A stretch of 64,000 nt of DNA from Zootoca vivipara (lineage: Eukaryota): NCBI RefSeq assembly GCF_963506605.1, contig NC_083288.1, positions 29,388,001 to 29,452,000 of the forward strand, in the 5' to 3' direction. The position numbers and the translations under genes are program-made. Every line of letters begins with the position of its first letter. Within the stretch, counting starts at the first letter, position 1. This document shows, piece after piece, positions 1 through 64,000 of this stretch. The notes under the pieces were generated by a model. The model worked only from the letters and a program-made list of their open reading frames with translations. It did not search any database and was not told the origin of the DNA.

Positions 1-317
1 TGGGAGTGGAAGGAACAGAAGGATCTGTGATTCTCCATCTGCTATATATGCATGTGGGGGTGTTGGGAATGACCACTCCCCACATCAAATGGGGGACGGC
101 TTTTGCATGGTTGTGTGCAGCTCCCTGGATCCCTGTGCGGCTCCTGGTAGTTAAGGACTGGCTTCATCCTCCCTAGACAGGATACCTATGGTCTCCACAT
201 ACCTGCGGTACCTTGGTTTATGAACTTAATCCATTCCAGAAGTCCGTTCTTAAACCCAGAAATAAACAGTAAATTGCAAGAACTCGGGCCAGGAGGAAGA
301 TGAATTTCAAGTAAGGT

Positions 318-1075
318 ATGGTAGGCAACTTTATCATTATTACCTTGGTGTGCTGTGAAAACAGCCTTCACTCCCCAATGTACATGTTTATTGCCAACTT
401 GTCTATTTTGGAGGCTCTCTACACCACCACAGTTATCCCCAAAATGCTAGTCAACTTCATGAGTCAGAGAAAATCCATCTCCTTCCATAGTTGTATCTTG
501 CAAGCCTACATTTTCTTCTCAGCAGGTTCCAGTGAGTTCTTCCTTTTGGCTGTCATGTCGTTTGACCGCTATCTTGCCATTTGTAACCCACTGAGATATG
601 CAGCCATCATGACCATTGCCTCCAGCTTATTGCTGCTTCCTGGATGTGGGGCTTCTTTGCAGTCCTACCACCTACAGTCCTGGTAGGCCAGCTGCCATTT
701 TGTGGACCCAATGTCATTAAACATTTCTTTTGTGATGTTGACCCCTTACTCAAGCTGGCCTGCTTTGATGTAAGGAAAATTGAAATGATTAATTTTGTAA
801 GTGCAGCCTTGCTCCTTCTGGGTTCATTACTGGTGACAAGTGTGTCCTATATCTTCATCATTGGAACAGTGCTGAGGATCCCTGCAGCCAAAGGACGACA
901 GAAAGCATTCTCTACGTGTGCCTCTCACCTAATTGTGGTGACACTCTACTATGGGAGTTGCATTTTCATGTATGTACAGCCACAAAAAAATCACTCTTTG
1001 GACCTGAACAAGGTAGTCAGCATACTGAACACAGTCATAACTCCATTGCTGAACCCTTTCATTTATAGTCTGAGA
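318..1075 (+). pseudogene. Olfactory receptor pseudogene, family 6-like, copy A
   Basis: Motifs LHSPMY, MSFDRYLAIC, KAFSTC and [12 protein letters not shown] are split over ORFs 318-686 and 644-1144. A 7-bp deletion near 616 (gcgcctt, present in the copy at ~30403) shifts the frame. The sequence starts inside TM1 (MVGN) and the C-terminus is deleted after YSLR. Confidence 0.93.
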
Positions 1076-1455
1076 CAAAGCTACCCCCCCCCCCCCGGAA
1101 CCCCTTTAACGGGATTAAATCTCCAAATTCTGGGCAGACAATGACGTGATCTGCCCCCCTTTTTCTTTTATTCAAATTTGCTCCAAGAACTTCCTCGATG
1201 CACGCTACCAGGGCCTCGCAGATTTTATCCATTCAAGGCTAAAACCTTTCTGGCCACTGCCAGATCCAAAAACTTCATTGATTTATTGATAGCAGTGGGG
1301 GTGTTAAAGTAGCACCAAAATGCGTCTCTCTAGCCGAGAAGACCAAAGGATTTTGCAAGGCGGCCCTGGGCCTTTACAGCTGGGAGGAGCTCGCCCCAGC
1401 ACATCCATCTCCTTGTAAACCGGGAAACTCTGATCCGTGGGGGTCGCCCCAAATT
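1076..1455 (-). mobile_element. Fragment of the Ngaro/DIRS relic (deleted copy of ~32041-32417)
   Basis: Near-identical to 32041-32417 and partly to 9419-9692. Confidence 0.75.
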
Positions 1456-1822
1456 TGTTTTTGTTTATGTATTTATTTGTATTTGTTTATGTATTTATTT
1501 ATTCATCTTATAATTGGAACAATCAGCACATGTGTGGTTTAGTAAAGCATATACAGTACTGTCACCATTTGCACAAGTTGCACAAGTTAAAGCAGACTTG
1601 CTTTCCCACATGGAAATTGAACCTGCAACCTTGGGGTTATCAGCACTAATATCCTATCAACCCAGAAATAATACCTCAAAGTTCCCGGGTTGGTCATCTA
1701 TGGAACCTGCCACTTAGGCGTTATCAACACTAGGATGAGACCTTGGTGGTCGCCTATTCCCAACCCTTGTAATGAATAATATGCACCTATCCCATAATGA
1801 ATAATATGCACCTATCCCACCT

Positions 1823-2171
1823 GGGACCCAGGTGGCACTGTGGTTAAACCACTGAGCCTAGGGCTTGCTGATCAGAAGGTCGGCGGTTCGAATCCCTGTG
1901 ACGGGGTGAGCTCCCGTTGCTTGGTCCTAGCTCCTGCCAACCTAGCAGTTCGAAAGCACCTCAAATTGCAAGTAGATAAATAGGAACCGCTACAGCGGGA
2001 AGGTAAACGGCGTTTCCATGTGCTGCTCTGGTTTGCCAGAAGCGGCTTTGTCATGCTGGCCACATGACCTGGAAGCTATACGCCGGCACCCTCGGCCAAT
2101 AATGCGAGATGAGTGCGCAACCCCAGAGTCGGTCACGACTGGACCTAATGGTCAGGGGTCCCTTTACCTTT
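1823..2171 (+). mobile_element. Sauria SINE (tRNA-derived head, ACCTTT tail)
   Basis: GGGACCCAGGTGGC head, B-box ggttcgaatcc, tail cctttaccttt; TSD acctatccca at 1810-1819 and 2172-2181. Confidence 0.92.
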
Positions 2172-2198
2172 ACCTATCCCATGTGGGGATAGGGCCTG

Positions 2199-2710
2199 TG
2201 TCGCGGTCACACAGACCTGCACATCACCCCCGGACGTTTGACGGTCTATTGGTGATGTGCCAACGACAAACAAATACTCTCAATCACTCACACACCTCAG
2301 ACCAGGATATAGTAAAATAAAACAAGTTGGTTTAGTGAATGTTCTTATGCGTATTGGTTACTGTACAAAGCTTAAAACGGTTTCAAAATCACAGATGATT
2401 CCTATACCGGCCTAATACCTCTAAATAAGAATTACCGGCCTATTACCTCTAAAAATAACTAATAATAATTATCACTAAACTCATAACACTGTATCCTGTC
2501 TATCTCACTATTTAACAGCCACCACAATAATAACCAGCACCAGCTCCTCTCAACTATCTCACTCTCCTCACATCTAACTCTCCCAACTCTCTCATCTGCC
2601 TGCCTGCTTCACTCTATATACACCCTGCTTCTGGCTGGAGAGCTCCCATTGGTCGTTTCCCTCCCTGGCAACTTAACCCCTTCTAGGCCCTCTAGAGGTG
2701 AAACGCCACA
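2199..2710 (-). mobile_element. Solo LTR, 512 bp
   Basis: TGT...ACA termini and 5-bp TSD gcctg (2194-2198, 2711-2715). Orientation is inferred from a TATA-like element on the - strand near 2615. Confidence 0.8.
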
Positions 2711-2779
2711 GCCTGTAAAAAGAAAAAGAACAACTTGGCTCTGCCAGCACTACTATCCTGCCAATCCAGAAACGGTACC

Positions 2780-3035
2780 TCAGAGTATGTAATGCAAGAA
2801 TATGCAGCTCTCCATATGGGGATTAAACCAGTAACCTTGGGGTTGTCAGCACTGATTATCCTGTAAACCCAGGAATAGTATCACAGAGTGTTCCTTGGTG
2901 ATCATCTAGTCCAACCCCCTGTAATGCAAGGATATGCAGCCTTCCCATATGGGGATAGAATCTGGAACCTTGGCATTATTAAACTGTAGAGTTGGAAAGG
3001 ATCCTGAAAGTCATCTAGTACAACCCCCTGCAGCA
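2780..3035 (-). repeat. Degenerate tandem fragments of a tRNA-headed, CR1-tailed SINE (also 1600-1820; paralogous 34615-36050)
   Basis: Repeated catctagtccaaccccctg.aatgca...cccatatgggga..gaa.ctg.aaccttgg motifs. Confidence 0.65.
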
Positions 3036-3349
3036 CACTTGGTCTCTGCAACTGTGCTAGCTGCTTTAATTCTGCACCACTTCTGATCTTACAAGTTTCA
3101 TGAAGAAGATTCCAAATCCCACCTAGAAGTGTCAGGGACCCTCTGCATGCAAAGCAGATTATCGTGCACTGTGGTACAGCTCTAAGATTTGGTTAAGTAA
3201 TTAGGCCAAAGGTCATTTAGCAATCTCGACGATTCACCGGAGATTGGAATAATATAATTATTAATTATTATTGATTGGTTTCCCTTTTATTTATTTCTTT
3301 CTATATTAAGTATTTTATTATTTATTTATTTATTAAAATTCTTACTACT

Positions 3350-3860
3350 CCTGATTATTATCAAGTAAACTACTGTTTATGCAAGGTAAGCATAAACCAG
3401 GGGTTCCTAAACTAAGGCCCGGGGGCCAGATGCGGCCCAATCGCCTTCTAAATCCGGCCCGTGGACGGTCCGAGAATCAGCATGTTTTTATATGAGTAGA
3501 ATGTGTCCTTTAATTTAAATGCAACTCTGGATTCTTTGTGGGGCATAGGAATTCTTCATATATATAGTCCGGCCCCCCCACCAGGTCTGAGGGACAGTGG
3601 ACCGGCCTCCTGCTGAAAAAGTTTGCTGACCCCTAGGCTAAACCAACAGCAATGAAATTAAAATGTTAGATGCAGTAATATAACATATGGAAAATACAGA
3701 GGACGCCAATGCAGCTATGATTTTTATCGAGTAAAATTTACCATTAATGCAAGGCAAGCATAAATTAACAGCTACAAAATTAAAATGTTAATTGCTGTAA
3801 TATAAAATTTAAAAATACGAAGGATGCCAATGCAGCTATTAGGGTAAAATAATCAAGCAA
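3350..3860. repeat. Degenerate ~120-bp AT-rich tandem repeat (paralog 36360-37100)
   Basis: Recurrent gcaagg.aagcataaa, aattaaaatgtta and gccaatgcagctat units. Confidence 0.7.
3398..3635. mobile_element. hAT (Charlie-like) MITE
   Basis: CAGGGG...CCCCTA ends, internal ggccc motifs, degenerate 8-bp TSD gcataaac/ggctaaac. Paralog at 36409-36645. Confidence 0.75.
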
Positions 3861-4779
3861 CAGTAACACCAGTAAAACAATGTAGCAACATACTGCTCAA
3901 GGCAACAACAATATAACCCTCGTAGAGGTTCAACTAAATGAGACCATAAATTAATTAAGGGGAATATAGGCTGTGCTTTGTTGACCCTATAAGCTTCTGT
4001 GTCAGGTGAGCACGTATTCCCGCCCGTTACACACTTACTTAATTCCAACAATAAATCCAATTGCTGTGGGGATCTGAGCGGGCTGAGAGCCGGGGCGAAG
4101 GAGACTGAGCTCCCGTCTCTGGCTCGTTTAGAAGAGGGGTAGCCCCACCTCCCAGCCAACCCTACTGGTTGGCCCGGGTATGACGGAGGCGGGAACTCCC
4201 ATCTCGCGAGGGGGCTGAGCGCTCAGCCCCCATCGCGAGAGTTCGCTCAGGCCACGCCCACAACCCCACCTCCGTGAGATGCGGAAGTGGCTTAATGATG
4301 AGGCTGAGAATGACATGAAAACTCTATTGTGTGAGTCTCAGATGAAGAAAATGAAACCTCAAGATAAAATGTTTTACTTGCTTAATGACAATTATGCAGC
4401 TGCATTTCTGAGAGACATCAATTTCAAGATTTAAATTTGATTTTATTAGATTTTATATTATTTATATTTATTTATTTATTTGATTTGATTAGATTTTAAT
4501 TGGTGTGCTCCCAATATTTACTTAGTCCTAGTCCATATTTACTAGTCCTAGTCCAACACTCTAAGCGCTACACTGTACTGGCTCAGAATAGTCAGAATAA
4601 TTTATTTATGTTAATCAGATTCAGTACTTAATTGGAGTTGCAGCTTGTTATCTTGGACAATAAAAAAGATATAACAACCATGTAGGTTATGAAATCAGTT
4701 TTCCATTCATCAACCCTTCACTCTTAAGCATCCCTTACATAAGACTGAAGTTAAGGGTCAGGGTTTAAAGATAGAGGGG

Positions 4780-4998
4780 AAATAATGGCAGGAAATATAG
4801 ACAATTGCATCACTTGTTTTGTAAATCAGGATTTGCAAATCCTCATGGTGATGTTCTCCAAGGAGGGACTCTCTGAAACACTCCAGAAAGCAGGGAGGCT
4901 CAATTGATCCCTCTTTGTCACAAACTATAAATCATCTACTAAAGACCGCACTCCAACATTTTGACACTTTCGTCTTCCAGACAAAGACAGAGGTGAGT
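4780..4998 (+). promoter_or_regulatory. Putative OR promoter and non-coding exon 1 with splice donor
   Basis: O/E(Ebf)-like ttctccaaggag, TATAAAT at 4926, donor ag|GTGAGT at 4993, matching acceptor ctaattttAG at 5630-5631. The module recurs upstream of each paralog. Confidence 0.6.
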
Positions 4999-5720
4999 AG
5001 AATCCTATTAGCTCATCCTCAGTGCAGACTAGGGCACATATTTCAGTTCCGAAAAAACTGAAAAAAAGGTTTAATACAATAGTAAAGTGCTATGATGTAT
5101 CATGCATTCTTATATCTTCCCATGTGTTTAGAACATCATAGCACTTTACTATCGGACTTGATTATTGCACTTTATACTGGACTTTTAAGACTTCGAGCAT
5201 GAGATTTTGTACACATTTTTGAAACTCCTTGTCTAGGTGAAGGTTGCTGGTGCATATATTTTTAAATATTTGCACTTCACGGTGGTTTACCTTTTCATTG
5301 TTTTGCTAACATTACCGTGTTGTCTGTTTGTTGCTATTTACATCTAATAGCAAGGTTGCCCTTATGATCTATGGATCTAGGATTTGATTCTGCTTTCTCA
5401 TTCTTAATTCAACATGAAACCAATATGTGTCTTTGCTGAGATGCTCCCCATGCTCCCTGCCAACACTAAAATTCTATTAGTACTGTACTAGGGAGTATGA
5501 ATGATGTCAGTTGAATGTCTACTGCTGGCATCACTAATTCCCACATATTGAGAAAGGGGGCAAACACCACATACAATTGCCTGCATATTCCCTCAACCAA
5601 TCGACTTTCATTAACTCCTTTCTAATTTTAGCTGTTACAAACACCTCTGCTGGTGTTGCCAAAACACAATAACAGAGCTACTCTTCAAGAATTTGTTCGA
5701 TGAAATATTAAAGAATTAAG

Positions 5721-6656
5721 ATGACCAACCATTCTACAGTGACAGAATTTCTTCTGATGGGGTTTTCCAGTGACCGAGAAGAAGAACTGTTTTATCTTGT
5801 GATATTTCTCTCCATTTATTTAATAGCCTTAGTGGGAAATTTCCTCATCATCATTGCTGTTGCTCTGAACCACAAACTGCACACTCCTATGTACTTCTTT
5901 CTGGTCAACCTATCATTATCAGACATTTGCTACATCTCAACCACAATCCCCAAATCCATAGCTGCTTCTTTGTCAGATGACAAAAGGATTTCTTTTGCTG
6001 GCTGTGTCGCACAGGTTTTCTTAGTTTTCACTTTTGCAGGTTCTGAGCTTGCCTTGCTCACGATCATGGCTTATGATCGCTATGTTGCAATCTGCCATCC
6101 TCTGCAGTATGAGCTAATCATGAACTGGGATGCCTGCATCCAAATGGCAGCTGCTTCCTGGATAAGCACCCCAATCCATTCATCGTTACATACCATTATC
6201 ACTTTCAGGCTACATTTCTGTGGGTCCAATATTATTGGGCAGTATTTCTGTGATATTCCTCAGCTGCTAAAGATTTCTTGTACTGACACAAAGCTTAACC
6301 AAATTTTGATTTTTGCCATTGGGATTATAGTAGATTCATTTTGTGGAGGGTTCATCTTTGTTTCCTATGGCTACATCTTCTCTGCTGTGCTGAGAATCCC
6401 ATCTGTTCAAGGCAGATATAAAGCTTTCTCTACCTGCATCCCCCACCTGACTGTCTTTTCTATATTCATCATCACAGCTGTGTTTTCATACATGAGACCT
6501 AAAGAGCTTTCTTCTACAATGATGGATTTGCTCTCTGCTGTATTGTATAATGTTTTGCCACCACTACTGAATCCCATTATTTATAGCTTGCGGAACAAAG
6601 ACATCCAAGAGGCCGTGTTGAAAATACCGGAAAGAATTAGAAATCTCCTAGCATGA
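5721..6656 (+). CDS. Olfactory receptor, class II, family 14-like (311 aa)
   Basis: Single-exon 7TM ORF with N-glycosylation site NHS, GN, LHTPMYFFL, MAYDRYVAIC, KAFSTC and PPLLNPIIYSLRN. Confidence 0.97.
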   Translation: MTNHSTVTEFLLMGFSSDREEELFYLVIFLSIYLIALVGNFLIIIAVALNHKLHTPMYFFLVNLSLSDICYISTTIPKSIAASLSDDKRISFAGCVAQVFLVFTFAGSELALLTIMAYDRYVAICHPLQYELIMNWDACIQMAAASWISTPIHSSLHTIITFRLHFCGSNIIGQYFCDIPQLLKISCTDTKLNQILIFAIGIIVDSFCGGFIFVSYGYIFSAVLRIPSVQGRYKAFSTCIPHLTVFSIFIITAVFSYMRPKELSSTMMDLLSAVLYNVLPPLLNPIIYSLRNKDIQEAVLKIPERIRNLLA

Positions 6657-6851
6657 TTTCTTGCACGTTGTCTCATACACATCACAAGTCCTGTGCATTG
6701 CATAAAAATGCAAGTGTCAGTCGAAATACCATAAAAATCATTTTTTATGTAATTGTGTGTTTCAAATAGAAGCGCATTGGGCAGATTTGCATTTAAAATG
6801 TTTATATTAGGAACGTTTCACACAAAAAGCCTGATGAGTTTTCATTAGGAC

Positions 6852-6854
<3 letters not shown>

Positions 6855-6896
<42 letters not shown>
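6855..6896. repeat. (CA)n microsatellite (paralogs ~10771-10828, 14500-14535, 41914-41948)
   Basis: Read directly from the sequence. Confidence 0.95.
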
Positions 6897-6899
<3 letters not shown>

Positions 6900-7417
6900 G
6901 ACAATGTGGAAATGTGAGGAACTGGATCGAATGCTAAGAAACTGAAAGAAAATGAAATTGACACATTCAACCTTGCTACTCCCAGCCTGCTAAATTGGGT
7001 TTCTTTTTGAGTGGGGGTGTTAGGTGGGAGGAAGGGTAGAATAAGTCTTTGCACAAGTGATGAGGTCACTGGACCACATTTGAATCCAATACTCTGTCCT
7101 GAGTTTCTCACATAACTGTGGCCCCTCCTCTTTCACTGTTTTAGAGGTGTGTTATTCTAGCACCATTCTTACTGGGTCATGCATGTCAGGGTGCATGGTT
7201 AATTTTATTGGCATTTCTTTTTTAAAAGAGCTATATCACTTCAGTTCAATGAGTATCGGAATACTTAATGTGTTTATTAGTAGTAGCTGTTTTGAGTCCG
7301 TATAATACACAAACACACACATACAAGTTCACTTTGGTTGCTTTATGTTGGCTTGAGGATTAGGTGCAAATTTTGATGGGTTATTTTACCTAGGATTCTT
7401 GGTGTAGTATTCCTAAA

Positions 7418-7716
7418 TAGATTCATTTTGTGGAGGGTCCATCTTTGTTTCCTATGGCGACATGTTCTCTGCTGTGCTGGGGATCCCATCTGTTCAAGGT
7501 AGATATAAAGCATTCTCTACCTGTACCCCCACCTGACTATATTCTTTATTTATTAGCAGAGCTGTGTTTTCATACACAAAAACTAAAGTGTTTTCCTCTA
7601 CAGATTTGCTCCCTTCTGTACTGTATACTGTTTTGCCACCATTACTGAATCCCATAATTATCTATAGCTTCAGAAACAAGAACATCCAAGAGACCGTGCT
7701 GTAAATACCGAAAAAG
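7418..7716 (+). pseudogene. Truncated OR14-like TM5-TM7 fragment
   Basis: Degenerate copy of ~6333-6630 (ttcattttgtggaggg...tatagcttcagaaacaag) with frameshifts. Confidence 0.85.
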
Positions 7717-8338
7717 GAGTATGAGGACCAGATCAAGGGTACTGGATCACAATGAAATGGCAAAAATTAACCACTAGACTAAGAGGACATAATGAGGAAG
7801 TGCATAAGGAGGAATTGAGAAGAAGGGGTTGTGTGTTTTTGTTTTTTGTTTTTTTGTTTTTGTTTTGAAAATACATTTGTCAATGCCAATAAATGTTTTG
7901 GAATATTTTCGGATAAAATGTTGTGTGGTAATCTGATGAGTTAATACAAATAAAATTAATCTGATCTGTTCACTTTTTTCCTGCAATCTAAATAATGTTC
8001 ACGCAAAATAAGCTCAACTGAATTCATTTACGCTTATTGCTAGATAAATGGGATCATCTTAACTGAGCGTCCGCCTTGCATGTGGGCCCAAGGCACCCCC
8101 CCCCCACTATCCTTGAGGGGGTGGGAGACTGAGCCCAGCCCACATGATGCTCCCATGATCACACCATGGCCTATTGGCCAATCAGAGATCAGTGGTGTGA
8201 TTGTGGGGGCATATAAAAGGTGGTGGTGCGTTTCTGGGGATTCACCTGGATTCTCTGTCTCGCTTTCAGATGGACCACTTTAGATCTTTGGCACCGGATG
8301 CACAGCAGTTGCTGGAGCCTTTTCCAGTGTACCTATGG

Positions 8339-8427
8339 CATAGCTGCCAAGTTTTCCCTTTTCTTGTGAGGAAGCCTATTCAGCATAAGGGAAAATCCTT
8401 TAAAAAAGGGATAACTTGGCAGCTATG
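8339..8427. mobile_element. 89-bp hAT MITE
   Basis: TIR catagctgccaagtt/aacttggcagctatg; perfect 8-bp TSD acctatgg. Confidence 0.9.
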
Positions 8428-8581
8428 ACCTATGGAGCCTTGGAAGCGCATTTAGATCTTACAAGAAAGCCTGGGCTGATTATATATTTTAAGACTCTTA
8501 AAATCCACTCTGCTGCCATTTCTTTTTTCAGCAAATCCCTGTTTGCCCATGATCTGTGTGCGGCTTTTGTGCTCCGGAAGG

Positions 8582-8801
8582 CACAAAAAATCACTCTTTG
8601 GACCTGAACAAGGTAGTCAGCATACTGAACACAGTCATAACTCCATTGCTGAACCCTTTCATTTATAGTCTGAGAAACAAGAAAGTCAAGGAGGCCCTGA
8701 AACACCTTGCCAGGAGAAAGACTTCCCCTTTAATTAAGCTCAGATTTCTGAATCAGGAAAAGGGGCCTATGCACTGTGTAGTATTGAATAATGGAAGTTG
8801 A
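8582..8801 (+). pseudogene. OR family 6-like 3' fragment, copy B
   Basis: [38 protein letters not shown] matches 31204-31423. Confidence 0.9.
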
Positions 8802-9148
8802 TAAAGGTGGGGAGGTTGATGAGAAGGTGTACACACATCAACACTGGAACAATGGTTCAGCTGAATATTCTAGATGTGAGATCATTGTCCTGGGGAACAT
8901 GTAATCTTTGTTACTGTTCAAAATCTCTAACACATGTGGCGTGGTGGAGCTTCTGGCTTTCAGTGAGGCGATATTCATTTAAAAATTTACTCAGTGATGA
9001 ATCTGACAGGACAGTCTTTGCATAGCTGTCTTACAGCCTCAGCTACTTCAGAGACTTGGTTTGAAAACAGTAACACTATAATCCACTTTTTTGACTTTTT
9101 GAGTTCCTGTGAAAAGTGGTGTATAGCTGTTCTTAGTAATTGTGATTG

Positions 9149-9692
9149 TGTGGCGATGTCCCTTGCTCCAAAGGAAAATAAGACACTGTGAAATGAATTT
9201 TAAGAGGGCGAAAAGGCCACAACTTTATTGGTTTTGGTTGTTGAGCGGTATTGGCTTAGGCATTGGAACCTAACAGGCTATATCCAACTGTAACCCGTGT
9301 GTTACAGTCTGGGAGAAATTAACCACCAGAAAGGAGCCCAATGATGTACATCTACTGAGACACCTCCTATGGCCACCGTTGGGGGGTGCCATAAGGCCCA
9401 GACCTCCGCAGGCTCAGGACAAAGCTACCCCCCCGGAATCCCTTTAACGGGATCAAATTTCCAAACTCTGGGCAGACGATGACGTGATCTGCCCCCCTTT
9501 TTCTTTTATGCAAATTTGCTCCAAGAACTTCCTCGATGCACGCCACCAGGGCCTCGCAGAGTTTGTCCATTCAAGGCTAATACCTTTCTGGCCACTGCCA
9601 GATCCAAAAACTTCATTGATTTATCGATAGCAGTGGGGGTGTGAAAGTAGCACCAAAATGCGTCTCTCTAGCCGAGAAGACCAAAGGATTTT
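9149..9692 (-). mobile_element. 3' end of the Ngaro/DIRS relic (paralog of 31771-32318)
   Basis: Near-identical to 31771-32318; aataaagttgtggcc terminal motif on - at 9215-9229. Confidence 0.72.
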
Positions 9693-10487
9693 GATCTTTT
9701 GATCCCTACAGAAAGCAGGGAGGCTCAATTGATCCCTCTTTGTCACAAACTATAAATCATCTACTAAAGACCGCACTCCAACATTTTGACACTTTCGTCT
9801 TCCAGACAAAGACAGAGGTGAGTAGAATCCTATTAGCTCATCCTCAGTGCAGACTAGGGCACATATTTCAGTTCCGAAAAAACTGAATAAAAGGTTTAAT
9901 ACAATAGTAAAGTGCTATGATGTATCATGCATTCTTATATCTTCCCATGTGTTTAGAACATCATAGCACTTTACTTTGTCACAAAGAGAGAGGTAAGTAG
10001 AATCCTATTAGCTCATCCTCTGTGCAGACTAGGGCACATATTTCAGTTCTGAAAAGACTGAAAAAAGGTTTAATACACCGTTGGGATTAATGAAGACATG
10101 GTTATTCTGTGAAAAAATAGGTAGTATTTATAGATAAGAGATAATAAAGTTGTGTTTCAAAATTCTGAGATTCTTATCAAAAATTCTGAGCTCTCACCAA
10201 AGCCAAATGATTTTTCATTGATGCTAGGTGGTGTGTGATTTGCTTTTTAAAAATAGTGAGAGCTGGAATTGTTAAATTAAGTTACTGTCCCAGTCATGAA
10301 AATTTAGCTGATGGATTTACAAAACCGCTTGGGTTTCAGCATCATGAAGAATTTTGTGAAGAAATGGGTCTGAAATAACTTTGTAGGACTGTTTATTTTT
10401 TGCCAGCGAGAGGGGGTGTTAGGGCTTTAAACCTGAGACGCTGGCAAATTAGCAAGGTCATGTGATTTAAGTTGTTAAGTTGTTAAG

Positions 10488-10573
10488 ATCCCATTATTTA
10501 TAGCTTGCGGAACAAAGACATCCAAGAGGCTGTGTTGAAAATACCGAAAAGAATTAGAAATCTCCTAGCATGA
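10488..10573 (+). pseudogene. OR14-like C-terminal fragment with duplicated 3' flank (to ~11219)
   Basis: PIIYSLRNKDIQEAVLKIPKRIRNLLA* matches the end of 13365-14300. Confidence 0.9.
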
Positions 10574-10784
10574 TTTCTTGCAGGGTGTCTCATACACATC
10601 ACAAGTCCTGTGCATTGCATAAAAATGCAAATGTCAGTGAAAATACCTTAAAATGCATTTTTTTTATGTTACTGTGTGTTGCAAATAGAAGTGTATTGGG
10701 CAGATTTGCATTTAAAATGTTTATATTAGGAACACTTCACACAAAAAGCCTGATGAGTTTTCATTGACCTTACACACACACACA

Positions 10785-10832
<48 letters not shown>

Positions 10833-12024
10833 GACGATGTGGAAACGTGAGGAACTGGATTGTATGCTAAGAAATGGAAAGAAATTGAAATTGACACATT
10901 CAACCTGGCTACTCCCAGCTTGCTAAATTGGGTTTCTTTTTGAGTGGGGGTGTTAGGTGGGAGGCAGGGTAGAATAAGTCTTTGCACAAGTGATGAGGTC
11001 TCTGGACCACATTTGAATCCAATACTCTGTCCTGAGTTTCTCACATAACTGTGGCCCCTCCTCCTTCACTGCTTTAGAGGTGCGTTATTCTAGCACCATA
11101 CTTACTAGGTCATGCATTTCGGTGTGCATGGTTAATTTTATTGGCATTTCTTTTTTAAAAGAGCTATATCAGTTCAGTTCAATGAGTATCGGAATACTTA
11201 ATGTGTTTATTAGTAGTAGGACTGTTTATTTTTTGCCAGCGAGAGGGGGTGTTAGGGCTTTAAACCTGAGACGCTGGCAAATTAGCAAGGTCATGTGATT
11301 TAAGTTGTTAAGTTGTTAAGATGCTCAGTATATATAGAGCGTTTGTTTTGTTTGCCTGTGTGGTGTGGAGCAGTCATGTCTGAAAGCTCTGGAGGTGTTT
11401 CAGTTATGCAATCAATCTGTCTGTAGAAAATTGGGCTTCAGTGGGTCGTTTCTGCTGCCAAGCTACAAGGTTTTTACCACAAAAAGAATACAGATGCTGT
11501 GCTTAATGCTCTGCAAAGAGAACTGTTTCTGGTCTGTGCAGCGCAAGCGTTTTACTGGACCAGAGCAGAAAACCTCTTATGCTGTTTGTGGGTGCTTATT
11601 GGTAACATAAATAACCTGTGATGGGAGGGAGAGAAGGGGCTGAAATTATTCAACACGCTTCTCAGAAAACTATCATATGTGAAATTTCTGCTCACTTAAT
11701 GTCGAATAAAATTGCTGCATTGGTAGTTCACATCAAAAGATCATGGAAGCAATTGGCAAAGTAGTGAGGACTTTACAGATCCATGGATCTAGGAATAAAG
11801 ATGAAACCCATAACAGTATTGTTTCTCAAACCAGCTACACTTCAGCTAGAGTCCTTCAGCCTTTCCTAATTTACCCCCAACCAAGGTGTGAACACCTAAC
11901 ACACCCATATCCTATTTCATAGCATAAAATTTTGCTTTGGATCCTTCCCAAGTTTCTTTTACCAAAACTATTGCTCCAGTTTATAATCATGGACCTATTT
12001 CAGATGGTGTGCTCCCAATATTTA

Positions 12025-12225
12025 CTTATTGTCGTTGTATTGCACCTTTCCTCCACAGAGCTGAAGGGCATCCTTCCCAAGTCTAACCTCCAGATAGCTC
12101 TGTAAGATAGCTTAGCCTGAGAAAATTGATGAAAAGTCACCCAATTATCTTAATGGCTGAGCAGAGATTTGAACCTGGGTTCCCTAGTCCTAGTCCAACA
12201 CTCTAAGTGCTACACTGTACTGGCT
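12025..12225 (-). mobile_element. Degenerate MIR/Ther-like SINE (paralog ~39460-39658; truncated at ~4520-4585 and ~37770-37846)
   Basis: gatttgaacctgggttccctagtcctagtccaacactctaa...actggc is a reversed tRNA-like head followed by a CORE-like body. Confidence 0.6.
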
Positions 12226-13364
12226 CAGAATAGTCAGAATAATTTATTTATGTTAATCAGATTCAGTACTTAATTGGAGTTGCAGCTTGACATCTTGGAC
12301 AATAAAAAAGATATAACAACCATGTAGGTTTTGAAATCAGTTTTCCATTCATCAACACTTCACTCTTAAGAATCCCTTACATACGACTGAAGTTAAGGGT
12401 CAGGGTTTAAAGATAGAAGGGAAATAATGGTAGGAAATATAGACAATTGCATCACTTGTTTTGTAAATCAGGATTTGCAAATCCTCATGGTGATGTTCTC
12501 CAAGGAGGGACTCTCTGAAACACTACAGAAAGCACTGAGGCGCAATTGGTCCTTCTTTGTCACAAACTATAAATCATCTACTAAAGACCGCACTTCAACA
12601 TTTTTACACTTTCATCTTCCAGACAAAGACAGAGGTGAGTAGAATCCTATTAGCTCATCCTCAGTGCAGACTAGGGCACATATTTCAGTTCCAAAAAAAA
12701 CTGAAAAAAGGTTGAATACGATATAATGTAATACTATGATGTATCATGCATTCTTATCTCTTCCCATGCGTTTAGAACATCATAGCACTTTACTATCGGA
12801 CTTGATTATTGCACTTTATACTGGACTTTTAAGACTTTGAGCATGAGATTTTGTACACATTTATGAAACTCCTTGTCTAGGTGAAGGTTGTTGGTGCATA
12901 TATTTTTAAATATTTGCACTTTATGGTGGTTTACCTTTTCATTGTTTTGCTAACATCACCATGTTGTCTGTTTGTTGCTATTTACATCTAATAGCAAGGT
13001 TGCCCTTATGATCTATGGATCTAGGATTTGATTCTGCTTTCTCATTCTTGATTCAACATGAAACCAAGATGTGTCTTTGCTGAGATGCTCCCCATGCTCC
13101 CTGCCAACTCTAAAATTCTATTTGTACTGTACTGGGAAGAATGAATGATGTCAGTTGAATGTCTACTGCTGGCATCACTCATTACCTCATATTGAGAAAG
13201 GGGGCAAACCCCACATACAATTGCCTACATATTCCCTCAACCACCAGACTTTCATTAACTCCTTTCTAATTTTAGGTGTTACAAACACTTCTGCTGGTGC
13301 TGATAAAATGCAATAACAGAGCTACTCTTCAAGAAATTGTTCGATGAAATATTAAAGAATTAAG

Positions 13365-14300
13365 ATGGCCAACCAGACTACACTGACAGAATTTCTTCTG
13401 ATGGGGTTTTCCAGTGACCGAGAAGGAGAACTGTTTTACCCTGTGATATTTCTTTCCATTTATTTAATAGCCTTAGTGGGAAATTTCCTCATCATCATTG
13501 CTGTTGCTCTGAACCACAAACTGCACACTCCTATGTACTTCTTTCTGGTCAACCTATCATTATCAGACATTTGCTACATCTCAACCACAATCCCCAAATC
13601 CATAGCTGCTTCTTTGTCAGATGACAAAAGGATTTCTTTTGCTGGCTGTGTTGCACAGGTTTTCTTAGTTGTGAATTTTGTAGGTTCTGAGCTTGCCTTG
13701 CTCACAATCATGGCTTATGATCGCTACGTTGCAATCTGCCATCCTCTGCAGTATGAGCTAATCATGAACTGGGATGCCTGCATCCAAATGGCAGCTACTT
13801 CCTGGATAAGCAACCTAATTCATTCGTCATTACATACCATTATCACTTTCAGGCTTCATTTCTGTGGGTCCAATATTATTGGGCAGTATTTCTGTGATAT
13901 CCCTCAGCTGCTAAAGATTTCTTGTACTGACACAAAGTTTAACCTAATTTTGATTTTTGCCATCGGGATTACAGTAGATTCATTTTGTGGAGGGTTCATC
14001 TTTGTTTCCTATGGCTACATCTTCTCTGCTGTGCTGAGAATCCCATCTGTTCAAGGCAGATATAAAGCTTTCTCTACCTGCACCCCCCACCTGACTGTCT
14101 TTTCTATATTCATCATCACAGCTGTGTTTTCATACATGAGACCTAAAGAGCTTTCTTCTACAATGATGGATTTGCTCTCTGCTGTATTGTATAATGTTTT
14201 GCCACCACTACTGAATCCCATTATTTATAGCTTGCGGAACAAAGACATCCAAGAGGCTGTGTTGAAAATACCGAAAAGAATTAGAAATCTCCTAGCATGA
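13365..14300 (+). CDS. Olfactory receptor, family 14-like (311 aa)
   Basis: Complete OR motif set; upstream donor GT at 12635 and acceptor ttttag at ~13275. Confidence 0.97.
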   Translation: MANQTTLTEFLLMGFSSDREGELFYPVIFLSIYLIALVGNFLIIIAVALNHKLHTPMYFFLVNLSLSDICYISTTIPKSIAASLSDDKRISFAGCVAQVFLVVNFVGSELALLTIMAYDRYVAICHPLQYELIMNWDACIQMAATSWISNLIHSSLHTIITFRLHFCGSNIIGQYFCDIPQLLKISCTDTKFNLILIFAIGITVDSFCGGFIFVSYGYIFSAVLRIPSVQGRYKAFSTCTPHLTVFSIFIITAVFSYMRPKELSSTMMDLLSAVLYNVLPPLLNPIIYSLRNKDIQEAVLKIPKRIRNLLA

Positions 14301-15057
14301 TTTCTTGCAGGGTGTCTCATACACATCACAAGTCCTGTGCATTGCATAAAAATGCAAATGTCAGTGAAAATACCTTAAAATGCATTTTTTTTATGTTACT
14401 GTGTGTTGCAAATAGAAGTGTATTGGGCAGATTTGCATTTAAAATGTTTATATTAGGAACACTTCACACAAAAAGCCTGATGAGTTTTCATTAGGACCTT
14501 ACACACACACACAGACACACACACACATACACACAGTATGACGATGTGGAAACGTGAGAAACTGGATTGAATGCTAAGAAATGGAAAGAAAATGTAATTG
14601 ACACATTCAACCTGGCTACTCCCAGCTTGCTAAATTGGGTTTCTTTTTGAGTGGGGGTGTTAGGTGGGAGGAAGGGTAGAATAAGTCTTTGCACAAGTGA
14701 TGAGGTCACTGGACCACATTTGAATCCAATACTCTGTCCTGAGTTTCTCACATAACTGTGGCCCCTCCTCCTTCACTGCTTTAGAGGTGCGTTATTCTAG
14801 CACCATACTTACTAGGTCATGCATTTCGGTGTGCATGGTTAATTTTATTGGCATTTCTTTTTTAAAAGAGCTATATCACTTCAGTTCAATGAGTATCGGA
14901 ATACTTAATGTGTTTATTAGTAGTAGCTGTTTTGAGTCCGTATAATACACAAACACACACACACAAGTTCACTTTGGTTGCTTTATGTTGGCTTGAGGAT
15001 TAGGTGCAAATTTTGATGGGTTATTTTACCTAGGATTCTTGGTGCAGTATTCCTGAA

Positions 15058-15318
15058 TAGATTCATTTTGTGGGGGGTCCATCTTTGTTTCCTATGGCTA
15101 CATGTTCTCTGCTGTGCTGGGAATCCCATCTGTTCAAGGTAGATATAAAGCATTCTCTACCTGTATCCCCACCTGACTATTTTCTAAACTGTTTTCCTCT
15201 ACAGAATTGCTCCCTTCTGTACTGTATACTGTTTTGCCACCATTACTGAATCCCATAATTATCTATAGCTTCAGAAACAAGAACATCCAAGAGGCAGTGC
15301 TGTAAATACCGAAAAAGG
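15058..15318 (+). pseudogene. Truncated OR14-like TM5-TM7 fragment
   Basis: Paralog of 7418-7716 with a further internal deletion. Confidence 0.85.
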
Positions 15319-15467
15319 TAAAAGGTCTTCAATTATGTTTGCGTAAGCTGTGTCTCACACTTATTCCAGGTTATTACACAGGTTTCTAGCGCCCACTTTT
15401 GTGTGATGTCCCTTAATTCTGGCCTTTGTCCTGTTTTACAGCTTACACTTTGTTAAAATGCCCATAT

Positions 15468-15776
15468 GTAAAGGGACCCCTGACCATTAGGTCCAGTCAT
15501 GACCGACTCTGGGGTTGGGGCACTCATCTCGCGTTATTGGCCGACGGAGCCGGCGTACAGCTTCCAGGTCATGTAGCCAGCATGACCTGGAAGGTCGTTA
15601 ACCTTCCCACCGGAGTTATTTATCTGCTTGCACTTTGATGTGCTTTCAAACTGCTAGGTTGGCAGGAGCTGGGACCAAGCAACAGGAGCTCACCCAGTCA
15701 CAAGGATTCGAACCACGACCTTCTGATGGGGAAGCCCTAGGCACAGTGGTTTAACTCACAGCGCCCCCTGCGTCCC
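15468..15776 (-). mobile_element. Sauria SINE, internally deleted
   Basis: Reverse complement of the 1823-2171 family; same insertion site as 42667-43009. Confidence 0.9.
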
Positions 15777-16211
15777 GGAACATGCTATAGTGTGGACTAA
15801 AAATTCATCTTAAAATATATAGATAGATAGGTTAGAATGAAGCTCTTGCTCATATTATGTACCTCCCGTGGCTTTGGAAACGAAGTTCCCAAATGCAAGA
15901 AGTGCTCACATTTTTATGTACAAAACAAATATGGGGGGGGGGAGTCATGACAAAGAACTGAAAAATGTGTATTTTACCAGAGCAGTGTGTACGGAAAGTG
16001 TACAAAATGGTTGCAATTTAAATGCAGAGATTTTGTTCCTTTAAAAAAGGAAAAAAAGATCAGCACAAAAGAGGATGGACTTGACCTATCACTGATTATG
16101 TTCATTTATTTCAAACGAATAAAAATGAAAGGACTGCACACTCACTCATTTAAAGGTAAAGTAATAATACTCAACCAAATGTAGAGATTTTTCAGTAAGT
16201 TTCATATTTGG

Positions 16212-16280
16212 CATAGCTGCCAAGTTATCCCTTTTTTCACCTCCATTTTTATGCAATCTATCTATAATTTGGCATCTATG
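16212..16280. mobile_element. Degenerate MITE of the catagctgccaa TIR family
   Basis: catagctgccaagtt...aatttggcatctatg; no clear TSD. Confidence 0.6.
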
Positions 16281-18099
16281 CTGCCCTGAGAGAGAATACT
16301 CCTGAATTTGCCAATAGGGTGGAAAACACTTAAGTTACAGGTAGTAGAAAACACGATGCCTCTCCACAAATACAAAAACAAGAGCTAATACAATTCATAA
16401 AATCAGCTAAGCTGTTTTTGAAGAGTGGGAAAGTAGATATTCAATTTTAGTTTGCATCTTGAATTCCTTTTCAGAAGCAAAATAGTGCAAAAACTAGTGA
16501 AAATCAGATGATTGGCCACTAGGCCTTTAAATCCTTTAAATGTGTTGAGACTCCCATTTACTGTGCACTGACTGTGTTTCCTTTGTTGGTTTTTTTTAAT
16601 TCAGGTTCTTATAATGCTATCCAAAACGCATATCTCTGTACCTTTGAAATAACATGTGGCTGTTTAATGTATTGCTTCATGCCAACCCAAATCTCTGAGC
16701 CGTGCAAGATCTCAAAGGTTCCAGGGTTTGTTTTTCCCTTGGAATGAGGTGTAGTAGAGACTGTGTGGTCTATAGGCTATATGGTTTATTTAAACATATA
16801 TACAACCTGAGTCTACATTGCAGGGTTCTCAGCATTATCACCCCAAGAGGGTCTTGCTTCTCTCATAGCTGCAGCTTTGAATATAAACAGAAATCAAGCA
16901 TCTTTCTCTTTTCCAGCTTCCCAGCCTGCTTCATCCAGTTTCCAGCTCCCATTATCCCACCCTCAACTCTTGCCATTGTATTTCTAACTATCAGGAAGTT
17001 GAAGGAGGGGCCCCACCCATTTGCTACCTGGCAGAGAGCCTCTCCTTTTTTGTTACCTTAATGGCCAATTCCCATAACAGGAAGCTAGCCGGGCTATTCT
17101 AGGAATGACTGCTCCACACATCAATGGGGCCCCCAGATCCCAGAGGGCGACTCCCTGGTAGTTCGGGGCTGGCACCGCCTTCCCAGGTAGGATGCCAGGG
17201 GTCTCGGCCTGCCCAAGCCTAGCATCCAATCTGTTGTCCCTGGGGAGTGTTGGCCCTTCCCCCATGTATCTCCATTCCTTGGCCCCCACCCTTGGAGAAG
17301 GAACTGTCAGCTTCTGGGTTCTATTTCCCAGCATGCTCTTTTGTCTGAGCCCTCTGTTGTCCCTGGGGAGTGTTGTCCCCTCCTTCCTGTATCTCCATAC
17401 ATTGGACCCTGCGCGTGCATCATGAACATTTTTTATATAAGCAGAAGTTATTATTGTTTAATTTCATTTTTTGGGTTGTCATTTATTTTGGTGGGTATTG
17501 TATGACTTGGGCGTTGCTGTGTGTTTTGTGGTGGTTTTTTGGTTATCTGGATTTTCTAATTTTGGAGTAGGTGTTTTGAATGTAGGGTGTGGTTTTGGTT
17601 TTAACACACATGCCTTTCTCAGGCGGGCAATAGTGTGTTAAAGAGAAGGCACTCTGCGGAGAAGGCACTTTGCGTATGGTCAGAGGCACCCTCCACGCGG
17701 AATGTGGGTACCTTAGAATCGAGCAAAAAAGAAAAAGTGCTGCAAGGGTGGGGAGGGAAAGGTCCCACTCGAGGAGGAAGGTGGGCTGACATCGGATGAG
17801 TTGATTATGGCACTGTATTTAAAAAGTCATTTGTGCCTATTGGTTTAGTACTGAGTTGAACCAATGTGGCTATGGGTATATGGCTCATTAATAAATTATT
17901 TAAAGAGCATCGTTAATTAGTTAGATGGTGAATGTTTAATTAATGTACTATTAATTCCAAAACAAGCCAATGGGCCTTTTCTGGGCTTCACCAAGTGGCT
18001 ATATACTCCTGCTGCATTTCTTCCCCAGAGTGGTGCATGGCATCACAGCAGGCCTCCACATGGCTTCAAACATAACTCTGATTCAAGTGAATATTCTAC

Positions 18100-18650
18100 C
18101 TGCTCAGTCTCTAGGGACAGTAGGGAAAGAACTATTGCCCGCCTGAGAAAGAGTCAAGAGTGGGTCGAGAAACGCACAGTGAGATCATGGTCTCCCTACT
18201 GCCGTTCACGGATGGCTCGGCGCAGTTGTAGGTCTCCTTCCACCTCTAACCTATCTGACAATTCTTTGAGCCCTGAACTGCATAGGCCTCAGAGCAAGAG
18301 AGAAAGACCCCACAGAACCAAGAGAAGAGGACGTAAGTCTAGACAGGACTCATCGGATTCCTCACGTAGGTCTGACTACTTGAACATGGAGTGTGAGGAC
18401 CAGATCAAGGGTACTGGATCACAATGGCTAAATTGCCTGGTCTCCCAAAATGGGTCTGGAAAAGTAGAAAAAAGAGGCACAGGCGTGACAATGGTGTCAT
18501 AGCCCCTTGCGGTGAGGAGGGCTTAGACTCCAGGGAGGCACATTAGTGTCTAATTTTAAACATATGCGTCAGCCCCCTGGGATCCGCTTGCACACAAAGA
18601 TATGTGAGCGCATCCTCAATGGGGAGTTTATAGACATGTTTTCTTGCTGT
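18100..18650 (+). mobile_element. Ngaro/DIRS gag-like relic
   Basis: An R/S-rich ORF (18179-18502) is followed by degenerate PLGS..HTKICERILNGEFIDMF, resembling the KI..GEYID motif of Ngaro-type ORF1 (family assignment from memory). Confidence 0.55.
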
Positions 18651-18651
18651 G

Positions 18652-19440
18652 GTATAAAATCAAAACCTGGTAAGCAATGACCACATGGGAGAGACTTTGG
18701 AAAGTATATCTGAAATTTAGTTCATGTTATATGAAAATAATGTATAGATGGTGCTTAGAACTGTAATAAGTTAGCAAAAATGTATTAAAATGCTCCAAAT
18801 ATGTGCCGGAAATACCAACAGGAGGAAGGGTCATCTTATCACATGGTGGTGGTCCTGGGAAAAAGCCAAAGGGTTTTTGGGAAATGATATATAATGATTT
18901 GAAAAGGATGTTCAAACTGTTAATGCCTTAAAAAAAAAACCACAACAACAACATCAACCGAAGCATTTTTCCTAGGATAACAGGAATGGAAGTCCCCCCC
19001 AAAACTGACCAATTTATTTTTATATGCAACAACAGGAGCTACAACTTTATATGCACAGAAGTGGAAAAAAGAAGGATTACCAAGGAAGGAGAATTGGCTT
19101 ATGAAACTAATAGACTATGATGAAATGGCAAAAATTTACCACCAGACTAAGAGGACATAATGAGGAAGTGCATAAGGAGGAATTGAGGCCAATCATAGAT
19201 TATCTTTCAAAGTATCACCCATACATGAAGTTGCAGACAGGATTGGATTACTGAAAGATCTAATGATAGTGAAGTTCAGAGAATAAAGACATATGTATTG
19301 TAAAAAAAAAGTTAATTAAAAAAATCATGAAAAGGAGGGGTGGGAAGTCAAGAAGAAGGGGTTGTGTCTTTTTTGTGTTTTTGTGTTGTTGTTTTTTGTT
19401 GTTGTTGTTTTGAAAATACATTTGTCAATGCCAATAAATG
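18652..19440 (+). mobile_element. L1-clade LINE 3' fragment (ORF2 C-terminus and 3' UTR)
   Basis: Degenerate WERLWK...MYRW...LAKMY...YH.WWS...FWEMIYNDLKRMF (zf-RVT region), YAQKWKKE, and AATAAA near 19433. Confidence 0.8.
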
Positions 19441-20885
19441 TTTTGGAATATTTTCGGATAAAATGATGTGTGGTAATCTGATGAGTTGATACAAATAAAA
19501 TTAATCTGATCTGTTTGCCCTTTTCCTGCAATCCAAATAATGTTTGCGCAAAATAAGCTCAAGTGAATTCATTTACGCTTATTGCTAGATAAATGGGATA
19601 ATGGGATCCTCCTAACTGAGGGTCCGCCTTGCATGTGGGCCCAAGGCACCCCCCCACACACACTATCCTTGAGGGGTGGGAGACTGAGCCCAGCCCACGT
19701 GATGCTCCCATGATCACACTATGGCCTATTGGCCAATCAGAGATCGGTGGTGTGATTGCGGGGGCATATAAAAGGTGGTTTTGCGTTTCTGGGGATTCAC
19801 CAGGATTCTCTGTCCAGGGCCGGCGCGCTCACTTAGGCTCAATCCCTGTTTGCCCATGATCTGTGTGCAGCTTTTGTGCTCCGGAAGGCTCTGGAGGGCT
19901 GGCATAGACTTCAACCATCTTCTGGTGTTAGCCACAGGCCTGCTACCTTTGACCTTTTATGTAAAATTTACAAAAAACTAAGATCTGTTTGCTGGTCCCA
20001 GTAAGAGGCATGGTTGTTCTCTGCCGCTTATTCTATGGCAATTTTTGGAGCTCAGAGTGGGTGAGGTTGTTTTTGAGGAGGTCCGTGGAGGAGTTCCTAG
20101 GGGTCTGCACTTAGAGGACATATATTTGGGAGAGGCAGAATTGGTGGTCCGGATTAGTTGGTAAAACTCAGACCAAAGGGGATAAGGGGGCCCTGCTTAA
20201 TTTGTCTGCAACGGCGTATGGAGGTCCCTGCCCTGTAAAAGACAGCCGGAGGTATTTACAGATCAGGCCTCCTGGAGTTCACCCGTTCTTGATTCATGAG
20301 GACGGAAACCCTTTAGCAAGGCATCTATTCACCAGGGTTGTGTGGAAGGCTATCACGGCCTGTGGCTTGCCAGCACTGGAATTTACTGCCCAGGATTCTT
20401 TCAGGATTGGCATCGCTACGACAGCAGTTCATTGGGGCCTTTCAGTGGACAGGAAAAAAAACTTGGGCCGGTGAGGTCTAATACCTATTAAGAAAACATT
20501 CGGAAAAGCAAGTACCGGTAGCATGTAATCCACCTCCTAACATGTTTTGTCTTTTCCTTTGTTTCAGTGCTGCCGGAGTTGCACATGTGGTTTGTGGGTC
20601 ACAGCATCATGAATTGGCCCGGTGTGTGTTTTGGTCGCAGTTCCTGGTGCATCAGATGTGGCGCAATAGTTCATGCCCAGCTGCTGCCAACAGAACCAGG
20701 AAGCATGTTGACCCTGAAGTGTCAAACAAGGTGTTGGCACTGGGTGGCAGAGTAAAACACCACCCTGGTATTCCCTTCAGTGATGGAGCCCTGTTTCGGG
20801 CTGATGGTTTGCATCTTTCCGATGGCGGAAATGATGTGTGGATGGACAAGATCGTTAGAGGTTTGAAAGATTGGAAGATTGGAAG

Positions 20886-21220
20886 CATAGCTGCCAAGTT
20901 CGGATCGTAAAGATCCGGTATCGGCAGCGCGTGACGCAACTTCCGGTGGCGCTTCGCCCTTCTATGGGCACCAGAAAATGGTGGCGCCAGCGCCGGAAGT
21001 CGCTTCCGCGCATGACCGGAAACACGTAAAAGCGACTTCCGACGCCGGCGCCGCCATTTTCTGATGCCCATAGAAGGGCAAAGCGGCACCAGAAAAATGG
21101 CCGCCGGGAAGAAGCAAATTAAAGGGACAATCCCGGGATTTTCTGCCAAACGGGAGACCGCCGGGAAAGGGTAAGAAAAAAGGGGTTTTCCTGGTGGATA
21201 CGGGATACTTGGCAGCTATG
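20886..21220. mobile_element. 335-bp hAT MITE, CpG-rich
   Basis: TIR catagctgccaagt/acttggcagctatg; perfect 8-bp TSD attggaag. Confidence 0.92.
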
Positions 21221-21405
21221 ATTGGAAGTGTGAGGGTATTGGCAGCGAGCATGGGGCTCGTGTGGTGGTTGGGCATGGGCTTATTGTGATGTCGTGGAAG
21301 AGACCTCAGCTTCCCCTCCAGGTACAAAGGTATTCCGTTAGAGGAATCTGCAGGTCTGGATCTCATCCAAAGTCTGCTTGCTGCCATGACCCAGCAGGAA
21401 CCCTT

Positions 21406-24350
21406 ATAGAATCATAGAATCATAGAATCATAGAGTTGGAAGAGACCACAAGGGCCATCCAGTCCAACCCCCTGCCAAGCAGGAAACACCATCAAAGCAT
21501 TCCTGACAGATGGCTGTCAAGCTTCTGCTTAAAGACCTCCAAAGAAGGAGACTCCACCACACTCCTTGGCAGCAAATTCCACTGCCGAACAGCTCTTACT
21601 GTCAGGAAGTTCTTCCTAATGTTTAGGTGGAATCTTCTTTCTTGTAGTTTGAATCCGTTGCTCCGTGTCCGCTTCTCTGGAGCAGCAGAAAACAACCTTT
21701 CTCCCTCCTTTATATGACATCCTTTTATATATTTGAACATGGTTATCATATCACCCCTTAACCTTCTCTTCTCCAGGCTAAACATACCCAGCTCCCTAAG
21801 CCGTTCCTCATAAGGCATCGTTTCCAGGCCTTTGACCATTTTGGTTGCCCTCTTCTGGACACGTTCCAGCTTATCAGTATCCTTCTTGAACTGTGGTGCC
21901 CAGAACTGGACACAATACTCCAGGTGAGGTCTGACCAGAGCAGAATACAGTGGTACTATTACTTCCCTTGATCTAGATGCTATACTCCTATTGATGCAGC
22001 CCAGAATTGCATTGGCTTTTTTAGCTGCTGCATCACACTGCTGACTCATGTCAAGTTTGTGGTCAACCAAAACTCCTAGATCCTTTTCACATGTACTGCT
22101 CTCAAGCCAGGTGTCTCCCATCCTGTATTTGTGCCTTTCATTTTTTTTGCCCAAATGTAGTACTTTACATTTCTCCTTGTTAAAATTCATCTTGTTTGCT
22201 TTGGCCCAGTTGTCTAATCTGTTAAGGTCATTCTGAAGTGTGATCCTGTCCTCTGGGGTGTTAGCCACCCCTCCCAACTTGGTGTCATCTGCAAACTTGC
22301 TCAGGATTCCCTCAAGCCCATCATCCAAGTCATTGATAAAGATGTTGAACAAGACTGGGCCCAAGACAGAACCCTGTGGCACCCCACTAGTCACTACTCT
22401 CCAGGATGAGGAGGAGCCATTGATGAGCACCCTTTGGGTTCGGTCAGTAATCCAGCTACAAATCCACTGAATGGTAGCATTGTCTAGCCCACATTTTACC
22501 AGCTTCTTTACAAGAATATCATGGGGCACCTTGTCAAAGGCCTTGCTGAAATCAAGATAGGCTACATCCACAGCGTTCCCTTCATCTACCAGGCTTGTAA
22601 TTCTGTCAAAAAATGAGATCAGATTAGTCTGACATGACTTATTTTTCAGGAACCCATGCTGACTTTTAGTGATCACAGAGTTTCTTTCTAGGTGCTCACA
22701 GACTGTTTGCTTAATGATCTGCTCTAGAATCTTTCCTGGTATTGATGTCAGGCTGACTGGGCGGTAATTGTTTGGGTCCTCTCTTTTCCCCTTTTTGAAA
22801 ATAGGGACAACATTTGCCCTCCTCCAGTCTGCTGGAACTTCGCCTGTTCTCCAGGAATTTTCAAAGATTATTGCCAGTGGTTCTGAAATCACCTCTGCCA
22901 GTTCTTTTAATACTCTTGGATGTAGTTCATCTGGCCCTGGAGACTTGAATACATCTAAACTAGCCAAGTATTCTTGTACTACCTCCTTACTTATTCTGGG
23001 CTGTGTTTCCCCTGCTGAATCATCTGCTCCATATTCTTCAGGTCGGGCGTTGTTTTCTTTCTTGGAGAAGACAGAGGCAAAGAAGGCATTGAGGAGTTCT
23101 GCCCTTTCTCTGTCCCCTGTTTGCATTTCACCATCTTCTCCTCTGAGTGACCCCACTGTTTCCTTGTTTTTCCTTTTGCTACGGACATACCCATAAAAGC
23201 CCTTTTTGTTGCTTTTAACCTCTCTGGCGAGCCTGAGTTCATTCTGTGCTTTAGCTTTTCTGACTTTGTCTCTACACGTGCTGGCTATATGTTTGAATTC
23301 CTCTCTGGAGATTTCCCCCCTTTTCCATTTTTTGTACATATCCCTTTTAAATCTTAACTCAGTCAAAAGTTCTTTAGATAGCCAGCCTGGCTTCTTTAGG
23401 CACCTTCCATGTTTCCGTCTCATTGGTATTGCCTGAAGTTGTGCTTTTAATATCTCCCTTTTAACAAACTCCCAACCATCATGAACTCCCTTCCCTTTTA
23501 GTATTACTGTCCATGGGATTTCACCCAGCGTTTCCCTAAGTTTTCTGAAGTCGGCTTTCTTAAAGTCTAGAATTTGGACCTTAGTATGCTTGGTTGCTCC
23601 TTTCCGCTGGATAATAAACTCCAGAAGAGCATGGTCACTCCCACCTAATGATCCTGCCACTTCTACCCCACTAACCAAGTCATCACTATTGGTTAGGACC
23701 AGATCTAAAATGGCTGATCCTCTTGTTGCTTCTCCCACTTTCTGGACAATGAAGTTGTCTGCAAGGCCAGTGAGGAATCTGTTCGACCTTATGCTCTTGG
23801 CTGAGTTTGACATCCAACAAATATCAGGATAGTTGAAATCCCCCATTACTACTATCTCACTTCCTTTGGAATGCTTGGCCATCTGTTCCAGGAAGGCATC
23901 ATCTGTGTCCTCAGTTTGGCTTGGGGATCTATAGTAAACTCCCACAATGAGATCACTGTTGTTTTTCTCTCCCTTAATTTTGACCCAGATACTCTCAATT
24001 TGGCTTTGAAGTTTTAAATCCTGGATCTCTTCACAGGTATACATATCCCTAACATATAAAGCTACTCCTCCTCCTTTCCTGTTTGGTCTATTTCTCTTAA
24101 ATAGATTGTATCCCTCTATTACTACATTCCAGTCATGAGACTCATCCCACCAGGTTTCAGTGATGCCTATTATGTCATATTTAGTTTGCTGTACCAAGAG
24201 CTCAAGTTCATCTTGTTTATTTCCCATGCTCTGTGCATTAGTATACAGACATTGAAGACCGTTGATCATTCCCCCATGTCTCTTATTTAAGGATATTTTC
24301 GTCCCACCACTAGGTCTGCATGCTGCTTGCTCCATTTGGTCCTTGACATT
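21406..24350 (-). mobile_element. CR1 LINE, 5'-truncated just upstream of ORF2
   Basis: (ATTCTATG)n 3' tail at 21406-21433; ORF2 present; no ORF1 seen. Confidence 0.96.
21492..24335 (-). CDS. CR1 ORF2: APE endonuclease plus reverse transcriptase (947 aa, uninterrupted)
   Basis: YTNA, ITETW, GDFN and SDH endonuclease motifs; [18 protein letters not shown] and FADD RT motifs; CR1 C-terminus RRLRGD...WN.LP. Confidence 0.95.
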
Positions 24351-25739
24351 TGGGTGAGCTTCAGTTGGTTGTCATCGACGGAGCTCCTTTGTTTGGTTGT
24401 TTACCCTTCCAGACTTCCTCCAAGGTGGGCAGGAGTCCGATATAGTTATTGCCAATGACTAAGCCAATACCACTCACCTTGCTGTAATCAATAAAGTTTT
24501 GGCCTACATTTTTGCCCATTAACCTTAAACTTAAATTCTGTGTCCGTGTGTATTTATTCATCCTTGGGTGTGCGCCAGGGTCTTGACATACAATTGGGAT
24601 TAAATGGAAGCCTGAAGATAACTTCCTTTTGAGTTCCGAGCAGAACTGGCCATAATTGGATTATCCTTCGTAAACAGCAGTGTGAGCGAGCAGAGCTCAG
24701 GTGTATGCCAGCACCCCATTATGCTGTCCGCTACTGGCTGGTGTCTAAGTTTGAGCAGGCCATGTTACCTGTCAATCACCTGATCTTTTAATTTAAATTA
24801 TTATCAGTTTGGCTGTGAGAGTTTCCAGGACAAATACAACTAAAGAACGCTTTTCAAGTGCAGGCTTCTTAACTCCTGCTAAGCAGCAGTGATGCAAGTG
24901 AGTTTAGGTCAATTGAGAGCCACTACACTACCATAATGTCTGCTACTGCCATTGGGTGCACCCAGTTCCCCAACCTTTGTACGTAAGCTCTAATGCACAT
25001 GATGGAAAAGCATACTTCATATGAAGGGGAACCTAAGCTCCTTCAGCTAAACACTTATGGAAGCTCAAAGTAGAAGTTCATGATCAGAAAGAATTTGCCA
25101 GTGTTGCAAACAGATGAGGTGGGGGGAGAGGACAATAAAAATAGTTGTGATGTTATATGAAATTTAGGTATGCTTTACAAGAAAACAAAATGAAAAAGTA
25201 TCCTTGCATACTAGAAGTCAATTAATGTTTGGAACCTTTTTCATCTTCTTTGTACAATAGTGTGCCTCAATGGGCATTCTTCAGCAAATATGAATTAATT
25301 CCAATGGCAACAACATGGGGAGAGCACAAATTTCCCTGGAGCAAAGATTCTCAAGAGATTTTGCAATGGCATCTTTGTTTGCATATCTGAGAACAAGTAA
25401 ATATGGGGAATGCAATTTGCTGATATTATATTGGTGTGTGTATTTTGGAGTTTTGTTGTCCTTGAAACATTGTTGCTTCTTTTCATTTACACATTGTGTA
25501 CATTTCAGTGGCAGAAATGGATGAATGAGACAACCTTTGCATACCAGGATTGGGTGGAAATACTCTCATGTGATATTACTCTTCTCCTGGTCGTCTTGCT
25601 TTTCACATATATTGAGGAGCAACTGGGGCAGAACTGGGCTGGCTACCTTGAGTCTTTCTCCTCCTCAGCTCCCTTTGTGCCTTTCACTTTCTGGATTGAT
25701 CAAGCAGGCTCTTATATTTTTATGCATATTAAAAGAACT

Positions 25740-25936
25740 AGTAGGGAAATGGACAACATTTGTTTTGCACAGCATCATGGGACTGGTATGTTCTCCCAAG
25801 AGAGACCCTGAAATAGCACCAGAAAGGAGAATGACATCACCTCCTTCACCTCCGCCTGGCAACCCATGTGCCTTCAAATAAATATCCCCGTCAAGCACAT
25901 TGGCAGTCTAATCTTCTGAGAGAAAGAGGGGTGAGT
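25740..25936 (+). promoter_or_regulatory. Putative promoter and non-coding exon of the OR at 28329
   Basis: atgttctcccaagagagaccctgaaa...ccagaaag is homologous to the module at ~4852-4890; donor GTGAGT at 25931; acceptor ctgcAG at 28323-28324. Confidence 0.55.
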
Positions 25937-26092
25937 ATAATTATTCTTGATCATCTGAAATGATTTTAATGATTCAGTGTGCAGTCTTCATCTGCTTATT
26001 AGATATGAAATTTCAGATCGACTTTCTAGAATGGTGGTTCCTTTACCCTCTTTAGTTAATTCAGTGTGGTCTCTCCCTCTCATCCAAATGTT

Positions 26093-27911
26093 TTGTTGTC
26101 GTTTAGGCGTGTCCGACTCTTCGTGACCCCATGGACCATAGCACGCCAGGCACTCCTGTCTTGCACTGCCTCCCGCAGTTTGGTCAAACTCATGTTCGTA
26201 GCTTCGAGAACACTGTCCAACCATCTCGTCCTCTGCCATCCCCTTCTCCTAGTGCCCTCCATCTTTCCCAACATCAGGGTCTTTTCCAAGGATTCTTCTC
26301 TTCTCATGAGGTGGCCAAAGTATTGGAGCCTCAGCTTCAGGATCTGTCCTTCCAGTGAGCACTCGGGGCTGATTTCCTTAAGAATGGATAGGTTTGATCT
26401 TCTTGCAGTCCATGCGACTCTGAAGAGTCTCCTCCAGCACCAAAATTCAAAAGCATTAATTCTTCGGCAATCAGCCTTCTTTATGGTCCAGCTCTCACTT
26501 CCATACATCACTGCTGGGAAAACCATAGCTTTAACTATACGGACCTTTGTTGGCAAGGTGATGTCTCTGCTTTTTAAGATATTGTCTAGGTTTGTCATTG
26601 CTTTTCTCCCAAGAAGCAGGTGTCTTTTAATTTCGTGACTGCTGTCACCATCTGCAGTGATCAAGGAGCCCAGGAAAGTAAAATCTCTCACTGCCTCCAT
26701 TTCCTCCCCTTCTATTTGCCAGGAGGTGATGGGACCAGTGGCCATGATCTTGGTTTTTTTGATGTTGAGCTTCACACCATATTTTGCGCTCTCCTCTTTC
26801 ACCCTCATTAAAAGGTTCTTTAATTCCTCCTCACTTTCTGCTGTCAAGGTTGTGTCATCTGCATATCTGAGGTTGTTGATATTTCTTCCGGCAATCTTAA
26901 TTCCGGTTTGGGATTCATCTAATCCAGCCTTTCGCATGATGAATTCTGCATATAAGTTAATTAAGCAGGGAGACAATATACAACCTTGTCGTACTCCTTT
27001 CCCAATTTTGAACCAGTCAGTTGTTCCATATCCAGTTCTAACTGTAGCTTCTTGTCCCACATAGAGATTTCTCAGGAGACAGATGAGGTGATCAGGCACT
27101 CCCATTTCTTTAAGAACTTGCCATAGTTTGCTGTGGTCGACACAGTCAAAGGATTTTGCATAGTCAATGAAGCAGAAGTAGACGTTTTTCTGGAACTCTC
27201 TAGCTTTCTCCATAATCCAGCGCATGTTTGCTATTTGGTCTCTGTTTCCTCTGCCCCTTCGAAATCCAGCTTGCACTTCTGGGAGTTCTCGGTCCACATA
27301 CTGCCTAAGCCTGCCTTGTAGAATTTTAAGCATAACCTTGCTAGCATGTGAAATGAGCGCAATTGTGCGGTAGTTGGAGCATTCTTTGGCACTGCCCTTC
27401 TTTGGGATTGGGATGTAGACTGATCTTCTCCAATCCTCTGGTCATTGCTGCATTTTCCAAACCTGCTGGCATATTGAGTGTAGCACCTTAACAGCATCAT
27501 CTTCTTGATGTCTTCTGCTTCTGTTAGGTCCTTATCACTTTTGTCCTTTATTATGGTAATCTTTGTACAAAATGTTCCTTTCATATCTCTATCTTATTTT
27601 TCTTGAACATATCTCAGGTTTTCCCCCATTCTATTGTTTTCCTCTATTTCTTTGCATTGCTCATTTAAGAAGACCCTCTTGTCTCTCCTTGCTATTTTTT
27701 CAAAATCTGCAATTCAGTTTCCTGTATCTTTCACTATCTCCCTCGCATTTTGCTTGCCTCCTCTCCCCCGCTATTTGTAAGGCCTCGTGGCGAAGGGGCT
27801 TAAGTAATTCAGAGAAGTTATGTTTTGACCAAATGTGATCCACCTGGAGAAGGAACCGGCAAGCCACTCCAGTATCCCTGTCAAGAAAACTCGATGGACA
27901 AAGACAACAGG
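26093..27911 (-). mobile_element. BovB/RTE LINE, truncated, with internal deletion and inverted 5' piece
   Basis: RT ORF 26080-27333 (FIDYAKSFD, GVRQGCILSP, YADD, KSRTRLND); (CAA)-type tail; 12-bp TSD catccaaatgtt at 26081-26092 and 27912-27923. Confidence 0.95.
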
Positions 27912-28005
27912 CATCCAAATGTTACATGTTTCTTAAAATGATTCATGTACATGTGATGGCTCAATCAGAGATTTCTGTAATAACTTTACCATTTACATAA
28001 TATAT

Positions 28006-28141
28006 CAGGCACCCCCAAACTTCGGCCCTCCAGATGTTTTGGCCTACAACTCCCATGATCCCTAGCTAACAGGACCAGTGGTCAGGGATGATGGGAATTG
28101 TAGTCCAAAACATCTGGAGGGCTGAAGTTTGGGGGTGCCCG
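28006..28141. mobile_element. Palindromic hAT (Charlie/URR1-like) MITE
   Basis: caggcacccccaaacttc.gccctccagatgttttgg arms are reverse-complementary over ~50 bp; degenerate TSD ending in atat. Confidence 0.85.
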
Positions 28142-28328
28142 CTTTATATCATACCAGGATGAAAGCACACATCAAAAATTGATAGTGTGCATACTTGGTT
28201 CTTGATTTGGATAGTTGTGTAGTTGTGAACTAGCGCAATATCTAAGATGATCTTTTTAAAAAAATAGAATGTTCAAAAATTTATAAGCTACACTAACTCA
28301 AAACTATTTAAATTCTATCTGCAGAACG

Positions 28329-29279
28329 ATGGAAATGAGAGAAATGGCTAACCAATCTACTCCAACAGAGTTCCTTCTCATGGGGTTTTCTGAAGCCCGT
28401 GATTTGCAGATTTTGCATTCTGCAATATTTCTCTTCATTTACTTAACAGCCTTAGTAGGAAATTCTCTCATCATCACAGCTGTGGCCCTAGACCACCACC
28501 TTCACAGCCCAATGTACTTCTTTTTGATTAACCTGTCATTGTTTGATGTCTGCTCCATCTCCACTACTGTGCCCAAATCCATTGCCATTTCATTGACAAA
28601 CAACAACATGATTTCTTTTGCCGGATGTGTCACACAGGTCTTCTTAGTGGTGACATTTGTTGGTGGTGAGCTTGCTTTGCTCACTGTTATGGCTTATGAC
28701 CGTTTTGTAGCCATCTGTCGTCCACTACAATATACCTTAATCATGAATTGGAATGCCTGCATGCAAATGGTAGCTGCTTCCTGGATAAGCAACCTGATTC
28801 ATGCAGTATTGGAAACCAGTTTTACATTCGTGCTAAATTTTTGTGGGACCAATATCATTGGACAATATTTTTGTGACATTCCTCAATTGCAAAAGATTTC
28901 TTGCAGTGATACAAACATGAATCAAGTTCTGATTTTTGTCATTGGGTTTTTTATTGACTCTTTTTGTTTTGCATTTATCTTTGCGTCTTATGGCTACATA
29001 TTTTCTGCTGTGCTGAGGATCCCATCAGTCCAAGGCAGATATAAAGCTTTTTCTACCTGCACTCCTCACCTGACTGTCTTTTCTTTATTCATCATCACAG
29101 CTGTGTTTTCATACATGAGACCAAAAGCACTTTCTTCCCCCACCGTGGACTTGGTTTCTGCTGTATTATATACAGTTTTACCACCGGTTCTTAATCCCAT
29201 TATTTATAGCCTCAGGAACAAGGACATCCAACTGGCAGTCTGGAAAATACCCAGAAAACTGAAACATCTCATTACATGA
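28329..29279 (+). CDS. Olfactory receptor, family 14-like, more divergent paralog (316 aa; alternative start at 28344)
   Basis: NQS, GN, LHSPMYFFL, MAYDRFVAIC, KAFSTC and PPVLNPIIYSLRN. Confidence 0.96.
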   Translation: MEMREMANQSTPTEFLLMGFSEARDLQILHSAIFLFIYLTALVGNSLIITAVALDHHLHSPMYFFLINLSLFDVCSISTTVPKSIAISLTNNNMISFAGCVTQVFLVVTFVGGELALLTVMAYDRFVAICRPLQYTLIMNWNACMQMVAASWISNLIHAVLETSFTFVLNFCGTNIIGQYFCDIPQLQKISCSDTNMNQVLIFVIGFFIDSFCFAFIFASYGYIFSAVLRIPSVQGRYKAFSTCTPHLTVFSLFIITAVFSYMRPKALSSPTVDLVSAVLYTVLPPVLNPIIYSLRNKDIQLAVWKIPRKLKHLIT

Positions 29280-30103
29280 TTCATCACTTCCAGATTTTTG
29301 GAAAACATAGAAACACTTAATGTATATCTGAGGTTGAACTTAGGAAATTTCTTTTTTCACCTTTGAAATAGAGGATTTCATAATATTAACTATTTATCAT
29401 ATTAAAAGGCTCCTTGCCATTTTCACAGATTTAGTGACAGAGAATATGTTGATCTTGTTATTTCTTCAGTTATGGGCCATAATTGCTGCTGCAACACTGT
29501 TGCAGAGAACTATCTTGATTGTATCTTATGTAGACATTTCTGAAAGAATTGTTTTTGTTCTGTTACTTACAAATCTGACTCTTAAAATTGAAGGCCTTGT
29601 ATTTGCTTTAAGATATGTTAGTCTAGTTTCTCGTTAGACATAGTGAATGTATGGCAGAGGGTGCTGTATATTAACAATACAAACAATAAATAGTTGTTGG
29701 GTGAAACCTGTTCCCCTTACAAAGCTGCAATATCCAGAATTCTTGGGGAGGAGGTTGAATGTTAAAGCACTTTGGGAATGCCAAGGTGGGAGTGGAAGGA
29801 ACAGAAGGATCTGTGATTCTCCATCTGCTATATATGCATGTGGGGGTGTGGGGAATGACCACTCCCCACATCAAATGGGGGACGGCTTTTGCATGGTCGT
29901 GTGCAGTTCCCTAGATCCCTGTGCGGCTCCTGGTAGTTAAGGACTGGCTTCATCCTCCCTAGGCAGGATACCTATGGTCTCCACCTACCTGCAGTACCTT
30001 GGTTTATGAACTTAATCCATTCCAGAAGTCCGTTCTTAAACCCAGAAATAAACAGTAAATTGCAAGAACTCGGGCCAGGAGGAAGATGAATTTCAAGTAA
30101 GGT

Positions 30104-31423
30104 ATGGTAGGCAACTTTATCATTATTACCTTGGTGTGCTGTGAAAACAGCCTTCACTCCCCAATGTACATGTTTATTGCCAACTTGTCCATTTTGGAGG
30201 CTCTCTACACCACCACAGTTATCCCCAAAATGCTAGTCAACTTCATGAGTCAGAGAAAATCCATCTCCTTCCATAGTTGTATCTTGCAAGCCTACATTTT
30301 CTTCTCAGCAGGTTCCAGTGAGTTCTTCCTTTTGGCTGTCATGTCGTTTGACCGCTATCTTGCCATTTGTAACCCACTGAGATATGCAGCCATCATGACC
30401 ATGCGCCTTTGCCTCCAGCTTATTGCTGCTTCCTGGATGTAGGTCTTCTTTGCAGTCCTACCACCTACAATCCTGGTAGGCCAGCTGCCATTTTGTGGAC
30501 CCAATGTTATTAAACATTTCTTTTGTGATGTTGACCCCTTACTCAAGCTGGCCTGCTTTGATGTAAGGAAAATTGAAATGATTAATTTTGTAAGTGCAGC
30601 CTTGCTCCTTCTGGGTTCATTACTGGTGACAGGTTTGTCCTATACAGTGGTACCTCGGTTTATGAACACAATTGGTTCCGGAAGTCTGTTCATAAACTGA
30701 AGCGTTCATAAACTGAAGCGAACTTTTCCATTGAAAGTAATGGAAAGTGGATTAATCCGTTCCAGACGGTCCGCAGAGTACTTAAACTGAAGCGTTCATA
30801 AACTGAAGCGAACTTTCCCATTGAAAGTAATGGAAAGTGGATTAATCCGTTCCAGACGGGTCCGCGGAGTACTTAAACTGAAGCGTTCATAAACTGAAGC
30901 ATGGGTGTAATTGGTTCCGGAAGTCTGTTCATAAACTGAAGCGTTCATAAACTGAAGCGAACTTTCCCATTGAAAGTAATGGGAAATGAATTAATCCGTT
31001 CCAGATGGGTCCACGGTGTTCATAAACTGAAAATTCATAAACCGAGGTGTTCATAAACCGAGGTTCCACTGTATCTTCATCATTGGAACAGTGCTGAGGA
31101 TCCCTGCAGCCAAAGGACGACAGAAAACATTCTCTACGTGTGCCTCTCACCTAATTGTGGTGACACTCTACTATGGGAGTTGCATTTTCATGTATGTTCA
31201 GCCACAAAAAAATCACTCTTTGGACCTGAACAAGGTAGTCAGCATACTGAACACAGTAATAACTCCATTGCTGAACCCTTTCATTTATAGTCTGAGAAAC
31301 AAGAAAGTCAAGGAGGCCCTGAAACATCTTGCCAGGAGAAAGACTTCCCCTTTAATTAAGCTCAGATTTCTGAATCAGGAAAAGGGGCCTATGCACTGTG
31401 TAGTATTGAATAATGGAAGTTGA
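30104..31423 (+). pseudogene. Olfactory receptor pseudogene, family 6-like, copy C
   Basis: Same 5' truncation as copy A; TGG>TAG stop at 30440-30442; MITE inserted in the TM5 SY codons. Confidence 0.93.
30645..31071. mobile_element. Tigger/pogo-like (Tc1/mariner) MITE
   Basis: TIR cagtggtacctcggtttatgaac/gttcataaaccgaggttccactg, TA TSD, internal ttcataaactgaagcg repeats. The empty site tcctatatcttc is at ~845. Confidence 0.93.
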
Positions 31424-31770
31424 TAAAGGTGGGGAGGTTGATGAGAAGGTGTACACACATCAACACTGGAACAATGGTTCAGCTGAATATTCTAGATGTG
31501 AGATCATTTTCCTGGGGAACATGTAATCTTTGTTACTGTTCGAAATCTCTAACACATGTGGCGTGGTGGAGCTTCTGGCTTTCAGTGGGGCGATATTCAT
31601 TTAAAAATTTACTCAGTGATGAATCTCACAGGACAGTCTTTGCATAGCTGTCTTACAGCCTCAGCTACTTCAGAGACTTGGTTTGAAAACAGTAACACTA
31701 TAATCCACTTTTTTGACTTTTTGAGTTCCTGTGAAAAGTGGTGTATAGCTGTTCTTAGTAATTGTGATTG

Positions 31771-33560
31771 TGTGGCGATGTCCCTTGCTCCAAAGGAAAA
31801 TAAGACACTGTGAAATGAATTTTAAGAGGGCGAAAAGGCCACAACTTTATTGGTTTTGGTTGTTGAGCGGTATTGGCTTAGGCATTGGAACCTAACAGGC
31901 TATATCCAACTGTAACCCGTGTGTTACAGTCTGGGAGAAATTAACCACCAGAAAGGAGCCCAATGATGTACATCTACTGAGACACCTCCTATGGCCACCG
32001 TTGGGGGGTGCCATAAGGCCCAGACCTCCGCAGGCTCAGGACAAAGCTACCCCCCCCCCGGAACCCCTTTAACGGGATCAAATTTCCAAACTCTGGGCCG
32101 ACGATGACGTGATCTGCCCCCCTTTTTCTTTTATGCAAATTTGCTCCAAGAACTTCCTCGATGCACACTACCAGGGCCTCGCAGAGTTTGTCCATTCAAG
32201 GCTAAAACCTTTCTGGCCACTGCCAGATCCAAAAACTTCATTGATTTATCGATAGCAGTGGGGGTGTGAAAGTAGCACCAAAATGTGTCTATCTAGCCGA
32301 GAAGACCAAAGGATATTGCAAGGCGGCCCTGGCCTTTACAGCTGGCAGGAGCTCGCCCCAGCACATCCATCTCCTTGTAAACCGGGAAACGCTGATCCGT
32401 GGGGGTCGCCCCAAATTGGGACCCAGTCCCCAATCAAAGGTGCATTCCGAAGCCCAGTGCATGATACTGTGATCATCCATCCAGTTATTAACCGTATTAT
32501 CTCCTGGGAACAAAGTAAAAGAACGTAAGTGATTTGCCAAAGTCAAATAATTAGTCACATTGTGCGGCAGATGTAACCTTTTTAAGCTTCGTACTTTCAA
32601 CGACCCAATTCATTTACTCTCTCCAATGAGAGGCTTATGTGTACTGCAGTTGTAGCTGCCCTAATTCAGAAGGAATGTACAGTAAATCTGGAGAGAGGAA
32701 GCCCACATGACGCGATGGCCCTGCGGCTGACACGCGTAAACTGATGATGGGCTAGGCGAGAGCCAACCTGGAGGATCAGGAATGGCACAGGAGTGGGAGG
32801 CCTCGAATGAAGGAATCACCTGGTTTCCTTCACAGGGCAAGGGCTGCTAAGCCCTGAGGCTGGTAAGCGCGTGAAGGCACCCTACCCTCTCCGATCCGTT
32901 TTAATTGACGAATATGAAGCACTAATTATGTATCAGATAGTGTTAGGTCAGAACACAAAGTGCCCTTAGCGGACTTGTTGAAGGGGGGGGGGCTCCGCAA
33001 ACCCATCCTGATAGATAAGGAAGGGGCCAGGGGTGGGTGGCCTTAACTGAAGGAATCGCCTGGTGTCCGTCACCGATTCTGATTCAATTTATAGGCTAAG
33101 AGAGGAATAGCAGCTGTCAGACTATTAAAAGTCTTGACCACACGCCCAGATTGCACAGTCAGCAAGGTATTGAAGCACCTGCTCTGTGGTGGGAGGACTG
33201 ACTGCGCCTGATACCCACAGATTTCCCCATAGGCCATAAAATCTGTAAACAAAGGTTTGAATAGAAAGTCAATGAAATCAGCCAGGAGAGTGGACAGAGC
33301 CAAGAAGCCATCAAGGCTAGCCAACACGATGCCATTCGTAACTCCAGGAATAAATGTGCTGTGAAGGTAAAGATAAACTTAAGGTGAAGCAGAACAATTG
33401 CGTGTAGCGGGAGTGACATCATCTTCGACTGCTTTGCAAGGTCATTGATGACAGCTCAATTATCAATTCCAGGGTAAACATGGTGATCCCCAAAGTCCTT
33501 CATCTGGGGTGGACTGGAACTACGGTATTTTGAAAGAAACTTCCAAAGGTTAAATAGTGT
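31771..33560 (-). mobile_element. Ngaro-type DIRS retrotransposon relic (RNase H, YR, SGNH hydrolase, terminus)
   Basis: The - strand gives IPGVTNG (RNase H, ~33340), FTVHSF*IRAATTA...LGR* (YR, ~32600-32690), WMDDHSIMHWA (hydrolase, ~32460) and the terminal aataaagttgtggcc at 31837-31851. Confidence 0.8.
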
Positions 33561-34837
33561 GCAATAGTAACCAGGCTAGCATCACGCACACACAGGTGTC
33601 TGTGAAGGAGCCCTGATTGAGCCATATAATGTGGGAACTATGTCAAATTGTCTTGCCTGGGAGATACCTCAAGAGCATAACTTAAGAAGAGGACTGAAGC
33701 CCAGCTGATGTACACCCACAGGAACAGGCTCTAGAGCCAAAGTAAATGTCGATTTATCATGTTCCGGGTAAAGTAATAAGAGGATAGAAGCCCAGCTGAT
33801 GTACACCCACAGGAGCAGGCTCTAGCGTCAAATGTAAATCCCTAACTTATTATGTTCAGGGTAAGAAAGTATGTGCAATGTGAAGGGCAAGGTCGGCACC
33901 TGCTCTAGGAAGTCATTGCAGCCATCAACACTTCGTTGCTCGGGATATCAAATGGTAGTATCAGCCAGGATCTAATTATTTGGACTCAAATGTTTCCCTA
34001 TTGATCTGGTATGCATGTGTCTGAATGGCATATGGGCATTCTAACCATCAACTGGGTGCCATAAAAAAGGTGCATATAGTAGCCTACGATGCAAACCTAA
34101 CCGGAGATCTCATACTGATAAGCTGAGGAGGTAAAAGGAGGTCATATAACAGAAGCAAATGCCTGACTTTGTTTTATTTATTTGTTGGTTATTGTTGTTG
34201 TTGTTGTTGTTGTTGTTGTATTTGTTGTATATGTATTTATTTATTTATCTTATAACTGAAACAACCAGCAGATGTGTGGTTCAGTAATGCATATACAGTA
34301 CTGCCACTATTTGCACAGGTTAAAGCAGACTTGCTTCCATTCTAACCATCAACTGGGTGCCATAAGAAGAATGCATATAACAGCCTACGATGCTAACCTA
34401 ACCAGAGATCTCATACTGATAAGCTGAAGAGGTAAAAGGAGTAAATGCCAGACTTTTATTTTATTTTATTTATTTATTTTTGTATTTTTCTATGTATTTG
34501 TTTATGTATTTATTTATTTATCTTATAATTGGAACAATCAGCACATGTGCGGTTTAGTAAAGCATATAGAGTACTGTCACCATTTGCACAAGTTGCACAA
34601 GTTAAAGCAGACTTGCTTTCCCACATGGAAATTGAACCTGCAACCTTGGGGTTATCAGCACTAATATCCTATCAACCCAGAAATAATACCTCAAAGTTCC
34701 CGGGTTGGTCATCTATGGAACCTGCCACTTAGGCGTTATCAACACTAGGATGAGACCTTGGTGGTCGCCTATTCCCAACCCTTGTAATGAATAATATGCA
34801 CCTATCCCATAATGAATAATATGCACCTATCCCACCT

Positions 34838-35186
34838 GGGACCCAGGTGGCACTGTGGTTAAACCACTGAGCCTAGGGCTTGCTGATCAGAAGGTCGGCG
34901 GTTCGAATCCCTGTGACGGGGTGAGCTCCCGTTGCTTGGTCCTAGCTCCTGCCAACCTAGCAGTTCGAAAGCACCTCAAATTGCAAGTAGATAAATAGGA
35001 ACCGCTACAGCGGGAAGGTAAACGGCGTTTCCATGTGCTGCTCTGGTTTGCCAGAAGCGGCTTTGTCATGCTGGCCACATGACCTGGAAGCTATACGCCG
35101 GCACCCTCGGCCAATAATGCGAGATGAGTGCGCAACCCCAGAGTCGGTCACGACTGGACCTAATGGTCAGGGGTCCCTTTACCTTT
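34838..35186 (+). mobile_element. Sauria SINE (duplicate of 1823-2171)
   Basis: Same sequence and same TSD. Confidence 0.92.
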
Positions 35187-35213
35187 ACCTATCCCATGTG
35201 GGGATAGGGCCTG

Positions 35214-35725
35214 TGTCGCGGTCACACAGACCTGCACATCACCCCCGGACGTTTGACGGTCTATTGGTGATGTGCCAACGACAAACAAATACTCTCAATC
35301 ACTCACACACCTCAGACCAGGATATAGTAAAATAAAACAAGTTGGTTTAGTGAATGTTCTTATGCGTATTGGTTACTGTACAAAGCTTAAAACGGTTTCA
35401 AAATCACAGATGATTCCTATACCGGCCTAATACCTCTAAATAAGAATTACCGGCCTATTACCTCTAAAAATAACTAATAATAATTATCACTAAACTCATA
35501 ACACTGTATCCTGTCTATCTCACTATTTAACAGCCACCACAATAATAACCAGCACCAGCTCCTCTCAACTATCTCACTCTCCTCACATCTAACTCTCCCA
35601 ACTCTCTCATCTGCCTGCCTGCTTCACTCTATATACACCCTGCTTCTGGCTGGAGAGCTCCCATTGGTCGTTTCCCTCCCTGGCAACTTAACCCCTTCTA
35701 GGCCCTCTAGAGGTGAAACGCCACA
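35214..35725 (-). mobile_element. Solo LTR (duplicate of 2199-2710)
   Basis: Same sequence and gcctg TSD. Confidence 0.8.
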
Positions 35726-36718
35726 GCCTGTAAAAAGAAAAAGAACAACTTGGCTCTGCCAGCACTACTATCCTGCCAATCCAGAAACGGTACCTCAGAG
35801 TATGTAATGCAAGAATATGCAGCTCTCCATATGGGGATTAAACCAGTAACCTTGGGGTTGTCAGCACTGATTATCCTGTAAACCCAGGAATAGTATCACA
35901 GAGTGTTCCTTGGTGATCATCTAGTCCAACCCCCTGTAATGCAAGGATATGCAGCCTTCCCATATGGGGATAGAATCTGGAACCTTGGCATTATTAAACT
36001 GTAGAGTTGGAAAGGATCCTGAAAGTCATCTAGTACAACCCCCTGCAGCACACTTGGTCTCTGCAACTGTGCTAGCTGCTTTAATTCTGCACCACTTCTG
36101 ATCTTACAAGTTTCATGAAGAAGATTCCAAATCCCACCTAGAAGTGTCAGGGACCCTCTGCATGCAAAGCAGATTATCGTGCACTGTGGTACAGCTCTAA
36201 GATTTGGTTAAGTAATTAGGCCAAAGGTCATTTAGCAATCTCGACGATTCACCGGAGATTGGAATAATATAATTATTAATTATTATTGATTGGTTTCCCT
36301 TTTATTTATTTATTTCTATATTAAGTATTTTATTATTTATTTATTAAAATTCTTACTACTCCTGATTATTATCAAGTAAACTACTGTTTATGCAAGGTAA
36401 GCATAAACCAGGGGTTCCTAAACTAAGGCCCGGGGGCCAGATGCGGCCCAATCGCCTTCTAAATCCGGCCCGTGGACAGTCCGAGAATCAGCATGTTTTT
36501 ACATGAGTAGAATGTGTCCTTTAATTTAAATTCAACTCTGGATTATTTGTGGGGCATAGGAATTCTTCATATATATAGTCCGGCCCCCCACCAGGTCTGA
36601 GGGACAGTGGACCGGCCTCCTGCTGAAAAAGTTTGCTGACCCCTAGGCTAAACTAACAGCAATGAAATTAAAATGTTAAATGCAGTAATATAAATTTAAA
36701 AAATACTGTTTTCTCTAG

Positions 36719-36809
36719 GCCAACTCCCTGCAATGCAGGAATCTTTGCCCAACGTGGGGCTCGAACCCACAACACTGAGATTAATAGCCTCATGCTATAC
36801 CAACTGAGC
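36719..36809 (-). mobile_element. tRNA-Lys-derived SINE fragment with CR1-like tail
   Basis: The - strand gctcagttggtatagcatgaggctattaatctcagtgttgtgggttcgagccccacgttgggc resembles tRNA-Lys(CTT) and continues into ttcctgcattgcaggg. Confidence 0.8.
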
Positions 36810-39800
36810 AGGATTACTGGCCGATGCCAATGCAGCTATGATTATTATCGAGTAAAAATTTTCTGTTTATACCAGGTAAGCATGAACTAACAATTAGAAA
36901 ATTAAAATGTTAGATGCAGTAATATAACATATGGAAAATACAGAGGACACCAATGCAGCTATGATTTTTATTGAGTAAAATTTACCATTAATGCAAGGCA
37001 AGCATAAATTAACAGCTACAAAATTAAAATGTTAATTGCTGTAATATAAAATTTAAAAATACGAAGGATGCCAATGCAGCTATGAGGGTAAAATAATCAA
37101 GCAACAGTAACACCAATAAAACAATGTAGCAACATACTGCTCAAGGCAACAACAATATAACCCTCGTAGAGGTTCAACTAAATGAGACCATAAATTAATT
37201 AAGGGGAATATAGGCTGTGCTTTGTTGACCCTATAAGCTTCTGTGTCAGGTGAGCACGTATTCCCCCCCCATTGCACACTTACTTAATTCCAACAATAAA
37301 TCCAATTGCTGTGGGGATCTGAGCGGGCTGAGAGCAGGGCGAAAGAGACCGAGCTCCCGTCTCTGGCTCGTTTAGAAGAGGGGTAGCCCCACCTCCCAGC
37401 CAACCCTACTGGTTGGCCCGGGTATGACGGAGGCGGGAACTCCCATCTCGCGAGGGGGCTGAGCGCTCAGCCCCCATCGCGAGAGTTCGCTCAGGCCACG
37501 CCCACAACCCCACCTCCGTGAGATGCGGAAGTGGCTTAATGATGAGGCTGAGAATGACATGAAAACTCTATTGTGTGAGTCTCAGATGAAGAAAATGAAA
37601 CCTCAAGATAAAATGTTTTACTTGCTTAATGGCAATTATGCAGCTGCATTTCTGAGAGACATCAATTTCAAGATTTAAATTTGATTTTATTAGATTTTAT
37701 ATTATTTATATTTATTTATTTATTTATTTGATTAGATTATATTTTAATTGGTGTGCTCCCAATATTTACTTAGTCCTAGTCCATATTTACTAGTCCATAT
37801 TTACTAGTCCTAGTCCAACACTCTAAGCGCTACACTGTACTGGCTCAGAATAGTCAGAATAATTTATTTATGTTAATCAGATTCAGTACTTAATTGGAGT
37901 TGCAGCTTGACATCTTGGACAATAAAAAAGATATAACAACCATGTAGGTTTTGAAATCAGTTTCCCATTCACCAACACTTCACTCTTAAGCATCCCTTAC
38001 ATAAGACTGAAGTTAAGGGTCAGGGGTTTAAAGATAGAGGGGAAATAATGGTAGGAAATATAGACAATTGCATCACTTGTTTTGTAAATCAGGATTTGCA
38101 AATCCTCATGGTGATGTTCTCCAAGGAGGGACTCTCTGAAACACTCCAGAAAGCAGGGAGGCTCAATTAATCCCTCTTTGTCACAAACTATAAATCATCT
38201 ACTAAAGATCGCACTTCAACATTTTGACACTTTCGTCTTCCAGACAAAGAGAGAGGTGAGTAGAATCCTATTAGCTCATCCTCAGTGCAGACTAGGGCAC
38301 ATATTTCAGTTCTGAAAAGACTGAAAAAAGGTTTAATACAGCAGTGGGATTAATGAAGACATGGTTATTCTATGAAAAAAAATAGGTAGTATTTATAGGT
38401 AAGAGATAGTAAAGTGGTGTTTCAAAATTCTGGGAATCTCATCAAAAATTCTGAGCTCTCACCAAAGCCAAATGATTTTTCATTGATGCTAGGTGGTGTG
38501 TGATTTGCTTTTTAAAAATAGTGAGAGCTGGAATTCTTAAATTAAGTTACTGTCCCAGTCATGAAAATTTAGCTGATGGATTTACAAAACCGCTTGTGTT
38601 TCAGCGTCATGAAGAATTTTGTGAAGAAATGGGTCTGAAATAACTTTGTAGGACTGTTTATTTTTTGCCAGCGAGAGGGGGTGTTAGGGCTTTAAACCTG
38701 AGACGCTGGCAAATTAGCATGGTCATGTGATTTAAGTTGTTAAGTTGTTAAGATGCTAAGTATATATAGAGCGTTTGTTTTGTTTGCCTGTGCGGTGTGG
38801 AGAAGTCATGTCTGAAAGCTCTGGAGGTGTTTCTGTTATGCAATCAATCTGTCTGTAGAAAGTTGGGCTTCGGTGGGTCGTTTCTGCTGCCAAGCTACAA
38901 GGTTTTTACCACAACAAGAATACAGATGCTGTGCTTAATGCTCTGCAAAGAGAACTGTTTCTGGTCTGCGCAGCGCAAGCGTTTTACTGGACCAGAGCAG
39001 AAAACCTCTTATGCTGTTTGTGGGTGCTTATTGGTAACATAAATAACCTGTGATGGGAGGGAGAGAAGGGGCTGAAATTATCCAACACGCTTCTCAGAAA
39101 ACTATCATATGTGAAATTTCTGCTCACTTAATGTCGAATAAAATTGCTGTATTGGTAGTTCACATCAAAAGATCAGGGAAGCAATTGGCAAAGTAGTAAG
39201 GACTTGACAGATCCATGGATCTAGGAATAAAGATGAAACCCATAGCAGTATTGTTTCTCAAACCAGCTACACTTCAGCTAGAGTCCTTCAGCCTTTCCTA
39301 ATTCATCCCCAACCAAGGTGTGAACACCTAACACACCCATATCCTATTTCATAGCATAAAATTTTGCTTTGGATCCTTCCCAAGTTTCTTTTACCAAAAC
39401 TATTGCTCCAGTTTATAATCATGGACCTGTTTCAGATGGTGTGCTCCCAATATTTACTTATTGTCGTTATATTCCACCTTTCCTCCACGGAGCTGAAGGG
39501 CATCCTTCCAAAGTCTAACCTCCAGATAGCTCTCTAAGATAGCTTAGCCTGAGAAAATTGGTGAAAAGTCACCCAGTTATCTTAATGGCTGAGCAGAGAT
39601 TTGAACCTGGGTTCCCTAGTCCTAGTCCAACACTCTAAGTGCTACATTGTAGTTGCTCAGAATAGTCAGAATAATTTATTTATGTTAATCAGATTCAGTA
39701 CTTAATTTGAGTTGCAGCTTGACATCTTGGACAATAAAAAAGATATAACAACCATGTAGGTTTTGAAATCAGTTTCCCATTCATCAACACTTCACTCTTA

Positions 39801-40778
39801 AGCATCCCTTACATAAGACTGAAGTTAAGGGTCAGGGTTAAAAGATAGAGGGGAAATAATGGTAGGAAATATAGACAATTGCATCACTTGTTTTGTAAAT
39901 CAGGATTTGCAAATCCTCATGGTGATGTTCTCCAAGAAGGGACTCTCTGAAACACTACAGAAAGCAGGGAGGCTCAATTGACCCCTCTGTGTCACAAACT
40001 ATAAATCATCTACTAAAGACCGCACTTCAACATTTTGACACTTTCGTCTTCCAGACAAAGACAGAGGTGAGTAGAATCCTATTAGCTCATCCTTAGTGCA
40101 GACTAGGGCACATATTTCAGTTCCGAAAAAACTGAATAAAAGGTTTAATACAATAGTAAAGTGCTATGATGTATCATGCATGTGTTTAGAACATCATAGC
40201 ACTTTACTATCGGACTTGATTATTGCACATTATACTGGACTTTTAAGACTTCGAGCATGAGATTTTGTACACATTTTTGAAACTCCTTGTATATGTGAAG
40301 GTTGCTGGTGCATATATTTTTAAATATTTGCACTTCACAGTGGTTTACCTTTTCATTGTTTTGCTAACATTACCGTGTTGTCTGTTTGTTGCTATTTACA
40401 TCTAATAGCAAGGTTGCCCTTATGATCTATGGATCTAGGATTTGATTCTGCTTTCTCATTCTTGATTCAACATGAAACCAAGATGTGTCTTTGCTGAGAT
40501 GCTCCCCATGCTCCCTGCCAACTCTAAAATTCTATTGGTACTGTACTGGGGAGAATGAATGATATCAGTTGAATGTCTACTGCTGGCATCACTCATTACC
40601 TCATATTGAGAAAGGGGGCAAACCCCACATACAATTGCCTGCATATTCCCTCAACCAATCGACTTTCATTAACTCCTTTCTAATTTTAGCTGTTACAAAC
40701 ACCTCTGCTGGTGCTGCCAAAACACAATAACAGAGCTACTCTTCAAGAAATTGTTCGATGAAATATTAAAGAATTAAG

Positions 40779-41714
40779 ATGACCAACCAGTCTACAGTGA
40801 CAGAATTTCTTCTGATGGGGTTTTCCAGTGACCGAGAAGAAGAACTGTTCTACCTTGTGATATTTCTCTCCATTTATTTAATAGCCTTAGTGGGAAATTT
40901 CCTCATCATCATTGCTTTTGCTCTGAACCACAAATTGCACACTCCTATGTACTTCTTTCTGGTCAACCTATCATTATCAGACATTTGCTACATCTCAACC
41001 ACAATCCCCAAATCCATAGCTGCTTCTTTTTCAGATGACAAAAGGATTTCTTTTGCTGGCTGTGTCGCACAGGTTTTCTTAGTTTTCACTTTTGCAGGTT
41101 CTGAGCTTGCCTTGCTCACAATCATGGCTTATGATCGCTATGTTGCAATCTGCCATCCTCTGCAGTATGAGCTAATCATGGACTGGCATGCCTGCAACCA
41201 AATGGCAGCTGCTTCCTGGATAAGCAACCTAATTCATCCATCATTACAGACCATTATCACTTTCAGGCTACATTTCTGTGGGTCCAATATTATTGGGCAG
41301 TATTTCTGTGATATTCCTCAGCTGCTAAAGATTTCTTGTACTGACACAAAGCTTAACCAAATTTTGATTTTTGCCTTTGGGATTATAGGAAATTCATTTT
41401 GTGGAGGGTTCATCTTTGTTTCCTATGGCTACATCTTCTCTGCTGTGCTGAGAATCCCATCTGTTCAAGGCAGATATAAAGCTTTCTCTACCTGCATTCC
41501 TCACCTGACTGTCTTTTCTTTATTTATGAGCACAGCTGTGTTTTCATACATGAGACCTAAAGAGCTTTCTTCTACAATGATGGATTTGCTCTCTGCTGTA
41601 TTGTATACTGTTTTGCCACCACTACTGAATCCCATTATTTATAGCTTTCGGAACAAAGACATCCAAGAGGCCGTGTTGAAAATACCGGAAAGAATTCGAA
41701 ATCTCCTAGCATGA
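40779..41714 (+). CDS. Olfactory receptor, family 14-like (311 aa)
   Basis: Complete OR motif set; upstream donor GT at 40067 and a second module with GT at 38256. Confidence 0.97.
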   Translation: MTNQSTVTEFLLMGFSSDREEELFYLVIFLSIYLIALVGNFLIIIAFALNHKLHTPMYFFLVNLSLSDICYISTTIPKSIAASFSDDKRISFAGCVAQVFLVFTFAGSELALLTIMAYDRYVAICHPLQYELIMDWHACNQMAAASWISNLIHPSLQTIITFRLHFCGSNIIGQYFCDIPQLLKISCTDTKLNQILIFAFGIIGNSFCGGFIFVSYGYIFSAVLRIPSVQGRYKAFSTCIPHLTVFSLFMSTAVFSYMRPKELSSTMMDLLSAVLYTVLPPLLNPIIYSFRNKDIQEAVLKIPERIRNLLA

Positions 41715-42339
41715 TTTCTTGCAGGGTGTCTCATACACATCACAAGTCCTGTGCATTGCATAAAAATGCAAATGTCAGTTAAAATACCTTAAAATGCATT
41801 TTTAATATAATTGTATGTTGCAAATAGAAGTGTATTGGGCAGATTTGCATTTAAAATGTTTATATTAGGAACGTTTCACACAAAAAGCTTGATGAGTTTT
41901 CATTAGGACATTACACACACACACACACACACAAACACAAACACACAGTATGACGATGTGGAAACGTGAGGAACTGGATCGAATGCTAAGAAATGGAAAG
42001 AAAATGAAATTGACACATTCAACCTTGCTACTCCCAGCCTGCTAAATTGGGTTTCTTTTTGAGTGGGGGTGTTAGGTGGGAGGAAGGGTAGAATAAGTCT
42101 TTGCACAAGTGATGAGGTCTCTGGACCACATTTGAATCCAATATTCTGTCCTGAGTTTCTCACATAACTGTGGCCCCTCCTCCTTCACTGTTTTAGAGGT
42201 GCGTTATTCTACCACCATACTTACTAGGTCATGCATGTCGTTGTGCATGGTTAATTTTATAGGCATTTCTTTTTTAAAAGAGCTATATCAGTTCAGTTCA
42301 ATGAGTATCGGAATACTTAATGTGTTTATTAGTAGTAGC

Positions 42340-42521
42340 TGACTATTTTCTTTATTTATTAGCAGAGCTGTGTTTTCATACACAAAAACTAAGGTGTTTT
42401 TCTCTACTGATTTGCTCCCTTCTGTACTGTATACTGTTTTGCCACCATTACTGAATCCCATAATTATCTATAGCTTCAGAAACAAGAACATCCAAGAGGC
42501 AGTGCTGTAAATACCGAAAAA
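42340..42521 (+). pseudogene. Truncated OR14-like TM6-TM7 fragment
   Basis: Paralog of the 3' half of 7418-7716. Confidence 0.82.
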
Positions 42522-42666
42522 GGTAAAAGGTATTCAATTATGTTTGCATAAGCTGTGTCCCACACTAATTCCAGGTTATTACACAGGTTTCTAGCGCCCA
42601 CTTTTGTGTGATGTCCCTAAATTCTGGACTTTGTCCTCTTTTACAGCTTACACTTAAAATGTGCAT

Positions 42667-43009
42667 AGGTAAAGGGACCCCTGACCATTAGGTCCAGTCA
42701 TGAACAACTCTGGGGTTGCGGCACTCATCTCGCGTTATTGGCCGAGGGAGCCGGCATACAGCTTCCAGGTAATGTGGCCAGCATGACTAAGCCGTTTCTG
42801 GCGAACCAGAGCAGCGCACCGAAACGCCGTTTACCTTCCCGCCGGAGGTATTTATCTACTTGCACTTTGATGTGCTTTCAAACTGCTAGGTTGGCAGAAG
42901 CTGGGACCAAGCAACAGGAGCTCACCCCGTTGCAGGGATTCGAACCACCGACCTTCTGATGGGCAAGCCCTAGGCACAGTGGTTTAACTCACAGCGCCAC
43001 CTGCGTCCC
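42667..43009 (-). mobile_element. Sauria SINE
   Basis: Full-length reverse complement of the Sauria SINE family. Confidence 0.92.
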
Positions 43010-44289
43010 GGAACATGCTATAGTGTGGGCTAAAAATTCATCTTAAAATATATAGATAGATAGATTAGAATGAAGCTTTTGCTCATATTATGTACCTCCC
43101 GTGGCTTCGGAAATGAAGTTCCCAAATGGAAGAAGTGCTCACAAAACATTTTTATGTACAAAACTAATAGGGGGGGGGGGAGTCATGACAAAGAACTGAA
43201 AAATGTGTATTTTACCAGAGCAGTGTGTACAGAAAGTATACAAAATGGATGCAATTTAAATGCAGAGATTTTGTTCATTTAAAAAAGGGGGGGGGGGGAA
43301 TCAGCACAAAAAGAGGATGGACTTGACCTATCACTGATTATGTGCATTTATTTCAAATAAAGAAAAATGAAAGGATTGCACCCTCACTCTTTAAAGGTAA
43401 AGTAATAATACTCATCCAAAGGTAGAGATTTTTCACAAGTTTCATATTTGCTTTCATTTTTCACCTCCATTTTACGCAATCTATCTAGAATTTGGCAACT
43501 ATGCTGCCCTGAGAGAGAATAGTCCTGAATTTGCCAATTGGGTGGAAAACACTTAAGTTACAGGCCGCAGAAAACACGATGCCTCTCCACAAATACAAAA
43601 ACAAGAACTAATACAATTTAGAAAATCAGCTAAGTTGTTTTTGAAGAGTGGGAAAGTAGATATTCAATTTTAGTTTGCATTCCTTTTCAGAAGCAAAATA
43701 CTGTAGTGCAAAACCTGGTGAAAATCAGATGATTGGCCGCTATGCCTTTAAATCCTTTAAATGTGTTGTGACTCCCATTTACTGTGCACTCACTGTGTTT
43801 CCTTTGTTGGTTTTTTTAATTCAGGTTCTTATAATGCTATCCAAAACGCATATCTGTACCTTTGAAATAACATATGGCTGTTTAATGTATTGCTTCGTGC
43901 CACCCCAAATCTCTGAGCCGTGCAAGATCTCAAAGGTTCCAGGGTTTGTGTTCTCCTTGGAATGAGGTGAAGTAGAGACTGTGTGGTCTATAGGCTATAT
44001 GGTTTATTTAAACATATATACAACCTGAGTCTACATTGCAGGGTTCACAGCATTATCACCCCAAGAGGGTCTTGCTTCTCTCATAGCTGCAGATTTGAAT
44101 ATAAACAGAAATCAAGCATCTTTCTGTATTTCCAGCTTCCCAGCCTGCTTCTTCCAGTTTCTAGCTCCCATTATCCCACCCTCAACTCTTGCCATTGTAT
44201 TTCTAACTATCAGGAAGTTGAAGAAGGGGCCCCACCCATTTGCTACCTGGCAGAGAGCCTCTCCTTTTTTGTTACCTTAATGGCCAATT

Positions 44290-45162
44290 CCCGAACCAGG
44301 GAGCTAGCCGGGCTATTCTAGGAATGACTGCTCCACACATCAATTGGGGGGGGACTTTTGCATGGTCACACACAGCCCCCTGATCCCAGAGGGCGACTCC
44401 CTGGTAGTTCGGGGCTGGCACCGCCTTCCCAGGTAGGATGTCATGGGTCTCGGCCAACCCAAGCCTATCATCCAATCCTGCCTGGGGAGGTGTTGCCAGG
44501 GGATGGCCAGGTAAGGGGAGGGACTGTCCGGCTCACACAATAGAATTTGAATCTTACCTCCAAGCACCAGTTGGTTCCAGAGCTTCTCCCACCCTCCATA
44601 CCCTCATTCAAGTTCTTTTGCAGGTTAACCTTTTCTCTACAGGTTCACAGGCGCTGCTATGTCAAGGCCGCTGTTGAAGAGTCGGAAAGGAATTTTCCTG
44701 CATTGGCAGGTTTCGCCTTTCCTGTAGCAATACGTCACAACTTTGGTAGTGTCAGGCCTTGGGCGGAATTCTTTGGCGATTTTCCTAGAGGGAGGGGCGT
44801 GAGGCGGAGACCTCACTCCCTTTGCAGCAAAATGATCGGGGTATTGGAGGAAGCCTTGACCATGCCAATAGGGGTCATCACTTCCCCCTTCAAGTGGCGG
44901 TGAACAGGGGATGGGCTCTCTCTGCTTGAACATAAGTTCTCCAGAGCCAGCCCCAACCCCCATACATGTGGAGGACCCCGAAGCCTCCCAGAACCCCGGA
45001 TGGGGAGTGGGAAGGATAACGCCCAATGCCTGAGCCAAGGTCTCCTTACATCTGAATCTTAATAAAGTTGTGGCCAATTTGAATCCTATAGCATTTTGCC
45101 CTGTGTCTTTATTCTGCTCAGGGGGTCGCCTGGGGGTTTGGGGGACTCCGCCTGTCCACGCA
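44290..45162 (+). mobile_element. Unclassified element, possibly Ngaro/DIRS-related
   Basis: Ends with the same aataaagttgtggcc terminal architecture (45061). Its 5' part resembles 65-195, 29850-29985 and 17100-17230. Confidence 0.5.
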
Positions 45163-45464
45163 ATGTGAATTAGATTGCTTAGATTTTAACACTTCCTGGA
45201 TCCAGGGTTTAGAAGGGGGCCCAGGCATACAGTCCCCTCTCCAAACCCATAACAGTATTGTTTCTCAAAGCACCTGAACTCCAGCTAGAGTCCTTCAGCC
45301 ATTCCTAATTCATCTCTAGCCAAGGTGTGAACACCTAACACACCCACATCCTATTGCATAGCATATCATTTTGCTTTGGATCCTTCCCAAGTTTTTTTAA
45401 CCAAATCAGTTGCTTCCGATTAAAATCAAAGACCTGTTCCAAATTATTTGCTCCCCATACGTCC

Positions 45465-45704
45465 CCTGTTCCTCCTATTTTAAGACGTAGTCATAAAATA
45501 AGTCATAGCAGGATTTTTAAGCATTCAAGGAATATAAGCCATACCCCGAAAATAAGACATAGTGATAGGCGCAGCAGCAATACTGGCCGCGGCAGGAGGA
45601 GGAGGAGGAGGAAAAAAATAAGACATCCCCTGAAAATAAGCCATAGTGTGTTTTTTTGAGGAAAAATAAATATAAGACGGTGAATTATTTTCGGAGAAAC
45701 ACGG
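45465..45704. mobile_element. Tc2/pogo-like MITE
   Basis: Right end ttattttcggagaaacacgg|ta, internal aaaataagac/aaaataagcc repeats, degenerate left end. Confidence 0.65.
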
Positions 45705-45714
45705 TAGGGGTCTT

Positions 45715-46306
45715 GTTGACTGTGTTGGCCCCAAAAGTTAATGCCTGAGTTGGGGAAATTCCGGTCAGGAAGTCAGGGGCTCGATGCAAGTCCGTAACTC
45801 TCTCGGTCGGGGGCCAGGGCCGCGCGAGAGCCCTTGGGAGCCTGAGGGGAGAGGGGTGGGCTTATGCACCCAGCTCCCTGTCTCTCCCTGTACGGTTTCC
45901 CCTGTTGACAAGGCTAGTTTACTGTAGTTCTGTCCTTAGGTGACAGCTGGATAATTAATGCCTGAGTTAGGAGAGATTCTGGTCAGGAATACAGGGGCTC
46001 TATGCAGTGTCCATAACCCCGGTCGGGGGCCAGCAACACACATGAGCCCCTGGGAGCCTGAGGGGAGAGGGGAGAGCCTATTGGACCCGACTCCCTGTCT
46101 CTCCCTGTAGGGTTTCCCCTTGTTGACAAGGCAAGTTTATTTCTGTCCTTAGGTGACAGTTGGAGAATCAATGCCTATGCAACCACTCACTTATTTTATA
46201 TTTGTATTTCAATAAAAGTTGTGGCCAAATTCATGCCAAAAACCATTAAACAAAAATTCTGTCTATGGTGTGAGTTATTTGAGGGGTGGTTTTTGGGGAC
46301 CTCCAC
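45715..46306 (+). mobile_element. LTR-like/terminal-repeat element with an internal ~218-bp tandem duplication
   Basis: ttaatgcctgagtt...ggtgacag occurs twice (45738, 45956); aataaaagttgtggcc at 46211; no TSD found. Confidence 0.55.
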
Positions 46307-46316
46307 ACACAATCCA

Positions 46317-46427
46317 GTTTCAGTTTCATGCTATATTTCTGTGAGACCAATATCATAGGACAATATTTTGTGACCTACCTCAGTTACAAAAGATTTTTTG
46401 CAGTGATACATAAGTTAATCAAGTTCA
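46317..46427 (+). pseudogene. OR14-like extracellular loop 2 fragment
   Basis: FMLYFCETNIIGQYF then frameshifted DLPQLQKIFCSDT; most similar to the 28329 gene. Confidence 0.75.
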
Positions 46428-47316
46428 ACACTCTGACTGCCACAATATATACAATACTTTATTATTATTAAGAAAATTGCACTCCTTGTTGTGTAAATCA
46501 GGACCTGCAAATCATTATGGTGAGGTTCTCCAAGGAGTGATTCTCTGAAACACTACAGAAATTTAATGAAATTCTCCAAGGAGTGACTCTCTGAAACACT
46601 ACAGACAGCAGGGAGGCTGAACTGATTCCTCCTTGTCATAAAATCTATATCTTCTACTAAAGACTGCACTCCAGAATTTTGACCTTCTTCTTCCAGTCAA
46701 AAATAGAGGTGAGTGGAACACAATTTGTCCATCCTCAGAGGAGACTAGGACTTGGAAGGTACTCATATTTCAGTTCTGCAAAGACCTCAAAATGTTTAAT
46801 ACAGCAGTAAGATTAATGCAGACATGACTATTCTATGATAAAAATAGATTACATTTATAGGGAAGAGAAGATAAAAATGTGGTGTTTCAAAATTCTGGAG
46901 ATTGGGTTTAAACCCTGAGCTCTCATCAAAGCATCATGATCTTTCATTGGTTGCTATCATAAGCTACAGTTAGGAGTTGATTCTACTTTTTCATTCTTGA
47001 TTCGACATGTAACCAAGATGACTCTTTCCTGAGATGCTCTCAGTGTTCCCTTCCAACTCTAAAATTCTATGAGTACTGGGGAGAATCAATGGTGCCAGTT
47101 GAATGTTTACTGCTGGCATCACCCATTACATCATACTGAGATACAGTAGGGGGCAAACCCCACATACAATTGCCTGCATATTCGCCTCAACCAACAGACT
47201 TTCATTAACTCCTTTCTAATTTTAGGTGTAACAACTGCTTTGCTGCTGTTGCTAAAACCCAATAAGAGAGCTACTCTTCTAGAAATTTTTTTAAAGAAAT
47301 ATTTCAAAGAATCAAG

Positions 47317-48252
47317 ATGGCCAACCAGTCTACAGTGACAGAATTTCTTCTGTTGGGGTTTTCCAGTGACCCAAGTGAACAATTTTTGTACTTTGTGATA
47401 TTTCTCTCCATTTATTTAATAGCCTTAGTGGGGAATATCCTCATCATCATTGCTGTTGCCCTGAACTACAGACTGCATACTCCTATGTACTTCTTTCTAG
47501 GCAACCTATCATTATCAGACATCTGCTACATCTCAGCCACTATCCCCAAATCCATTGCTGCTTCCTTGTCAGATGACAAAAGGATTTCTTTTGCTGGCTG
47601 TGTTGCACAGGTTTTCTTAGTTGTGAATTTTGTAGGTTCTGAGCTTGCCTTGCTCACAATCATGGCTTATGATCGCTATGTTGCAATCTGCCATCCTCTG
47701 CAGTATGAGCTAATCATGAACTGGGATGCCTGCATCCAAATGACAGCTGCTTCCTGGATAATCAGCCCAATCCATTCATTGTTACAAACCATTATCACTT
47801 TCAGGCTAGATTTCTGTGGGTCCAATATTATTGGGCAGTATTTCTGTGATGTCCCTCAGTTGCTAAAGATTTCTTGTACTGACCCAAAGCTTAACCAAAT
47901 TTTGATTTTTGCCATTGGGGTTATACTAAATTCATTTTGTGGAGGGTTCATCTTTCTTTCCTATGGCTACATCTTCTCTGCTGTGCTGAGAATCCCATCT
48001 GTTCAAGGCAGATATAAAGCTTTCTCTACCTGCACCCCCCACCTGACTGTATTTTCTTTATTTATGAGCACAGTTGTGTTTTCATACATGAGACCTAAAG
48101 CGCTTTCTTCTATAACAATGGATTTGCTCTCTGCTGTATTGTATAATGTTTTGCCACCATTACTGAATCCCGTTATTTATAGCTTTAGGAACAAAGACCT
48201 CCAGGAGGCTGTGTTGAAAATACCGAAAATAATTAGAAGTCTTCTGGCATGA
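47317..48252 (+). CDS. Olfactory receptor, family 14-like (311 aa)
   Basis: Complete OR motif set; donor GT at 46709 and acceptor ttttag at ~47225. Confidence 0.97.
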   Translation: MANQSTVTEFLLLGFSSDPSEQFLYFVIFLSIYLIALVGNILIIIAVALNYRLHTPMYFFLGNLSLSDICYISATIPKSIAASLSDDKRISFAGCVAQVFLVVNFVGSELALLTIMAYDRYVAICHPLQYELIMNWDACIQMTAASWIISPIHSLLQTIITFRLDFCGSNIIGQYFCDVPQLLKISCTDPKLNQILIFAIGVILNSFCGGFIFLSYGYIFSAVLRIPSVQGRYKAFSTCTPHLTVFSLFMSTVVFSYMRPKALSSITMDLLSAVLYNVLPPLLNPVIYSFRNKDLQEAVLKIPKIIRSLLA

Positions 48253-48276
48253 TTGCTTGCATAGTGTCTCATACAT

Positions 48277-48600
48277 ATCACATTTCCTGTGCATTTCATA
48301 ACAATTCAAATGTCATTGAATATAGCATAATAATGTATTATACTATGTAATAGTGATTTGCAAATAGATGTGTATTGGGAAAATTTCCACATAAAATGTG
48401 TATATTAGGAAAGTTTCACACACAATGATGAGTTTTCATCACATTTCCTGTGCATTTCATAACAATGCAAATGTCATTGAAAATAGCATAATAATGTATT
48501 ATACTATGTAATAGTGCTTTGCAAATGAATGTGTATTGGCCAAAATTGCATATAAAATGTGTATATTAGGAAAGTTTCACACACAATGTCTGATTAGTTT
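48277..48600. repeat. ~160-bp tandem duplication in the 3' flank
   Basis: atcacatttcctgtgcatttcataacaa...gtttcacacacaatg occurs twice. Confidence 0.85.
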
Positions 48601-48645
48601 TCATTAGGATACACACACACACACACAAACAGTATTCCTGAGTAC

Positions 48646-48946
48646 ATTCATTTTGTGGAGGGTTCATATTTGTTTGCTATGGCTACATCTTTTCTGCTGT
48701 GCTGAGAATCCCATCTTTTCAAGGTAGATATAAAGCATTCTCTACCTGCATACCCCATCTGACTGTCTTTTCTTTATTTATTAGCACATATTTGTTTTCA
48801 TATATGACTTCTAAACCATTTTCTTCTACAACGATGGATTTGCTCTCTGCTGTATTGTATACTGTTTTGGCACCACTACTGAATCCCATTAGCTATAGCT
48901 TCAGAAACAAGAACATCCAAAAGGCAGTGCTGTAAATACTGAAAAA
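48646..48946 (+). pseudogene. Truncated OR14-like TM5-TM7 fragment, still in frame
   Basis: LRIPSFQGRYKAFSTCIPHL...LLNPISYSFRNKNIQKAVL*. Confidence 0.9.
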
Positions 48947-49109
48947 GGTAAAAGGTCTTCAATTATGTTTGCGTAAGCTGTGTCCCACACTTATTCCAGG
49001 CTATTACACAGGTTTCTAGTGCCCACTTTTGTGTGATGTCCCTTAATTCTGGCCTTTGTCCTGTTTTACAGCTTACACTTTGTTAAAATGTGCATAAGAT
49101 GCATATAAT

Positions 49110-49255
49110 CAGTGCTTTTTTAAAAAAATGTTTAGGGGTACTCTCATTTTCCTACTAATATTAAAATACTGCCCCTCAATGAGGCCAAACTTAGATTCAC
49201 AAAATGTTTAGGGGTATGCGTACCCCTGCGTCCCCGCAAGAAAAAAAAGTCACTG
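49110..49255. mobile_element. Small TIR element (hAT-like MITE)
   Basis: cagtgctttttt...aaaaaaagtcactg ends; internal aaaatgtttaggggta occurs twice. Confidence 0.6.
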
Positions 49256-49365
49256 CATGCAGAAATTAATTACATTGGGTTTTTTGAATTTAGCAGATTA
49301 CGTATATTACACAAAATGCCATGCAACATATGTATTAGAAATTTGCACTGTCAATCTGACTTCAC

Positions 49366-49368
<3 letters not shown>

Positions 49369-49440
<72 letters not shown>

Positions 49441-49445
49441 TGTGT
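49369..49445. repeat. (CT)n(GT)n compound microsatellite
   Basis: Read directly from the sequence. Confidence 0.95.
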
Positions 49446-49687
49446 AAAGCAACATGGAAGTATGGAGAACTGAAATGGAAATTGCAAAAATGAGAAACTG
49501 AGAGAAAATTAAATTGATGGTTTCACCCATTCCAACTCCCAAACTACGCAGTTGGTTTTTTGGGGGTGGAGAGTGTTAGAGGGCAGGACGGGTAAACTAA
49601 ATCTTTGCACAAGTTATTGAATTAACCTTGGGGACAGGAATGGGGGTGTTTGAAGGTGTTGTATGTAAGTTGTATGTACATACACAG

Positions 49688-49907
49688 GTTACAGGTAGGT
49701 AGCCGTGTTGGTCTGGATCGAAGTAAAATAAAAAAATTCCTTCAGTAGCACCTTAAAGACCAACTAAGTTTTTATTTTGGTATGAGCTTTCGTGTGCATG
49801 CACACTTCTTCAGATACACTTCAGAAGAAGTGTGCATGCACACGAAAGCTCATACCAAAATAAAAACTTAGTTGGTCTTTAAGGTGCTACTGAAGGAATT
49901 TTTTTAT
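49688..49907 (-). mobile_element. Penelope-like element end with 85-bp inverted repeat
   Basis: gttacaggtaggtagccgtgttggtc terminus; arms 49727-49811 and 49824-49908; 13-bp TSD tgtacatacacag. Confidence 0.8.
49780..49817 (-). ncRNA. Minimal hammerhead ribozyme-like motif of a Penelope element
   Basis: GUAU CUGAAGA A GUGUGCAUGCACAC GAAA GCUC AUAC: core boxes, helix II, helix I GUAU/AUAC and palindromic AGCU. Confidence 0.6.
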
Positions 49908-49979
49908 TGTACATACACAGTTAGGGCACCTGGGCAACAAAGTGCTTTAATACACTTGAGTTGTATCCATTTGAGTTTG

Positions 49980-50090
49980 TTACAGGTAGGTAGCTGTGTT
50001 GGTCTGATGCAGTCAAAACAAAATAAAAAAATCCTTCCAGTAGCACCTTAGAGACCAACTAAGTTTGTCATAAGTATGAGCTTTCGTGTG
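49980..50090 (-). mobile_element. Second Penelope-like end fragment
   Basis: Same terminus; 13-bp TSD ccatttgagtttg (49967-49979, 50091-50103). Confidence 0.8.
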
Positions 50091-50529
50091 CCATTTGAGT
50101 TTGGTTCAGGTTTGGTCATGGCACTGAAACTGTCTTGGTCACCCTAGTTGATGGTATTTATCTAGAGAGAAATACGGGCATGTAATTTGGGATTTTTTCC
50201 CTAATTATGGCCAAGAATACCTTTATTCAGCTCTAGTAAAGCACATACCATGCATGGGAAAAGTCCCAAGTTCAGTCTCTGTAACGTACAGGTAAGTTGG
50301 ACAAATCCTTCTGTCTAAATCCATGGAGATCCACTGTGCGCAAGTTTAGCCAACATTGATCTGCTTTTCTATGTTTTGTGATATGTATTGTAGAGGAAGT
50401 AAAGAGCTTTAAAACTTAGCCAATGCCAGTGATTTTCTAAGATGTCAGAACACACAAATTTAGCAATAGTCACTTATTGTAGAGTACGTTGAAGGATTGT
50501 TGTTCTTCATTGCTTCCACAAACACAAAA

Positions 50530-50830
50530 CGAATTATATTCCATTATATTTAAAGCTATAGCTAGATAAACTGCTCATTTTAGAGAGAAATCCAACAAAT
50601 AGAGAGAGAAAAGTTGGAAGGATATACTTGAAGCCACCATTTGCAATGTAGACAAGGGATTTGTGATCTGCTTCTGCTAATACCGATCTCCCATATATAA
50701 ATGTGTGGACTTTTTTGACATTCAAATACAAAGGCCAGCACCTCTTTTTCAATTTGTGCATGGTTGCTTTTGGGGTCGGTGAGAGGCCTTGTAGCACATA
50801 CTACTTGTCTCCAGAGTGTCCATATTTTTG
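50530..50830 (-). mobile_element. Old Gypsy RNase H relic
   Basis: The - strand gives RPLTDPKSNHAQIEKEVLA then frameshifted HTFIYGRSVLAEADHKSL, comparable to YAQIDKEALA...TDHKPL in the intact element. Confidence 0.75.
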
Positions 50831-51214
50831 TGGGATTTAATGTGTATCAATGCTGACTTGGCCCTGGGCAAAATATAGTGACTGACAATCTAATAAATAA
50901 ATTAACAAATTAAAAATATTTTTTTAAAAAAAATATCCCTTCATCAAAGCAGTTCTTATGCCTTCTCTGAAGAAACTATGGGGCAGTTCATAATCAGACT
51001 ATTGTGTTCAAATCTTTAGACTATGTTACCATGTCTACAGAGCATGAGGTTTTTTCATTTATTCATAAAGATTCATAAAGATTCCATACATTTGAGTACT
51101 TCTAGGAACATTGCAAGGAACATGTGCCACTGGTCTTTTTGGCTATATTATTTAGATTTTATATACATTGCTCACTTTGCCCATTCCTCAAAATACATAA
51201 GGGTACCTCTGTTC

Positions 51215-51632
51215 AAGAAGAAGAAGAAGAAGAAGAAGAAGAAGAAGAAGAAGAAGAAGAAGAAGAAGAAGAAGAAGAAGAAGAGTTTGGATTTGATTGT
51301 TGTTGTTGTTTAGTCGTTTAGTTGTGTCCGACTCTTCATGACCCCATGGACCATAGCACGCCAGGCACTCCTGTCTTGCACTGCCTCCCGCAGTTTCGTC
51401 AAACTCATGTTCGTAGCTTCGAGAACTACCTGAAGGAGTCTCAAAGCGGCTAACAATCTCCTTTCCCTTCCTCCCCCACAATAGACACCCTGTGAGGTGG
51501 GTGGGGCTGAGAGACTTCAGAGAATTGTGACTAGCCAAAGGTGACCCAGCAGCTGCATGTGGAGGAGTGGAGACGCAAACCCGGTTCCCCAGATTACGAG
51601 TTCACTGCTCTTAACCACTACACCACACTGGC
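51215..51632 (-). mobile_element. MIR/Ther-like squamate SINE with (CTT)n tail, interrupted by a BovB 3' fragment
   Basis: tRNA-like head gccagtgtggtgtagtggttaagagc...ggtttgcgtctcc, CORE-like gggtcaccttt, (GAA)n on + at 51215-51283. Confidence 0.8.
51298..51427 (-). mobile_element. BovB 3'-end fragment (~130 bp)
   Basis: Matches 26095-26212 and carries a (CAA)n tail. Confidence 0.9.
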
Positions 51633-52353
51633 TTCAATGTGAAGGTCTTTTGTTTGGCATATTGCGTGTCATCTTTAAATGAATTCCACAGTATAGCAAG
51701 TTTTTGCTCTAAGCAACGGTTCTATATTCGCATACACTTTCACAAATAGGGTGAACTCTATCAGTTCTTGGAAGTTGACCTCCGTTCCCCTTTGTGGAAT
51801 TACTTCCCCTGTGTGAAACTCCAGTCTTATATTTTCCAAAAGGATGTGGCATGGGTGTAGACAGGGGGGGGGCAGGAGGGGGCAGCTGCCCCCCCTAGAA
51901 GCAAAAAATTATTGTATTTTACAGACCATAACCAATACTTTGCCCCTCCAAAAACTGAAGTGGAAAGGGCTTTGCTTTAGCAAGAGCAGCTCTCCACTTG
52001 CTGGGGGCGGGAACACAGCTGTAACAAAAACACATCAAATAAATAAAGCAAAGTGGCTACCAGTACTTAAGCAGTTAAGACAATGGAGCAGAATATCCCT
52101 TCAGGCAAGGTCCACCCTATTCACCCTATCGTTATTCAGTGGGAGTTGTTAATGGGCATTCAGGGATCGCATTAACAGTTCTATTGGCGATTTAATGAGG
52201 GTGCAGAGGATTCAGTTTGACTAAGGTGGCCCTGCAAGGCTAAAAGGAAGTGAATAAGAAGGGGGGGGCTGTAGCTTTGATAGACACAGTGATGTTTATA
52301 AAAAGCATTGGTGTTCCAGTCTGCCCCTCCTCCTGCATCTGTATACTGTAAAT

Positions 52354-52689
52354 CAGGGGTGGCCACCTCCCAAGAGACTCTGATCTACTCACAGAGTTAA
52401 AAACTGGGAGTGATCTACCCCCTTTTGGGGGGTTCAGGTCAAAGCTGTTGAGTTTTTTTAAGGAAGGGAAGCCCTGTTTTGGGGGGTTTAGGTCAAACTT
52501 GTTGAGCTTCTTTTAGGAGGGAGGGAGGCCCATTTTTGTTTAGGGCTTCAGGTCATAGTTCAGCTTTTTTTAGGGAGGAGGAAAAATTTGGGTGAGCTTT
52601 TTTTAGGGGTGCCAGTGATCTAGCAGTGATCTACCACAGACATCCAGTGATCTACTGGTAGATCACAATCTACCTGTTGGACGTGCCTG
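52354..52689. mobile_element. Nested hAT (Charlie-like) MITE
   Basis: cagggg...gcctg ends, gatctac repeats, perfect 8-bp TSD ctgtaaat. Confidence 0.88.
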
Positions 52690-52748
52690 CTGTAAATCAA
52701 GCAGAGAGAAAGCTGCTTACAAGGCTCCTGTACAGGTGTACCGGTATC

Positions 52749-54320
52749 TTCCTCTTGTTGCAGAGTTCTAGCATTACAGCGTCACCCAGAGGCACCCACA
52801 AATGTGAGTTATCCCTCTCTCTATTTCTTCCTTCCTTTCCTCCCTCTTCCATCCTCAATAAAATACTGGGGGGGGGGGCAGATAAGCCCCACATAGAAAG
52901 CCCATCAACATGGGGGGGGGACTCTTTAAAATACAGTATTTACCAGTAATTTCTTTTTTTGGGGGGGGAGGCACCTAGGCCTCTAGGAGTTGGCTGCTAT
53001 GCCTAGGACAATTCAAGAAAGCAGAATCATGCATATACTATGGTAATATATCAATAGAATCATGGAATTGTAGTCGGAAGGGACCACAAGGGTCATCTAG
53101 TCCAACCCCCTGCAATGCAGGAATTTTTCCCCAATGTGGGGCTTGAACCCACAACATGGTTGAAATATTATGCTGATATGCAGCAACGCCTCGGAGCCAT
53201 CGAGACTGCGACCCTGTCTTGCCTCGCCCTCGCCTGCCCTGCCACCCCCTCTCCCCTGCCCGACCCTCCCATCCTCTTGCTGCAGAGTTCCAGCTTCACA
53301 GCATCACCCAGAGGCACCCACAAATATGAGGTATCCCTCTCTCTATTATTCCTTCCTTCCCTCCCTCTTCCATCCTTAATAAAATACTGGGGGGGGGCAG
53401 ATAAGCCCCACATAGAAAGCCCATCAAAATGGGGGGGGGTGACTCTTTCAAATACGGTATTCACCAGTAATTGGGGGGGGGGGAGAGGCACCTAGGCCTC
53501 TAGGATTTGGCTGCTATGCCTAGGAGTAGGACAATTCAAGAAAGCAGAATGATGCATATGCTATGGTAATATATCAATGGAATCATAGAATTGTAGTCGG
53601 AAGGGACCACAAGGGTCATCTAGTCCAACCCCCTGCAATGCAGGATTTTCCCCCCAAGGTGGGGCTTGAACCCACAACATGGTTGAAATATTATGCTGAT
53701 ATGCAGCAACGCCTCGGAGCTGTCGTGACTGCGGCCGTGCCTTCCCTCACCCTCACCCGCCCTGCCACCCCCTCTCGCCTGCCCGACCCTCCCGTCCTCT
53801 TGCTGCAGAGTTCCAGCATCACAGCGTCACCCAGAGGCACCCACAAATATGAGTTATCCCTCTCTCTATTTCTTCCTTCCTTCCCTCCCTCTTCCATTCT
53901 TAATAAAATATGGGGGGGGCAGATAAGCCCCACATAGAAAGCCCATCAACATGGGGGGGATGACTCTTTCACATACGGTATTTACTAGTATTTTTTTTGG
54001 GGGGGGGAAGGCACCTAGGCCTCTAGGAGTTGGCTGCTATGCCTAGGAGTAGGACAATTCAAGAAAGCAGAATGATGCATATGCTATGGCAATATATCAA
54101 TAGAATCATAGAATTGTAGTCGGAAGGGACCACAAGGGTCATCTAGTCCAACCCCCTGCAATGCAGGAATTTTTTCCTAAGGTGGGGCTTGAACCCACAA
54201 CATGGTTGAAATATTATGCTGATATGCAGCAACGCCTCGGAGCCGTCGTGACTGCGGCCGTGCCTTGCCTTGCCCTCGCCCACCCTGTCACCCCCTCTTG
54301 CCTGCCCGACCCTCCCGTCC
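52749..54320. repeat. Tandem array of three ~523-bp units
   Basis: aatcat.gaattgtagtcggaagggaccacaagg at 53058, 53581 and 54104. Confidence 0.92.
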
Positions 54321-55309
54321 TCTCCAGCCAAGCAGGGTAGCCGCCGCCGTTGCCAGCCCCAGAAGCACAAGGTGGCCGCTGCCGCCACCACGATGTCGTC
54401 AGGCCAGCTGGCCCTGTAGCCCCGCCCATGTTCCCACTTTGTGGCCCCGCCCCTGAATGATCATGGCTCCCCCCCCCCCCTAGTTTTGATCCTGGCTACG
54501 CCCTTGGGATGCTAAAAAGATAGAATTTTATATATTTACATTCATTGAGGATTCAAACTTAATAGTCACTCTCTTAAGGCACAACACTTCATTTTAGAAA
54601 GGTTACGTATGTGGGTCGCAATAGTTTCAGGCAAAAATTCTTTACAGAGAACATTTAAGCCCCAGTTAGCATTCTTGTTTAAAACTAGTCTCAGGATAGA
54701 CTATTTCCAACTAAATTGGATATTTGTGTCACTGCCTAGCAAGAATCTCACAGCCCCTTCTAGAGTTTTCCCCTTAGCTTCAGGGAAGCAAATTGAGTTG
54801 CCCTCTACAGCTAATCCCTAAATATAATCAGAACAGGCCCTTCTCACCCCAGGTTCCTAAACATGGGCTCATCCAAGATGTGAGAGGTTTTCTTCTTCTT
54901 TCACTGCTCCATTTCCCAAGAAAACCTACTTTTTAGCTTCAAATAGAAAGAAATGACAATCAACAGAAAAGTCAAAGGATTTTATCTCTGTATTATTATT
55001 GTCTGTATTTGCATTAGGATAAAGTAACTGCCTTTTGGTTCCAGAGGGTACAGCTACTATTGGTTCATTTAAGCTGCTGTATTTGGATCCTCTGTCTTAT
55101 TGGTTCCCTCCAAAAGGCAGCACTGTGATTGCCTGATATTGTTCCCTCCAAAATGTATCCCCTTCTAGCTAGTTCCCTGTCCCTATAAATGTAGCCTTCC
55201 TGCCCTCACAGTCAGTCTTGTTCACTTTAATAAAGAGCTGTTACTAGAGAACTGTCTCCAGCATGTTATGTCAAGAGAGCTGAAATCACAAACCCCACGT
55301 CACAACAAC

Positions 55310-55327
55310 TGGCGACGAAGGTGGGAT
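55310..55327 (+). promoter_or_regulatory. Primer binding site, tRNA-Ser(GCT)-type
   Basis: TGGCGACGAAGGTGGGAT two bases after the 5' LTR, complementary to the 3' end of vertebrate tRNA-Ser(GCT) as recalled. Confidence 0.8.
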
Positions 55328-55434
55328 CCGGAATGCTGAGGAGCGGTTAAACACAACCCTGCCTCAGAGTCCGGATTGCAGCTGAGAACAAGACTCACTG
55401 GCCAGCTGAGAAGACGACCCTGCCCGCTAGGACA

Positions 55435-58400
55435 ATGGAGAGTCCAAGGGTATTGGAGCCCTTCCAGCCATCAGAGCCCCACACCTGGGAAGACTACGTC
55501 GAACGCTTCGAGTTCTTCACAGTGGCTCAAGGGATCACCGATGCCAGCAAAAGAAGGGCCACATTCCTGAGCTACTGTGGGCCCGAGACCTTCAAGCTAG
55601 CCAAGGCATTACTTGCTCCAGCGAAGCTGAGTGAGACATCTCTCCAAGATATTCTTGCCTGCCTAACAAGCCACTTGGCGCCTACTGAGACCAAGATGGC
55701 CCGGCGGATGGAGTTCCATAAGAGGCAGCAGCATGCTGGGGAGTCTGTATCCGCATTTCTGGCTGAACTCCGGAAGCTCGCTCAGCACTGCGGCTTCCAA
55801 AATCTGGAAGAGACTCTCCTGGATCGGTTTATTGGTGGTCTGAGCAGCAAGAAAGCCAGAAGACGCATCGTGGCTAAAGAAGAGGTTACCCTTGCTTCAG
55901 CCTTGAAGGAGGCCACCGCCACGGAGAATTATGAAAGAGAGGAGCTTGATGCCAGTCGCAAGGCCACTAAGCCACAGATAGAAGTTGCGCATGCCATGGA
56001 CGAGCTAGAGGCTACTCCGAGCCAGAGCCCAGTCCGTGGGGTCGAGTTGGTGCGTCAGGCCTGCACAGTGCACAAAGATCACCGAGGCAGTTGCCCAGGT
56101 TGTGGCGGAAACCATGGGCGGAAGAGTTGTCGTTTCAGGGATGCTATGTGCCGGATGTGCGGGAAGACAGGTCATATCGCCAGGGTCTGTAGATCGGCGG
56201 CGTCAGGAGCAACAGGAGCACCTAGACTGGAGCATCGCAGACCGCCCACAGCAACTCATTTTCGAAAGGACTGCCACTACATAACGGAGATCAACGGGAG
56301 GGCCGTGCAGTTTCCAGCGCAAGGCAAGGCACACGTCAAGGTGAAGATTGAGGGTCAGCAGTGCGACATGGAGGTGGACTCTGGATCTGCATTCACCATC
56401 GTGTCGGACCAGACCGCGAAGACATTCTTCCCCAGGGGTAGGTTGCCCCCTCTGGAGCCCTTCCCGGCAACCTTGCAGTCGTACTCAGCAGGCCGCATCC
56501 ATGTTATGGGAATGTGTGCTGTGAGAGTACAGTTCCGGGACAAACAGGCTGTACTCAAACTGGTGATTGCGAAGGGCAGTCGCCCCAGTCTCCTGGGCAC
56601 TGACTGGTTCCCCGCCCTGGGACTGAGTATCTCAGGGCTTAATTCAATCCAAACCTGCCCTGAGATGAGCGAGGCATTATGCAAGGAATTTGCTGGTCTC
56701 TTTAATGGAAAACTGGGTTGTTATAAAGGGCCCCCAGTTGACTTCGAGTTGGACCCCGGGGTGGCCCCAATCCGACTCAAACCAAGGCGAGTGCCATTTG
56801 CACTGCAACCCAAGATCGAGGCAGAGCTGGATAAATTGGTCAAGCAGGGAGTTCTCTCACCCGTGGACTCTGCTAAGTGGGAGACTCCAATCGTCACGCC
56901 CCTTAAAGCAAATGGGGAAGTCAGGATATGTGCAGATTACAAATGTACTATCAATAAGGCACTCAGGGGAAACTCATACCCCATTCCAGTCGTATCACAT
57001 CTGTTGGCTAAACTGGCTGGGGGCAAGGTGTTCGCCAAAATTGACCTGGCACAAGCTTACCAACAGCTGCCAGTAACCCCACAATCAGCGGAAGCACAGA
57101 CTATTGTCACACATAAAGGGGCGTTCAGAGTTAACAGATTACAGTTCGGAGTTTGTGTGGCCCCAGGGATTTTTCAAGGGCTCATGGAACGCTTGTTAAG
57201 GGGTCTGCCGGGGGTCTTGCCATTTTTTGATGACGTTTTGATTGCTGGAAAAGACCCACAGGAACGGGTTGCGCGTGTCCGTGCAGTGTTGCTCAAGTTC
57301 AAGGAGGTGGGGTTGCAACTGAAAAAAGAAAAATGCAGTTTTGGGGTGCCAACTGTGGATTTCTTGGGGTTTAAAATTGATGCATCAGGCATCCACCCCA
57401 CAGATGCTAAGATTAAGGCCATCATCGAGGCACCACGACCACAGAACAAGACGGAGTTGCAGTCATTCCTGGGACTTATTAACTTTTATCATTTATTCTT
57501 ACCCCAGAAAGCTTCGGTAGCTGAACCATTACATAGACTTTTGCAGAAAAAGAATGTGTGGCGATGGGGGCGGGAGCAGCAGAAGGCTTTTGACTCCTTG
57601 CGAGAAATGCTGAGTAGCAGGAGCGTCCTTGCTCATTATGATGAGTCGAAGCCGCTGGTCTTGGCATGTGATGCCTCTCAATACGGCCTGGGGGCTGTGC
57701 TGAGTCATAGGGAACCGGATGGGTCGGAAAAGCCCATCTCTTTCTATTCCCGTACGTTGTCACCCACGGAGCGCAACTATGCTCAAATTGATAAAGAGGC
57801 ACTAGCAATTGTGTCAGGAATCAAAAGGTTCTATGATTATTTGTACGGTCGCCATTTCTCCATTGAAACGGACCACAAACCACTGTTAGGGTTGTTCAAC
57901 CCAAACAAACAAACACCACAAATTCTCTCCCCCAGAATGTTGCGTTGGTCAATATTCCTGAATGGGTTCCAGTACACCTTGACCCATGTGCCGGGGAAAC
58001 AGTTGTGCCACGCTGATGCACTGAGTCGATTGCCCCTTCCTGGCGGGAGCAATGAGGATCCTGCTCCGGCGGAGCACATTATGATGCTAGAAACATTTCC
58101 GGGGGCTCCTGTAACAGCTACTGATATAGCTGAGAAAACGAGGAAAGATGCTGTTCTCTCCCGTGTGCTCACTTGGGTGGGGAGGGGGTGGCCAGGTGGT
58201 CCGTATGAAGAAAAATTCAGGCCTTATGCGACAAGGCAGCACGAATTGTCCATGCATAAGGGTTGTCTCCTATGGGGAGATAGGGTGATCATCCCAGCAC
58301 CACTGAGAAACAGGGTTCTTGAGACGCTTCACATGGGACACCCGGGAATGGTCAGGATGAAGTCGCTAGCCCGATGTTATGTGTGGTGGCCTGGAATGGA

Positions 58401-59511
58401 CCAGAACATAGAACAATGGGTACGAACATGCAAGGCATGCCAAGAGGTGCGGCCAGAAGTGGCCAGAGCACCAGTCCACTGGTGGGAGCAGTCCAGGACT
58501 CCCTGGAGCCGGCTGCACATAGATTTTGCTGGGCCATTCCAAGGGAAGGTCTTTTTGGTTATCGTTGATGCATATTCCAAATGGTTAGAAGTGGCGATGG
58601 TCCCTAGCATGGCATCAGCTGCCGTAATCAAGGTGTTGAGGCAGCTGTTTGCAACCCATGGGTTACCTGAGACCATTGTATCAGATAATGGGGCAGCTTT
58701 TGTATCCCAAGAATTCAGGGCATTCTTGGCTGATAACTTCATAAGAGGGGTCACATCCGCGCCCTTTCACCCATCCTCCAATGGGCAGGCTGAGCGCATG
58801 GTAAGAACAGCCAAAGAATCCATTGCGCGCTTAATGGAGGGTAACTGGTCAGCTCGCATTGCGCGAATGTTATTTTTGCAGCATGCGACGCCGTGTACTG
58901 CGACGGGCAAGTCGCCAGCTGAGCTGCTCTTAGGTAGAAGACTGGTAACGGTGCTGGATTATGTCCACCCAGATAAAATGTCAAACCGTAATTCAAGAGC
59001 AACCCCCCAGGCTGAGACTGACACAACAAGGTATCTCGCCCCTGAAGATCTGGTCTGGGTGAGGAACTATTCACGAGGTCCGCGGTGGGTGGCCGGTGTG
59101 ATCACCCGGACTAGTGGACCTGTGTCCTATTATGTGACCTTGGAAAATGGGCAAGTTTGGAAGAGACATATAGATCAGCTGAGGCGCCGGGCGCTCAGCA
59201 GGGAGGAGTCAGATAATTCATCCCTGGCTAATGACGCACAGCTGCGAGACCAGAGTGAAGATGGCCCAGAGGTGCAGTCACCAGGGGCTTCCGCAAATGA
59301 ACCAGGGCCTGCTAGTCCTCAGGATGACGAGGTACAGGTAGGGGACCCTGAGATGTCTGGGACTCCATCTGTTCCTGACGAAACCCCTATAGCAGCCCCT
59401 CCACCACAGGTAACACCCAATCCAGAACCTGCAACACCTGTTGTCAGGAGATCAAGTAGAAGTTGTAGGACCCCACAGTACCTGAGGGATTACGTCTGCT
59501 GTGCTCACTAG
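55435..59511 (+). CDS. Gag-Pol polyprotein (1358 aa, single ORF)
   Basis: Two zinc knuckles (CPGCGGNHGRKSC, CRMCGKTGHIARVC), protease VDSGS, RT FFDD, RNase H CDAS/TDHKPL/ADALSR, integrase HHCC and HIDF...SDNG...AER. Confidence 0.97.
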   Translation: MESPRVLEPFQPSEPHTWEDYVERFEFFTVAQGITDASKRRATFLSYCGPETFKLAKALLAPAKLSETSLQDILACLTSHLAPTETKMARRMEFHKRQQHAGESVSAFLAELRKLAQHCGFQNLEETLLDRFIGGLSSKKARRRIVAKEEVTLASALKEATATENYEREELDASRKATKPQIEVAHAMDELEATPSQSPVRGVELVRQACTVHKDHRGSCPGCGGNHGRKSCRFRDAMCRMCGKTGHIARVCRSAASGATGAPRLEHRRPPTATHFRKDCHYITEINGRAVQFPAQGKAHVKVKIEGQQCDMEVDSGSAFTIVSDQTAKTFFPRGRLPPLEPFPATLQSYSAGRIHVMGMCAVRVQFRDKQAVLKLVIAKGSRPSLLGTDWFPALGLSISGLNSIQTCPEMSEALCKEFAGLFNGKLGCYKGPPVDFELDPGVAPIRLKPRRVPFALQPKIEAELDKLVKQGVLSPVDSAKWETPIVTPLKANGEVRICADYKCTINKALRGNSYPIPVVSHLLAKLAGGKVFAKIDLAQAYQQLPVTPQSAEAQTIVTHKGAFRVNRLQFGVCVAPGIFQGLMERLLRGLPGVLPFFDDVLIAGKDPQERVARVRAVLLKFKEVGLQLKKEKCSFGVPTVDFLGFKIDASGIHPTDAKIKAIIEAPRPQNKTELQSFLGLINFYHLFLPQKASVAEPLHRLLQKKNVWRWGREQQKAFDSLREMLSSRSVLAHYDESKPLVLACDASQYGLGAVLSHREPDGSEKPISFYSRTLSPTERNYAQIDKEALAIVSGIKRFYDYLYGRHFSIETDHKPLLGLFNPNKQTPQILSPRMLRWSIFLNGFQYTLTHVPGKQLCHADALSRLPLPGGSNEDPAPAEHIMMLETFPGAPVTATDIAEKTRKDAVLSRVLTWVGRGWPGGPYEEKFRPYATRQHELSMHKGCLLWGDRVIIPAPLRNRVLETLHMGHPGMVRMKSLARCYVWWPGMDQNIEQWVRTCKACQEVRPEVARAPVHWWEQSRTPWSRLHIDFAGPFQGKVFLVIVDAYSKWLEVAMVPSMASAAVIKVLRQLFATHGLPETIVSDNGAAFVSQEFRAFLADNFIRGVTSAPFHPSSNGQAERMVRTAKESIARLMEGNWSARIARMLFLQHATPCTATGKSPAELLLGRRLVTVLDYVHPDKMSNRNSRATPQAETDTTRYLAPEDLVWVRNYSRGPRWVAGVITRTSGPVSYYVTLENGQVWKRHIDQLRRRALSREESDNSSLANDAQLRDQSEDGPEVQSPGASANEPGPASPQDDEVQVGDPEMSGTPSVPDETPIAAPPPQVTPNPEPATPVVRRSSRSCRTPQYLRDYVCCAH

Positions 59512-59522
59512 GGGGGGAGGGG
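59510..59522 (+). promoter_or_regulatory. Polypurine tract
   Basis: agggggggagggg immediately precedes the 3' LTR and overlaps the stop codon. Confidence 0.9.
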
Positions 59523-59872
59523 TGTTGTGTATTGAGTCAAAGGATTTTATCTCTGTATTATTATTGTCTGTATTTGCATTAGGATAAAGTAACTGCCTTT
59601 TGGTTCCAGAGGGTACAGCTACTATTGGTTCATCTAAGCTGCTGTATTTGGATCCTCTGTCTTATTGGTTCCCTCCAAAAGGCAGCACTGTGATTGCCTG
59701 ATATTGTTCCCTCCAAAATGTATCCCCTTCTAGCTAGTTCCCTGTCCCTATAAATGTAGCCTTCCTGCCCTCACAGTCAGTCTTGTTCACTTTAATAAAG
59801 AGCTGTTACTAGAGAACTGTCTCCAGCATGTTATGTCAAGAGAGCTGAAATCACAAACCCCACGTCACAACA

Positions 59873-60914
59873 GGGCTTGAACCCACAACATGGTTGAAAT
59901 ATTATGCTGATATGCAGCAACGCCTCGGAGCCGTCGTGACTGCGGCCGTGCCTTGCCTTGCCCTCGCCCACCCTGTCACCCCCTCTTGCCTGCCCGACCC
60001 TCCCGTCCTCTCCAGCCAAGCAGGGTAGCCGCCGCCGTTGCCAGCCCCAGAAGCACAAGGTGGCCGCTGCCGCCACCACGATGTCGTCAGGCCAGCTGGC
60101 CCTGTAGCCCCGCCCACGTTCCCACTTTGTGGCCCCGCCCCTGAATGATCATGGCTTGCCCCCCCCCTAGTTTTGATCCTGGCTACGCCCTTGGGATGTG
60201 GTTATCTTTTATTAAGATTTTGTGAAATTATATCAGTGGCCGCTGTGTCAGACTCACCACTAAAGGTGGGAGGTGAGTTACATGACCAATTTCCTGGGTT
60301 TCTAAAAGATACAACACCTCCTAGTAACAACACTGGAGACATGTGTTTTAACTCTTTGTCAGTAAAAAACAGCCAGGTGTTCTACTTATTAGAAGGATGC
60401 CCTGGGTCCACCTATCTCCCACCAAAGGCTCAAAGTAATGAGGATGCACTTCTGCTAAAAAGATAGAATTTTATATATTTACATTCATTGAGGATTCAAA
60501 CTTAATAGTCACTCTCTTAAGGCACAACACTTCATTTTAGAAAGGTTACGTATGTGGGTCGCAATAGTTTCAGGCAAAAATTCTTTACAGAGAACATTTA
60601 AGCCCCAGTTAGCATTCTTGTTTAAAACTAGTCTCAGGATAGACTATTTCCAACTAAATTGGATATTTGTGTCACTGCCTAGCAAGAATCTCACAGCCCC
60701 TTCTAGAGTTTTCCCCTTAGCTTCAGGGAAGCAAATTGAGTTGCCCTCTACAGCTAATCCCTAAATATAATCAGAACAGGCCCTTCTCACCCCAGGTTCC
60801 TAAACATGGGCTCATCCAAGATGTGAGAGGTTTTCTTCTTCTTTCACTGCTCCATTTCCCAAGAAAACCTACTTTTTAGCTTCAAATAGAAAGAAATGAC
60901 AATCAACAGAAAAG
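59873..60914 (+). repeat. Direct duplication of 54185-54971 flanking the Gypsy element
   Basis: Near-identical; the left copy lacks ~255 bp (60199-60454). Confidence 0.95.
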
Positions 60915-61155
60915 CCTGATGAAAGCAGTGGCACAAGAGAAAGGGTTAGACATGCACTAAATGATGGACAGTCCCTCTCTAAATGTATGATTAACATGTC
61001 TTGTGATCAGAGATGCAAAAATTATTAATGATACATTTAAGCAGGAAGAACACAAGATGTCCTTCTGACACCCGGAAGATTTTGAGTCTGCATATCAAAA
61101 TTTATCTGGAAGCTGTAACTGGTTGTGATATCTCTGTAGTTCGCTATGCTTATAC

Positions 61156-62145
61156 CTACAGAGAGAAATGGAACCTTTTCAGGAAAAGCCTGGAAAAGAT
61201 ACTCATAGAAGAGTGCTTCACACCCAAGAGTTTTGATACAGCATTTTTAATCTCTTTATTTCTCATGCTGTAAATTATTGGATTGAACATGGGTGGTACA
61301 ATGGTATATATCACAGTTATTGCGAAGTCACCATCAGATGGAGTTTTTGAAGGAGGCCTAAGGTAAGCAAAACATCCTGTGAAACTAAATAAGAAGAAGA
61401 CAACAAGGTGAGGTATGCAAGTGGAGAAAGCCTTTTTCCTTCCCTGAACAGATGGAACATTCAGAACAACAGTAAAGATGTGCACATAAGTGACAACGAT
61501 GAAGACAAAACATCCAAACACAAATGTTATGCTCACCAACAAGACTCCAATTTCTGTAAGGTATAAATTAGAGCAGGCAAGTGTAAGTAACTGTGGGATC
61601 TCACAGAAAAACTGATTGACAATGTTTGAGCAGAAAGGGGTTGCAAAAGTTGTACTAGTGTGCATGACTGCATTGAAAATTCCAGCAACCCACACACCAG
61701 CAACCATTTGTTTGCAGGCTGCCCTGTTCATCACCATTTCATATTGTAATGGATTGCAAACGGCAACATAGCGATCATATGCCATGACTGTAAGAAGGGC
61801 AGTATCGGATGATAAAAAGAAAAATAATAAAAGCACTTGAGCAACACATCCAGCATAAGATATGTGTCTGATATTCATGAGAGAATTGGCCATGGATTTG
61901 GGGATGGTGACTGAAACAGCCCCTAGGTCCAGTATGGCCAAGTTCATCAGAAAGAAGTACATGGGGGTGTGAAGGTGGTGGTCAAAAGCTATGGCAGAGA
62001 TGATGAGAAGATTCCCAAATACAATTGCCAGGTACAATACCAGGAAGAGAGAGAAGTGTAGAATCTGCAGTTCCCGTACAGCTGAAAACTCCAGGAGTAG
62101 AAATTCAGGGACAGAGGATTCATTGCCTATCTTTGCATTCATCAT
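61156..62145 (-). CDS. Olfactory receptor, family 14-like (about 329 aa from MMNAK)
   Basis: NES, GN, LHTPMYFFL, MAYDRYVAVC, KAFSTC and PPMFNPIIYSMRN; splice acceptor ttttcttttAG at 62164-62163. Confidence 0.95.
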   Translation of the reverse strand: MMNAKIGNESSVPEFLLLEFSAVRELQILHFSLFLVLYLAIVFGNLLIISAIAFDHHLHTPMYFFLMNLAILDLGAVSVTIPKSMANSLMNIRHISYAGCVAQVLLLFFFLSSDTALLTVMAYDRYVAVCNPLQYEMVMNRAACKQMVAGVWVAGIFNAVMHTSTTFATPFCSNIVNQFFCEIPQLLTLACSNLYLTEIGVLLVSITFVFGCFVFIVVTYVHIFTVVLNVPSVQGRKKAFSTCIPHLVVFFLFSFTGCFAYLRPPSKTPSDGDFAITVIYTIVPPMFNPIIYSMRNKEIKNAVSKLLGVKHSSMSIFSRLFLKRFHFSL

Positions 62146-62384
62146 TAAAATGATTGCTGCTTCTAAAAGAAAACAGGAAGACACACACAGATTTAAGTCC
62201 TCTTCTGATAACAAATATTTGTTATCTAATACTGATTTGGGTGTGGTTTTTGTGGGATGTAGATTTAAAAGAAAGAAGTGAACAAAATAGTGTAATAATA
62301 AATCTTCATCTAAAGGAGAACTTAGCTTTAAACTCCATATAGATAACACACCATTATCTTAAAATAAGTTACTGCTAAGTATTA

Positions 62385-62720
62385 TTTTTTTCTTCTGGGA
62401 ATTATAGAACTCTACCCAAACAGTATAGAAATTTATTCATGCATGCTACTACAGTGGCAAGAAAGTTATTTGCCCAAAAATGGAAAGAAGAAGAAGAATC
62501 GGTGAAGGAAGAATGGATACAAAAACTTATCGACTATGCAGAAATTGCAAAACTTACTGGGAGTGGGGGAGAGAAATCAAGATAACAAACATTTTATTTT
62601 AAAAAATGGAAATGCTTTATTGAATATTTATGAACAAATTGTAAACAGGATTATTGTCATAAATTGCAGTTTCAATTGTATATAATTAAAGTAGATCAAT
62701 GTAGATCAATTTTTTGTGTT
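62385..62720 (+). mobile_element. L1-clade LINE 3' fragment
   Basis: FMHATTVARKLFAQKWKEEE...EEWIQKLIDYAEIAKLT; similar to 19020-19140. Confidence 0.75.
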
Positions 62721-63963
62721 AATTTATATTGCAATGGCCATCACAACTTAGGTCCAGGAGACCTTAACAGCTTGATTCCTAATATCCCTGTTTCATCAGT
62801 GAGGTCTTTGAATGAGTCACTGGTAGTGGTTCCACATGACTCAGAAACATAATTCCTACTTCCCAGGAGGCATGCATTCAGTATTCTGGGTCCGATGCTT
62901 TGCAACTCCTCACATAGGTTTTTAATCTTTGCTGTAAGTTTTTAACCTTAATGTACACTGTGCACAGACCACAGTCTTATGAATGTACAAATGTATAGGC
63001 TCTTGGAGAGAAGCTTACAGCTGCTTCACTTCTTCCCAGATCTTTTTGCTGTCACAGAATGCTAAACCTAGCAAAGTGCTAAAGCTCTCTCCTCACTCAC
63101 TAGGAGCTTCAATGAATGTTTGTTCTTGGTTGCAGCTCATGGCTGGTGAGGACAGAGGCTAACCAGTAGTCCTGGTTTGGATGATGTGCTCAGTCAAATC
63201 CGGGTATAGTTTAAGATGACAGTAAAAAGGTGCATGATGGAGCAAAGCTACTGTAATCTTCTTTCCAGTCGGTTGAACATTTGTGCAGTCTCACTGAGTT
63301 AAGCTTTGGCTTAGCTTGTCATGGAAACCAGGTCATTTCTATGTGCATAGGTTTCAGGAGAGACCACATAACAAGCAGGATTTCACATTCTACACAATAC
63401 ACAATAGTAGTATTGTTTGTATTTAACCCTCCAAAAACTACACAGTTATCACTAATGTTATAAAACATCTTACTCTTTTCCTTTAAATAAACTTCCAGAT
63501 GCAATTTCTTTATCACTTTAAGATGTTCTGTATTCTTCTAGCCACTCATGGACCTTTTTAAAAAATATAATAATTATAATAAATATAAATAATATAATAA
63601 TAATAATAAGTAAATCAATCACCTGCATTGTCTTCTGTGAAAGTTAACAAGTTTCTCTACTCTTGCAGAATGAAGATTTTACCATGGGGTGGAAATTTAT
63701 TATAATTGTTATAGTTATGTTCCTGGGAGTTTGGTCTCAAGAGCCTCAAACAAATCAGCAATTGTGTTCCTTTGTTGCTTGGACTCAGGAGTCCCACAAA
63801 AAAACAGCAGCAGTGTTTGTTAAGCCTTGGTCCCAGGAGTCCAACACAAATCAATCAAAGTATGTAAACTTCCACCTTTAAAAAAACATTGCTCATGAAA
63901 ATATTTAAGCTAGAATAAACCACCAACACTTAGATCTCTTTATATTCCTGTTTCTTAAAAAAC

Positions 63964-63966
<3 letters not shown>

Positions 63967-64000
<34 letters not shown>
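63967..64000. repeat. (AT)n microsatellite
   Basis: Read directly; runs off the end of the window. Confidence 0.95.

Follow-up and report, generated by a model that had tools for sequence, protein, structure and literature searches.

A Gypsy element with a clipped U3 end and a discontinuous flanking duplication in Zootoca vivipara: a probable one-ended germline integration

Results

Organization of the locus

The window (the whole 64,000-nucleotide stretch analysed here, positions 29,388,001 to 29,452,000 of contig NC_083288.1 in the Zootoca vivipara assembly GCF_963506605.1) carries an array of OR genes, in which a Gypsy element has inserted into an older DNA transposon. The features are as follows, in window positions:

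21492-24335 (947 aa) and 26080-27333 (417 aa), minus strand: reverse-transcriptase-like frames of non-LTR elements, presumably CR1-like and RTE-like
47317-48252: nearest OR frame to the left, named OR from its sequence
51842-51849, plus strand: left 8-bp TSD of the TIR element, the same as 60194-60201
51850-54506, plus strand: non-coding TIR DNA transposon, hAT-like, with imperfect TIRs; the target of the Gypsy element, with copies elsewhere 97-99% identical
54185-54511, plus strand: block 1 of the derived left copy; TIR 3' end with five of the eight TSD bases, pairing with 59873-60198
54510-54971, plus strand: block 2 of the derived left copy; host sequence of 462 bp, 100% identical to 60453-60914
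54970-55307, plus strand: 5' LTR, aligning to LTR bases 13-350, its U3 end without the first 12 bp
55308-55327, plus strand: PBS-like sequence directly after the 5' LTR, with a 2-nt spacer followed by a TGG start
55435-59511, plus strand: single gag-pol ORF of 1358 aa, in the order protease-RT-RNase H-integrase, without env
59510-59522, plus strand: polypurine tract adjoining the 3' LTR, read from the sequence
59523-59872, plus strand: full-length 3' LTR, 350 bp, TG...CA, its U5 CA joined to the TIR element with a microhomology of 0
59873-60201, plus strand: right (original) copy, TIR 3' end with the full 8-bp TSD, identified by family match and TSD
60197-60452, plus strand: right-only segment of 256 bp, whose limits slide by 2 bp
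60453-60914, plus strand: right (original) block 2, continuous with unique host sequence; the stop codon of the OR frame at 61156-62145 is 241 bp away
61156-62145, minus strand: nearest OR frame to the right, named OR from its sequence

Four close OR paralogs (5721-6656, 13365-14300, 40779-41714 and 47317-48252) lie in kb-scale repeats of 90-98% identity, and no Gypsy LTR copies were found at the borders of these four.

The transposon that served as target has a longest stop-free frame of 145 aa. Given its short TIRs, its 8-bp TSD and its lack of coding capacity, all of which it has in common with non-autonomous hAT elements, we take it to be a non-autonomous hAT-like element, differing from these in carrying about three (2-3) tandem units of 523 bp (52750-54323). 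Its family is young (97-99% identity) and abundant, with more than 2000 candidate places in an initial search, and falls into size classes of about 2.1 and 2.6 kb, roughly one 523-bp unit apart (L260-L275). An 8-bp TSD was present in all 16 other copies fetched. At the window locus the full TSD is found at 51842-51849 and 60194-60201, while the left copy of the duplication described below holds only five of its bases.

The Gypsy element is young, intact in frame and clipped at one LTR

The 1358-aa frame gave Pfam matches to RVT_1, RT_RNaseH, Integrase_H2C2 and rve (RT at residues 501-648, RNase H at 711-845 and integrase at 953-1113) and, in addition, contains a protease-like motif at residue 314 and a zinc-knuckle motif; no second frame of at least 150 aa was found inside the element. 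The element thus has the features of Ty3/Gypsy, namely LTRs with TG...CA, a PBS-like sequence, a polypurine tract and the pol domain order without env, the 5' LTR being clipped.

An earlier note on this DNA had described one complete and one shortened LTR, a microhomology at the left junction, a single base difference between the LTRs, an intact ORF and the absence of a short TSD, and each of these points was confirmed. The 3' LTR is complete at 350 bp, running from TG to the CA at 59872, while the alignment of the 5' LTR begins at LTR base 13, so that its first 12 bp are missing, and the two bases AG are common to the left flank and the 5' LTR. Over 338 bases there is a single mismatch between the LTRs (55069 T versus 59634 C); the 31 other LTR matches all carry T, so that the C at 59634 is peculiar to the 3' LTR. 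The frame is open throughout 55435-59511, and neither junction shows a 5-bp TSD. The element is a young Gypsy copy and a real insertion with an intact frame, at which the short fixed TSD and two intact ends of a concerted integration are not found. None of 128 sampled copies qualified as a near-identical donor, the closest differing at 22 of 4215 bases.

The flanking duplication is discontinuous and its left copy is derived

The earlier note had also reported a 1042-bp duplication of the flank. The right side is indeed 1042 bp long (59873-60914), but the left copy measures only 787 bp and consists of two blocks between which 256 bp are skipped. Block 1 differs from 59873-60198 by three substitutions and one inserted base, located at two places. 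Block 2 joins block 1 at TG and the 5' LTR at AG. The skip at the TG microhomology amounts to 256 bp and the net difference in length between left and right to 255. The duplication begins at the exact base that is joined to the U5 CA. The earlier note had not recognized block 1 as the 3' terminus of a high-copy transposon.

The polarity of the two copies was read from three sources. The right copy is identical across 321 bp to the TIR family copies L039 and L040, and it retains the full TSD. The skipped 256 bp are ancestral, since they were found in six paralogous OR flanks. Point changes were compared at 30 loci, two of which were the window's own copies, leaving 28; the CpG change of the left copy occurred at none of the 28 and its poly-C change partly at one. 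All derived changes are thus on the U3-side (left) copy, and the right copy shows the family state with the full TSD. Together, the TSD, the six OR flanks and the 28-locus comparison indicated that the TIR element was there first, that the right copy is original and that the left copy is derived. The two copies differ by two point differences where about 2.3 are expected at the LTR divergence rate, so that these differences fit ordinary ageing; error-prone synthesis was considered as their source and set aside as unneeded. From the Gypsy element to the OR stop codon, the OR strand carries a single canonical poly(A) signal, a putative one at 60208-60213, and it lies inside the skipped 256 bp.

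As to the neighbouring genes, the earlier note had proposed that an insertion of this kind could seed duplications in an OR cluster. This idea was not supported: there is no OR coding sequence in or between the two copies, so that an exchange between them would change the number of Gypsy elements, by loss or by multiplication, and not that of OR genes, and the window locus gives no route to OR gene duplication. A product of this type, with an additional LTR-plus-flank unit, is seen in the family copy L136. A second, internally deleted Gypsy copy of the same family and strand (L197, on G000:C13) lies about 125 kb upstream, with part of the window OR array between it and the window element, and the pair is a possible recombination substrate across OR genes. 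A link between the two copies was considered, as the deletion of L197 starts near the same LTR base, and was rejected on 17 differences in 2117 bp.

Support for the junctions in assembly and reads

The window contains no N, and the same holds for nine odd loci of the family. Raw reads were searched in four runs, about 6% of each, which gave a depth of 0-3 over most unique sequence (about 1x), and at this depth no junction was held by at least three reads. Among short-read contigs, the skip junction is held without differences by a 58-nt contig of run X15 (54482-54539). This contig falls under the rule of 31 letters per side that we applied for bridging, and a junction piece built from 31-mers would be expected to measure 58 nt when the microhomology is 2 bp. 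The X15 contigs also branch where block 2 begins. In run X1 a contig passes the start of block 2 with loose ends that go on as native right flank, a pattern that fits an allele without the skip. The flank-LTR and LTR-TIR junctions were not among the contig pieces listed for the four runs, which does not speak for their absence. Contig depths include paralogs and were not taken as copy numbers.

Target site duplications across the Gypsy family

The earlier note had suggested a survey of TSD length and clipped ends in this LTR family, and we ran it on samples. The family has at least 373 matches to a 5' inner anchor and 395 to a 3' inner anchor. In the main sample, the first 100 listed matches of each anchor set gave 88 paired elements on C1-C3, all of which were fetched. 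The results showed that a 5-bp TSD is the norm: 78 of the 88 have a perfect one with intact ends, and 83 of the 88 fall here if near-normal copies are included. The five near-normal copies comprise two one-mismatch TSDs, one copy without the first TG, one with an LTR-internal deletion and one whose U5 tip carries a point change. Long duplications meeting both junctions were found in four of the 88 (421, 271, 320 and 71 bp; 95% interval 1.3-11%), and one further copy has a 30-bp U3 clip without a duplication. A second sample of 20 further pairs, picked by an exact 32-mer in both LTRs, contained 19 normal copies, one unmatched copy and no long duplication (0/20). In a third sample of 19 regions at unpaired anchors, 13 had both outer ends, none of them with a long duplication (0/13), and six were truncated or rearranged. 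The pooled rate is 4 of 121 (interval 0.9-8%), and a matching accident is thus seen in about 3-5% of the related copies examined. Counting three from the clip-targeted search described below along with the four sampled, seven other family copies have long flanking duplications. Two copies, L072 and L140, have exact TG and CA ends and yet long duplications. Within the element, the two LTRs are identical in 68 of 83 cases.

Seven loci with unmatched flanks or clipped ends (L199, L209, L084, L195, L171, L162 and L165) may be target deletions or hybrids; no far duplications touching the junctions were found within 8-9 kb per side for L084 or within about 10 kb per side for L162, L165, L195, L199 and L209.

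Several copies showed other peculiarities. L136 (G000:C2:115396190-115404104) has three LTRs, the 320-bp duplication, a 24-bp filler and an extra LTR-plus-flank unit, and such a unit would be expected from unequal recombination of solo and full alleles. L085 and L152 lack exactly the first TG of U3 and retain a perfect 5-bp TSD. In the three one-mismatch TSDs seen in all (L073, L103 and L250), the U3-side base at position 4 or 5 is a G, which may be a retained overhang of the G-rich polypurine tract. L178 and L179 (G000:C3, 2.85 and 2.90 Mb) are one solo LTR with its flanks, present on opposite strands 42 kb apart, and represent an inverted segmental duplication younger than the LTR insertion.

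The damaged end

Searching the genome with a pattern for altered U3 tips returned 11 matches. Clips of 6-12 nt account for five of them, and a long duplication accompanies four of the five clips: the window locus, L167 (30-bp duplication, clip of 7 nt), L168 (82 bp, 10 nt) and the solo LTR L154 (46 bp with three mismatches, 9 nt). The corresponding pattern for U5 gave 14 matches; among the seven that were fetched there were three real clips, none with a duplication, and the other seven were judged from the matched text. The difference between U3 and U5 clips in carrying duplications is not significant (p = 0.14), and both patterns detect short clips only and by design miss about a quarter. Fillers at the U3 end were found in L136, where the 24 bp are a re-copied LTR start and flank end, and in L099 (2 bp). 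L072 has 4 bp of microhomology at its U5 junction. Where a damaged end could be assigned it was U3 in six of six cases (p = 0.03), or in six of seven (p = 0.125) if L072 is counted against, with three of the six U3 assignments stemming from the U3-directed search; a bias of failure to the U3 end is thus suggestive only.

Discussion

One-ended integration completed by host repair

The window element probably represents a one-ended integration that host repair completed, switching template on the way. At the U5 end the CA is joined precisely and without homology, the U3 end has lost 12 bp and meets the flank in 2 bp of AG, and a large duplication is anchored at U5. The AG overlap itself is short enough to arise easily by chance and says little alone. 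Integrase would have joined the clean U5 end only. The free U3 3' end would have been trimmed and would have annealed at AG, some 1 kb distant from the site of integration. Synthesis primed there would have run back toward that site, copying 462 bp, jumping over 256 bp of template at TG and being resolved by homology with the left arm, in block 1. Alternatively, the host's own 3' end may have been extended, with an identical product. We infer these steps from their product, which is what is observed. The discontinuity of the duplication calls for either a template switch or a second event, and we lean, by a modest degree, to placing the skip in the same event as the insertion over an earlier origin on the template allele or a later one. 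Counting against the one-ended reading, none of the seven other cases shows an internal skip, and the X15 contig could derive from a separate deletion allele without Gypsy. The natural germline one-ended integration proposed in the earlier note thus fits the locus and finds company in seven further family copies, but long germline duplications have a precedent in HERV-K and the duplication had to be redescribed as discontinuous.

Alternative explanations

The same map would result if a normal Gypsy insertion with a 5-bp TSD had later undergone a microhomology-mediated unequal exchange, in which an empty allele, perhaps with the 256-bp deletion, was joined 12 bp inside the 5' LTR. The skip and the point differences would then be allelic, the X15 skip junction and the branch at block 2 are also what a separate deletion allele would give, and post-insertion deletions do cut LTRs of this family (L074, L163 and L197). 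We nevertheless regard a later exchange as unlikely, given the identity of block 2 over 462 bp and the chance break 12 bp from the LTR tip that it demands; in addition, it leaves unexplained the exact ends and long duplications of L072 and L140 and the duplications at four of the five U3 clips of 6-12 nt.

Much less probable is an involvement of the TIR ends, where an abortive cut by a transposase acting in trans would have made the 256-bp deletion or begun the repair of the left copy. One breakpoint does lie 3-5 bp beyond the TIR, within its TSD, the first five TSD bases are repeated 11 bp before the landing point, and the TIR family is young (97-99% identity). The break is, however, away from the TIR tip, the clipped LTR and the seven other cases would be unaccounted for, and our literature search on adjacent deletions of hAT elements gave nothing relevant.

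A false duplication assembled from two merged haplotypes has, in our view, a slightly smaller chance still. The region is full of young repeats and the flank-LTR junction went without read confirmation, but neither the window nor the nine odd loci contain an N, the 2-bp junction overlap is unlike an assembler overlap, both flanks are native to the locus, the skip junction occurs in short-read contigs, and seven other copies are similarly built. Least probable of all is a pseudo-TSD, that is, a hybrid recombined from two insertions about 1 kb apart on different alleles (a model found in the sections of PMC5488345 used here): although intact-end elements with unmatched flanks exist (L199 and L209) and 19% of between-element LTR pairs differ by at most one edit, a hybrid is unlikely because the LTRs of the window element are one difference apart and only two of 83 other elements have a 5' LTR so close, the clip would go unexplained, and paired insertions within 30-1000 bp seem implausible for 3-5% of copies.

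Implications for the Gypsy family

A broader picture can be entertained, which we put forward tentatively and at rather less than even chances: a vertebrate Gypsy family that is (very) recently or currently active might fail at its U3 end in roughly one of 25 germline insertions, repair then producing duplications of 30-1000 bp or deletions, sometimes with template switches. LTR retrotransposition would in that case supply small structural variants steadily and with a bias to one end. Were this true, TSD-based annotation would be discarding such LTR-made structural variants, and this Gypsy family would settle that long TSDs arise at integration. With at least 373-395 young copies, several of them with clips and templated fillers, the family offers a natural germline series in which one can measure how often long duplications occur, which end they favour and how they originate.

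Comparison with known systems

One-ended accidents are known already from ASLV, HIV and XMRV, and long germline TSDs from HERV-K (PMC5041404; PMC2857682; PMC5488345; each cited for the sections used here). In one-ended proviruses of ASLV and HIV-1, ends can be truncated and joined through short homology, more than one template can be used, and the duplications measure hundreds to thousands of bp; in the model given there, the free viral 3' end is elongated by a host polymerase that copies DNA close by, recombination closing the gap (PMC5041404, sections used here). The window Gypsy has in common with them one integrase-made end, a truncated other end with short homology and a large host duplication, whereas those cases, as that source presents them, were obtained in cell culture with mutated ends, with inhibitors or with a weakened integrase, and the window element is a natural chromosomal Gypsy without env. 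For wild-type XMRV, clone C-3, one of 15 sites, lost 5 bp of U3 in its left LTR and carries a 273-bp duplication (PMC2857682, sections used here); it is likewise U3-clipped with a duplication, but is somatic, continuous and, in that part of the source, a single case.

The nearest germline comparison is HERV-K (HML-2), where 8 flanking duplications of more than 10 bp, up to 450 bp, were recorded among 451 putative TSDs in a search that reached 500 bp only, and where the authors, in the sections used here, left open whether long TSDs are true TSDs or recombination products (PMC5488345). Both HERV-K and the window Gypsy are germline elements with long duplications, HERV-K being a retrovirus family; the window Gypsy differs from what that source describes in its 1042-bp span with an internal skip, and the clipped ends and fillers found in its family suggest that the damage dates from the insertion itself. 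Our literature search, at the level of titles and abstract openings and with most subscription journals outside its scope, returned no work that surveys long TSDs among Gypsy elements or other LTR elements outside the retroviruses. The window Gypsy is a new example of a known accident, complex but expected, and what is added is the series of family copies, through which the origin of long TSDs, the point left open for HERV-K in that part of PMC5488345, becomes testable.
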